Source: Methanocaldococcus jannaschii DSM 2661 | Lineage (GTDB): Archaea > AGJL01 > Methanococci > Methanococcales > Methanocaldococcaceae | Assembly: GCF_000091665.1 (NCBI RefSeq) | Contig: NC_000909.1 | Location: 1,116,629-1,148,628 of the forward strand | Length of the DNA stretch: 32,000 nt | Direction: 5' to 3' | Shown: one piece after another, positions 1 through 32,000 of the stretch | Layout of the letters: the number at the start of each line of letters is the position of its first letter | Position numbering within the stretch: position 1 is the first letter of the stretch | The notes under the pieces: model-generated | What the model was told of the DNA's origin: nothing | The model's input: only the letters and a program-made list of their open reading frames with translations | The model's database searches: none | Position numbers and translations under genes: made by a program

Positions 1-817
1 CAGGCTTAGAGCAAGCCATTCCTTCAACAGCCACCATTCCAAAACCTTCACTTCTTGAAGGAACTACTAAAAAACTACACTTCCTCATAAATGAAGCTAC
101 TTCATCAAAACTTTTTCTTCCTAAGAGTTCAATATGGCTTAAATTATTTTTAACAACAAAGTTCTCTATTTTTTTGTATAACTTCCCATCCCCTATGAGT
201 TTAAAATTAAAATCTATATCTTTTATTGCATCTATTAAAATATCGACTCCTTTTTGTGGAACAAAAGCTCCAACAAACAATCCAAAGTTATAATCTCCCT
301 CATTGTATAGAATTTCTTTATTTACTCCGTTGTATATAACAATAGCCCTATTTTTTAAATTCTCATCTAATTGATTTTTTATATATTTACTTACACAGAT
401 GATTTTATCGGAATTAGTTGTGGCATATTTAAAAAAATATCTCCCCTTTATGGAGTTTTTTAATATTAAAGCATCACTTCCGTGAAGAGTTAATATATGT
501 GGAATAGATAGTTTATTTTTTAATAAAGCCCCAACACAACCCTGTGGAAACGCATAATGGGAATGAATTAAATCAATACCTTCACTCTCAATGATATTTT
601 TTCCTATTTTATAGGCATTTATAAGATAACTAATTCCCCTAAATTTTTTTAGGTGAGGGACGTTATGAATAATTACATTTTTATATTCGTTTTCTTCATA
701 ACTATCATAGGTTAATATATGAAACTCAATATCTTTTAAACGCTTTACCAAATTTTCTACATGTAAGGTGATTCCCCCAATATAAGGATAGTATATACTT
801 GGCATTAAAACTTTCAT
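1..817 (-). CDS. Glycosyltransferase, GT4/GT-B family (N-terminal ~272 codons; C-terminus runs off the left edge)
   Basis: Absent from the ORF track because it has no stop in the window. I scanned the minus frame (plus triplets at positions = 2 mod 3) from 817 to 2 and found no stop. Translation runs MKVLMPSIYYPYIGGITLHVENLVKRLKD ... LVVPSRSEGFGMVAVEGMACSKP; the E-x-FG ... E-x-MA block is typical of GT4 glycosyltransferases. Confidence 0.8.
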   Translation of the reverse strand, partial: MKVLMPSIYYPYIGGITLHVENLVKRLKDIEFHILTYDSYEENEYKNVIIHNVPHLKKFRGISYLINAYKIGKNIIESEGIDLIHSHYAFPQGCVGALLKNKLSIPHILTLHGSDALILKNSIKGRYFFKYATTNSDKIICVSKYIKNQLDENLKNRAIVIYNGVNKEILYNEGDYNFGLFVGAFVPQKGVDILIDAIKDIDFNFKLIGDGKLYKKIENFVVKNNLSHIELLGRKSFDEVASFMRKCSFLVVPSRSEGFGMVAVEGMACSKP

Positions 818-820
818 AAT

Positions 821-832
821 TATCACGTGATA
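821..832. promoter_or_regulatory. Perfect 12-nt palindrome TATCACGTGATA in the 17-bp gap between divergent start codons (candidate operator)
   Basis: Read directly: positions 821-832 equal their own reverse complement. The site lies between the minus-strand ATG (815-817) and the plus-strand ATG (835-837). Confidence 0.35.
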
Positions 833-834
833 CT

Positions 835-1839
835 ATGAGATTTGAGGAATTCAAATACGTTAGGAAAGGAGTTATTGTTGGATTGTTAATAATGTTGTTA
901 TATATAATTTGGCCGTTTATTGATGTCTTAGCTTATTCATGTGCCTTTGCATATATGGCTTTGCCAGTCTATAACATATTAAGAAAAAAATTTAATAAAA
1001 CCATATCAGCAGGTTTGGCAATTAGCATATATATCCTTCCAATTATGACAATTACAATTTACGCCCTACTAACGTTCATGGAAATCATACTATCTTTCAA
1101 TACTAAATCTATAGAGCCATATATTAATGAAATCCTCTCCATATATAATTCTTTTATGTTAGAAAGAATTATTAATAATGAACAAATAATTGCAAAGTAT
1201 ATTGACGAATTTATAAAATATTTGGTTAGTCAGTTTTCTGGAAAGATTATTGATGTTGGATATTTAATAGTTAAAGTAATTATGGTTTTGTTCTTAACAT
1301 TCTACTTTCTAAGAGATGGGGATAAAGCCAAAAACCTGATAATTTCATTTGTGCCTGATGAATATAAAGAAAAGATGAGAATTTATTTAAGTTATCTTCA
1401 TGACTCCTACAAAAATTTATTTATAAGCTGTGTTTCACTTTCTATAATTATAACTATCCTATCCTACATCGGATATCTTATACTTGGGGTTCCTTATGCA
1501 GAGTTATTTGCGATAATAACCGGAATATTTGCTTTATTACCAATATTGGGAGGATGGATGGTGTATATCTCAATAGCTATATATTTCTTTTTAATACATG
1601 ACTATACTAAGGCAGTTTTTATGTTTATTTATGGGGAACTCTTCCTTTCCATAGCTCCAGATTTTGTTATAAGACCTTATTTAGTTAAAAAAGAAGTAGA
1701 TATTCACCCAGTCCTTGTAGTTATTGCGTTTTTAATGGCGCCCCTTTCATTAGGACTCAGTGGATTTGCTATTGGTCCATTAGTCGTTGGGGCTTTAAAC
1801 GCCTTTTATTTGGCAAAATATAGGGATAAAAAAATCTAA
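835..1839 (+). CDS. AI-2E family transporter / PerM-like permease (UPF0118), multi-pass membrane protein
   Basis: 334-aa ORF with about 7-8 hydrophobic segments. The C-terminal region (GIFALLPILGGWMVYISIAIYFF ... DFVIRPYLV) resembles the conserved AI-2E/UPF0118 core. Confidence 0.7.
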   Translation: MRFEEFKYVRKGVIVGLLIMLLYIIWPFIDVLAYSCAFAYMALPVYNILRKKFNKTISAGLAISIYILPIMTITIYALLTFMEIILSFNTKSIEPYINEILSIYNSFMLERIINNEQIIAKYIDEFIKYLVSQFSGKIIDVGYLIVKVIMVLFLTFYFLRDGDKAKNLIISFVPDEYKEKMRIYLSYLHDSYKNLFISCVSLSIIITILSYIGYLILGVPYAELFAIITGIFALLPILGGWMVYISIAIYFFLIHDYTKAVFMFIYGELFLSIAPDFVIRPYLVKKEVDIHPVLVVIAFLMAPLSLGLSGFAIGPLVVGALNAFYLAKYRDKKI

Positions 1840-1849
1840 GAGGATAATT

Positions 1850-1891
1850 ATGAAAAAAGTAAGAGTAGTAACTGCCGGAACATTCGACATC
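1850..1891 (+). pseudogene. Displaced 5' fragment of a ribL homologue (14 codons, [14 protein letters not shown]), then interrupted
   Basis: The first 14 codons match the start of the intact ribL at 2208 ([13 protein letters not shown]). After codon 14 the frame enters a GC-rich hairpin and stops at TGA 1916-1918. It has its own SD-like GAGGA upstream. Confidence 0.7.
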
Positions 1892-2041
1892 CATAGGGGG
1901 AAACCCCTATTGGGATGAACCTTTTAGTAAAAGCTTCACCAAAACCTAACATCTCCTCGCTTACGCTCGGAGGTGTAAATTAGTAAGATTTGGGGAGTAT
2001 CCCAATAGAGGGGCGAAGCCCCTCTATGGTGTGGATACCCC
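1888..2041. repeat. GC-rich structured insert bounded by two related hairpins (MITE-like element or small structured RNA)
   Basis: Hairpin 1 (1888-1917): CATCC-ATAGGGG-GAAA-CCCCTAT-(TG)-GGATG. Hairpin 2 (1993-2041): GGG(A)GTATCC..AATAGAGGGGC-GAA-GCCCCTCTAT..GGATACCCC. Both share the core ATAG(A)GGGG/CCCC(TC)TAT. An imperfect third hairpin, CCTCG..CGGAGG, lies at about 1955-1973. The island is strongly GC-enriched relative to its flanks. Confidence 0.5.
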
Positions 2042-2054
2042 ATGTCCATTAGCT

Positions 2055-2143
2055 AATTATCAAAGTTAAATCATCTATTAAGGAATATTTAGAAGCCCAA
2101 AAGGCTTCTATAAGTGCCATATTAATTTAAAACTTTGATAATT
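2055..2143. repeat. Long-range inverted repeat (13-nt perfect arms) enclosing a GC hairpin, upstream of ribL
   Basis: AATTATCAAAGTT (2055-2067) is the exact reverse complement of AACTTTGATAATT (2131-2143). The central hairpin is AGAAGCC-CAAAA-GGCTTCT (2091-2109). A further hairpin, TTGCCCTT-TTC-AAGGGCAA, lies at 2153-2171. Confidence 0.6.
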
Positions 2144-2207
2144 GGTTATAAGTTGCCCTTTTCAAGGGCAATTAATGTCCTATTAAAAAGAAATGGTGTG
2201 AATAGTT

Positions 2208-2657
2208 ATGAAAAAGAGGGTAGTTACCGCTGGAACGTTTGATATTCTTCACCCTGGACATTATGAGATATTAAAATTTGCTAAAAGTTTAGGAGATGAG
2301 CTAATAGTTATTGTTGCGAGGGATGAAACTGTAAAGAAATTAAAAGGTAGAAAACCTATAATTCCGGAAGAACAAAGGAGGGAGATGGTTGAAGCATTAA
2401 AGCCTGTTGATAAAGCAATATTGGGAAGTTTGAAAAATAAATTAGAGCCAATATTAGAGTTAAAACCAGATATTATTGTTCTTGGTCCTGACCAGACAAC
2501 TTTTGATGAGGAAACACTAAAAAAAGAACTTGCTAAATATAATTTATATCCAGAGATTGTTAGATTTAGAGGTTATAAAAAATGTCCATTTCACAGCTCT
2601 TTTGATATTGTAAAAGAGATAATTAGGAGATTCTGCAATAAAGAGATTAAAATCTAA
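2208..2657 (+). CDS. ribL: FAD synthetase RibL (archaeal FMN adenylyltransferase, cytidylyltransferase-fold)
   Basis: 149-aa ORF. The N-terminus [14 protein letters not shown] is the nucleotidyltransferase (H/T)xGH motif. Length and sequence fit the archaeal RibL family as I remember it. SD-like GGTGTGA lies upstream. Confidence 0.85.
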
Positions 2658-2795
2658 TGCTTTTTTATTAAAATTTTTATAATTTATTTTCTTATCCTAT
2701 TATTATTTTCTTATAAGATAAATTATCTATAAAAAAATAAAAAATTTTATATATTGCATAGTCAAAATTTTCTTATGTTCATACTTATGTTCATA

Positions 2796-2897
2796 TAGTC
2801 AATCATCAAAATAAAAATTGTTCAACAAAGGGTATTTAAAACCCCTTTGGGGTTTTATTTGTTCCAATTTAATTAGTGAAGTTTTGATGATTGACTA
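2796..2897. repeat. 102-nt palindromic element: 16-nt perfect inverted-repeat arms plus central GC hairpin, ending just before the RBS of the next gene
   Basis: TAGTCAATCATCAAAA (2796-2811) is the exact reverse complement of TTTTGATGATTGACTA (2882-2897). The central hairpin is AAAACCCC-TTT-GGGGTTTT (2838-2856), extended by AACAAA/TTTGTT. It is preceded by the tandem repeat CTTATGTTCATA x2 (2772-2795). Confidence 0.65.
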
Positions 2898-2913
2898 ATT
2901 TTGAGGTGGTATT

Positions 2914-4049
2914 ATGAAAAAGATTTATATGTTGGTGGCTTTGCTAATCTCATCTTTGGTACTATTTGCTGGATGTGTTCAAAATGAAACTTCAGAAGTT
3001 CCAACTTTGACAGTTGCATATTTGCCAACAGACCATCATGCTTCCCTATTTGTAGCCTGTGACAATCCAGATTTATTTAAAGATAAATATGGAATATGCT
3101 TGAAAGCAGTTAAAGATAAAGAGGAATATGAGTTGTATAAAGGAAATAAAAAAATAGCTAATGTGAAAGTTGTTAAAGTTACTGAAGGTGGAGCAAGTAT
3201 AATGAACCTAATGACTCAGGGACAGGTTGATGTTGCTTTATTAGGATACCCACCAGTAATATTCTACATAGATAAGGGAACAAAGGCTAAGGTCATAATG
3301 AATTTGCATACCGAAGTTCTGCAGTTGTTGTTAGAAAGGATATTCCAGTAAATAACTGGAAAGAGTTTGTTAATTGGATAAAAGAACAACATAAAGAAGG
3401 AAAGCAGGTTAAAATAGGACATCCACTACCAACATCAATTCAATACGTTATGATAGAAGATGCTTTAAAAGCAGAAGGGATAACCTATACTGAAGACCCT
3501 AATAACAAGAGTGCTATGGTTTTGTTAGTAAATTGTAAGGGACAGGGGACAATGCCTCAAATGTTAGCTCAAAAGCAGTTGGATGCAGTTATTGCATGGG
3601 AGCCAATGCCTGAAATTATAAAAAATAAGGGTATTGGAAAAGTTATTGCCCACAGTGAAGATTTACCAAGCGCTACAGGAGGAACTTGGGCAAACCATCC
3701 ATGCTGTTGTTTAGCAGCGTCTGAAAATGCCTTAAAAAACAAAAGAGAAGCAGTTATAACATTTGCAAAACTCTTAAAGGATGCGACAGATGAAATTAAC
3801 AAAAACAGAGATTTAGCTGTTAAAGCATCTGTTAGATGGCTTGGAACAAACGAAAATGTTGAGAAAGATTCAATTGAGCATATAAAGTTTGATTATAGAT
3901 TAGAACCAGTAATACCTAAAGTCATAAAATTCGTTGAAGCAATGAAGCTCCAAGGATTAATAAATGGAAAGCTAAAAGATGCATCATCAGAAGAAGTCAA
4001 GGACATAATCTTTGACCTGCAAACTTACAATGAGATAATAAATAACTAA
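2914..4049 (+). pseudogene. Lipoprotein-type periplasmic solute-binding protein (NMT1/THI5-like, nitrate/sulfonate/bicarbonate SBP family) split by a 1-nt frameshift
   Basis: ORF 2914-3351 has a signal peptide plus lipobox (LVLFAGC) and an SBP-like N-domain. The next frame is open from 3291 and continues without a gap as ..[51 protein letters not shown] into ORF 3450-4049. One missing base near 3313-3317 (accgaag^ttctgca) would restore a single ~378-aa protein. Confidence 0.7.
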
Positions 4050-4455
4050 TCCTCTATTTTTTAATCTTTTTTACTATAGGACTTTAAGAATGAATTTATT
4101 GCTGATATAATGGATTTTAGAGTTATTCTTTTTAAACAGTCAAATATATAAACTGTGGAAGTCCTAAACTATTTATGAAAATTCTTAAAAAATTTTTAAT
4201 ATAAAAAACATTTTGAAACCCTCTATTTTCTCACCCTTATCTAGGATGCGCATATATAGATAAAAGAACTTAATAATATTATAATATCTTATAACTTCTG
4301 ACTTATAAATATTTTCATAGAAATTTATAAATATAACTATTTGTTATTTTGATATTTAATTCATATGTCAATTTTTGAAATGATTTATTTTTATTATAGT
4401 AAAATATATGAAATCTTAATTTTAAATCTGTTGTATTGGTTTAAGGGTGTGATTT

Positions 4456-5556
4456 ATGCAAGTATGTATTATTGGAGCGGGATTGTCAGGATCTATATTG
4501 TACAGATTACTTTCGGAAGACGGTTTTTACATAAATATTTATGACCATGTATTAGTTAGAGGCTGCAAAAGTATGAATTTTATATTTTCCAATAAAAATG
4601 AGATTTTAACAGTAAAAAAAGTTTTAAAAACGGTAAATATAAACATTAAAGATTATATAATTAGAGAGATAAAGGAAGTAAATATTGGTGGAGATAACTA
4701 CTATCCTAATAAAAAAATTTATGTCATAAATAAATCCAAACTAATTGAAGACTTGGTTCCAAGAACAGTAGTTACAAATAGAGAATTTAATCCAGTCATA
4801 AGGAGGTATACAACAAAAGTTATTGATACTGGAGTTATAGTGAGAGAATTTAATACTGAAGCTGAAACTAAATTTTATGATTTGGTCGTTGATGCTTCTG
4901 GATGTGCTAAAGTACTTCAATTAGGCAATGTGTATGATAAATATAAAAATGATATTAAAACCTGTCAATTTTTAATAGCCTATGAAAATGAAGAATCTCC
5001 AGAAAAATTTGATAAATTCTTTATTGATGAAATAAAGATACATAAAGGAAAACCTATGATTGGTTATACTTGGATAACTCCTATAGACGATGGACTATAT
5101 CATGTTGGATGTGCATACTATAAAAACGACCATGAGTTATGGACATACCTCACAAAATACACTAAAAAAATGTTTGGTAGTGATTACGTTAGAGTCTGTG
5201 GATGTACATCAAAAATAAATGGAAATTTAATTTCTGAGAGTTTTATTGGAGGAATATACGAGAAGAGGTGTGTTGCAGGCGTTGGAGAAAGTATAGGTTT
5301 AACAACACCTTTAGGACATGGGAATATATATGCAATTATTTCTGCGTATATCTTATCAAGATTTATAAAAAAATATGACCTGAATGAAGCAGTATTAAAA
5401 TACAAAGACTATATCCCAAAAAAATTTGCTGAATTAGATAAAGAAAAGAAAGCTGTGAGAAATTTTAATGTGTTAAGGATTACAAAACTACTAAGAGATT
5501 ACTATAACATTCCAGCTCATGAATCTATGAAAATTATCCTTAAATCTCTCTACTAA
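4456..5556 (+). CDS. FAD/NAD(P)-binding oxidoreductase, geranylgeranyl-reductase-like flavoprotein family
   Basis: 366-aa ORF with an N-terminal Rossmann dinucleotide motif (VCIIGAGLSGSILYRLL). Later blocks DLVVDASG, GYTWITPIDDGLYHVG and VAGVGESIGLTTPLGHGNIYA resemble the GGR/FixC family signature positions. Confidence 0.6.
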   Translation: MQVCIIGAGLSGSILYRLLSEDGFYINIYDHVLVRGCKSMNFIFSNKNEILTVKKVLKTVNINIKDYIIREIKEVNIGGDNYYPNKKIYVINKSKLIEDLVPRTVVTNREFNPVIRRYTTKVIDTGVIVREFNTEAETKFYDLVVDASGCAKVLQLGNVYDKYKNDIKTCQFLIAYENEESPEKFDKFFIDEIKIHKGKPMIGYTWITPIDDGLYHVGCAYYKNDHELWTYLTKYTKKMFGSDYVRVCGCTSKINGNLISESFIGGIYEKRCVAGVGESIGLTTPLGHGNIYAIISAYILSRFIKKYDLNEAVLKYKDYIPKKFAELDKEKKAVRNFNVLRITKLLRDYYNIPAHESMKIILKSLY

Positions 5557-5568
5557 TTGGGTGATATC

Positions 5569-6042
5569 ATGACATTAAAACTATTAAAAGAAGAAAATGG
5601 GCTTTCTCCAATGCTAAGAGAGTTTAGAACTTTAGTAAGAGATAGTAATATAGAGAAGGTTGCATTTGTCGGTTCTGTTGGTGTCTGCCAACCCTTTGCT
5701 GAATTATTTGGTTATGCAATACGAGATAAAGAATGTTACTTTATCCCAGATGGAGATTTAAACAAAGTTAAAAAACTTGTTATTAAAGATATAGGCATGC
5801 AGATGGAAGATTTTGAAAACTTAAATAAAGTAGATGCAATTGTTTTATTTGGTGGTTTGGCAATGCCAAAGTATGGAGTAGAAGTAGATAAAATTAAGGA
5901 ACTAATAAATAAACTATCCCCTAAAAAAGTTATTGGAGTTTGCTTTATGAGTATTTTCCAAAAAGCAGGGTGGGATAAAGAAATTGACTTTGACTATCTA
6001 ATGGACGGTTTTATTAAAGTAAGCATATATTGTAAAGATTAA
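5569..6042 (+). CDS. Conserved hypothetical protein (small alpha/beta protein), co-operonic with ribC
   Basis: The ORF track starts at TTG 5557. ATG 5569 (MTLKLLKEENG...) follows the SD GGGTGAT and is the more likely start. It abuts the upstream flavoprotein stop and ends 19 nt before ribC. Confidence 0.6.
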   Translation: MTLKLLKEENGLSPMLREFRTLVRDSNIEKVAFVGSVGVCQPFAELFGYAIRDKECYFIPDGDLNKVKKLVIKDIGMQMEDFENLNKVDAIVLFGGLAMPKYGVEVDKIKELINKLSPKKVIGVCFMSIFQKAGWDKEIDFDYLMDGFIKVSIYCKD

Positions 6043-6052
6043 AGATTAATAA

Positions 6053-6532
<480 letters not shown>

Positions 6533-8401
6533 TTAACTAATTCTCCAATCAATACCCAATAACTCAGAGTATTTATTTAAAACTCTTTTTACATACTCAT
6601 CTACATTTTCTTTATTTTCAAATTTTTTAGTCCATTCCTCATTACCAAACTCCTTAGCCATTGCAATAATCAAATCTTTAACCCTCTCACTCTCAATTTT
6701 TGCAGGATATCCAATTTTTTTGTTATATTCGCAAATCTCTCTATAAAGATTTATTGAATCCTCTACAATATCTTCTATACCTAAAAGTTCTTTAACCAGT
6801 TCTTTTAATACTGGTTTTAACCACTTTCTGTGGAATCTACAAATACCAAGGTTTTCTATTGGTAATTCTAATTTTATACTTTCTACAACCAACTCAGCTA
6901 ATTTTTCTGGCTCATTAAATTCTGGTTTGTAGTAAGTTAAATATCTTCCCTGAATAACAAATGGCATAAAAAATCCAGGAGTCCAATAGAGATTTGGGGC
7001 TATCTCTCCCCAATCCCCAAATGGAACATAAACTGCAAAGTCATTAAATTTTTTGCCAATCTTATTAACTCTACTTTTAAATCTCTCATTTAATATCTTA
7101 GCTGCCTTTCTCTTTCCCAATGATAAAATTTTATATAAATCATTTGAGTTCTCTGCTAAGTTATGCATAAACTTTATAGCTTGTTCGGCATTATGTTTTG
7201 ATATTTCTCTAATCTCTTCATCATCGTCATTAGTTATTTTTTTATAGTCAAATATTGGCTTTTTTATATTTAGCTCCTCCTCCTTCAACAAACCAACATC
7301 TAAAAGCTCAAAAACCCAAGCAGTTAGATTTCCAATCTCTATTGCATCAAACCCCAATGCATCAGCTGTTTTAACAACCCTATCCGCTTCATATAAATCA
7401 AATATTCCCAATAAAGTTCCATTTGATGCATACGGCTCATAATCCACTTTGTTTTTATTTCTATACTTTTTACATAAAACAGGACATGGTTCTCCACAAT
7501 TAGCCCATCTTTTTGGCTCAATAGTTTCTTTATTAAATATTTCAAGATAAAATTTAAGTATTTTTTCTAAAATCTTTTTTCTATCCTCTTTATCTATATA
7601 TGGCATTCTCCAATTAAATATTGGCACTTTCTCTTTATACAAAAGCCAATTGTTTCCAAACGTTCCTCCAGTTTTTGTTTCTTCATCATACCTATACTTT
7701 TTTGTATGCTCTAAAACAACCTTACTCATTGGTTTTTTGTAATAGCTTTCAATAATCTTTTTAGCTTTCTCTTTTTCCTCTTTATCTTCCTTTTCATCTC
7801 CAAAAAACACTATTCCCATTATGTTATGGGCTCTATAGAGAACAGAACCTCCTCCCCCCCTCGCTGCCCAATCCTCTGAACCCTCAACAAATTTACCATT
7901 TCTAACTGTTTGAGAAAATAAACCTCCCATATTTGTTCTCTTTGCCGCTTCACCAACAACAACACTCCTCAAATTTTTGTCTTTGTATAATTCAAGAATA
8001 TATTTGCTAACTTCATAAACGGTTTTAAGTTCCTCTTTAACCTCAATAAAATCTATTCTCAATTGTCCATCGTTTTCAATTACCAATATGGATGGATTTT
8101 CACATCTTCCAATAATTGCCACATTGTTTAATCCAGTGCTTTTGAATTGATATCCTGCCCCTCCCATCGATGAAAAATAAAAACCATCCCAGAGAGGAGA
8201 CCTAAAAGAAAATATCAACCTATGTCCTCCTATAACTGGTAAAACTCCACTACCAAAGCAAAAAACGTTTTTTTCATCATAGGCATCGTACTTCCATGTT
8301 TCAAATTTATTATGCCAATACAATCCCCAAGTTATTGGTAAAACAGTTTTCTCAATGATTTCAAATTTTTTTGTCGTTGCATTTATTAAAGCATTTTTCA
8401 T
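6533..8401 (-). CDS. gor: Aldehyde:ferredoxin oxidoreductase family enzyme, glyceraldehyde-3-phosphate:ferredoxin oxidoreductase (GAPOR)-like tungsto/molybdopterin protein
   Basis: 622-aa ORF. The N-terminal domain (..FCFGSGVLPVIGGHRLIFSFRSPLWDGFYFSSMGGAGYQF..) and the overall length are typical of the GAPOR branch of the AOR family. Confidence 0.8.
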   Translation of the reverse strand: MKNALINATTKKFEIIEKTVLPITWGLYWHNKFETWKYDAYDEKNVFCFGSGVLPVIGGHRLIFSFRSPLWDGFYFSSMGGAGYQFKSTGLNNVAIIGRCENPSILVIENDGQLRIDFIEVKEELKTVYEVSKYILELYKDKNLRSVVVGEAAKRTNMGGLFSQTVRNGKFVEGSEDWAARGGGGSVLYRAHNIMGIVFFGDEKEDKEEKEKAKKIIESYYKKPMSKVVLEHTKKYRYDEETKTGGTFGNNWLLYKEKVPIFNWRMPYIDKEDRKKILEKILKFYLEIFNKETIEPKRWANCGEPCPVLCKKYRNKNKVDYEPYASNGTLLGIFDLYEADRVVKTADALGFDAIEIGNLTAWVFELLDVGLLKEEELNIKKPIFDYKKITNDDDEEIREISKHNAEQAIKFMHNLAENSNDLYKILSLGKRKAAKILNERFKSRVNKIGKKFNDFAVYVPFGDWGEIAPNLYWTPGFFMPFVIQGRYLTYYKPEFNEPEKLAELVVESIKLELPIENLGICRFHRKWLKPVLKELVKELLGIEDIVEDSINLYREICEYNKKIGYPAKIESERVKDLIIAMAKEFGNEEWTKKFENKENVDEYVKRVLNKYSELLGIDWRIS

Positions 8402-8562
8402 AATCCCCCAACCATTATTTTTTTGATTTTATTATGTTAATTTTTATTTTTGGATTTTTGATATTTTATAGATTTTGTTAATCACTATTGATGAATATAA
8501 TATTTAAATATGAAATCAATTATCTTTACTTTTTGAAAATCTATTAAAAAAGGTGAATATAG

Positions 8563-9603
<1,041 letters not shown>

Positions 9604-10416
9604 TTAAATAATACTCTCTAAAAATTCAATATCCTTTATTACCTCTTCTATTTTTTCCTCTTTTGTTACCGGATTTTTTTCTAATCTTCTATCATCAAGC
9701 TCTAAGTTAAACATTCCGTTATACCCATAATCTAAAAGAGCTTTTATGTAAGGAGAGAAGTCAATTTCTGATTTTCTTAATGGAAAGTGGTCTTTTCTAT
9801 TAACAACTCCAGATATGTGAGTGTGTTTAATATAATCAATAACGCTCTCCAAAAACTCTTCCATATACTCTTTAGCATGTGCAAAATCCAAAGTCATATA
9901 CAACAATTCATCATATCTTTTTAGAATCCATTCCATCTCCTCTGGACTCCAACCAATTCTGTTAATTCTTTCTGGCATATTTTCAACACATATTGTTATA
10001 TTTTTGTTAATAGCCACTTCTAATGTTCTATCCAAATATTTAAAAAATGCTTCATATTCTTCATCTGTTGGAGACCTGTTTGTTGGTCTTTTTCCTGGGT
10101 GTATGGTTATTAATTTACATCTATAAAATTTAGCCAGTTCAATGCTCCATAAAGTTTCTTTTATAACGGCCTCTCTAACGTAAGGGTTTAGGGATGATGG
10201 GTTTAGCTCAATATGGGGATTATGTAAAGCAACATCAAACTTTAAAAATTCTTTTCTTAAATCAGCGATATAATCTAAATCAAACCTATTATCCCAAAAA
10301 TCTGGATTCTCTGGAAAAAATTCCATACATTTAATTCCAATATCCCTAAATATGTCAAAAATCTCAACCATTGGATACTCCCAAAAAAATAACGTTGAGA
10401 CACCTATCTTCATCAT
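9604..10416 (-). CDS. Sugar phosphate isomerase/epimerase, xylose-isomerase-like TIM barrel (AP endonuclease 2 fold)
   Basis: 270-aa ORF. The pattern of motifs (..LITIHPG.., ..ICVENM.., ..TLDFAHA.., ..HISG.., ..NLEL..) is typical of the metal-binding strand ends of this TIM-barrel family. Confidence 0.65.
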
Positions 10417-10492
10417 GCCACCATTACATAATTTTTTAAATATTTTATTATCTTTTAAAAAGTATTTATTGATTTTAGTTGGTGATGAGTTT

Positions 10493-11398
10493 ATGGTAAA
10501 AATGAGAGATAAAATTTTAGGTTCTGTCTTTGGGGCAGTTATTGGAGATGCTTTAGGAATGCCAACTGAAAATCTAACAAAGGAAGAGATAAAAAAGCTG
10601 TATGGATTTGTAGATTCCTATGTTGAACCAAAAAACTACTTAGCTGGGAAGCTAAACAAAGGAGAATGGACAGATGATACAGAGCAAGCTATCTGTTTAA
10701 TAAAATCTCTAACCAAAGAAGGAATTGATATAAAAAAATTTGCCAATTGCTTAATAGCATGGAAAAACAAGAATCCACCAGATATTGGTTTAACCTCATT
10801 AATGGCTATTGATAAATTAGAAAATAATGACTACTCTGGAGTAGATAGCAGTAGCTGTGGAGCGGCAATGAGAATCTACCCATTAGGAATTGTATTTCAT
10901 AATAATCTAAAAAAACTAAAAGAGGAAGTTATAAAGGCATCAAAAATAACTCATAACAACAAAACAGCAATTGCCGGAGCTTTAGCTATAGCATTCTTTG
11001 TTAGTAGTGCATTAAAAGACAGAAAAGATTTTAGCTTGTTAGATGAATGCTACAACTACATAAAAGACATAGATGAGGAATTTGCTAAAAAACTATTAGA
11101 AATTAAAAACTTTAATAACTTAGATTATATCTATGATTATTTTGGAACTGGCGTAAAAACTGATGAAGTTGTCCCTTCAGCAATAGCAACCTACTTACTA
11201 ACTGATAATTTTAAAGAAGGCATGTTAAAATGTATAAATGCTGGAGGAGATACTGATAGCTTAGCATCTATGTATGGGGCTATGGCTGGAGCATACTACG
11301 GCTTTAAAAATATTCCAAAAGAGTGGATTGATGGTTTAAAAAATAAAGAAGTTATTTTTGAACTTGCTGAGAGATTGTATCACTTAGCTACTGAATAA
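10493..11398 (+). CDS. ADP-ribosylglycohydrolase family protein
   Basis: The ORF track begins at 10352, which would overlap the divergent gene. ATG 10493 ([26 protein letters not shown]) follows the SD GGTGATGA. The motifs GDALGMP..., EWTDDTEQ and [20 protein letters not shown] are ARH-family Mg-site signatures. Confidence 0.85.
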
Positions 11399-11425
11399 AT
11401 CTCCATTTATTTTATTTTTTAGTTT

Positions 11426-12277
11426 TTATTTTTTCAATTCTTCAACTCTATCTTTATAATATAACGCAATAGCCCTTTTTGCGAATACTGCTGTGTAGAA
11501 TCCAACAAAGGCAGAAATTACTGCTGATATCACATCAACAATCGTCTCTGAAGAGGAGAAAGTAGAATATCTTGCTGGAGATATAGCAAAGATTTTTAAT
11601 AAAATAAATGGAAGTTGCACAACAAAATTTATCACTATGACTATAACTCCAACAATTATAAGCAATATTATATAATTTAAATTTATCATTCTAAATATTT
11701 CTTTAAACTCAAAAAATCCAGAAAATCCTTTTACAGAGTAATTCACCTCTGCTAATCCTTCATATATCAAAAGTGCAATTGTCGATACAAACAAAAGTAA
11801 AAATCCAATTCCTATAAAAACAATTCCCACTAAAGGCAAAAATATTAAAAATACTCCAAATATAATAAACAAAATTGGAACAATCATAAAGATTATTGAG
11901 AGTATAATATTCCCAATCCAGTATAAAAAACCTCTTTTAAGTAACTCAGCAATATCATCCCAATCAGGGAGGACATCATAATTTTCAACAGTAGTTTTCA
12001 TTACTCTAACATAGTAACCATCAAGTATGAAACCTATAATTAACGCAATTAAAAACCCAAAACTTGCAACAATTAGAGAGGTTAATAAAATATTATTGTC
12101 CAATCCAACAACATCATTAGGATTAATATTGTGTATTAATAGAATAGACAAGATAATTCCAAATATTGCTCCAATAGCTCCAGAGGTTGATGATAACAAT
12201 CCTCCGACTATTCCTTTTTTAACATCTGAAAGCACATAATAAAATGCATCTTTTAAATAATACTCAAGTTTTTTCAT
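11426..12277 (-). CDS. Polytopic membrane protein of unknown function (possibly DUF4013-like)
   Basis: 283-aa ORF with about 6-7 long hydrophobic segments. No catalytic motif recognised. Confidence 0.6.
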   Translation of the reverse strand: MKKLEYYLKDAFYYVLSDVKKGIVGGLLSSTSGAIGAIFGIILSILLIHNINPNDVVGLDNNILLTSLIVASFGFLIALIIGFILDGYYVRVMKTTVENYDVLPDWDDIAELLKRGFLYWIGNIILSIIFMIVPILFIIFGVFLIFLPLVGIVFIGIGFLLLFVSTIALLIYEGLAEVNYSVKGFSGFFEFKEIFRMINLNYIILLIIVGVIVIVINFVVQLPFILLKIFAISPARYSTFSSSETIVDVISAVISAFVGFYTAVFAKRAIALYYKDRVEELKK

Positions 12278-12444
12278 TTTAACCCCTCAGTTTTTAGCAG
12301 TATTTTAATTTCTAAATTTTATTATAGAAATTTTTAGAATTTTATTCCAATTATTAGTTTGTTGTTATTTTGATTTATTTAAACCTTATGGACATATAAT
12401 TATATTTAATCCATATATTTAAATTTATCAATAAAAATAGTAAA

Positions 12445-12567
12445 TAAAAAATCTGTGTGGGGGAGGGGTGTTTAACTGTAAATTTTGTTAATCTACTGGA
12501 GCCGGCTCCTTATGGCGCGGGTTATCAGCGGTGAGGTGGGGGGCTCACCACTATCCCACCCGCGCCA
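12445..12567 (-). ncRNA. Candidate ~120-nt structured small RNA (unknown family) with its own promoter and oligo-T terminator
   Basis: On the minus strand a TATA box TTTATATA (plus 12590-12597) lies 23 nt upstream of the first base of a 9-bp GC helix (12566). 5' hairpin at 12514-12566: GGCGCGGGU ... ACCCGCGCC with an inner helix GGUGAG/CUCACC. Mini-hairpin GGAGCCGGCUCC at 12498-12509. A C-rich tail CACCCCUCCCCCACACAGA is followed by T6 (12445-12450). The inner helix extends from 6 to 10 bp only in the minus-sense RNA, through two G-U pairs. Confidence 0.55.
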
Positions 12568-12589
12568 ACTTGTTATTACAAACTTTACC

Positions 12590-12597
12590 TATATAAA
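12590..12597 (-). promoter_or_regulatory. Consensus archaeal TATA box (TTTATATA) preceded by a purine-rich BRE-like AAAAG, driving the candidate ncRNA
   Basis: The minus-strand sequence reads cgAAAAG-TTTATATA-ggtaaagtttgtaataacaagtt-GGCGCGGG. The 23-nt spacing to the GC island matches the canonical archaeal TATA-to-TSS distance. Confidence 0.55.
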
Positions 12598-12756
12598 CTT
12601 TTCGATACAAAAAATTTTAATTAAATTAAAGCGTTCTTAAATTAAATATGACTATTAGATTGTTTAATAACTTCCATTAGCCAGTTTAAGAATATATATT
12701 TTTATAGTTATCCTCCTAATTAATTGATTGTGATTTCTATTCTTGGAGGTGAATCT

Positions 12757-14730
12757 ATGTCCCCAAGAGTTGGGGTATTTGTCTGTTACTGTGGAGCGAA
12801 CATCAACGGTGTTGTTGATTGTGAAGCAGTAAGAGATTTTGCTGAAAAATTAGACGGAGTTGTTGTAGCAAAGACCTATCCTTTTATGTGTGCTGACCCA
12901 GGACAAAACTTGATTAAAGAAGCAATAAAGGAATATAATCTTGATAGAGTCGTTGTCGCGGCATGCACACCAAAAATTCACGAGCCTACTTTTAGAAATT
13001 GTATAAAAGAAGCAGGTTTATCTCCATATTACTTGGAGTTTGTCAATATTAGGGAGCACTGTTCATTTGTTCATATGAATGATAGAGAAAAAGCAACTAA
13101 AAAAGCAATGGAGTTAGTTGCAGGGGCTGTTGAAAGAGCTAAGAGATTAGAAGACGTTCCACAAAAAATTGTAGAAGTTGATAAATCTTGCTTAATCATT
13201 GGAGGAGGTATCGCTGGAATTCAGGCAGCTCTTGACTTAGGAGACCAAGGTTATAAAGTTTATTTAGTTGAGAAGGAGCCATCAATTGGAGGTAGGATGG
13301 CTCAGCTTGCTAAGACATTCCCAACTGATGACTGTGCGCTGTGAATTTTGGCCCCAAAGATGGTTAGCGTTGCAAACCACCCCAATGTTGAACTCATCAC
13401 CTATGCTGAAGTTAAAAATGTCGAAGGATTTATTGGAAACTTTGAAGTCACAATAGAGAAAAAACCAAGATACGTTGATGAAAACATCTGTACCGGATGT
13501 GGAGCCTGTGCTGCTGTATGTCCAATTGAAGTGCCAAACGAATTTGACTTAGGTTTAGGAACAAGAAAAGCCATCTATGTCCCATTCGCACAGGCAGTTC
13601 CTCTTGTCTATACAATCGATATGGACCACTGTATAAGATGTGGCTTATGTGAAAAAGCTTGTGGTCCAGGAGCTATAAGATACGACCAAAAACCTGAAGA
13701 GATTAAGTTAAAGGTTGGAACAATCATCTGTGCAGTTGGTTATGATGAATTTGATGCTACATTGAAAGAAGAGTATGGTTATGGAGTCTATGACAACGTC
13801 ATAACAACATTAGAATTAGAAAGAATGATTAACCCAGCAGGACCAACAGGAGGGCATGAAATAAGACCAAGTGATGGAAAGCACCCACACAGAGTTGTAT
13901 TCATACAGTGTGTTGGTTCAAGAGATGCAAAGGTTGGAAAGCACTACTGTTCAAGAATCTGTTGTATGTTTGCTTTGAAGAATGCTCAATTAATTAAACA
14001 GCACGACCCAAGCACTGAAGTTTATATCTGCTACATGGATATCAGGTCTTTTGGTAAAGGTTACGAAGAGTATTACAGAAGAGCTCAGGAGCAGTTTGGA
14101 GTTAAGTTCATTAGAGGAAGGCCAGCTTGCATAATGGAAGATCCAGAGACAAAGAACTTGATTGTTAGAGTAGAAGATACATTATTGGGAGAGATTGTAG
14201 AAATTGAAGCAGATTTAGTTGTATTGTCAGCAGGATTGTCACCAAGACCAGACAATCCAAAATTGGCTAAGATGCTTGGTTTAGAGCTCAGTCCAGATGG
14301 ATTCTTCAAGGAGTTGCATCCAAAGTTAGCTCCAGTTAATACAAAGGTCGATGGTATAGCAATTGCAGGAGTTGCTCAGGGACCAAAAGACATTCCAGAT
14401 ACCGTAGCTCAGGCTAAAGGGGCCGCAAGTGCTGTTTCAATACCAATGGCACAAGGACAGTTTAGAATAGAGATGATAAGGGCAGTTGTTGATGAAGATG
14501 TCTGTGGAGGATGCCAAGTTTGTGCTAAGATGTGTCCATACAATGCTATAACCTATGTTGAAAAAGATGGACACTTAGTAGCTCAAGTCAATGACGTTGC
14601 ATGTAAGGGATGCGGTTCATGTGCTGGAGCATGTCCAAGTGGAGCAATGCAGTTGAGATACTATAGAGATGAGCAAATAATTTCATTCATTGATGGAGTA
14701 TTAGAAGCTCACCAAAAATTAGAAAGTTAA
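12757..14730 (+). CDS. hdrA: Heterodisulfide reductase subunit A, selenocysteine-containing (UGA 13342-13344 read as Sec)
   Basis: ATG 12757 follows the SD GGAGGTGA ([21 protein letters not shown]). ORFs 12724-13344 and 13348-14730 are in the same frame, separated only by TGA in the motif DDCAL-U-ILAPKM (Cys in non-Sec HdrA). FAD motif [13 protein letters not shown] and several CxxCxxCxxxCP ferredoxin motifs. SECIS downstream. Confidence 0.93.
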
Positions 14731-14831
14731 AAAATAATTAAAAAGCACAAGCTCTACATTCTAATAAAAATCTCAAAAATATAACGGCGTAGGTTATGAG
14801 CTCAACATTGGGGGCAGACAAAACCAGATGA

Positions 14832-14864
14832 GGCACCACTCGAAGGCAATGCCAAAGTGGTGCT
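14832..14864 (+). promoter_or_regulatory. Archaeal SECIS element for hdrA (3' UTR)
   Basis: GCACCAC/GUGGUGC lower helix (14833-14839 / 14857-14863). Internal loop with GAA (14842-14844) opposite A-rich AAA. Upper helix GGC/GCC of 3 bp with apical loop AAU. Possible outer pairing GAUGAGG (14827-14833) with CCCUCAUC (14882-14889). Confidence 0.8.
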
Positions 14865-14962
14865 GATGGAGAGGGTAAGTGCCCTCATCCAAATTAAATT
14901 ATAAATTTAATTCTCATGTTGTTATCGAGTTTATAAAATTAATAATATATAGGGGGATTAGT

Positions 14963-15367
14963 ATGGATCCAGTAATAATTGCATTTTGTTGCTATCAGTG
15001 AGGATATGGGGCTGCTGACTTGGCAGGGACAAGTAGAATGCAATACCCTGCAACCGTAAGAATCGTAAGGCTCCCTTGTACCGGTAAATTCGATATTACC
15101 TACGCTTTAAGGGCTTTCCAAAAGGGAGCCGATGCGGTTATGGTTGTAGGGTGAAAGAAAGGAGAGTGTGCCTACGAAACAGGTAACTTAAAGGCTGAGG
15201 AGAGGGTTAGGTTCGCTAAACAATTATTAGATGAATTAGGAATTGGCGGAGACAGAATTGACATGTTTTTCATGTCTGCCGCTGAGGCAGATAAATTCGT
15301 CTCCGCCGTTAATGAAATGACTGCAAGAGTTGAAAAACTCGGACCTAACCCTCTCAAAGCTCAGTAA
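14963..15367 (+). CDS. vhuD: F420-non-reducing hydrogenase subunit D (MvhD-type), with two selenocysteines (UGA 14999-15001 and 15152-15154)
   Basis: Not in the ORF track because of two in-frame TGAs. My translation: MDPVIIAFCCYQ-U-GYGAADLAGTSRMQYPATVRIVRLPCTGKFDITYALRAFQKGADAVMVVG-U-KKGECAYETGNLKAEERVRF...LKAQ*. Both TGAs are in frame with ATG 14963 and occupy positions that are Cys in MvhD. SECIS follows. Confidence 0.9.
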
Positions 15368-15368
15368 A

Positions 15369-15453
15369 GCCGGAGATTAAAGGGATGAGTTCTCTCGGGA
15401 ACCCGTCAAGGGACCGAGAGAACAACCGCCCCATAAGTAAGGGGTTCTCCGGC
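15369..15453 (+). promoter_or_regulatory. vhuD SECIS (core 15389-15423) embedded in an 85-nt composite structure with a second hairpin and an 8-bp closing helix
   Basis: Core: GUUCUCUCGG-GAA-CCC-GUCAA-GGG-A-CCGAGAGAAC. Second hairpin: CCCC-AUAAGUAA-GGGG (15429-15444). Outer helix: GCCGGAGA (15369-15376) pairs with UCUCCGGC (15446-15453). Confidence 0.85.
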
Positions 15454-15481
15454 ATTGCAAAACTAATTTAAACTTTTTAGG

Positions 15482-16348
15482 GTGATTACCTTGGCAGTTA
15501 AGGTAGGGATGATACAACTGTGTGGATGTTCTGGATGCCACATATCCCTATTAGACTTACATGACAAGTTATTGGAAGTTTTACCAAATTTAGAGATTGT
15601 TTATGCCCCTATAATTGCAGACCCTAAGGAGATTCCTGAGGGTATAGATGTATTTTTAGTTGAGGGAGGAATTAGGAATGAGCACGATGAGCACTTAATT
15701 CATGAAATAAGAGAGAAATCAAAGATTGTCATTGCATGGGGAACTTGTGCCGCTTATGGAGGGATTCCAGGTTTAGGAAATCTATACAAAAAAGAAGAAT
15801 TACTAAATTATGTCTACTCAACCGACTCAACAGAAAATAAAGGAGAAATACCTTCAGAAGAAATTCCACCACTTGAAGAGTATGTTAAACCAATAAAGGA
15901 CTTCATAAAAGTAGATTATACAATACCAGGATGTCCTCCAACACCAAAAATGATCGCAGATGCAATTATAGCACTACTAAATGGAGAAGAACCAAAATTA
16001 CCAACAAAGATCGTATGTGATGAATGTCCAAGAAAAAAAGAGAATGTATTTCCAGAAACATTTAAAAGAACCCATGAAGGAAGACCAGACCCAGAAAGAT
16101 GCTTATTTGAGCAAGGATACACTTGCTTAGGATTTGCTACAAGAGCAGGTTGTGGAGCAAAATGTCCAAGTGCAGGAGTTCCATGTAGAGGTTGTTTCGG
16201 TAAAACAGATAAATCATTAGACTTAGGAGCTAACGCAGCTAATGTATTGGCTAACGCTGGAGAGGCAGCTTTGGAGATTCCAGATAAGGTAGCTTTATTG
16301 AACAGATTCACACTACCAGATGCTTTAATCAACAGAAAGGCAAAATAA
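15482..16348 (+). CDS. vhuG: F420-non-reducing [NiFeSe] hydrogenase small subunit
   Basis: CGCSGCH proximal-cluster motif near the N-terminus and further Cys clusters (GCPPTP, CxxCxxK.., CRGC). The start is uncertain: GTG 15482 (ORF track), or TTG 15491 (MAVKVGMIQLCGCSGCH) 4 nt after the SD GGGTGAT. Confidence 0.88.
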   Translation: MITLAVKVGMIQLCGCSGCHISLLDLHDKLLEVLPNLEIVYAPIIADPKEIPEGIDVFLVEGGIRNEHDEHLIHEIREKSKIVIAWGTCAAYGGIPGLGNLYKKEELLNYVYSTDSTENKGEIPSEEIPPLEEYVKPIKDFIKVDYTIPGCPPTPKMIADAIIALLNGEEPKLPTKIVCDECPRKKENVFPETFKRTHEGRPDPERCLFEQGYTCLGFATRAGCGAKCPSAGVPCRGCFGKTDKSLDLGANAANVLANAGEAALEIPDKVALLNRFTLPDALINRKAK

Positions 16349-16381
16349 ATTAAGCATAAATAATAAAATAAGGGTGAATTT

Positions 16382-17638
16382 ATGGGGAAGATAGTAATTG
16401 AGCCCCTATCAAGATTAGAAGGGCATGGTAAAGTTACAATAACCTTAGATGAAAATGGAAAACCTAAGGATGTTAAGTTGCATATAACTGCATTGAGAGG
16501 ATTTGAGCAGTTCGTTGTTGGAAGACCTGCTGAAGAAGTTCCAAGAATTGTCCCAAGAATCTGTGGTATCTGCCAAACAGCCCACCACTTAGCAAGTGTT
16601 AAGGCAATTGATGCCGCTTGGGGTGTAGAGATTCCAGAACCAGCTAAGAAATTGAGAGAGTTAATGCACATAGGAAATATGATTCATAGCCATGCATTGC
16701 ACTTTTACTTCTTAGCAGCTCCTGACTTTGTTCTTGGTCCAGATGCAGACCCAGCAATAAGAAACATTGTGGGAGTTATAGATAAAGCTCCAGACGTTGC
16801 TAAGCAAGCTATCGCCTTAAGAAAGTTTGGGCAAAAGATTGTTGAAGCAGTTGGAGGAAAAGCTATTCATCCAGTTACTGGAATTCCTGGTGGGCAAGCA
16901 AAGAGATTAACTGAAGAAGAAAGAGATGAGTTATTAAAAGATGCTGACCAGATGATAGAATACGCTAAAAATGGTGTTGAGCTTATAAAACAATTAAATG
17001 AGCAATATATGGAACAGATAAAGACATTAGGAGTTATTGACACCTATTATTTAGGTTTGGTTAAAGATGGAAAACATAACTTCTATGACGATACCTTAAG
17101 ATTCTTATCTCCAGATGGAAAAGAAAAAGTTGAGTTTAAACCGGAAGAATACTTGAACTATATTGGGGAATATGTAGTTCCATACAACTATGTAAAACAC
17201 CCTTACTACAAAAAAGTCGGTTATCCTGAAGGAGTTTATAGGGTTGGGCCATTAGCGATGCTAAACGTTTGTGATGAAATGGAGACCCCGCTTGCAGAAG
17301 AATACAGAAAAGAATTTTTAGAGATCTTTGGATTTCCAGCAAATCAGTCATTGGCATATAATCATGCAAGGTTGATTGAGTTAGTTGAAGCATGTGAAAA
17401 GGCAAAAATATTATTGGAAGATAATGATATTACATCAGATGACATTAAGGCAGATGTTGAACCAAAGGCTGGAAATGGTGTTGGAGTAGTTTATGCTCCA
17501 AGAGGAGTTTTAATTCACAACTATGAAACAGATGAGAATGGAATCGTTGTTAAGGCAAACATGATTGTCGCTACAACACACAACGTTCCAACAATGGAAA
17601 AGGCTATCCAACAGGCAGCTCAAGTAATCTTCAAATAA
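16382..17638 (+). CDS. vhuA: F420-non-reducing [NiFeSe] hydrogenase large subunit (lacks the C-terminal Ni-binding segment, which is supplied by VhuU)
   Basis: 418 aa. N-terminal Ni-ligand motif RICGICQTAHHLAS. The ORF ends before the usual DPCxxC C-terminal motif, which is encoded separately 63 nt downstream. Confidence 0.9.
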   Translation: MGKIVIEPLSRLEGHGKVTITLDENGKPKDVKLHITALRGFEQFVVGRPAEEVPRIVPRICGICQTAHHLASVKAIDAAWGVEIPEPAKKLRELMHIGNMIHSHALHFYFLAAPDFVLGPDADPAIRNIVGVIDKAPDVAKQAIALRKFGQKIVEAVGGKAIHPVTGIPGGQAKRLTEEERDELLKDADQMIEYAKNGVELIKQLNEQYMEQIKTLGVIDTYYLGLVKDGKHNFYDDTLRFLSPDGKEKVEFKPEEYLNYIGEYVVPYNYVKHPYYKKVGYPEGVYRVGPLAMLNVCDEMETPLAEEYRKEFLEIFGFPANQSLAYNHARLIELVEACEKAKILLEDNDITSDDIKADVEPKAGNGVGVVYAPRGVLIHNYETDENGIVVKANMIVATTHNVPTMEKAIQQAAQVIFK

Positions 17639-17700
17639 ATAAATTTTTGTAAAGAAAATCAATTATGATTATCTAATCATTTATGGTTATGGTGATAAAC

Positions 17701-17853
17701 ATGGCTGAGAAAAGCACAGTTAAAGTTGATGAAGTAAAATTAAACTTAATAGAAATGGTATTAAGAGCTTACGACCCTTGATACTCATGTGCCGCCCACA
17801 TAATAGTTAAAGATGAAAAAGGAAACAAAATTATTGAGGTTATTAAAGAATAA
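17701..17853 (+). CDS. vhuU: Hydrogenase selenopeptide VhuU (split C-terminus of the large subunit; UGA 17779-17781 = Sec)
   Basis: Not in the ORF track. ATG 17701 follows the SD GGTGAT. Translation: [50 protein letters not shown]. DP(U)xxCxxH is the C-terminal Ni-binding motif of [NiFeSe] hydrogenases. The SECIS starts at the last base of the stop codon. Confidence 0.9.
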
Positions 17854-17888
17854 GCTCACAACCGAACCCATTTGGGAGGTTGTGAGCT
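17853..17888 (+). promoter_or_regulatory. Archaeal SECIS element for vhuU
   Basis: AGCUCACAACC-GAA-CCC-AUUU-GGG-A-GGUUGUGAGCU: an 11-bp lower helix, the GAA/A internal loop, three G-C pairs and a 4-nt loop. Confidence 0.9.
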
Positions 17889-17913
17889 CTCTCCCTCTAT
17901 GCAGGGGGAATTC

Positions 17914-17940
17914 GCTAAAATCCTTTTTTGGGATTTTAGC
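17914..17940 (+). terminator. 10-bp hairpin with a U6-containing loop between vhuU and vhuB (possible attenuating terminator or processing site)
   Basis: GCUAAAAUCC-UUUUUUG-GGAUUUUAGC read directly. It follows a second small hairpin, CUCCCU-CUAUGC-AGGGGG (17891-17908). Confidence 0.35.
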
Positions 17941-17957
17941 GTATAATTTTTAGGAGG

Positions 17958-19142
17958 ATGAGATTAATGAGCATAACAATTCAAAAAGATGCTTGTTTAG
18001 TCTGTTATGCGTGTCAGGCGGAGTGTCCTACCAAAGCAATAGATATAGATAGTTTTAAAGTATGCAACTTATGCATGGAGTGTGTTAAAGTCTGCCCAAC
18101 GGGAGCTTTGGTGGAGGAGGAGATTGAAGTTAATGGGAAGAAGTTGAAGAGGGTTAATTATTTAGCTCATAAGTGTGAGAAATGTGGGCAGTGTGCTGAG
18201 GCTTGTCCTATTGGCATAAAAAAGGTTGATGATGATTTCCCTTACTCAAAGGGGCATTGTGTCCTCTGTCAAAAGTGTATTGACGTGTGTCCAATAGAGA
18301 TCATTTCATTACCTGGAGTTATTGATAAGCCTAAGAAGGAAATAAAGCCACCAAAAGAACCGATAGCAGTTACTGATGCTTGTGTTGGTTGTGGAATTTG
18401 TGTTCCTGAATGTCCAGTTAATGCAATAACCTTAGAGAATAATAAAGCAGTCATCGATAAGAGTAAGTGTATTTACTGCAGTATTTGTGCCCAAACATGT
18501 CCATGGAATGCTATATTTGTAGCTGGGAAAATACCTAAGAAGAGGAGGAAGGAAGTTAAGAAGTTTGAAGTTAATGCAGAGAAGTGTATTTATTGTCTAA
18601 AGTGTGTTGAAGTCTGTCCGGGAGATATGATTAAGGTTGATGAGGAAAACTTAATCGTTATTCCACCAAAATCATGCCCAGCTTGTAAGCTCTGTGTTAA
18701 TATCTGTCCAGTCGATGCTTTAGATTTAGAGGTTAAACTAAGCTCACCACACCCAATAACTGATGAGGGCTTGGTTATTGTTGAGGAGGACTTTGAGGTT
18801 TTGAAAAAATGTGCTTCAGTCTGTCCAACTGAAGCAATTGTAGTTGATGAGGAGAAGAAGGAAGTAAGAATGTGTATCGTCTGTGGAGCTTGTACTGTAG
18901 CCTGTCCAACAGGAGCTTTAAAGCTTGGTAAGATAGAACATAATGGTAAGGAATACAACAGAATTGAATTCAGCCCTTACTTATGTGATAAGTGTGGCAA
19001 ATGTGTAGAAGTCTGCCCAATGAAGACATTAAGATTATCAAGAGGCAAATTACCATTGAAAGGATACTGTGTAATGTGCTTACTCTGCTTAAGTGTAGCT
19101 GAAAAAGAAAAGAAAGGAAAAAAGGTTTTGGAGTTAAGATAA
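17958..19142 (+). CDS. vhuB: Polyferredoxin associated with the Vhu hydrogenase
   Basis: About 12 CxxCxxCxxxCP-type [4Fe-4S] motifs across 394 aa. ATG 17967 (MSITIQKD..), 5 nt after the AGGAGGATGA SD region, is a likelier start than ATG 17958. Confidence 0.88.
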
Positions 19143-19165
19143 ATTAAAAAAGGGGTGAATCCCTT

Positions 19166-20473
19166 ATGGTAAAAGTTGTTAGAAATGTTGTCTGTCCGTT
19201 CTGTGGGACATTATGTGATGACTTAGAGATTTTAGTTGAAGATAACCACATAGTTGGAACAAGACATGCGTGTAGAATTGGAAATGCCAAGTTTATGCAC
19301 TTTGAGGGAGCTGTAAGATATACAGAGCCTTTAATGAGAGAAAACAAGAAAGATGATTTCAAAAAAGTTGATTATGAAACTGCAATTGAAGAAACAGCAA
19401 GATTATTAACTGAGGCTACTTTACCTCTAATTTATGGATGGAGTGCTACTGAATGTCATGCACATATGTACGGGGTTGAGTTGGCTGAATTAGTTGGGGC
19501 AGTTATTGACAACACTGCAAGTGTTTGACACGGACCTTCACTTTTAGCTGTGCAGGATGTAGGATACCCCGTCTGTACCTTAGGAGAAGTTAAAAACAGA
19601 GCTGATGTTATCATCTTCTGGGGTTCAAACCCAATGCACGCCCACCCAAGGCATATGAGTAGATATTCAGTCTTTGCAAGAGGGTTTTTCAGAGAGAGGG
19701 GAAGAGAGGATAGGACTTTGATTGTTGTTGACCCAAGAGAGACTGATACTGCAAAGTTGGCAGATATTCATTTACAAGTAGAGCCACATAAAGATTATGA
19801 ATTAGTTAGTGCAATGAGGGCTGTGTTGAAGGGCTTTGAGTTACAAGTAGATAAAGTTGCTGGAGTTCCAGCTGATTTGATATATGAAGCAGTTGAAGTT
19901 TGTAAAAATGCCCAATTTGGAGAGTTGTTTTTCGCTATGGGAGTAACGATGACAAGAGGTAAGCATAGAAACATTGACAATGCTATCCAGTTGGTTATTG
20001 ACTTAAACGCATACACAAAATTCGGATTAATGCCAATGAGAGGACACTACAACGTCAATGGATTCAACCAAGTCTTGACATGGGTTACAGGTTATCCATT
20101 TGGTGTTGATTTCTCAAGAGGTTATCCAAGATACAACCCAGGAGAGACAACAGCTAACGACTTGTTGCAAAGAGGAGAAACTGATATGATGTTGAACATC
20201 GCTTCAGATCCTGGAGCACACTTCCCACAAAAAGCTGTACAGCACATGGCAAAGATACCATTGGTTTGTATTGACCCACACGAAACACCAACAACTCAAT
20301 TGGCAAACATCATCATTCCACCAGCAATCGCTGGAGTTGAGGTTGAAGGAACTGCCTATAGAATGGATGGGGTTCCAATTCAGTTGAGGAAGGTTATTGA
20401 TCCACCAGAAGGAGTCTTACCAGATAGAGAAATATTGAAGATACTCATTAAGAAAGTTAAAGAGATGCTCTAA
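19166..20473 (+). CDS. fwdB: Tungsten formylmethanofuran dehydrogenase subunit B, selenocysteine-containing (UGA 19526-19528)
   Basis: ORFs 19166-19528 and the following ORF (track start 19550) are one frame interrupted only by TGA: ..[24 protein letters not shown]... N-terminal [10 protein letters not shown] cluster motif and a molybdopterin-oxidoreductase fold. SECIS downstream. Confidence 0.9.
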
Positions 20474-20584
20474 AAATTCTAATAAGAAAAGTATAAATAT
20501 TAGATTTGCATGTAATGAGATATTGGGGTGGGCGTGCAACGCTAACCATCTTTGGGGTATCCTACATCCTGCGTTACACGTCGT

Positions 20585-20620
20585 ATGTTGGAGGGGAACC
20601 CGTAAGGGACCCTCCAACAT
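20585..20620 (+). promoter_or_regulatory. Archaeal SECIS element for fwdB
   Basis: AUGUUGGAGGG-GAA-CCC-GUAA-GGG-A-CCCUCCAACAU: an 11-bp lower helix, the GAA/A loop, three G-C pairs and a 4-nt loop. Confidence 0.9.
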
Positions 20621-20723
20621 TTTATTATTTTGGAGATTTTAATTAGTTTATTTGAATTCATAAATTAAATTTTATAAAATAAAAAATAATTTTATTTTTA
20701 TATTAATTTATAAGGAGATGAAA

Positions 20724-22280
20724 TCATTTTTCTCTTTTTGCCAAGATTTTGTTGATTCCATCTATAACTGCCTCAACTGAAGCCCTAACTATATCTTCAC
20801 TTGCTGCCTTTGTTGTTATCTCCCTTCCATATCCTTCTAAGGTTACAATAACCTCCGCCAATGCATCAGTTCCTCCAGTTATGGCATTTATATGATACTC
20901 TTTAAGTTTAATCTTCTCTCCAATGGCTTTTTGTATTGCCTTAACTGCCGCATCTACTGGTCCAACACCAATAGCTGAGCTCTTCTTAATCTCTTCTTCA
21001 ATCTTTAAAGCAACTGATGCAGTTGGAATAACTCTATTACCTGTCATAACCGCTATTTGCTCCAACTCAACAACTCTATCTTTTTTAGCCAACTTACCAA
21101 CAACATCCTCAACTATTGCCTCAACATCTCTGTCAGTGACTCTCTTTCCTTTATCTCCAAGAGCTTTAATTCTCTTAACTATCTCATCAAATTGATCTTT
21201 ATTTATATCCTTACCAACCTCAATTCCTAATTCTTTTAACTTTGCCTCAATTGCATGTGTTCCTGTGTGCTTACCTAAGATTATTTTTCTCTTCTGCCCA
21301 ACTAACTCTGGGGGTATAGGTTCATAGGTTAAAGCATGAGCTAAAACTCCATGTGCATGTATTCCACTTTCATGAGCGAAAGCGTTCTCTCCAACAATTG
21401 CCTTGTTTGGTTGGACTTTAATTTCAGTGTATTTTGATACAAGCTGAGATATCTCATAAAGTTTTTGTGTTTTTATATTAGTTTTAACTCCATAGATTGA
21501 CATTAAGCTCATAACTACCTCTTCCAATGCTGCATTTCCTCCTCTCTCTCCTAAGCCGTTTATTGTACAATGTACTTGCTCTGCTCCTGCTTCAACTGCT
21601 GCCAATGAGTTTGCAACAGCTAAACCAAAGTCGTTGTGGCAATGCACAGATATAGGGACTTTTATTTCCTTCTTTAGCTCATTTATTAGATAATACATAG
21701 CCCTTGGAATCATAACTCCAACGGTATCTGGAACGTTGATTATATCTGCTCCAGCATCTACTGCCTTTTTATAAACTTCTATTAAATAGTCAATCTCTGT
21801 TCTTGTTGCATCTTCTGCTGAAAACTCAACTCTAATCCCATGTTCTTTTATGTACTCTATGGCATCAACTGCAATATCAATAATCTCTTCCTTTGATTTT
21901 TTTAATTTATATTTTCTATGCAATGGAGAGGTTGCTATAAATGTATGGATTCTATCAACTCCGCAATCTATAGCTACATCTATATCCTTTTTTACAGCCC
22001 TTGCCAATCCGCAGATTTCAGCATCTAAGTTTAATGAGCAGATTTTTTTAATAGCCTCCTGCTCTCCTAATGATGATACTGGAAAACCAGCCTCAATAAC
22101 ATCAACTCCTAAATCATCTAATTTTATGGCTATGTCTATTTTCTCCTCTGGAGTTAAAGAGACACCTGGAGTTTGCTCTCCATCTCTGAGTGTTGTGTCA
22201 AAGATATAAACCCTATCTGGAATGTTTAAATTCTCAAGTGCCTTTTTTATAATTTCATTCTCTTCCCTATAAATTATCAT
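20724..22280 (-). CDS. leuA: 2-isopropylmalate synthase (DRE-TIM family with C-terminal LeuA regulatory domain)
   Basis: 518 aa. Contains [15 protein letters not shown] and [21 protein letters not shown] motifs plus a C-terminal dimerisation/regulatory domain. Assignment to LeuA rather than the citramalate or homocitrate synthase paralogues rests on my memory of this locus. Confidence 0.8.
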
Positions 22281-22415
22281 AATCCCACCAAAACTTTTTA
22301 ATTTTCTGTTATTTATGATGGGATGTTATAAAAATTTTACCTAATCAGATATATCATTAAAACGCTATAACTTAACCTTTCAAAATGATAGATTAAAGTT
22401 CATTTAATTCATCAA

Positions 22416-23516
22416 CTAAAGAATAATAAAGTTATAAACCCTAAATAATATCAACAATCCAGTTATCAGCATAGAGATTAATGATATAGCTTTTATTTTA
22501 CCTGAAGATTCTTTAAACACTGCCAAATATAGCAGAAAATAGGCTATTAATGTAGAAAACATACTCATATCCACCAAAGTCTTTGCATCAAAAATTAATA
22601 GGATTATAACTAATAAAGTATTTAAAATAACTCCATAGTATGGAATCTCCTTCCTTAATTTTATAAATGCCTTTGGGAATATCCTATCTTTTCCCATCCC
22701 ATAAGGCATATATGATAAAGTAAATAAAACACTAAACGCACAGCTGGAAATTATTAATAACATCCCAGCCAATAAAAATAGGTTATCTCCAATCAGTATC
22801 TTTAATATCTCATCTAAGTTGTTTGTTTTTACATTTAAAGATACTATGGTCAAGGAAAACAGGAGATACAAAACTCCAATGATAAAAGTCCCTACCAAGA
22901 GTCCATAAGCTATAGCTTTTTGATTTTTAAATGCTGACAATGGCATTGTTATACCTTCCCAACCAGTAGCAGTCCATAATCCAAAATATATTGTCAAAAT
23001 AGCATTTTTTAAATTAAACTCTCCAATGCTGTCAATTTTTATTCCATTTGAAAATACGATATATAAAATAATCGTTATCGTTAAAATTCCAAAGATTCTG
23101 ACAAAGTTTCCCACAATCCTCAACCCTCCCAATATTAAAGCTGTTAAAATAACAATCAAACATAATCCAACATAAGAAACGTTAAATTTTGTATTAAAAA
23201 CTATTTCAAAGAATGACACAACTCCAGATAGAGCAAAAACTCCAGAGAGCCATAATATATAGGCTGAAAAAACTCCAATTTCTCTCCCTAAAATTTTCAT
23301 TACAAATTTATAAACCCCTCCACTCTCACTTATTTTAGTGGAAGCATAGGCAAAAGGAGAAGCCATAATTAGAGACACAAATATTAGTAAAGCCCAACCC
23401 CATATTATAGATTTTCCAAACAGCAAATAGGTTAATGGAGATAGAACAAAAATCCCTCCACCAACAATGGACGTTATCGTTAAAAATACCGCATCTTTGA
23501 GTGTTAGATGCCCCAT
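22416..23516 (-). CDS. APC-superfamily amino acid permease (short, ~10 TM)
   Basis: 366 aa and very hydrophobic. The N-terminal segment LTITSIVGGGIFVLSP matches the APC family GSGIF-type first-helix motif. Confidence 0.7.
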   Translation of the reverse strand: MGHLTLKDAVFLTITSIVGGGIFVLSPLTYLLFGKSIIWGWALLIFVSLIMASPFAYASTKISESGGVYKFVMKILGREIGVFSAYILWLSGVFALSGVVSFFEIVFNTKFNVSYVGLCLIVILTALILGGLRIVGNFVRIFGILTITIILYIVFSNGIKIDSIGEFNLKNAILTIYFGLWTATGWEGITMPLSAFKNQKAIAYGLLVGTFIIGVLYLLFSLTIVSLNVKTNNLDEILKILIGDNLFLLAGMLLIISSCAFSVLFTLSYMPYGMGKDRIFPKAFIKLRKEIPYYGVILNTLLVIILLIFDAKTLVDMSMFSTLIAYFLLYLAVFKESSGKIKAISLISMLITGLLILFRVYNFIIL

Positions 23517-23613
23517 AACTACACCCTTATAAATTGATTAAACAAAGCAAAAATATTTAATATATCTTTTTCTTTTATAATTATCTTTATCTAAAATTTA
23601 ATTGAGGGATAAT

Positions 23614-25476
23614 ATGAAGATGCTACTAATCCATTCTGATTACTTAGAGTTTGAAGCTAAAGAAAAAACCAAGATTGCAGAGGAAACAGAAAACTTAAAA
23701 GGTAAGTTGGATGAGTGTTTAGCCTGCTTTATTGCAGTTGAAAGAGAAGATGAAAACAATCCAGAAGGAACTGCAATAGGAGCAGTTGAAGAGATTGAGA
23801 AAGTTGCTAATCAATTAAAGGTCAATAATATTGTTGTTTATCCTTATGCACATCTATCAAGTGATTTATCCTCACCAGAAACAGCAGTTAAGGTTTTAAA
23901 AGACATTGAGAGTATTTTAAAAGAGAGAGGTTATAATGTCTTAAGAGCACCATTTGGATGGTATAAGGCATTTAAAATCAGCTGTAAAGGACATCCTTTG
24001 AGTGAGTTGTCAAGAAAGATTGTAGCTAAGGAAGAAAAGAAAGAAGAAGGAGAAGAATCAAAATTCTACTTATTAAACCCAGAAACAGAGGAAATTATTG
24101 AATTGAATGAAAACAACATAAATATAATTAAAGATGAAGAGTTGTTAGCTTTAGCTAAACATGAATTGGGAATTAGAGAGCATAAAGAACATGATGAACC
24201 TCCTCATGTAAAGTTTATTAAAGAAAAGGATATCTGCAGTTATGAGGAAGCATCAGACCCTGGACATTTCAGATGGTATCCAAAGGGCAAGTTGATGAGA
24301 GATTTGTTAGCTGATTATGTTTATAACTTAGTTGTCAATATGGGAGCTATGCCAGTAGAAACACCAATTATGTATGATTTAGGAAACCCTGCTATTAGGG
24401 AACATGCTGATAAATTTGGAGAGAGGCAGTATAGGTTTAGACAAGGAAATAAAGAGCTAATGCTAAGATTTGCAGCATGCTTTGGGCAGTTTATGATGAA
24501 AAAGGATATGTATCTATTGCCAAGATATTTGCCATTAAAACTCTATGAATTATCAACATACAGCTTTAGATATGAGCAGAGGGGGGAGTTGGTTGGTTTA
24601 AAGAGATTGAGATGCTTTACAATGCCTGATATGCATACTGTCTGCTTAAACTTAGAGCAAGCAATGGAAGAGTTTGAAAAACAGTTCTGGGAATGTTTAA
24701 AAACTGGGGATGATTTAAATCTAAGCTATTCAGTAATATTTAGATTCACAAAGGACTTCTTTGATGAGCATAGGGATTGGTTCTTTAAAATAGCAAAGGA
24801 ATATAAGAACAAATATGGGAAAGATGTAATTTTAGAGATTTTACCAAAAAGAAAACACTATTGGGTTGGTAAGGTAGATATTGCTGTAATAGACAGCTTA
24901 GGAAGACCTATTGAGAACCCAACCGTGCAAATAGATGTTGAGAGTGCTAAGAGATTTGATATAAAAGTGCATACAAATGAAGGAGAGATTTATCCAATAA
25001 TATTGCACTGCTCACCAACTGGTTCAATTGAGAGGGTTTTGTGTGGTTTGTTGGAAAAAGCTGCTATAGAGGCTGAAAAAGGAAATGCTCCAATGTTGCC
25101 TGTTTGGCTCTCTCCGATACAAGTTAGAGTTATTCCAGTGGCTGAAAGACATTATGACTATGCTTTAAAAGTAGCTGAGAAGTTGAGAGAAAACAACATT
25201 AGGGCAGATTTTGATGATAGAGAAGAAAGTGTAAGCAAAAAGATTAGAAATGCAGGAAAAGAATGGGTTCCTTACGTTGTAGTTATTGGAGATGAGGAAA
25301 TGGAATCTGACAAATTGACAGTTACTATTAGAGAAAAATCAACCTTAAAGAAACCATATAAGGAGAAGATGACATTAGATGAGTTGATTGAAAGGATTAA
25401 AAAAGAAACTGCTAACTACCCATATAGGCCTTTACCATTGCCAATAAGATGCTCATTACAGCCAAAGTTCCATTAA
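23614..25476 (+). CDS. thrS: Threonyl-tRNA synthetase (archaeal type with N-terminal editing domain)
   Basis: The ORF track starts at TTG 23602. ATG 23614 ([19 protein letters not shown]) follows the SD GAGGGA. Class II aaRS core (..[11 protein letters not shown].., ..[13 protein letters not shown]..) and a C-terminal anticodon-binding domain. Confidence 0.9.
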
Positions 25477-25691
25477 AAATTTTTTATAGCTATACTAAAT
25501 ATTCTTCTTATTGTTTTTATCACATGCATGAAAAACTATATAAATAACAATTGATATTTTATTTTTAAATAACTATTTGCTGTCTATTTTCTATATAATA
25601 AATCATATAAAAATATCATCCATTATATTAACTTAAATAAATGTTAGTAATTTAAAGCCAAGGTCTTTTTTACAATTATCTGGGGGAGAAC

Positions 25692-27977
25692 ATGATAGTA
25701 AAGTGTCCAATTTGTGATGGAACAGGAAAGAAAGTAGTTAAATACAAAACATGCCCTGTATGTGAGGGAACTGGATTTATAGATGAATTTTCACCAAAGC
25801 AACACATGAAAAGAGTTTCTAAGAGAGCAACTTATGACTTAGATTATGGAGAAATTCCCTGCCCTAAATGTAAAGGGACAGGAAAAGTTCCAGTTTATGC
25901 AAAATGTGATTTTTGTGGTGGAAGTGGAAAGGTAGTTAAATGTGATAGATGCGGAGCTATAATTGGTAAATATCCTGACTTTAAAGATAGGACATTGTGT
26001 GATAAATGTCTAAAAGAAGAGGAAGAGAGAAAGAAAGGGCTTAGAAATGTATATGTGTTTGATGAATTGGCAACATTCTATGATGTTGAGCCAGGTAAAT
26101 TTTACAAAGGAGTAGTTACAAGAATTGAGAAGTATGGAGCTTTTATCAATTTAAATGAACAAGTTAGAGGGCTTTTAAGACCAAGAGACATGATAAGCTT
26201 AAGATTGGAGAATTTAAATGTTGGTGATGAAATCATAGTTCAAGCAATAGATGTAAGACCAGAAAAGAGAGAGATTGACTTTAAATACATCCCACTAACA
26301 ACCTATGATTTAGTTAAATATGAAAAAGAAGTTCCATTGTCTCAGATAAAGGACATATCCCAAAATTTAGTTGAGATGAGAGACCAGGTTGTGCATATAA
26401 GAGGAGAGGTTGTTCAGATTGTTCAGACACCAGGACCTACAGTATTCACCATAACAGATGGAACTGACTTTGCATGGGTAGCTGCTTTAGAAATAGCCGG
26501 TTTGAGAGCTCATCCGGATGTTAAAGTTGGAGACATAGTTGATGTTATTGGTAGAGTAACAATAAGGGATGGAAGATTACAGATTGAAAGGATAAAGCTT
26601 CAAAAATTGGAAGGAGATGAGGCAGAGGAAATTAGGAAAAAAATAGAGGAAGAAATTGATAGAAGGGCAGAGCCAGCTAAGGATATTCCATTCTTAGTTA
26701 AGAGTGAAGTTTTAGAGAGATTGAGACCAAAAATGGCGGATGTTGCTAAGAGAATTAGGAAGGCAGTTTTAGACGGAAGACCAATAATTATTAGACATCA
26801 TGCAGATACAGATGGTTATTGTGGAGGAATTGCTTTAGAAAAGGCAATATTACCAATAATTGATAAATTTGCCATAGACGTTGATGCAATATGGCACTTC
26901 TTTAAAAGGAGGCCGTCAAAAGCACCATTCTATGAATTAGAAGATGTAACAAAGGATTTGGTATTCTCTATAGAAGATGCCTTGAAATTTGGTCAGAAAC
27001 TACCTTTGATTGTATTGATTGATAATGGAAGTACTGATGAAGATATTCCAGCCATATCCAAAGCTAAAGCTTATGGTATAGAGGTTATTGTAATAGACCA
27101 CCACTTCCCTGGAGAGGTTGTTGATGGAAAAGTTGAGGTTGATGACTACGTAGATGCTCATGTCAATCCATACTTAGTTGGAGGAGATAGCAATTTAACC
27201 GCTGGAGTATTAGGAACTGAAATAGCGAGGATGATTAATCCAGATGTTGAGGATGAGATAAAGCATATTCCAGGAATAGCAGTTGTTGGAGACCATGCTA
27301 AAGGAGAGGAAGCGGAACAGTATGTAAAAATAGCCCTTGACAGATTGAATGAATTGAGTAAAAAATACGGTAAAGGAAGAACTTACGATAGAGAGTATTT
27401 GGAGAAAATAGCCCTATGTATGGATTTTGAGGCGTTCTACTTAAGATTCATGGATGGTAAGGGAATTGTTGATGATATATTAGCAACAAACATAAAAGAG
27501 TTTGGAAGACATGAAGAACTTATAGACATATTGTATGAGCAGGCAATGAAGATGGTTGAAAGACAGATGAAGGCAGTAATTCCAGCTTTAAAAACAGAAT
27601 TCTTAGAGAATGGAATTATATTAAATACATTAGATGTTGAGAAATATGCCCACAAATTTACCTTCCCAGCTCCAGGAAAAACAACTGGATTTGCTCATGA
27701 CTATATAGTTCAAAAATATGGTGAGGATAAGCCAATCATAACTCTCTCCTATGGCCCTGACTTTGGAGTTGTTAGAGCTACAGATGCAGTTCATGAAAAA
27801 TACAATTTCAACTTAAACTTAATAGTTGAGCAATTAATGGAGGAGATTCCTGAGGCATCTTTGGATGGAGGAGGTCATGAGTGTGCAGGTAGCTTGAAGT
27901 TTGTTGAGGGGTTAAGAGATAAAGTAATTGGTAGATTTATTGAAATCATCAAAAATATGAAGCCAAAAGAGCAATAA
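25692..27977 (+). CDS. RecJ-like DHH/DHHA1 phosphoesterase with N-terminal DnaJ-type CxxCxGxG zinc module, S1 and OB-fold domains
   Basis: Four CxxCxGxG repeats (CPICDGTG, CPVCEGTG, CPKCKGTG, CDFCGGSG). S1-like segment FYKGVVTRIEKYGAFINL. OB fold (VHIRGEVVQIVQTPGPTVFTITDG..). DHH motifs (HHADTDGYCG, LIDNG, VIDHH) and DHHA1 GGGHECAGS. Confidence 0.75.
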   Translation: MIVKCPICDGTGKKVVKYKTCPVCEGTGFIDEFSPKQHMKRVSKRATYDLDYGEIPCPKCKGTGKVPVYAKCDFCGGSGKVVKCDRCGAIIGKYPDFKDRTLCDKCLKEEEERKKGLRNVYVFDELATFYDVEPGKFYKGVVTRIEKYGAFINLNEQVRGLLRPRDMISLRLENLNVGDEIIVQAIDVRPEKREIDFKYIPLTTYDLVKYEKEVPLSQIKDISQNLVEMRDQVVHIRGEVVQIVQTPGPTVFTITDGTDFAWVAALEIAGLRAHPDVKVGDIVDVIGRVTIRDGRLQIERIKLQKLEGDEAEEIRKKIEEEIDRRAEPAKDIPFLVKSEVLERLRPKMADVAKRIRKAVLDGRPIIIRHHADTDGYCGGIALEKAILPIIDKFAIDVDAIWHFFKRRPSKAPFYELEDVTKDLVFSIEDALKFGQKLPLIVLIDNGSTDEDIPAISKAKAYGIEVIVIDHHFPGEVVDGKVEVDDYVDAHVNPYLVGGDSNLTAGVLGTEIARMINPDVEDEIKHIPGIAVVGDHAKGEEAEQYVKIALDRLNELSKKYGKGRTYDREYLEKIALCMDFEAFYLRFMDGKGIVDDILATNIKEFGRHEELIDILYEQAMKMVERQMKAVIPALKTEFLENGIILNTLDVEKYAHKFTFPAPGKTTGFAHDYIVQKYGEDKPIITLSYGPDFGVVRATDAVHEKYNFNLNLIVEQLMEEIPEASLDGGGHECAGSLKFVEGLRDKVIGRFIEIIKNMKPKEQ

Positions 27978-27996
27978 AAAATAATAAATAATTTTT

Positions 27997-28437
27997 TTAG
28001 ATTTTTTTGCTCATCTCATATAAGAAGATAGCTAAATTACCTAAAGCTCCAATCTCATTTTCTACTATATATCTCCCTAAACCTTTCTCTAACTCTAATT
28101 TTGTGAAACCGGTTGAAGCTCCACAGAAAACAACCAAATCATTTTCTCCAACTTCATTAAAATCTACCTTCTCATCACAGATACTTTTATTTCCAATTAA
28201 AAACACTTTCTCAGGTCTTAAAACTTCTATAGCATCATCTAACTCTTCAAAGAATAAAACATTCTTTCCTAATTTGTATGCCATTTTATGTAGTGTTGGA
28301 ATTCCACTCTGAGCAGCTGATGCAGTTGCCTTTGTTACAACTATTGTGTTGATATCAAATCCATAAGCGATTCTTCCAAACTCTTCTACTTGCTTAGCAC
28401 TGTATGTGTTATGCAAACAAATAAACATTTTTCTCAC
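27997..28437 (-). CDS. Small SPOUT-like (trefoil-knot methyltransferase-like) protein, function unknown
   Basis: 146 aa. My by-eye alignment to minimal SPOUT enzymes (TrmL-like) pairs DLVVFCGASTGFTKLELEKG with the lvfG.E..Gl motif, and YIVENEIGALGNLAIFLYE with the IPm....SLN...A.ai.lYE motif. No nuclease motif seen. Low certainty. Confidence 0.4.
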   Translation of the reverse strand: MRKMFICLHNTYSAKQVEEFGRIAYGFDINTIVVTKATASAAQSGIPTLHKMAYKLGKNVLFFEELDDAIEVLRPEKVFLIGNKSICDEKVDFNEVGENDLVVFCGASTGFTKLELEKGLGRYIVENEIGALGNLAIFLYEMSKKI

Positions 28438-28478
28438 CTTTTTAGTTTTTTGTATTTTTTTATTTATTTTTCATTTTT

Positions 28479-29579
28479 TTATTTTAAGTTTTCTTTAATC
28501 ACCCTGGCTATAGCTCTACTTAAAGCCACAGGAACACTTTCCCCAATCTGATTATAACAGCTTCTTATACCTCCAGCGAATAGATGGTAATCAGGATAAC
28601 TCATCAACCTTGCCTGTTCTCTTGGTGTCAATAATCTATCTTCATAAGGGTGGATAAAGAACCTCTTACCCATAACTGTCTCAGCTAATTTAAGTGGATG
28701 CAACCTTATATAATTCCCCAACCTTCTATTGGCTCCTTTGAAATAGATAAATGCATCTCCCCAACCTAATTTATGGACTCTCTTCCTAAACCTTGCAGGT
28801 AGAGCGGCGAATTCATGATTTGGGACATCTCTACCTTTATACATTAAATCTCCTATTGCCTCAATAACAGTTTTTGGCTGAGTTTTTTCTGGGTTAATTT
28901 CTATGTTTGAAACAAAAACTCTTCTTCTAACAGATGGATTTCCGTAATCTTCAGCTCTTAAAGTGTTGAAATAAACGTCCTCATAACCAATTTCTCTAAA
29001 CTCTTTTATTATTGCCCCTCTAACTTCTTTAATACCAGGAACATTTTCCATAACAAATATTTTTGGTTGTAAATCTCCAACAATCCTTATATATTCTAAA
29101 ACTAATCTTCCAGTTTCGTCTTTATACAATCTATCATAAGGATTTTTCTCTCTCTTTGGATTAGCTCCTGTATAACCTTCACAGGGAGGACCGCCAATAA
29201 TAACATCTACTTTTTTATTTTTGATGAACTTTTCTATCTCAATTGCATGAATTTCTCTAATATCATCATTAATAACAACAGGACTTAATTTTTTGGTTTT
29301 TTCATTTAGTGTTCCCAGTCTTTTTAGCCACTTTATATCTTCCTCTTCAAAAGGAAATTTGAATGGGTAGATTCCAACATAGCCCTTTAATTCTTTCAAT
29401 TTGAATTCTCCAGGTCTTATTTTTTCATATATTTGACCATTAAAATTTAATGCATAAGAAAAAGCGGCATCTTCATTTAACTCTATAGCTACCAATGGCT
29501 CAAAACCCTCTTCCACGAACCCTCTTGAAAATCCCCCACATCCACAAAATAAATCAATAAATTTCAACATTATCACCAA
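28479..29579 (-). CDS. Cytosine-C5 methyltransferase (Dcm-type fold)
   Basis: Motif I FIDLFCGCGGFSRGF; motif IV GGPPCEGYT (catalytic Cys, with E in place of the usual Q); motif VI FVMENVPGI; motif X-like NQIGESVPV. The likely real start is ATG 29570 (MLKFIDLF); the track start is TTG 29579. Confidence 0.85.
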   Translation of the reverse strand: MVIMLKFIDLFCGCGGFSRGFVEEGFEPLVAIELNEDAAFSYALNFNGQIYEKIRPGEFKLKELKGYVGIYPFKFPFEEEDIKWLKRLGTLNEKTKKLSPVVINDDIREIHAIEIEKFIKNKKVDVIIGGPPCEGYTGANPKREKNPYDRLYKDETGRLVLEYIRIVGDLQPKIFVMENVPGIKEVRGAIIKEFREIGYEDVYFNTLRAEDYGNPSVRRRVFVSNIEINPEKTQPKTVIEAIGDLMYKGRDVPNHEFAALPARFRKRVHKLGWGDAFIYFKGANRRLGNYIRLHPLKLAETVMGKRFFIHPYEDRLLTPREQARLMSYPDYHLFAGGIRSCYNQIGESVPVALSRAIARVIKENLK

Positions 29580-29648
29580 AATAAAAGGTTATTTAAAAAA
29601 TAAAATAAATTTAAAAATTTAAATTAAATACCAAAAAAGCCAAATAAC

Positions 29649-29861
29649 TTATTGTGATTCTTGAGCTTTCTTTAACTCTGCCTTCATATCTTGATAGACT
29701 TTAGTCCATTTTAATTTTCTTGGATTTCTTCCCATTCTGTAGCTTTTCTCACATTTGGATGAGCAGAAATATAATACAGTCCCATCTTTTTCTACGACCA
29801 TTTTTCCTTTTCCTGGCTCAATTTCATAACCACAAAAGCTGCATGTTCTCCATTCTGGCAT
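29649..29861 (-). CDS. rpl24e: 50S ribosomal protein L24e
   Basis: 70 aa with a zinc-ribbon, [13 protein letters not shown] ... [10 protein letters not shown], typical of L24e. Confidence 0.92.
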
Positions 29862-29918
29862 AGCTATCCCCCTTTAATAGTGTTTCAGTGATTTTAAAAT
29901 AATTTAAGATTAAATTAT

Positions 29919-30155
29919 TTATCTTCTTCTGTCTAATGGTCTTGCTTCTCTCTCTGTTTCTCTTAACATAATAATGTCTCCAACTTTAACTGGACCTTTA
30001 ACGTTTCTAACTAAAACTCTTCCAGTATCTTTTCCACCTAAGATTTTACATCTAACTTGTATAATTCCTCCAGTAACCCCTGTTCTACCAATGACTTCAA
30101 TAACTTCAGCAGCTACTGCTTCCTTATAAACAAATTCATCTTCCATCCTCATCAC
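29919..30155 (-). CDS. rps28e: 30S ribosomal protein S28e
   Basis: [59 protein letters not shown] is the S28e signature. ATG 30146 (MEDEF..) after GGTGATGA is an alternative start. Confidence 0.92.
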
Positions 30156-30266
30156 CTAATATTAATGAAGGTTTAAAATTTATAAAAAAGTTAGTAGTAG
30201 TGTTTCATAATTTATATAATAATAACTATATACTATTGATTGATGGTTAAATAGCGTTCTAATAAT

Positions 30267-30620
30267 TTACTGCTTCAAAACATTTACCTTTTCAATTAAT
30301 ACCTTTAACTCTTCAGCATCTCCTTCGTTGATGATAGCAACTGATGATGCAGCAACTTCCAATCCAGCAGCCTTACCTAAATCCTGCTTTGAAGCTACGT
30401 AAGCGTAAGGAATTCCTTTCTCTTCACATAAGTATGGGAGGTGAGCAACAACTTCTTCTGGTTTAACATCTTCAGCAATGATAACTAATTTTGCGATACC
30501 TCTTTCAACTGCCTTTGTAACTTCGTTAGCTCCTTTTTTGATTTTTTGTGCTTTTGCAACTGCATCTAATAGCTCTTTTTGAATTTCTTCTGGAACTTTA
30601 AATTTTACATAAACTGCCAT
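30267..30620 (-). CDS. rpl7ae: 50S ribosomal protein L7Ae (K-turn-binding protein of the ribosome, C/D and H/ACA RNPs, RNase P)
   Basis: [52 protein letters not shown]... gives 117 aa from ATG 30620 (SD GGAGG 9 nt upstream). The ORF track uses an upstream TTG at 30629. Confidence 0.93.
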
Positions 30621-30648
30621 GTCTTTCAACCTCCTTCATCTCTTTGCT

Positions 30649-30792
30649 AAAAAATGGGCAATCCGGAGGGAATTGCCCACTCCTACAGGGCTTTTGCACT
30701 TGTTGATATTTATAAGGAATTTTGCATCTATAAGGTGCATATTTTTATATAAGAAATATTTTCCTGCAAAAGCCCTGTAGTTATCATCGTGG
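30649..30792 (-). promoter_or_regulatory. Structured rpl7ae 5' leader: K-turn-like motif closing a 16-bp perfect helix, then a GC hairpin with CCCUCC loop followed by U6
   Basis: Minus-strand RNA: CCAC-GAUGAUAA-[CUACAGGGCUUUUGCA ..66 nt.. UGCAAAAGCCCUGUAG]-GA-GUGG (plus 30677-30792). This is followed by GGGCAAU-UCCCUCCGG-AUUGCCC (30656-30678) and UUUUUU (30649-30654). The RBS GGAGG and the ATG lie about 20-30 nt further on. Confidence 0.55.
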
Positions 30793-30826
30793 CTTAGAAT
30801 AGGTATAACAACATATTGACTTTTAG

Positions 30827-30835
30827 TATATAAAA
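30827..30835 (-). promoter_or_regulatory. TATA box (TTTTATATA) with AAAAG BRE-like element for the rpl7ae-rps28e-rpl24e transcription unit
   Basis: The minus strand reads AAAAG-TTTTATATA just after the hisG stop. The predicted TSS near 30802 lies about 10 nt before the CCAC-GAUGAUAA motif. Confidence 0.5.
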
Positions 30836-30848
30836 CTTTTGGGTAAGT

Positions 30849-31715
30849 TTATAAAATCCTCTCAATAGGCACCACCAATATATCTCTCGCTCCTAAAGCA
30901 TGAAGCTTAGGAACTAAGGTAAATATCTCATCCTCATTAACAACGGCATGAATAGCTACCATATTATCGTCAGATAAAACCTTAGAAACTGTTGGACCAG
31001 CCATTCCTGGAATTAATTTTCTAATCTCTTCGACTTTATCCTTTGGGGCATTCATCATAATTAATCTTTTTGTTTCAGCAAATAAAACACTTTTTATGGC
31101 AATAACTATTTGATTTATTTTTTCTCTTTTCTCTTTATCTTTTAAGCTGTTTTTGTTTGCTATTAATCTTGTAGTTGATGAGACAATTTCATCTATAACT
31201 TTTAACCTATTCAACCTTAAAGTTGTTCCTGTAGATGTTAAATCACTAATTAAATCAGCTATTCCTATGAATGGAGCTATCTCTGTTGCTCCACTAAGTT
31301 CAATAATCTCAACTTTCTTATTTAATTTTTCAAAGTATTTTTTTGTTAGGTTTGGGAATTCTGTTGCTACTCTCATCCCTTCTTTTATATCGTCTATGCT
31401 GTTTATATTTGAGCTCTCTGGAGCGGCTAAAACCAGTTTTGCAAATCCAAAACCAAAATCTAATAGGAAATCAACTTTATCTTCAACATTTCTCTCTAAA
31501 ACTAAATCATAGCCAGTTACTCCTATATCTGCAACACCATCAGCCACAAACTCCGGAATATCTCTTGCTCTTGCAAACATTACTTTGATGTTGTCATCTA
31601 CAGTGTTAGCAAATAAACTTCTTCCCTTAACTGTAATCTTTAATCCTGCCTTCTCTAAAACTTTCATTACTGGCTCTGAAATCCTCCCTTTATTTGGTAA
31701 TGCAAACATTATCAT
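30849..31715 (-). CDS. hisG: ATP phosphoribosyltransferase (long form with C-terminal regulatory domain)
   Basis: 288 aa. Contains [41 protein letters not shown] and [30 protein letters not shown], which are HisG signatures. Confidence 0.9.
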
Positions 31716-31736
31716 CTTCTCACGTAATTATTATAT

Positions 31737-32000
31737 TCATGTATTTGTATTTTTTATTTTGCATCTCTTTCGTTGAATTTCTTTTTTTATTTTTTCTCCA
31801 CTGACTCTAAGTAAGTTTGATACGCTTCTTGGGATTTTCCCATTATCAGATAAAATTTTTGCTATAATACTTGAAAGTAAAAAGATGGTATATATATGCT
31901 CTGCCTTTGTTCTGTGAATATGATGGGGATAGATATTTAACTCATCATACTCTTTAAATTCGTTATTGTCGCAATTATATTTTTTTTCGATATATTTTCT
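31737..32000 (-). CDS. Hypothetical protein, C-terminal 87 codons only (gene enters from the right edge)
   Basis: Not in the ORF track. The minus frame is open from 32000 to the stop TGA (plus 31737-31739): ..RKYIEKKYNCDNNEFKEYDELNIYPHHIHRTKAEHIYTIFLLSSIIAKILSDNGKIPRSVSNLLRVSGEKIKKEIQRKRCKIKNTNT*. No family recognised. Confidence 0.4.
   Translation of the reverse strand, partial: RKYIEKKYNCDNNEFKEYDELNIYPHHIHRTKAEHIYTIFLLSSIIAKILSDNGKIPRSVSNLLRVSGEKIKKEIQRKRCKIKNTNT

Follow-up and report, generated by a model that had tools for sequence, protein, structure and literature searches.

The start of ribL is present twice in Methanocaldococcus jannaschii, once on each side of a 317-nt insert built of nested hairpin repeats. 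We consider it probable that this layout goes back to an old insertion with a long target duplication, and that recombination with empty alleles afterwards replaced the flanks, so that the insert and the live start now differ in ancestry from their surroundings. An essential gene survives here an insertion amid its catalytic motif, as the insertion brings a duplicate of the gene start with it. The features concerned are listed below, with positions given in the window, that is, the whole stretch of 32,000 nt that was analysed.

835 to 1839, forward strand: AI-2E family transporter (permease), 334 aa, stop codon TAA at 1837-1839; PF01594 is found on the identical gene in assembly L133.
1840 to 1890, forward strand: displaced (upstream) copy of the ribL start, with the SD GAGG at 1840-1843, ATG at 1850 and 13 further codons, ending in GACAT.
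1850 to 1918, forward strand: residual ORF of 22 codons, running from the displaced start into the first hairpin, with the stop TGA.
1891 to 2207, forward strand: insert of nested hairpin-repeat modules, 317 nt, GC-rich, multicopy and by description of the MJRE kind.
1891 to 2029, forward strand: first module, 139 nt in the insert, with inverted hairpin ends (CCATAG..CTATTGG and CCAATAG..CTATGG) and two internal hairpins (inverted repeat I4, hairpin I8).
2044 to 2180, forward strand: second module, a hairpin (GTCCATTA..AATTAATGTCC) enlarged by a palindromic block within it at about 2052-2150 (inverted repeats I1-I3).
2181 to 2207, forward strand: AT-rich tail, 27 nt, in which GGTG (2195-2198) is the likely SD, nine bases before the live ATG.
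2198 to 2245, forward strand: live (downstream) copy of the ribL start, ending in GATAT, with the rare synonymous codons AGG and ACC.
2208 to 2657, forward strand: ribL, FAD synthetase (FMN adenylyltransferase), 149 aa, PF01467; cluster members are named 'FAD synthase'.

The interrupted gene has what is expected of a RibL, namely the cytidylyltransferase-like domain PF01467, the GTFD..HxGH motif and the name 'FAD synthase' in its 90% cluster. The insertion point follows ribL codon 14 and falls within the nucleotidyltransferase motif, with GTFDI before it and LHPGH after it. The downstream copy, which is joined to the rest of ribL, is the working start, and the upstream copy is cut off from the gene.

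Positions 1850-1890 are a second copy of the ribL start at 2208-2245. When the two are aligned without the fourth codon of the upstream copy (GTA), 8 of 38 bases differ (aligned positions 9, 12, 18, 21, 24, 30, 33 and 36), all of them at codon position 3 and all synonymous. A preliminary description of this DNA had claimed a second ribL start with synonymous differences only. This holds for the eight third-position changes and fails for the extra GTA, an in-frame valine codon and hence a non-silent difference. A ninth difference that it had counted (ATC/ATT) has to be withdrawn, since the C at 1891 is not a substitution but the base that opens the terminal hairpin of the insert (CCATAGGGGG..CCCCTATTGG), the sequence from 1891 onward being CCATAGGGGGAAACCCCTATTGG. 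The breakpoint does lie exactly at the base of this GC-rich hairpin, as had been said, and the displaced copy does possess an SD of its own, the GAGG at 1840-1843 standing 6 nt 5' of its ATG. A local alignment of the copies scores 21, compared with a maximum of 16 over 3000 random window positions; a chance similarity of the two ribL starts is excluded. Since the likeness extends 10 nt 5' of both ATGs (GAGGATAATT versus GTGAATAGTT, 7 of 10), the repeat measures about 51 nt upstream and about 48 nt downstream once the ribosome-binding region is included.

The insert that separates the copies is predicted to fold as a single strand at -59.7 kcal/mol (z = -8.1 versus shuffles), with five or six strong hairpins. 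Its first module, which measures 141 nt (window 1889-2029) when matched across the genome, has arms of 13 nt with 92% complementarity (I4) and recurs at C1:460306-460446 (98% identity) and at C1:101674-101844 (88%). Copies of the second module are found at C1:726181-726331 (87%), 1248692-1248788 (93%), 143576-143667 and 453151-453243. The junction GATAT|CCATAGG is also present in the related genome G011, and further copies of the module likewise begin with CCATAG. The 317-nt insert as a whole is without terminal inverted repeats, one of its ends being the locus-specific tail. There is no long ORF in the insert and no integrase or recombinase in it or adjoining it, the neighbours being the permease and ribL. 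No Rfam family was found in window 1500-3000, where a single miRNA match stays at chance level (E = 0.17, 22 bits against a gathering score of 74).

The tail bears on a further proposal of the preliminary description, that an element had carried in a substitute gene start. The insert together with the live start looks like a cassette with a substitute start, but the duplication seems to include the live ATG with its SD region, as the last 10 nt of the tail (2198-2207) match the SD region of the displaced copy at 7 of 10 positions. We also asked whether the element brings its own start, and no other copy of the 27-nt tail exists in the genome. Reading the tail as a decayed permease stop with its SD region was rejected, the resemblance not being significant versus shuffles (p = 0.08 to 0.96).

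The direct repeats at ribL are not an isolated case. The preliminary description had proposed a search for the insert elsewhere in the genome, and this search was rewarding: window 1840-2260 has 73 partial or full matches in its own genome, and when the whole genome, CRISPR arrays excepted, was searched for direct repeats spaced 50-700 nt apart, hairpin inserts of 75-280 nt between direct repeats of 24-60 nt were found at no fewer than 27 other loci. Examples on C1 are 459181, 904075, 364850, 69126, 172061, 658731, 1446246 and 1636967, together with the tRNA ends at 97164, 402876 and 619003. Three of the flanking repeats are perfect (30, 33 and 35 nt), and several cover an SD with its ATG or the 3' end of a tRNA. 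The loci also share a polarity, in which the CCATAG end of the hairpin abuts one repeat copy and the other end is separated from its copy by 10-27 nt of locus-specific sequence; ribL conforms to it. Long flanking duplications are therefore typical of this hairpin-repeat family in the M. jannaschii genome and, as at least 27 loci have the same layout, the one at ribL is a case of the family footprint.

A parallel is C1:460260-460494 (L002), where a 98% identical 141-nt module sits in another gene start between repeats of 46 nt. These 46 nt comprise the final ten codons of the upstream gene together with an SD, an ATG and five codons. Six relatives have this site empty, and 4 of the 5 mismatches between the copies are silent in the frame of the upstream gene. 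Pooled over the family, 34 of 63 repeat mismatches in ORFs (54%) fall on third positions, where in-place decay expects about 50%, in a count whose automatic frames include some non-coding repeat ends. Therefore, a signature of recombination consisting of silent differences only is not universal in the repeat family.

The relatives bear on the age of the insertion at ribL. RibL is present in all 17 genomes of the family; among the 16 others it has 71-97% identity in 15, and G010 gives a weak match only. The preliminary description had asked for the orthologous permease-ribL spacers to be compared, and they fall into at least ten empty alleles (in G001, G004, G005, G006, G008, G009, G012, G013 and G014 and in the metagenomic L061 and L064) and a single filled one, in G011, with which the insertion allele is shared. 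In the empty alleles nothing separates the permease stop from the SD and ATG of an uninterrupted ribL. It is the displaced copy of M. jannaschii that occupies this ancestral place, directly 3' of the permease stop, and its SD-ATG layout is that of the uninterrupted L061, save for one 3-nt insertion. G011 has the M. jannaschii junction (TTTGATAT|CCATAGGG), short forms of both modules (of the first, just the first hairpin, in alignment A1), a tail that aligns, and a perfect duplication of 35 nt. A metagenome scan for further filled alleles returned G011's own contig, the uninterrupted L061, L064 and L065, and truncated contigs only.

Because the tail is locus-specific, the filled alleles of M. 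jannaschii and G011 are most simply explained by one old insertion. Indeed, M. jannaschii and G011 have come to differ in modules and tail, from which we infer that the insertion is old, and the M. jannaschii insert appears to have gained two nested blocks since, relative to G011. In another genome, G002, a different set of hairpin modules lies between the permease stop and the ribL SD (L035 1290-1500), with another junction and no long duplicate of the ribL start visible in the spacer. Since G002 carries different hairpin modules there, the permease-ribL spacer seems to be a repeated landing place.

If the insertion is old, the displaced copy is strangely well preserved. We polarised the differences with about 18 other alleles and found at least 3 derived silent states in the live copy (AGG, ACC and ACG), against 2 in the 41-nt displaced copy (TTC and GAC), both private. 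Thus, derived changes are no fewer in the live copy than in the displaced one, though confined to a quarter of the free sites. This balance is the opposite of that of a long-dead relic, in which changes would be expected to outnumber those of the live copy several-fold, and the displaced copy appears to have lost its function only recently. Similarly, the displaced copy of G011 is an intact start of the local, G012-like type (class MEKKKR), and over 35 nt it is identical to the live copy. Both filled genomes thus combine an insert that is old with a displaced start that looks young.

Along both ribL and the permease the nearest relative changes from one short tract to the next, as in a mosaic, from which it follows that recombination between alleles is common here; the permease is nearest to G006 throughout (84-92%). 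The body of the displaced copy is nearest to G001 and G006, from which it is 3-4 differences away, two of these being private. Compared with G006, the closest relative of the flanks, the live copy has 6 changes in 27 nt, but the 42 nt that follow have only 1. Its AGG and ACC are otherwise found only in the metagenomic contig L063 (OFBY01002458.1), which stops at ribL codon 3. This contig differs from its sister contigs L061 and L064 at 21 positions in the first 150 nt and at none in the rest, and the divergent stretch extends past the repeat, which suggests that its 5' tract is recombinant and that the assembly may, in addition, have broken at a repeat. Among the alleles sampled, no empty allele has the exact sequence of the displaced copy.

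The preliminary description had gone further and seen in the two copies the products of separate lineages, joined at a seam of homologous replacement or horizontal transfer, and had recommended matching each copy to lineages separately. We retain from this that the displaced copy behaves like a start that worked until recently and that the insert with the live start appears to have a separate history. The lineage matching gave the AGG and ACC shared with L063 and a Fisher p of 0.054 for a switch of affinity at the repeat boundary, with 0.13 and 0.6 for the whole-gene contrasts. For two copies of some 40 nt, this points in the expected direction and is weak and suggestive.

We can now outline how the locus may have formed. 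A hairpin element would have entered the ribL start with a target duplication of about 50 nt that comprised the SD region, the ATG and 13 codons. Our best guess for the origin of this duplication is template switching during repair or replication at a hairpin; a fixed-stagger transposase is disfavoured because the repeat lengths vary from 24 to 60 nt. Later, filled and empty alleles of different lineages would have recombined, with homology ending at the insert. The single start of the empty allele could pair with either repeat copy, so that the insert and one copy would be looped out and kept, and both flanks could be overwritten up to the edges of the heterology. The outcome would be a displaced copy and a stretch from codon 15 onward of one ancestry, around an insert and live start of another. 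We propose that the differences between the copies are silent because the displaced copy was a working start in another lineage. Counted against this reading are the weak affinity tests on short copies, the divergence of L063 beyond the repeat, the pooled share of third positions, the extra GTA codon and the two private changes of the displaced copy, and the lack of an exactly matching empty allele among those sampled. Formally, overwriting of the flanks equals an import of the insert and live start into an empty allele, or the integration of a circle by one crossover.

The latter leads to the strongest rival, in which the insert and the live start form a small mobile cassette that is excised as a circle between the repeats and re-enters empty ribL alleles in other cells or genome copies, each time with a replacement start that lets the essential gene survive, either by a single crossover in about 50 nt of homology or by a hairpin-specific enzyme. 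The same junction and tail are found in two distant backgrounds, and the ancestry switch seems to fall at the repeat boundaries, as such a cassette would have it. Moreover, a crossover near the 3' end of the homology fits the pattern within the copies, the displaced one being resident-type up to ACA and then carrying the private TTC GAC, and the live one being foreign-type up to ACG and resident afterwards. However, no recombinase lies in or next to the insert, the RNA-library contigs contain no circle or excision junction, and in G011 the bodies of both repeats are resident-type, for which a single crossover would need a second event. On the present data the outcome is the same as that of ordinary allelic recombination, and we regard a circulating cassette of this kind as unlikely. 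It is tempting to speculate more broadly, on a conjecture that we rate only slightly higher, that a hairpin cluster with one copy of a gene start is an enzyme-less, self-propagating cassette, which relies on the homologous recombination of its hosts and on its own copy of the target's end to reach one and the same essential gene in further lineages and does it no harm, and that the long and variable duplications of the family arise by an undescribed mechanism, precise at the CCATAG end and imprecise at the other.

A plainer history would have the insertion with its long duplication take place in the M. jannaschii line and the copies diverge in situ, the silent-only pattern being due to luck or to changes in the live copy only. 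Long flanking repeats are, after all, the footprint of the family, the repeat in G011 is perfect, and the pooled third-position share of 54% is what decay in place would give. We simulated such decay by Monte Carlo, with the upstream copy free to change, the live copy restricted to silent changes and both at equal mutation rates: all 8 differences fell on third positions with p = 1.6e-4, and the upstream translation remained unchanged with p = 2e-5. The former still stands at about 0.005 when some 30 loci to choose from are allowed for, and the earlier contention that neutral decay is inadequate is borne out by both values. In-place divergence also has to reconcile an insert that is old, being shared and having a diverged tail and modules, with a displaced copy of at most 2 private substitutions, and to explain derived changes that are at least as numerous in the live copy on its quarter of the free sites. 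It is accordingly less probable still than the circulating cassette.

Could the displaced copy instead be kept by selection and still be in use, for example as a translated upstream ORF that controls ribL, or as an alternative start? Its SD and ATG are kept and the peptide sequence is preserved, and the RNA-library contigs run from the permease into the displaced copy and the insert. The displaced start, with its SD kept, would give a peptide of 22 residues. Yet this ORF stops inside the hairpin and is not conserved, since its G011 counterpart, read by eye, ends elsewhere and spans the whole insert; the copy is absent from most relatives, and conservation is limited to the part homologous to RibL. 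Retained use is thus very improbable. An artefact of the 1996 genome record, for which at least one likely frameshift error nearby (about 3315) could be invoked, has practically no standing, as the assemblies L133, L139 and L142, from independent projects, are base-identical across 1275-2706 and the related genome G011 has the same layout. Exact-protein look-ups returned M. jannaschii itself at every occurrence.

In the contigs from RNA libraries, the end of the permease is continuous with the displaced copy and the first module (1500-1933), as is the insert with all of ribL (2000-2637 and 2103-2727). They are compatible with a long structured leader, but may also stem from DNA carry-over. No transcription start was called within the insert; the raw-read run yielded 2 reads, and the other runs consist of contigs without ends.

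Several known systems can be set beside the ribL insert. Elements such as e14 in icd of Escherichia coli and the archaeal tRNA-targeting integrative elements enter the end of a gene and carry a replacement end. As in these, two copies of a gene end bracket the ribL insert, the gene-side copy restores the duplicated gene end and is functional, and it has silent differences from the displaced copy, both having evolved as working sequence. In contrast to them, the insert has no integrase or recombinase gene, consists of 317 nt of non-coding hairpins and targets a 5' end that includes the SD and the ATG, and the repeat length varies across its family. An integrated element with a replacement gene end may nevertheless serve as the closest working analogy. 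When group I introns and inteins home, recombinational repair copies them from filled alleles into empty ones, and flanking exon sequence is co-converted. The likeness to ribL is in an insertion that would spread by recombination with the flanking markers of the donor travelling along; the difference is that the ribL insert has neither an endonuclease gene nor splicing and is tolerated through its duplication.

MITE-, REP- and Correia-type elements are known to leave short fixed target duplications (2-10 bp) or none. A classical MITE is recognized by such a short fixed target-site duplication, whereas the one at ribL is about 50 nt and those at the at least 27 other loci measure 24-60 nt. The likeness lies in the small hairpin or inverted-repeat form and in the position at gene ends. 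Bacterial and archaeal MITEs, REP/BIME, Correia and Rickettsia palindromic elements are all small and non-autonomous, have a hairpin or inverted-repeat structure, and often lie at the ends of genes, sometimes within them (PMC2229807). Integration of the Cas1 type (repeat-length duplications) or of the casposon type (14-15 bp) was also considered, and dropped in view of repeats of 24 to 60 nt.

Nearest by description are MJRE1-3, the palindromic repetitive elements of M. jannaschii reported by Suyama, Lathe and Bork (FEBS Lett 2005, 579:5281, as cited in PMC2229807 and PMC2996958). The likeness, as far as these citing papers describe the elements, is in multicopy, GC-rich palindromic modules of the same genome, some of which sit in protein genes without destroying them. 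By their dispersed copies and hairpin form, the modules of the insert belong with the MJRE repeats, an assignment made by description and not by consensus sequence. The published intragenic MJRE cases are, as cited in the same two papers, in-frame insertions that are read through. In ribL, unlike these cited cases, there is no read-through of the insert; a duplicate of the start lies behind it, from which the gene begins anew. The literature search, which the 2005 MJRE paper itself lay outside, gave no account of long flanking duplications or of an ancestry mosaic. Within the literature so covered, the hairpin repeats themselves have been described since 2005, and what appears new at ribL is the long target duplication and the proposed ancestry mosaic.

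Long and variable target duplications are unlike those of known small prokaryotic transposable elements and point to an undescribed insertion route in hyperthermophilic archaea. Moreover, an old insertion of this kind would act as a fixed recombination boundary whose two sides are of different ancestry, and could serve as a natural marker for gene exchange among Methanocaldococcus lineages. There is also a warning for annotation, as orphan mini-ORFs that resemble the starts of neighbouring genes are footprints and not genes.

Some further observations were made in and near the insert. Over the central hairpin of the 141-nt module (1923-2016), the word depth of the contigs is 50 to 1000 times that of the flanks in three RNA libraries, with short contigs at very high depth, this being a depth summed over all genomic copies; a stable small RNA may derive from this hairpin. 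Downstream of ribL, the arms of an inverted repeat (GTCAATCATCAAAA .. TTTTGATGATTGAC) at 2790-2900 lie on either side of a small hairpin just 5' of the next gene, again with high RNA-library depth. Finally, other assemblies of the strain have one NMT1_2-type gene of 378-379 aa where this record has the ORFs at 2914-3351 (145 aa) and 3450-4049 (199 aa). At about 3315, L133 contains an additional G; the record described here therefore carries a frameshift, probably a sequencing error.

Follow-up and report, generated by a model that had tools for sequence, protein, structure and literature searches.

What is the GC-rich, hairpin-bearing DNA that separates a permease gene from ribL in Methanocaldococcus jannaschii: a structured RNA, or a mobile element that has broken into the start of a gene? 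Both readings were offered in the original prediction, which placed a single hairpin-bounded insert of about 150 bp at 1888-2041 of a 32,000-nt stretch of the chromosome. That whole stretch is referred to here as the window, and positions given without a contig name are counted from its first nucleotide. The evidence favours a form of the second reading. In our estimate, with a probability of roughly 0.8, the block is modular hairpin DNA of a selfish kind that entered the start of ribL and duplicated 36 bp of its target, that recombination later elaborated and spread, and that is transcribed only passively.

Structure of the permease-ribL spacer

Re-reading of the sequence finds the hairpins where they had been placed. 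The first, CCATAGGGGGAAACCCCTATTGG, occupies 1891-1913, and the second, CCAATAGAGGGGCGAAGCCCCTCTATGG, lies at 2002-2029 with outer arms GGGGAGTATC/GGATACCCC; between them, at about 1955-1975, is the imperfect CCTCG...CGGAGG hairpin. A fourth hairpin, GAACCTTTTAGTAAAAGCTTC at 1917-1937, had not been listed. Folding is far better than that of shuffled sequences whichever strand is taken: the + strand has a predicted energy of -64.4 kcal/mol and a z score of -5.36, the - strand has -69.8 kcal/mol and -6.44, and neither energy was equalled by any of 200 dinucleotide shuffles. The GC-rich island is also real: GC content is 0.41-0.50 over 1851-2050, compared with 0.25 in 2051-2150 and 0.31 for the chromosome.

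Other parts of the description need amendment. The two bracketing hairpins were said to be related, and they do belong to the same repeat family, but the copies are in opposite orientation (H and H' in Table 1). The insert does carry hairpins over the proposed 150 bp, but repeat DNA continues beyond 2041 as far as 2180, and the 154-bp segment is not a single element but part of a modular composite of about 290 bp (1891-2180), whose small hairpin-forming modules are scattered over Methanocaldococcus genomes. On the left, the copy of the ribL start at 1850 reads into hairpin H as a relic ORF of 22 codons.

Table 1. Features of the permease-ribL region, in window positions
Feature	Position	Strand	Evidence
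AI-2E family transporter gene (permease, left neighbour)	835-1839	+	Pfam PF01594, E 4.7e-74; ORF
Spare left copy of the ribL 5' end (left target-duplication copy)	1850-1890	+	The uninterrupted G001 junction matches both flanks over one and the same 36 nt
Head hairpin H (CCATAG, variable stem-loop, CTATTGG)	1891-1913		52 exact-flank chromosomal copies
Module B (hairpin 1917-1937)	1914-1944		nhmmer, 31 matches at ~24 loci, both strands; blastn
Module C, imperfect hairpin with arms CACCTCC / GGAGGTG	1945-1983		21 genomic copies
H', H family inverted (core 2002-2029), outer GTATC/GATAC arms	1992-2033		H_D profile, 53 matches
Linker GATACC..GTCCATTAG of the H-F cassette	2034-2052		Aligns to the G008 cassette with the extra modules taken out
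Element E, separate 93-bp MITE inside the cassette, with terminal inverted repeats of 15 bp	2053-2145		~19 loci, both-strand matches
Hairpin F (2153-2171) and TTAATGTCC, end of the H-F cassette	2150-2180		Aligns to the G008 cassette, with a compensated G/C stem swap
AT-rich tail with GGTG (ribosome-binding site) and AT of the new ATG	2181-2207	+	Homology with the tail in G008
Live ribL (FAD synthetase type cytidylyltransferase)	2208-2657	+	Pfam PF01467, E 6.1e-27
Right duplication copy, inside live ribL	2208-2245	+	Alignment to the left copy

Repeat modules across the genome

When the M. jannaschii genome (1,664,970 + 58,407 + 16,550 bp, 31% GC) was searched with the spacer, the region 1889-2185 split into modules that are repeated independently of one another. 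The segment is clearly multi-copy, and is neither single copy nor without homologues. All 90 repeat clusters lie on the chromosome; the two small replicons have none. Hairpin H has about 52-65 copies in the genome, 52 of them with the exact foot CCATAG...CTATTGG, in most cases with GATAC after it. The inner stems of these 52 are of about a dozen kinds, and the stems covary across the genomic copies: pairing of the inner stem is complete in 43 of the 52, whereas controls with arms shuffled between copies gave 13 on average and 21 at most.

The larger H-B-C-H' unit recurs as a copy with 98% identity at C1:460306-460446 and as another with 88% identity at C1:101674-101844, and in the closer of these the stretch of identity has exactly the limits of the unit, to the base. 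Many copies are half elements with a single H, or consist of B only. Copies of element E, when aligned, are TA-flanked with 15-bp terminal inverted repeats, and E occupies the same internal position of the cassette at C1:726k, at C1:143k and in the window. A second E-type copy (TAGTCAATCATCAAA... arms) is present further along the window at about 2796-2897, ending just before GAGGTGG, which is the ribosome-binding site for the solute-binding-protein gene at 2914; it explains a 'perfect-armed palindrome' that had been noted there. The solute-binding-protein gene itself is seemingly split, with ORFs at 2914-3351 and 3450-4049 in different frames.

Among other genomes, eight from the sister family gave no match to the repeat modules, only the ribL part of the query being matched, and G002, G003 and G009 gave just one or two matches. 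The full series H-B-C-H'-linker-E-F is found at a non-orthologous locus on contig C82 of G008, and at G001:881k H-B-C-H' is followed by a different second hairpin module. At two further G008 loci (C14:4300-4780 and C39:900-1350), H-B-C-H'-linker-F has CRISPR repeat-like sequences on either side, an arrangement that looks like a duplication of the repeat around the element.

History of the ribL insertion

The permease and ribL genes are neighbours in 14 congeners, and in 9 of these the orthologous site is empty, the junction appearing as one contiguous match (G001, G003, G007, G010, G011, G012, G021, G022 and G023). ribL starts about 12-17 nt past the transporter stop in the five of these junctions that were read (G001, G007, G010, G011 and G012). 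A split match with a 36-nt overlap is seen in M. jannaschii and G008 only.

The G008 insert is a 95-bp H-F cassette that follows ...TTTGATAT (ribL codon 14) and is flanked by an exact 36-bp direct repeat of ribL codons 3-14. It is made up of H, a linker TATACC..GTCCATTAAG, F, TTAATGTCC and a 28-nt tail ending GGTGTGAATATTAT. If 1914-2033 and 2053-2149 are taken out of the M. jannaschii spacer, what remains aligns end to end with this insert; the F stems of the two differ by a G/C swap that is fully compensated. The M. jannaschii tail aligns to the G008 tail with a score of 14, attained by 0.08% of 1196 control gene upstreams, and has no significant resemblance to the sequence upstream of the target itself. 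Given the homologous tail and the identical insertion site, M. jannaschii and G008 share one insertion allele. Because they share it, the 'ribL fragment' at 1850-1890 is the left target-duplication copy. A flanking target duplication, 36 nt of the ribL start, is present. Together with the multi-copy modules and the nine empty sites in congeners, it supports the proposal that a non-autonomous mobile element has interrupted the start of a gene.

The M. jannaschii allele itself is the G008-type insertion with B-C-H' and the TA-flanked MITE E added. Since the added modules recur at other loci, the simplest account of the composite is an upgrade of the cassette by recombination with a family member, and we infer such an upgrade in preference to three separate insertions into the same bases. 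For the start of the live gene (2208), both the GGTG and the AT of the ATG were supplied by the insert.

Two further ideas about the boundaries of the insertion were set aside. A ribL duplication reaching upstream to the permease stop can be drawn as a local alignment, but its score falls within the control distribution, leaving such an extension unproven. An origin of the 27-nt tail in the flank of a donor locus (3' transduction) was sought by a pattern search of 17 genomes, which gave background matches only. The permease-ribL spacer of another congener, G006 (L015), has two different H hairpins and B-type hairpins and lacks the ribL duplication; it is an independent colonisation of the same junction.

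The distribution of the occupied allele does not follow the phylogeny in a simple way. The transporter-gene tree pairs M. jannaschii with G001 as sisters (97/97), and likewise G008 with G007 (100/99), but both of these partners, G001 and G007, are empty at ribL. The presence of the occupied allele in two non-sister lineages means that a single vertical insertion would need repeated precise losses or lateral transfer. In addition, the two duplication copies are identical in G008 whereas those of M. jannaschii differ at 7 of 29 sites, a contrast that is hard to square with one simple history. A ribL gene tree gave no resolution on whether a patch had been transferred.

Long flanking duplications as a hallmark of the family

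The duplication at ribL is one of many. The 160 nt on each side of the 90 chromosomal clusters were aligned with each other, with 600 random positions as the control. Flanking direct repeats scoring at least 40 were found at 46 of the 90 clusters and at 12 of the 600 controls, and those scoring at least 60 at 21 clusters and no control. The converse count gives the same association: among about 32 exact direct-repeat pairs of at least 18 bp lying 40-700 bp apart, CRISPR arrays aside, about 24 enclose a cassette. The duplications are 18-38 bp long where exact, with imperfect flank alignments extending to about 100 columns, and some of the junctions have extra nucleotides. The exact repeats cover gene starts with ribosome-binding sites, gene ends and, judged by sequence, apparent tRNA 3' ends.

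The insert at C1:460k lies in the Eha hydrogenase operon between the gene for a NuoH-like subunit and that for a small membrane protein. Its exact repeat of 29 bp is prolonged by 17 bases that have diverged but can be matched to the uninterrupted target in relatives, which implies a duplication of about 46 bp. The site is empty in G001, G007, G008 and G011, whereas G010 has an H-H' palindrome at this very position, one that lacks B-C.

One way to account for these duplications is to regard them as ordinary target-site duplications, made by a transposase with a very long and variable stagger that moves classical MITEs in trans; recombination would then have no special role. The defined ends of the unit, with identity between the window and C1:460k stopping at the first and last bases of H...H', are well suited to this idea, as are the terminal inverted repeats formed by H and H' and the combination of empty sites with exact flanking repeats of 18-38 bp. 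We nevertheless consider it doubtful, though possible. No partner element was found in this genome, and the many single-H half elements and B-only copies are not readily accommodated. The sequences of the duplicated copies, described next, add to the difficulty.

Spare copies and patchy occupancy

At ribL, the left and right copies have 7 differences in 29 codon-aligned nucleotides, all of them at third positions, and both encode RVVTAGTFD. The spare and live copies at C1:602k have 10 differences in 59 nt and no amino-acid changes. Over eight loci, 65 nucleotide differences between spare and live copies are accompanied by 11 amino-acid differences, a comparison with some bias since the frame was picked for best fit.

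Occupancy is patchy in a similar way at other loci. G001, the closest relative by both the flanks of the ribL locus and the transporter tree, is precisely empty at five of five loci (ribL, C1:601960-602140, C1:343696-343931, C1:129427-129628 and C1:460257-460494), whereas the occupied alleles at those loci are common to M. jannaschii and more distant congeners of the G007/G008 or G010/G011 clades. With G001 used as a proxy for the native allele at four loci, spare copies match at 23 informative sites and live copies at 25, in mosaic patterns. A test for a single crossover (a 'mirror chimera') with the same proxy gave LLL.L and then RR at ribL, from only six sites, and mixed or opposite patterns at the three other loci.

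If the target had been duplicated in situ and the spare copy had then decayed neutrally, neither the nearly synonymous-only divergence nor the patchy occupancy would be predicted. Recombination of either copy with working empty-site alleles does predict that pattern, as does lateral spread of the allele via the duplicated target. The transposase with a long stagger is in the same difficulty as simple decay, since its spare copies should not diverge nearly only at synonymous positions (no amino-acid change accompanies the 7 differences at ribL or the 10 at C1:602k), nor should the same occupied alleles be found in non-sister lineages.

Proposed mechanism of insertion and spread

For the reading that we prefer, selfish hairpin DNA elaborated and spread by recombination, the following course of events may be envisaged. 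The cassette would have entered by insertion at the DNA level, at widely staggered breaks made by some enzyme, and the length of the duplication would have allowed an insertion inside the start of an essential gene to be survived. Homologous recombination or gene conversion among copies and lineages could then have upgraded the cassette to the composite, and the same processes may account both for the spread of the occupied allele and for the lasting resemblance of the spare copy to a working one. At the RNA level, the block would merely be carried in a permease-ribL transcript or a ribL leader. A point against this account is that classical MITEs do not make long, variable duplications. A search of this genome for a transposase or autonomous partner with H ends found none; H...H' pairs 1-3 kb apart enclose host genes. 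The candidates between such pairs, namely a predicted ABC-type ATPase (from its motifs), a nucleotidyltransferase-like protein (by eye) and an uncharacterised 486-aa protein, include no recognisable transposase and were rejected.

The cassettes might, more speculatively, be an undescribed kind of prokaryotic mobile DNA, in which the unit of duplicate, element and duplicate acts as a site-faithful allele; we would advance this only tentatively. Each insertion would duplicate tens of target bases (36 bp here; 18-38 bp exact elsewhere, and longer if imperfect copies are counted). The unit could pop out by recombination between the duplicates and could re-enter the empty sites of other chromosome copies or lineages by homologous recombination, of the ends-in or Campbell type, through its captured copy of the target. 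If true, such a cycle would explain the sharing of an occupied site by non-sisters, the precisely empty sisters, and the synonymous-only differences of the spare copies.

It could also be supposed that there was no transposition at all, and that replication stalled at hairpins, with template switching or slipped re-priming copying modules from elsewhere and duplicating the adjacent target. The variable length of the duplications, the shuffled mosaics of modules and the extra nucleotides at some junctions are what such errors would leave behind. However, homology between recent copies ends exactly at the element ends and not in donor flanks, a search of 17 genomes found no locus that could have donated the ribL tail, and the same site with the same duplication boundaries recurs in two lineages, which together make this explanation improbable.

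Transcription and the case for a functional RNA

The original prediction saw no signature of a known RNA, and the searches agree. Rfam 15 has no match inside 1888-2041, or elsewhere in the block, at either the gathering score or E<=10, and ARAGORN found no tRNA in the block. A C/D-box reading of the GATGA motifs was dropped, as these have neither a match to an Rfam snoRNA family nor box D context. Hgc-type GC islands, reportedly described by Klein and colleagues in 2002 and with families that are presumably included in Rfam, were also considered, but no Rfam family matched the block. In the window as a whole, the sole Rfam match at gathering score is flpD RNA (RF01737) at 14824-14869 on the + strand (59.1 bits, E 3.3e-12).

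The spacer is represented in four RNA-seq libraries and is contiguous with both genes, in contigs that cover 1500-1932 and 2000-2620 (2727 in one run) and break at repeat k-mers. Depth on the ribL side is 2-4 times that on the permease side in three of the four runs, and an internal promoter before ribL is possible. Over module C (1940-1993), the k-mer depth in the four runs is 70-1300 times that of the neighbouring genes, a depth that is pooled over about 21 copies and comes from unstranded contigs. Adapter remnants in the reads abut 1951 and 1983. Short, stable hairpin-containing RNA fragments accumulate from some module C copy or copies, which is no proof that this locus encodes an sRNA. 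The arms of module C are anti-SD-like (CACCTCC) and SD-like (GGAGGTG).

A functional structured RNA, whether an sRNA gene or a cis-acting leader or insulator controlling ribL after its separation from the permease, and perhaps exapted from a repeat, would be in keeping with this transcription, with the strong predicted folds on both strands, with the covarying inner stems of H and with the compensated F-stem swap between M. jannaschii and G008, but we think it very unlikely, since the block matches no Rfam family, its modules are found on either strand at dozens of unrelated loci (gene ends, tRNA ends and CRISPR repeats among them), it is missing from the orthologous site in most congeners (9 of the 14 with adjacent genes) and shared as an orthologous insertion by G008 only, in a shorter form, its modules have no match in the eight sister-family genomes, covariation among paralogous copies fits a requirement for a DNA hairpin equally well, and the RNA depth is pooled over all copies, including the 98% copy inside the Eha operon, which would be expected to be well expressed.

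Comparison with known elements

As probable selfish DNA that is passively transcribed, the block has consequences for annotation: the GC-rich island upstream of ribL is to be treated as repeat DNA rather than as an sRNA candidate, and the 22-codon ORF at 1850 as a relic of the ribL start. The locus also provides a clean natural experiment, with empty site, simple insertion and composite in one series, and an example of how an insertion in the first codons of an essential gene is survived, ribL having come through because the insertion duplicated its start and brought a new ribosome-binding site.

Two classes of element are brought together in the composite. Element E, with its 15-bp terminal inverted repeats, TA flanks and about 19 loci, fits a classical MITE of the IS630/Tc1 type with a TA target. 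The H-B-C-H' unit resembles classical MITEs in its small size (<600 bp), its lack of coding sequence, its many copies and the inverted repeats at its ends. It differs from them in its flanks, where 18-38 bp exact repeats take the place of the short, fixed target-site duplication (2-10 bp) of which the TA at E is an instance, and also in the existence of half elements with one H and in that no autonomous element with the same ends was found in this genome. Long, variable direct repeats of tens to hundreds of base pairs are reportedly made by bacterial insertion sequences of the IS1634/IS1549 type. These are, however, autonomous bacterial elements with a DDE transposase, and no such gene is associated with the cassettes here.

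The hairpins themselves are reminiscent of bacterial REP sequences and their BIME and REPIN arrangements. Both are 20-40 nt long and imperfectly palindromic, with a bulged base and a foot that is conserved, both are intergenic and multi-copy, and the inverted doublets of REPINs, like H...H', form longer hairpins. REP, BIME and REPIN sequences are mobilised by RAYT proteins, which are Y1 transposases of the IS200/IS605 type; we know of no RAYT-like partner for these archaeal repeats. The elements described here differ from REPs also in being archaeal and modular, and in that REPs have no target duplication, whereas the hairpin cassettes have flanking duplications.

The closest likeness is with MJRE1-3, the palindromic repetitive elements of M. 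jannaschii (Suyama, Lathe & Bork 2005, FEBS Lett 579:5281), as these are cited in PMC2229807 and PMC2996958. They come from the same type of organism and are small, palindromic, extragenic repeats with of the order of a hundred copies, some of which enter coding regions without destroying them. The present modules are likewise short, palindromic, hairpin-forming repeats in many dispersed and mostly extragenic copies, and they are very probably the published MJRE repeats, an assignment based on organism, size, palindromy and copy number only. The locus is in that sense an ordinary copy of a repeat family that is already known. The abstract of the 2005 report is said to mention neither long target duplications nor allele-like spare copies. 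A genetic system for M. jannaschii has reportedly been published, and family-level questions could be tested in this organism. For specialists in mobile DNA, what these palindromic repeats offer beyond their likeness to MJRE, MITE and REP elements is the question of how such long duplications arise and what keeps the spare copies allele-like.

Follow-up and report, generated by a model that had tools for sequence, protein, structure and literature searches.

The spacer between MJ1189 and hdrA (MJ1190) of Methanocaldococcus jannaschii DSM 2661 very probably holds a genuine, conserved non-coding RNA gene, and the best overall explanation of it is a conserved small RNA (sRNA) that regulates in trans in an anti-Shine-Dalgarno-like manner (probability roughly 0.4). 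The comparison of homologues establishes a predicted gene of ~116-121 nt on the minus strand, running from 12566 to ~12446, that would be independently transcribed. It represents an unnamed, previously unclassified family which, as judged from the loci compared, lies upstream of hdrA, in divergent orientation, in both Methanocaldococcus and Methanothermococcus. The strongest G+C island of the window, by which we mean the whole 32-kb stretch of DNA that was analyzed, lies on the minus strand at 12446-12566 and peaks at a G+C content of 0.70 (over 50 nt), the mean of the window being 0.334. The open reading frames bordering the region are MJ1188 and MJ1189. The minus strand has a predicted folding energy of -45.1 kcal/mol compared to -27.4 +/- 3.2 kcal/mol for shuffled sequences (z = -5.53), and none of the 200 shuffles folded as well. 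For the plus strand, the z-score was -1.46 and 19 of 200 shuffles were equally good. A covariance model scored the minus strand at 79 bits and the plus strand at 15 bits. An initial annotation had proposed an independent, structured minus-strand RNA gene of ~120 nt that has a promoter and an oligo-T stop of its own, and this proposal is supported here. The sequence it quoted is correct (GAAAAG-TTTATATA, a gap of 23 nt, GGCGCGGG from 12566, and the 3' end CACACAGA-TTTTTT), and the parts that it described were all found, namely a 9-bp basal helix, a 10-bp upper helix with two U-G pairs, an AUA triplet, a GGAGCCGGCUCC hairpin and a C-rich tail. Protein coding is excluded by indels of 1, 10 and 11 nt, and the substitutions are compensatory, without a codon pattern. 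A DNA-level element or a chance island is ruled out by the strand-specific exchanges of G-U for C-G pairs, together with the difference in covariance score between the strands. Searches of plasmid and phage collections revealed no similarity that would point to a mobile element, and a tRNA/tmRNA scan found neither at the island.

The predicted promoter, which matches the archaeal consensus, consists of a BRE-like GAAAAG and the TATA box TTTATATA (12590-12603, minus strand; TATA box at 12590-12597). This 14-nt string occurs once in the 32 kb with one mismatch tolerated. The form (A/C)GAAAA(G/C)TTTATATA is kept in 10/10 Methanocaldococcus homologues, and 4/4 Methanothermococcus homologues carry GCGAAAA(A/G)TATATATAT at an equal distance from the RNA. 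We infer that the element acts as an archaeal promoter. From archaeal TATA-to-start spacing, transcription would begin at 12566 on the minus strand, at the G that forms the first base of the basal helix; the gap from TATA box to start is 23 nt in M. jannaschii and 23-24 nt in all homologues. At the other end, a run of six T residues (12446-12451, minus strand; U6 in the RNA) probably acts as an archaeal terminator, and T5-T7 is found at the equivalent place in 10/10 Methanocaldococcus homologues. The same region could be read as a cis-acting 5' leader or attenuator of MJ1189 (DUF4013), which lies on the same strand ~170 nt downstream, so that the T-run would be a regulated stop; a DUF4013 gene is indeed the downstream neighbor in all Methanocaldococcus loci. 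However, this place is taken by CarS in Methanothermococcus, a conserved TTTAAATAT(A/T)T box separates the RNA stop from the downstream gene, and the promoter of the RNA is of the strong stable-RNA type. Both DUF4013 and CarS have a TATA-like box of their own past the RNA stop. We regard a leader function as very unlikely.

The RNA opens with a 5' hairpin (RNA nt 1-53; 12514-12566, minus strand), for which the MFE and centroid structures are the same. It is built from a basal helix (nt 1-9 with 45-53), an internal loop of GGGA (10-13) opposite AUA (42-44), an upper helix (14-23 with 32-41) and an apical loop CCCCCCAC (24-31). In the 10 Methanocaldococcus sequences, pairing of the helices is 100% and 99%, with compensatory changes at five pairs. 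Over 12 sequences from the two genera, 99.4% of the hairpin cells are paired and 8/16 pairs are compensatory, compared to 26-61% pairing in a control in which the 3' partners were slid. These compensatory changes bear out both helices as they were originally drawn. The 9-bp basal helix is 100% paired and has compensatory changes between the genera at six of its nine pairs. In the upper helix, pairs 14-41 and 17-38 switch from U-G to C-G, and pairs 15-40 and 16-39 are invariant. The argument that G-U pairs betray the transcribed strand was thus right, since U14-G41 and U17-G38 are exchanged for C-G among relatives and the covariance model prefers the same strand. The 4x3 internal loop GGGA/AUA and its closing pairs are invariant in the 12 sequences of both genera, while the surrounding helices co-vary. 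The C-rich apical loop is likewise an invariant or near-invariant element of the hairpin; it reads CCCCCCAC or CUCCCCCAC, and in Methanothermococcus it is 24-30 nt long and rich in A/U and C. At 85 °C, the 5' hairpin is predicted to be the sole element that is still folded.

The internal loop had been described as K-turn-like. GA dinucleotides are present on both strands (G12A13 and G41A42) and are invariant, but the loop, being a 4x3 GGGA/AUA loop, fails as a canonical K-turn. We considered that L7Ae might bind the loop as a kink-turn of non-canonical form or as tandem sheared G.A pairs, and these invariant dinucleotides speak for such a site. A tandem G12.A42/A13.G41 with nt 14 bulged could form, because pair 14-41 varies on one side only (U-G to C-G). 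However, the canonical layout (a 3-nt bulge, then G.A/A.G, with a GA on the opposite strand that directly adjoins the C-stem on its 5' side) is not seen; with the basal helix as C-stem, A13.A44 would occupy 2b.2n and the NC stem would be incompatible with pairs 15-40 and 16-39. The alignments do contain an invariant CUGA, but there is no conserved RUGAUGA C box, with GUGGUGA, GCGAUGA and GUGAUGG appearing instead, and no Rfam C/D or H/ACA match was obtained at E <= 10. An L7Ae site of this kind is improbable on such a balance.

The hairpin also resembles archaeal single-hairpin H/ACA pseudouridylation guides (PMC4652768) in its two helices with an internal loop between them, in its basal helix of 9 bp, which is within the 7-9 bp expected of the lower stem, and in the triplet after that helix, AUA in M. 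jannaschii, which had been taken for an ANA-type box. The triplet is not conserved, and the guide reading is refuted on this defining box. In the 10 Methanocaldococcus homologues it reads AUA, AUU, GUA, GUG, GUA, GUA, AUA, UUU, UUU and UUU, so that only 3/10 have AUA or AUU, and in Methanothermococcus it is GUU or AGG. Guides have an open pocket, with 5-6 nt on the 3' strand and no alternative pairing inside, and a spacing of 14-16 nt between the upper closing pair and the ANA box (PMC4652768). In contrast, the putative pocket strands pair here, since 14-41 and 17-38 are base pairs (U-G to C-G), which leaves a 4x3 loop with paired flanks that is too small as a pocket, and the spacing between the upper closing pair and the triplet amounts to 3 + 9 = 12 nt. 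Guides also carry a K-turn or K-loop with G.A pairs ~10 stacked layers above the pocket. Neither was found here, the apical loops CCCCCCAC and CUCCCCCAC having no GA, and Rfam yielded no H/ACA match. A guide function is hardly credible.

The 3' half of the RNA is predicted to be mostly unstructured and ends in oligo-U. A second small hairpin, GGAG-CCGG-CUCC (RNA nt 58-69; 12498-12509, minus strand), is variable among homologues. Jannaschii-like and fervens-like sequences possess it, and GGAG...CUCC with other loops occurs in Methanothermococcus. The lauensis-like clade, L004, L043 and L046-48 have lost it through deletion, and it is thus dispensable for the core of the family. Further downstream, the block AAUUUACAG (nt 83-91; 12476-12484, minus strand) is conserved, with 8/9 positions invariant in 10 Methanocaldococcus sequences and G at the eighth in two of them (L003 and L034). 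A weak A-U helix predicted around this block (AAUUUAC) was not accepted, because it is only 77% paired and covariation is absent. The C-rich 3' box CCCCUCCCCCACA (nt 99-111; 12456-12468, minus strand) is predicted to be unpaired in most homologues, with a probability of 0.9-1.0, and no other single-stranded element of the RNA is as well conserved as this C-rich tail. Its core CCCUCCCCCACA is invariant in the 10 Methanocaldococcus sequences, the flanks being variable, and CCCCUCCC is also found in the 3' region of 4/4 Methanothermococcus homologues. The number of C-runs is two in Methanocaldococcus and four to six in Methanothermococcus. The CCCCUCCC box, which continues as CCCCUCCC(CCACA), contains CCUCC, the anti-Shine-Dalgarno core.

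We propose, tentatively, that the C-rich box acts as the seed of a trans-acting sRNA that blocks translation at G-rich ribosome-binding sites. The exposed box, perhaps together with the C-rich apical loop, would serve as an anti-Shine-Dalgarno-like seed and pair with ribosome-binding sites of the GGAGG or GGGGG type in target mRNAs, so that initiation would be blocked. The thermostable hairpin would shield the 5' end and would probably present a loop for protein binding. The constancy of CCCUCCCCCACA amid varying flanks, the presence of CCCCUCCC in both genera and the predicted unpaired state of the C-runs argue for such a seed. There are precedents, as RsaE and other sRNAs of S. aureus have as their hallmark unpaired C-rich (UCCC) boxes that bind Shine-Dalgarno sequences (PMC2790875), and methanogens have sRNAs directed against ribosome-binding sites in M. 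mazei sRNA154 and sRNA41 (PMC5867862). The initial annotation had suggested hdrA, vhuB and rpl7ae as possible targets of the tail. The predicted duplex between the tail and the hdrA translation initiation region is weak (-8.9 kcal/mol) and ranks 18th of the 26 start regions in the 32-kb window. From these duplex models, hdrA is not a favored target and a general anti-Shine-Dalgarno-like seed is plausible. The best duplexes between the tail and start regions of the window were unremarkable. The top target match lies in a Gly-run stretch of the AFOR coding region, and one 8-bp Shine-Dalgarno match (CUGGGGGAG) lies at the DHH/S1-domain gene at 25692, although 32 kb is too little sequence for either to carry weight. 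Shine-Dalgarno sequences in the window are mostly of the GGUGA type and match the C-rich box poorly.

A simple antisense seed has no need of the invariant purine-rich internal loop, which indicates a protein or tertiary partner outside the seed model. The RNA might instead be a protein-binding scaffold or sponge, in which the GGGA/AUA loop and the repeated C-rich boxes are protein sites rather than antisense seeds. In one form of this idea, the RNA mimics the 3' end of 16S rRNA (CCUCC) and titrates a factor such as a KH-domain Dim2/Pno1-like protein; in another, it is held via its U-tail by a Methanococcales Hfq/Sm-like protein. Both candidate partners are presumed from general knowledge. A loop that stays invariant with its closing pairs in 12 sequences while helices co-vary around it is typical of a recognition site, the differing numbers of C-runs resemble multi-site sponge RNAs, and the oligo-U end would suit the second form. 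In addition, the promoter is strong and tRNA-like, which points to an RNA made in abundance; promoters of such G+C islands bind TBP/TFB strongly according to Li et al. (PMC2602779). However, the gene neighbors (hdrA, and DUF4013 or CarS) link no candidate protein to the RNA, and we hold this explanation to be rather unlikely. We give still less credence to a broader scheme of global control, in which this lineage-specific RNA would modulate how translation is initiated in hyperthermophilic methanogens. Such a "super anti-SD" RNA would be abundant and would carry one or more CCCCUCCC boxes that mimic the 16S rRNA 3' end and compete for G-rich Shine-Dalgarno sequences or titrate a factor that recognizes the anti-Shine-Dalgarno sequence. 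It would be anchored by a dedicated protein on the GGGA/AUA loop and co-controlled with the energy-conserving Hdr-Vhu operon from the shared divergent region.

We found 14 homologues, 10 in Methanocaldococcus and four diverged ones in Methanothermococcus, each upstream of and divergent from hdrA. In a pattern scan of metagenomes, a single true homologue (L034) was recovered beside 11 chance matches. The RNA is absent from the hdrA locus of Methanocaldococcus sp. 28A (L002), of two Methanococcales lineages (L049, L050/51) and of M. voltae-like contigs (L052). Matches in M. infernus and sp. 10A proved to be DUF4013 paralogue loci without the RNA, and a search of the window and of ~240 kb of related loci revealed no second copy. 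The linkage to hdrA is conserved and is not accounted for by the seed model. A functional tie to hdrA, either as a divergent control region common to the RNA and the hdrA-vhu operon or through regulation of hdr/vhu expression by the RNA, would fit with the divergent adjacency being the only context conserved between the genera, the other neighbor having changed. It would also fit with the TATA boxes of the RNA and hdrA lying ~100 bp apart with a conserved CTAATGGAAG block in between. On the other hand, the transcripts do not overlap, only weak pairing is predicted at the start region of hdrA, and the hdrA loci that have no RNA still retain a Sec-type hdrA. The adjacency may reflect simple inheritance, and we consider a tie of this kind doubtful.

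No described family accounts for the RNA, as had been suspected from the outset. With Rfam 15, whose models cover HgcC, archaeal H/ACA and C/D families, nadA and the SECIS-like flpD, the sole match in the whole window at gathering thresholds was flpD at 14824-14869, with none at the island. A scan of 12250-12800 at E <= 10 gave two chance-level matches, mir-1228 (15.9 bits compared to a gathering score of 88) and trypanosome mitochondrial LSU rRNA, neither of them C/D or H/ACA. Since no Rfam model matches, the RNA is not HgcC, which we take to be the sole hgc family of M. jannaschii represented in Rfam. The gene probably belongs to the unnamed G+C-island candidates of the 2002-2008 screens. 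As cited in reviews (PMC3432209), these include five candidates of Klein 2002 and 18 of Schattner 2002. The study of Li, Reich & Olsen 2008 describes 10 presumptive ncRNA genes of the G+C-island type, four of them confirmed earlier, and strong binding of TBP/TFB to such promoters (PMC2602779). Literature searched by gene names, a scope that leaves Klein 2002 and Schattner 2002 outside, contained no mention of an RNA in the MJ1189-MJ1190 spacer, and sequence strings returned no match.

Through this analysis, what was no more than a G+C island becomes a defined family, with a covariation-supported structure, a conserved C-rich seed and a conserved place beside hdrA, which encodes the electron-bifurcating core of hydrogenotrophic methanogenesis. 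To our knowledge, functional sRNAs are almost uncharacterized in Methanococcales, and no sRNA mechanism has been defined in any hyperthermophile. The invariant internal loop offers a ready-made probe for a protein partner, and deletion and seed-mutation work is feasible since a genetic system now exists for M. jannaschii. If the C-rich box does target ribosome-binding sites, Archaea would have in this RNA a counterpart to the RsaE/RoxS class that operates at 85 °C; if its function is ordinary, the family is still useful for RNA family databases.

Among known systems, the M. jannaschii candidates of Klein, Misulovin & Eddy 2002 (hgc), Schattner 2002 and Li 2008 share with this RNA the organism, a high-G+C island in an AT-rich spacer and a strong TBP/TFB-type promoter. 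M. mazei sRNA154 and sRNA41 (PMC5867862) are intergenic methanogen sRNAs whose anti-RBS sequences mask the ribosome-binding sites of their targets, as proposed here. They are not homologous to this RNA and differ in lineage and structure, and their targets are experimentally supported whereas any targets of this RNA are hypothetical. The RsaE/RoxS-type sRNAs of Firmicutes (PMC2790875) are similar in length (~100-120 nt), in having a 5' hairpin and in the unpaired C-rich motifs of a loop and a single strand. They also operate in a low-G+C genome with strong Shine-Dalgarno sequences and block initiation by pairing with them, which is what we propose for this RNA. In contrast, they belong to another domain of life and have no sequence or structural homology to it, and the RNA described here has no terminator hairpin because archaeal termination uses oligo-T. 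Its box is longer (CCCCUCCC compared to UCCC) and it has an invariant purine-rich internal loop in addition. The relationship to RsaE/RoxS would be one of functional class and not of homology.

A conserved element on the minus strand, structured and bounded by signals resembling a promoter and a terminator, lies in the spacer between MJ1189 and hdrA (MJ1190). The putative promoter, GAAAAG-TTTATATA (BRE/TATA, 12590-12603, minus strand), is a 14-mer with a single occurrence in the window even when one mismatch is tolerated. It is followed by a 23-nt spacer and the 5' hairpin GGCGCGGGUGGGAUAGUGGUGAGCCCCCCACCUCACCGCUGAUAACCCGCGCC (12566-12514, minus strand). On the same strand, AUA, GGAGCCGGCUCC and an A/U-rich stretch lie 3' of this hairpin, and the predicted RNA ends in CCCCUCCCCCACACAGA and a U6 run (12446-12451). 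Re-reading of the minus strand reproduced exactly the sequence in the initial annotation. In G+C content the island exceeds every other part of the window (0.70 per 50 nt, compared to a mean of 0.334), and its minus strand folds with -45.1 kcal/mol (z = -5.5 relative to 200 dinucleotide shuffles), while the plus strand gives z = -1.5. On one side of the RNA is the ORF of the DUF4013 membrane protein MJ1189 (11426-12277, minus strand); on the other is hdrA, which starts with ATG at 12757 and carries an in-frame TGA at 13345. Exact-sequence look-up matched ORFs here to MJ1189 and MJ1188, which makes the window M. jannaschii DSM 2661 and places the RNA between MJ1189 and MJ1190.

Methanocaldococcus homologues came from three sources: genomes scanned with the N-terminus of HdrA, DUF4013 orthologues looked up by exact protein, and one metagenome pattern scan. 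The ten distinct sequences (M. jannaschii, M. fervens, M. lauensis, sp. 16A, five MAGs and one metagenome contig) all place the RNA between a divergent hdrA and a same-strand DUF4013 gene. Across the genus, identity is 72-93% for the RNA, 94-98% for HdrA and only 44-75% for DUF4013. MJ1189 is very fast-evolving beside the nearly invariant HdrA; its gene is tandemly duplicated in lauensis-like genomes (loci L043, L046 and L047), and paralogues occur elsewhere, such as MJ0233. A covariance model built on the ten sequences (R1) revealed diverged homologues in four Methanothermococcus loci (13.6-23.4 bits), all upstream of hdrA and in the same orientation. These keep the promoter type, a 9-bp basal helix of different sequence, and an identical GGGA/AUA internal loop with YAG/CUG flanks. 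The apical loop is longer and contains ACACCCCC, the second hairpin is GGAG...CUCC, and the longer 3' region has several C-runs, including CCCCUCCC(C). Here the downstream gene is CarS, not DUF4013, and hdrA is the only neighbour conserved across both genera. A different gene follows the RNA in each genus, preceded by a TATA-like box of its own, which makes it very probable that the RNA gene is independent. Its conserved linkage to hdrA suggests that the two are controlled together.

Beyond the first C-rich block by 60-90 nt, the Methanothermococcus loci carry a second C-rich module on the minus strand, consisting of ACCCCUCCCC or CACCCCC, then CUAUUUUA and a further C-run (L011:5585-5680, L007:3800-3880, L006:5615-5680 and L005:5600-5680). 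T6-T8 runs separate the two in 2 of the 4 loci, and the module may either belong to this RNA as its 3' end or be transcribed separately as a short RNA. Absences of the RNA refer to the place upstream of hdrA in the loci examined, and it may have moved elsewhere in these genomes: it is missing there from L049 and L050/51 (spacers of 150-170 nt), from L008-L010, from a M. voltae-like contig (within 457 nt upstream of hdrA) and from Methanocaldococcus sp. 28A. The sequence upstream of the sp. 28A hdrA promoter (L002:5400-6000) is wholly different and the DUF4013 gene is also absent within 6 kb, a sign that this junction may have been rearranged or replaced.

Among the ten Methanocaldococcus sequences, pairing reaches 100% in one helix and 99% in the other, with five compensatory pairs, while all six slid controls had none. 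A 12-sequence alignment of both genera showed 99.4% of hairpin cells to be paired (26-61% in slid controls), both-side changes in 8 of the 16 hairpin pairs, and a hairpin covariation score of 0.62 (0.26 ± 0.03 in shuffles). The earlier proposal of strand-specific G-U pairs is confirmed, and strengthened by the relatives: pairs 14-41 and 17-38 alternate between U-G and C-G, and pairs 18-37 and 5-49 are G-U or U-G, which read as A.C mismatches on the plus strand. Covariance model R2 scores the minus strand at 79.4 bits and the plus strand at 15.2 bits. One lineage (L046/L047) has an uncompensated A.C at pair 18-37. A weak A-U helix around AAUUUAC is unsupported (77% paired, no covariation), and the lauensis-like clade has lost the second hairpin, GGAGCCGGCUCC, by deletion. 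Folding predictions for 85 °C retain the 5' hairpin alone (-8 to -11 kcal/mol for most homologues, -5.4 for L046) and leave the C-runs unpaired. For three of the four Methanothermococcus homologues (L011, L006 and L005), the predicted folds at this temperature contain an alternative pairing of GUGGGA (nt 8-13) with (U)CCCAC of the C-rich region; both partners are invariant.

The initial annotation had also described a K-turn-like loop and an ANA triplet, and neither reading is supported. The supported loop is 4x3 (GGGA/AUA); taking the basal helix as C-stem in a canonical K-turn yields G12.A45 but A13.A44, and is incompatible with invariant pairs 15-40 and 16-39. The loop could conceivably hold a non-canonical tandem G12.A42/A13.G41. 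No C box is conserved among the homologues, and neither is the ANA triplet. An H/ACA guide was rejected on the latter ground, and the RNA also departs from the other criteria for such guides (PMC4652768).

At gathering thresholds, the sole Rfam 15 match in the window was flpD at 14824-14869, with nothing at the RNA. A permissive scan (E <= 10) of 12250-12800 returned two chance-level matches only, and ARAGORN returned no match. The RNA has no entry in Rfam 15, and we found no mention of it in the papers searched. G+C-island ncRNA candidates with strong promoters were described in M. jannaschii in 2002-2008 (PMC2602779; PMC3432209), and they probably include this island, which is the strongest in the window. 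New here are a family defined across two genera, a structure backed by covariation, the description of the invariant loop and C-box, and the finding that neither the H/ACA nor the K-turn label applies.

The flpD match (RF01737, 59 bits, plus strand) lies 94 nt past the stop of hdrA, and its GAA / A internal loop around a GGC/GCC helix has the archaeal SECIS shape. Taken together with the in-frame TGA (selenocysteine) of hdrA (13345-13347, plus strand), this position and shape indicate that the motif is probably the hdrA 3'-UTR SECIS, not a leader belonging to the following gene. Between the flpD/vhuD-like ORFs and vhuG (start 15482), another G+C island (15365-15470, plus strand) also folds strongly (-45.9 kcal/mol, z = -6.1). 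It is SECIS-like because its core is GAA-CCC-loop-GGG-A, and it gave no match to the Rfam flpD model at the gathering threshold. Directly upstream of the hdrA TATA box (~12691-12710), on the side facing the RNA promoter, is a CTAATGGAAG block (~12672-12690, minus-strand reading). Most Methanocaldococcus loci keep it, L046-L048 as the variant CTAATAGATG, and so does sp. 28A, which has no RNA; the block may be a transcription-factor site for hdrA. The hdrA 5' leader (~12711-12750, plus strand) contains CCUCC ~30 nt upstream of the Shine-Dalgarno (SD) sequence GGAGGUGA, with which it could form an SD-sequestering hairpin. M. jannaschii and M. fervens both have this CCUCC, but L040 and the lauensis-like loci lack it, so it is probably not conserved.

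The C-rich tail box is the best-conserved single-stranded element, with CCCUCCCCCACA invariant in Methanocaldococcus and CCCCUCCC kept in Methanothermococcus. It does complement GGAGG, as proposed earlier for an anti-SD role, though only in a generic way. With the hdrA start region the tail is predicted to form a duplex of -8.9 kcal/mol at 37 °C, compared to -16.9 for an assumed 16S anti-SD, hdrA ranks 18th among 26 start regions for predicted tail pairing, and we found no evidence for hdrA as a target. The ribosome-binding site of a 761-aa DHH/S1/OB-fold protein, CUGGGGGAG (25675-25694, plus strand), is a perfect 8-bp complement of CUCCCCCA in the RNA; this sole SD-overlapping perfect match in the window is anecdotal. 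The main rival reading, that the invariant loop and repeated C-boxes serve a protein-binding or sponge role, is rated somewhat less likely than the mode given next. The RNA is an archaeal intergenic sRNA in kind, and its most likely mode, put tentatively at a probability of about 0.3, is that of a C-rich-box sRNA pairing with ribosome-binding sites, because its architecture matches that class. The RNA is predicted to combine a thermostable 5' hairpin with a U-tail and C-rich boxes left exposed; its organism has strong SDs, and the boxes would pair with ribosome-binding sites. A similar architecture is seen in RsaE and other S. aureus C-rich-box sRNAs that pair with these sites (PMC2790875), and by architecture class the RNA can be likened to the anti-RBS sRNAs sRNA154 and sRNA41 of M. 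mazei (PMC5867862).

Follow-up and report, generated by a model that had tools for sequence, protein, structure and literature searches.

An apparently undescribed second, upstream K-turn motif in the rpl7ae leader of Methanocaldococcus jannaschii, an L7Ae feedback leader of known type

Archaeal L7Ae binds K-loops. The closest described system to the leader analysed here is the autoregulation of L7Ae itself (Daume et al. 2017, PMC5539422; Huang et al. 2019, PMC6298567), which concerns the same gene and includes M. jannaschii MJ1203 in its alignment of 121 species. Feedback by L7Ae through a K-turn in its own leader is already established, and a further claim of such feedback adds little. A second related system is the double kink-turn of euryarchaeal RNase P RNA (PMC5499556), which is described as having two L7Ae-type K-turns per RNA in Methanococcales or Thermococcales. 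These stand in tandem in one stem of a catalytic RNA, whereas the two motifs described below, KtA and KtB, are separate hairpin-type elements of a leader, 7–10 nt apart.

The segment lies on the minus strand of the 32-kb stretch of DNA that was analysed (the window) and forms the 5′ leader of the rpl7ae-rps28e-rpl24e operon in M. jannaschii, between hisG (31715-30849; PF01634) and rpl7ae (MJ1203; CDS 30267..30620, minus strand, ATG 30620-18; PF01248, E = 5e-32). This identity follows from the gene context, rpl7ae being the first gene of the operon with the genes for S28e and L24e downstream, and from an exact 281-nt match of minus-strand 30820-30540 to the MJ1203 row in Text S1 of Daume et al. 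2017 (PMC5539422). The folding energy of the leader corresponds to a z of -4.28. An Rfam search of the whole window at the gathering threshold returned flpD only, outside the leader, and at E <= 10 the region 30200-31000 gave only sub-threshold noise (sroB, miRNA precursors and U3 at 19 bits), so no described RNA family is found at the leader; a tRNA/tmRNA scan found none. For comparison, 25 distinct Methanococcales l7ae leaders were assembled from genome contigs, from contigs encoding close L7Ae homologues and from the published Daume alignment (cited here by L numbers where a label is needed). A metagenome pattern scan with GAGTGGG-N20-50-ATGAAGGAGG was also made and, among the matches listed, L193 was the only real leader, the others being chance. 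The features that a sequence-only reading had picked out in this segment were all recovered on the minus strand, with correct positions.

The SD-proximal motif, KtB, is a predicted K-turn that encloses the ribosome-binding region of rpl7ae. Its non-bulged strand, CCUCC-G-GA-UUG (30659..30669, minus strand), provides positions 8n-4n (30669-65), 3n (G30664), G2n (30663), A1n (30662) and -1n (U30661), and its bulged strand, GA-GAU-GA-AGGAGG (30630..30642, minus strand), provides -1b (A30641), L1-L3 (30640-38), G1b (30637), A2b (30636) and 3b-8b (30635-30). The SD, GAAGGAGG (30637-30, minus strand), is placed inside a K-turn helix by these assignments, with GGAGG at 30634-30 forming 4b-8b of the NC helix against CCUCC at 30669-65, followed by A30635.G30664, A30636.G30663 and G30637.A30662. 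The C-helix comprises only 2 bp (A30641-U30661 and G30642.U30660). The two strands, UCCG-GA-U and RAU-GA-AGGAGG, each occur in 22/25 leaders, with AGU in M. voltae, and in the L210-L213 lineage CCGGA and the GA preceding the SD are both absent and KtA is retained. Since the SD and its anti-SD partner are invariant, KtB affords no covariation test. It lies between every candidate TSS and the rpl7ae ATG.

Judged from these strands, KtB is an L7Ae autoregulatory element of the already published type, as four lines of published evidence indicate. In the supplementary alignment of Daume et al. (Text S1) the block is headed 'TSS Kt-n Kt-b SD start', i.e. the non-bulged strand comes first (PMC5539422). 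The 50-nt M. maripaludis fragment of the same study starts at GUGGGC and lacks the bulged strand of KtA, containing instead CCGGAU and GUGAUGAAGGAGG, and it ranked among the fragments that S. acidocaldarius L7Ae repressed most strongly when assayed in an E. coli GFP reporter (PMC5539422). Finally, Huang et al. reported a GAU bulge in all six UTRs studied, with M. maripaludis alone having 3b = C or 3n = G (PMC6298567), and the KtB reading gives 3n = G, in agreement with that remark. KtB thus shares with the published L7Ae UTR K-turns the GAU bulge, the tandem G.A/A.G pairs, the SD in a helix and a weak, protein-dependent C-helix, and its key residues are identical to those of the L7Ae-repressed M. 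maripaludis element. The proposal of the sequence-only reading that this is an L7Ae autoregulatory leader is supported through KtB; the K-turn it drew corresponds to KtA, and it had overlooked the GAU-GA 5′ of AGGAGG and the G-GA 3′ of CCUCC, which constitute the element of Daume et al. (2017) and Huang et al. (2019).

The upstream motif, KtA, has a bulged strand (30781..30792, minus strand) composed of CCAC (30792-89), GAU (30788-86), G1b and A2b (30785-84) and an extra UAA (30783-81), and a non-bulged strand (30677..30682, minus strand) composed of G2n and A1n (30682-81) and the C-helix strand GUGG (30680-77). Judged by base compatibility, it has a C-helix, a 3-nt bulge and tandem G.A / A.G pairs, and its -1b:-1n pair is C:G, which occurs in none of the six published UTR K-turns (PMC6298567). 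The three extra nucleotides, which had been singled out as non-canonical, are unpaired between A2b and a 16-bp helix, with 0 nt on the opposite strand. Unlike the elements of the published system, KtA is situated ~40 nt upstream of the SD (its nearest strand ends 42 nt from it, and is thus not adjacent), in a region that the Daume work placed upstream of the TSS. A generic K-turn descriptor (4-bp stem, 3 nt, GA, 3-120 nt, GA, complement) gave 154 matches in the window vs 153 +/- 12 in shuffles, i.e. no enrichment, and the case for KtA is therefore entirely one of conservation in relatives.

That conservation is extensive. The pattern CCAY-NAU-GA...GA-GUGG was found in 20/25 Methanococcales leaders, from Methanocaldococcus, Methanotorris, Methanothermococcus and Methanococcus, between divergent flanking sequences, and the K-turn originally proposed from M. 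jannaschii is in this sense a conserved K-turn or K-loop. GAGUGGG is invariant among all leaders bearing KtA, L3 is U in every one of them, and the bulge is GAU, or AAU in L006. The C-helix is 4 bp throughout, either CCAC/GUGG or, in other genera, CCAU/GUGG with a U.G pair, and it is never disrupted in the 20 leaders. KtA is missing from M. infernus, M. villosus, M. indicus, M. aeolicus and L004, and is thus dispensable. We found no description of this upstream K-loop in the literature searched.

The interior of KtA differs strongly between leaders. In Methanotorris, Methanothermococcus, Methanococcus and two Methanocaldococcus (FS406-22 and L205) it is only 3 nt long, giving an 18-nt K-loop, CCAUGAUGAUAUGAGUGG (sequence form CCACGAUGAUACGAGUGG). 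A 9-11-bp hairpin takes its place in M. fervens, M. vulcanius, L001, L002 and L005, and the leaders of the window, L003 and L201-L204 have the 16-bp helix around an AU-rich core of 64-67 nt. In relatives, KtA is hence by sequence a K-loop, and in M. jannaschii it reads as a non-canonical derivative that matches the standard form of neither a K-turn nor a K-loop. It resembles archaeal sRNA K-loops and box C/D K-turns in its 4-bp canonical stem, its 3-nt bulge ending in U and its tandem sheared-type G.A, and in the other genera also in AUGAUGA and the 3-nt closing loop, but it differs from box C/D elements in residing in an mRNA leader and, in M. jannaschii, in the replacement of the loop by the 16-bp helix and 66-nt core. 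A box C/D sRNA was considered and rejected: CGAUGAU and AGGA are present, and a D box CUGA, C′/D′ boxes and guide regions are not. Rfam likewise gave no C/D family at gathering score at the leader, the only C/D-type match at E <= 10 being U3 with 19 bits vs 34. An A. fulgidus-like partnership of the KtA bulged strand with the SD-proximal GAUGAAGG was also discarded, as its C-helix would consist of C:A, A:G, C:G and C:A vs four perfect pairs with GUGG.

The long helix between the KtA strands is a perfect 16-bp inverted repeat on the minus strand (30780-30765 with 30698-30683) with 66 nt between the arms; 0.01 perfect 16-bp repeats with a 3-160 nt gap are expected per window and two were observed. 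Its two parts behave differently. The basal 9-bp helix, with the 5′ arm CUACAGGGC (30772..30780, minus strand) pairing with the 3′ arm GCCCUGUAG (30683..30691, minus strand), has 4/9 pairs changed on both sides in alignment A1, with 99.3% of cells paired. This covariation score was reached by 0/500 shuffles, and slid controls fall to 30-55% paired. The wobble states seen in between, U.G in M. fervens, G.U in L201 and the U.G of the CCAU/GUGG pair, can pair on the l7ae sense strand only, and together with the double changes they indicate that a sense RNA covering both KtA strands is under selection. The 7-bp extension of the helix is identical in the four sequences having it and, as it never varies among them, is uninformative for covariation. 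Of the 16-bp helix with a 66-nt loop described from M. jannaschii, the basal 9 bp are thus corroborated by covariation, but the 7-bp extension and the loop are strain-specific and absent or truncated in close relatives.

The extension and core form a palindromic module (30692..30771, minus strand), in which UUUUGCA (30771-65) pairs with UGCAAAA (30698-92) around the AU-rich 66-nt core (30764-30699); the core carries a central hairpin (30739-30723) and two TATA-like boxes, CUUAUAUA (30753-46) and CUUAUAAA (30716-09), all on the minus strand. Among the leaders compared, only those of the window, L003 and L201-L204 carry the full module, and a 3-nt loop occupies the insert position in FS406-22, L205 and all other genera. 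The 3-nt K-loop loop would by parsimony be the ancestral state, since it is the state of every other genus, and the 7-bp extension with the 66-nt core is identified from this distribution as a strain-specific palindromic insertion of ~98-100 nt with the basal arms. L001 (loop AAAA) keeps AAAAGCCC, L002 (loop UUUU) keeps GGGCUUUUGC and L005 keeps AUUGUAAAAGCCC, and these three probably represent separate internal deletions of the full module. A 34-codon ORF in the leader (30740-30636), lacking an SD, sits in the non-conserved insert.

Modules of the same architecture, in which terminal repeats of 10-18 bp are combined with AU-rich flanks and a GC hairpin at the centre, are found elsewhere in the leaders: upstream of KtA in FS406-22, L201 and L204, also between the U-run and the SD in L204, and between GUGGGC and CCGGAU in M. 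formicicus. Two intergenic modules of this architecture in the window (2049-2148 and 2796-2897) belong to a different family, which has two window copies and also occurs in leaders of relatives. No second copy of the 16-bp repeat module was found in the 32-kb window, BLAST of the palindromic modules against PLSDB plasmids gave no match, and no clear target-site duplication was seen flanking 30683-30780. The module is MITE-like in having terminal inverted repeats (perfect over 16 bp), a length of 98 nt, no ORF, an AT-rich interior and a presence/absence polymorphism between close relatives. It is unlike MITEs in that the terminal repeats differ between modules and no transposase is linked.

Whether KtA is part of the mRNA depends on the promoter. 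Promoter P1 has the TATA box UUUUAUAUA (30827..30835, minus strand), matching TWTATATA, with a BRE-like CCAAAAG upstream. The box is kept in all Methanocaldococcus relatives having hisG upstream, and in all genera a conserved BRE/TATA occurs upstream of KtA at a fixed distance. With the M. jannaschii start rule, TWTATATA plus 23 +/- 2 nt (PMC2699501), P1 gives starts at 30802-30806 and thus a predicted TSS at ~A30804, 12 nt 5′ of CCAC. KtA lies within the 5′ UTR only if this start (~30804) is used, which the promoter rule and the conservation both predict. Zhang 2009, in text and supplement, does not mention MJ1203, nor does Li 2008, and the M. maripaludis Term-seq and operon papers list no 5′ or 3′ leader end for MMP0641.

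The best-surviving alternative, which we regard as unlikely, is that KtB alone is in the mRNA, with transcription starting near GAGUGGGC, driven in M. jannaschii by the insert box CUUAUAAA, so that CCAC-GAU-GA would be promoter-region DNA or belong to another short transcript. Daume et al. (PMC5539422) indeed placed the Methanococcales TSS near GAGUGGGC, downstream of P1, and in M. maripaludis C5 the 'TSS verified by RNA-Seq' is the A of AUGAGUGGGC, inside the loop of the K-loop, which would leave the bulged strand of KtA outside the mRNA. By the 23 +/- 2 nt rule the TATA-like boxes of the insert give candidate starts at ~30722 or ~30685, the latter being the start that this alternative needs, and the KtB-only fragment suffices for repression in the E. 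coli reporter. On the other side, the insert-free relatives L001, L002, L005, L205, M. fervens and M. vulcanius have no TATA between P1 and GAGUGG, and M. maripaludis has none 23 nt upstream of the C5 RNA-seq 5′ end, the conserved ATTATATA being instead 23 nt upstream of GCCGCUC. For these last two reasons the C5 5′ end can be read as a possible processing site. Moreover, both KtA strands are conserved together in four genera, and the compensatory and G.U changes in the helix require a sense RNA that covers both of them.

Downstream of KtA, hairpin 2 (30655..30679, minus strand, outer U/A included) pairs GGGCAAU (30678-72) with AUUGCCC (30662-56) around the loop UCCCUCCGG (30671-63), and a U6 run (30649..30654, minus strand) follows in the linker between the KtB strands. 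Hairpin 2 shares G30678 and G30677 with the C-helix of KtA, and the 2-nt overlap of its 5′ arm with GUGG at 30677-30678, on which a competition between the two structures had been proposed, is correct. Thermodynamic prediction at 85 C retains no structure other than the 16-bp helix (-5.4 kcal/mol) and hairpin 2 (-1.7 kcal/mol), and CCAC/GUGG and SD:CCUCC are predicted not to form without protein; this fits the protein-induced folding of Huang et al. (PMC6298567). Hairpin 2 is restricted to Methanocaldococcus, where its sequence is conserved with no compensatory change, and is absent in four other genera. Of the anti-SD hairpin as first described, the loop CCUCC thus stands as the partner of the SD, but the stem lacks covariation and is a Methanocaldococcus feature only. 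In the non-Methanocaldococcus genera a 5′-terminal helix, GCCACUC/GAGUGG(G)C, competes with KtA for GAGUGG (93.7% paired, with the outer pair seen as GC, AU and UA). The non-bulged strand of KtA consequently faces an alternative pairing in both lineages.

The terminator-like appearance of hairpin 2 and U6 leads to a second alternative, less probable still than a mRNA with KtB alone, in which P1 transcripts would end at 30649-54 as a ~150-nt K-turn sRNA or an attenuated leader, and L7Ae at KtA would alter read-through. A GC-rich hairpin followed by AUUUUUU in M. jannaschii, the presence in most leaders of at least 5 consecutive U within the corresponding linker and the termination of archaeal RNA polymerase at U-tracts (PMC8716108) speak for it. 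The U-run is missing, though, from M. fervens, L006, L007 and M. villosus, in which hairpin 2 and KtB are intact (the longest linker U-run is 2-3 nt in M. fervens, L007 and M. villosus, and likewise by inspection in L006). As the hairpin is moreover absent outside Methanocaldococcus, hairpin 2 and U6 do not constitute a conserved terminator, and this part of the sequence-only reading is not upheld. In Methanococcus, U7 pairs with A7 as a capping helix between the KtB strands, rpl7ae is the operon's most abundant mRNA in M. maripaludis, and no Rfam family matches. In a scan for bacterial-type terminators the only structure flagged was the central hairpin of the insert, on the plus strand; hairpin 2 was not called on the minus strand. 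Least credible is a protein-independent anti-SD H-type pseudoknot (GGGCAAU/AUUGCCC with CCUCC/GGAGG), e.g. for temperature tuning, with the GA dinucleotides incidental: its topology is feasible (loop 1 of 1-2 nt, loop 3 of 21 nt) and the complementarity reaches 8 bp in L006 and L007, but G-GA after CC and RAU-GA before AGGAGG are kept in 22/25 leaders, including genera in which hairpin 2 is lacking and only 3 bases are complementary, L7Ae acts on the orthologous M. maripaludis fragment, and the 5-bp helix is not predicted at 85 C.

The reading we prefer, to which we assign a probability of about 0.6, is that of a leader with two L7Ae-type K-turn motifs, in which KtB is the feedback switch and KtA a second L7Ae site coupled to it through hairpin 2. 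Following the published mechanism, free L7Ae would bind and stabilise the weak KtB, trap the SD in the NC helix and stop its own translation, so that L7Ae at KtB would represent the OFF state. Hairpin 2 would be the structure of the ON state, since it pairs A30662, U30661 and U30660, which KtB needs; with A1n and the C-strand of KtB sequestered in this way, the SD would be free. KtA is most likely a second L7Ae site, its C:G -1b:-1n pair favouring folding, and we infer that L7Ae binds it. Formation of its C-helix would deprive hairpin 2 of G30678 and G30677, and L7Ae at KtA would therefore favour KtB; this coupling of KtA and KtB via hairpin 2, which we infer from the shared nucleotides, is the weakest step of the scheme. 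In evolutionary terms, an ancestral 18-nt K-loop, CCAY-GAU-GA-UAY-GA-GUGG, may in the M. jannaschii lineage have gained a ~98-nt palindromic module in its loop, the stem of which would now only hold the two KtA strands together, the 66-nt AU-rich core being cargo.

A broader and more tentative extension, which we consider doubtful as it stands, is that Methanococcales l7ae leaders in general act as two-site L7Ae sensors. KtA would be the high-affinity site of first capture, which remodels a helix, i.e. hairpin 2 in Methanocaldococcus or GCCACUC/GAGUGGC in the other genera, and thereby licenses KtB, and such an arrangement would give cooperative, switch-like feedback. The loop of the K-loop might in addition be a tolerated landing site for polymorphic palindromic mobile modules, perhaps bringing promoters.

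Overall, the leader belongs to the known L7Ae feedback leaders and bears a further K-turn that apparently has not been described. With two such motifs, of which one is split by an insertion, it differs from the published system. If the preferred reading is true, a second and better-folding K-loop would exist order-wide upstream of the published one, in a region once read as promoter, and the switch model for the Methanococcales would comprise two protein sites and competing helices, not one induced stem-loop. This would explain a working 50-nt minimal fragment vs a longer native leader. The strain series from a bare K-loop over a 9-bp hairpin to a 16-bp helix with 66 nt of cargo is a natural experiment on the separation of K-turn strands under selection, which is relevant to engineered L7Ae/K-turn switches.

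A conserved GCCACUC is located at the predicted 5' end of the l7ae leader in Methanotorris, Methanothermococcus and Methanococcus, some 17 nt 5' of CCAUGAUGA in four relatives' sequences (L008, L193, L208 and L214) and in the published rows Metig, Mvol and Mevan. GCCACUC is able to pair with GAGUGG(G)C into a 7-bp helix that is 93.7% paired and whose outer pair varies between GC, AU and UA. As GAGUGG is used by both structures, this helix and the bare K-loop that represents the upstream K-turn in these genera are mutually exclusive. For Methanococcus maripaludis C5, the 5' end of l7ae (row MmarC5_0963) is labelled 'TSS verified by RNA-Seq' (Daume 2017, Text S1). This published TSS is one of the three loop nucleotides of the upstream K-loop (compare L214:740–800), no TATA box was found at the proper distance from it, and it may be a processing site and not a start site.

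In one lineage of uncultured Methanococcales (L210–L213; L7Ae 73% identical), the upstream K-loop is kept, and of the elements of the SD-proximal K-turn both CCGGA, replaced by UGGAU, and the GA preceding the SD are missing. The leader of one MAG (L004) contains neither K-turn, their place being occupied by CCAAUGACUGAAAAA.

A family of palindromic modules of about 100 nt was observed between genes, at 2049–2148 and 2796–2897 (+) in the window, at L002:174–287, and in the L204 and L208 leaders. Each module is bounded by a terminal inverted repeat of 13–18 bp, and its AU-rich flanks surround a central GC hairpin, e.g. GAAGCC-caaaa-GGCUUC. The TAGYCAATYAYCAAA-type module is present in two copies in the window, and FS406-22, L201 and L204 also carry it in their l7ae leaders. 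L204, a metagenomic leader, contains three modules; the remaining modules share the common architecture and differ in repeat sequence. Comparison of the modules with Rfam and with plasmids gave no match.

The rpl7ae leader also contains a 34-codon ORF (30740–30636, −), starting within the 66-nt insert that forms the AU-rich core of the strain-specific palindromic module and using the UGA in GAUGAAGG as its stop codon; no SD precedes this ORF, and relatives without the insert do not have it. Immediately 3' of the rpl7ae-rps28e-rpl24e operon lies a C-5 cytosine DNA methylase gene (28479–29579, −; PF00145), an order also found in several Methanocaldococcus relatives (L202, L204, L207).

Elsewhere in the window, the sole Rfam match at gathering score was the flpD RNA (RF01737; 14824–14869, +; 59.1 bits). 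A GC-rich intergenic stretch downstream of ORF 835–1839 (1890–2045, +), without a match in Rfam, contains four hairpins that are stable (the MFE is −63.7 kcal/mol, with z = −4.94), and it may represent an undescribed structured RNA.
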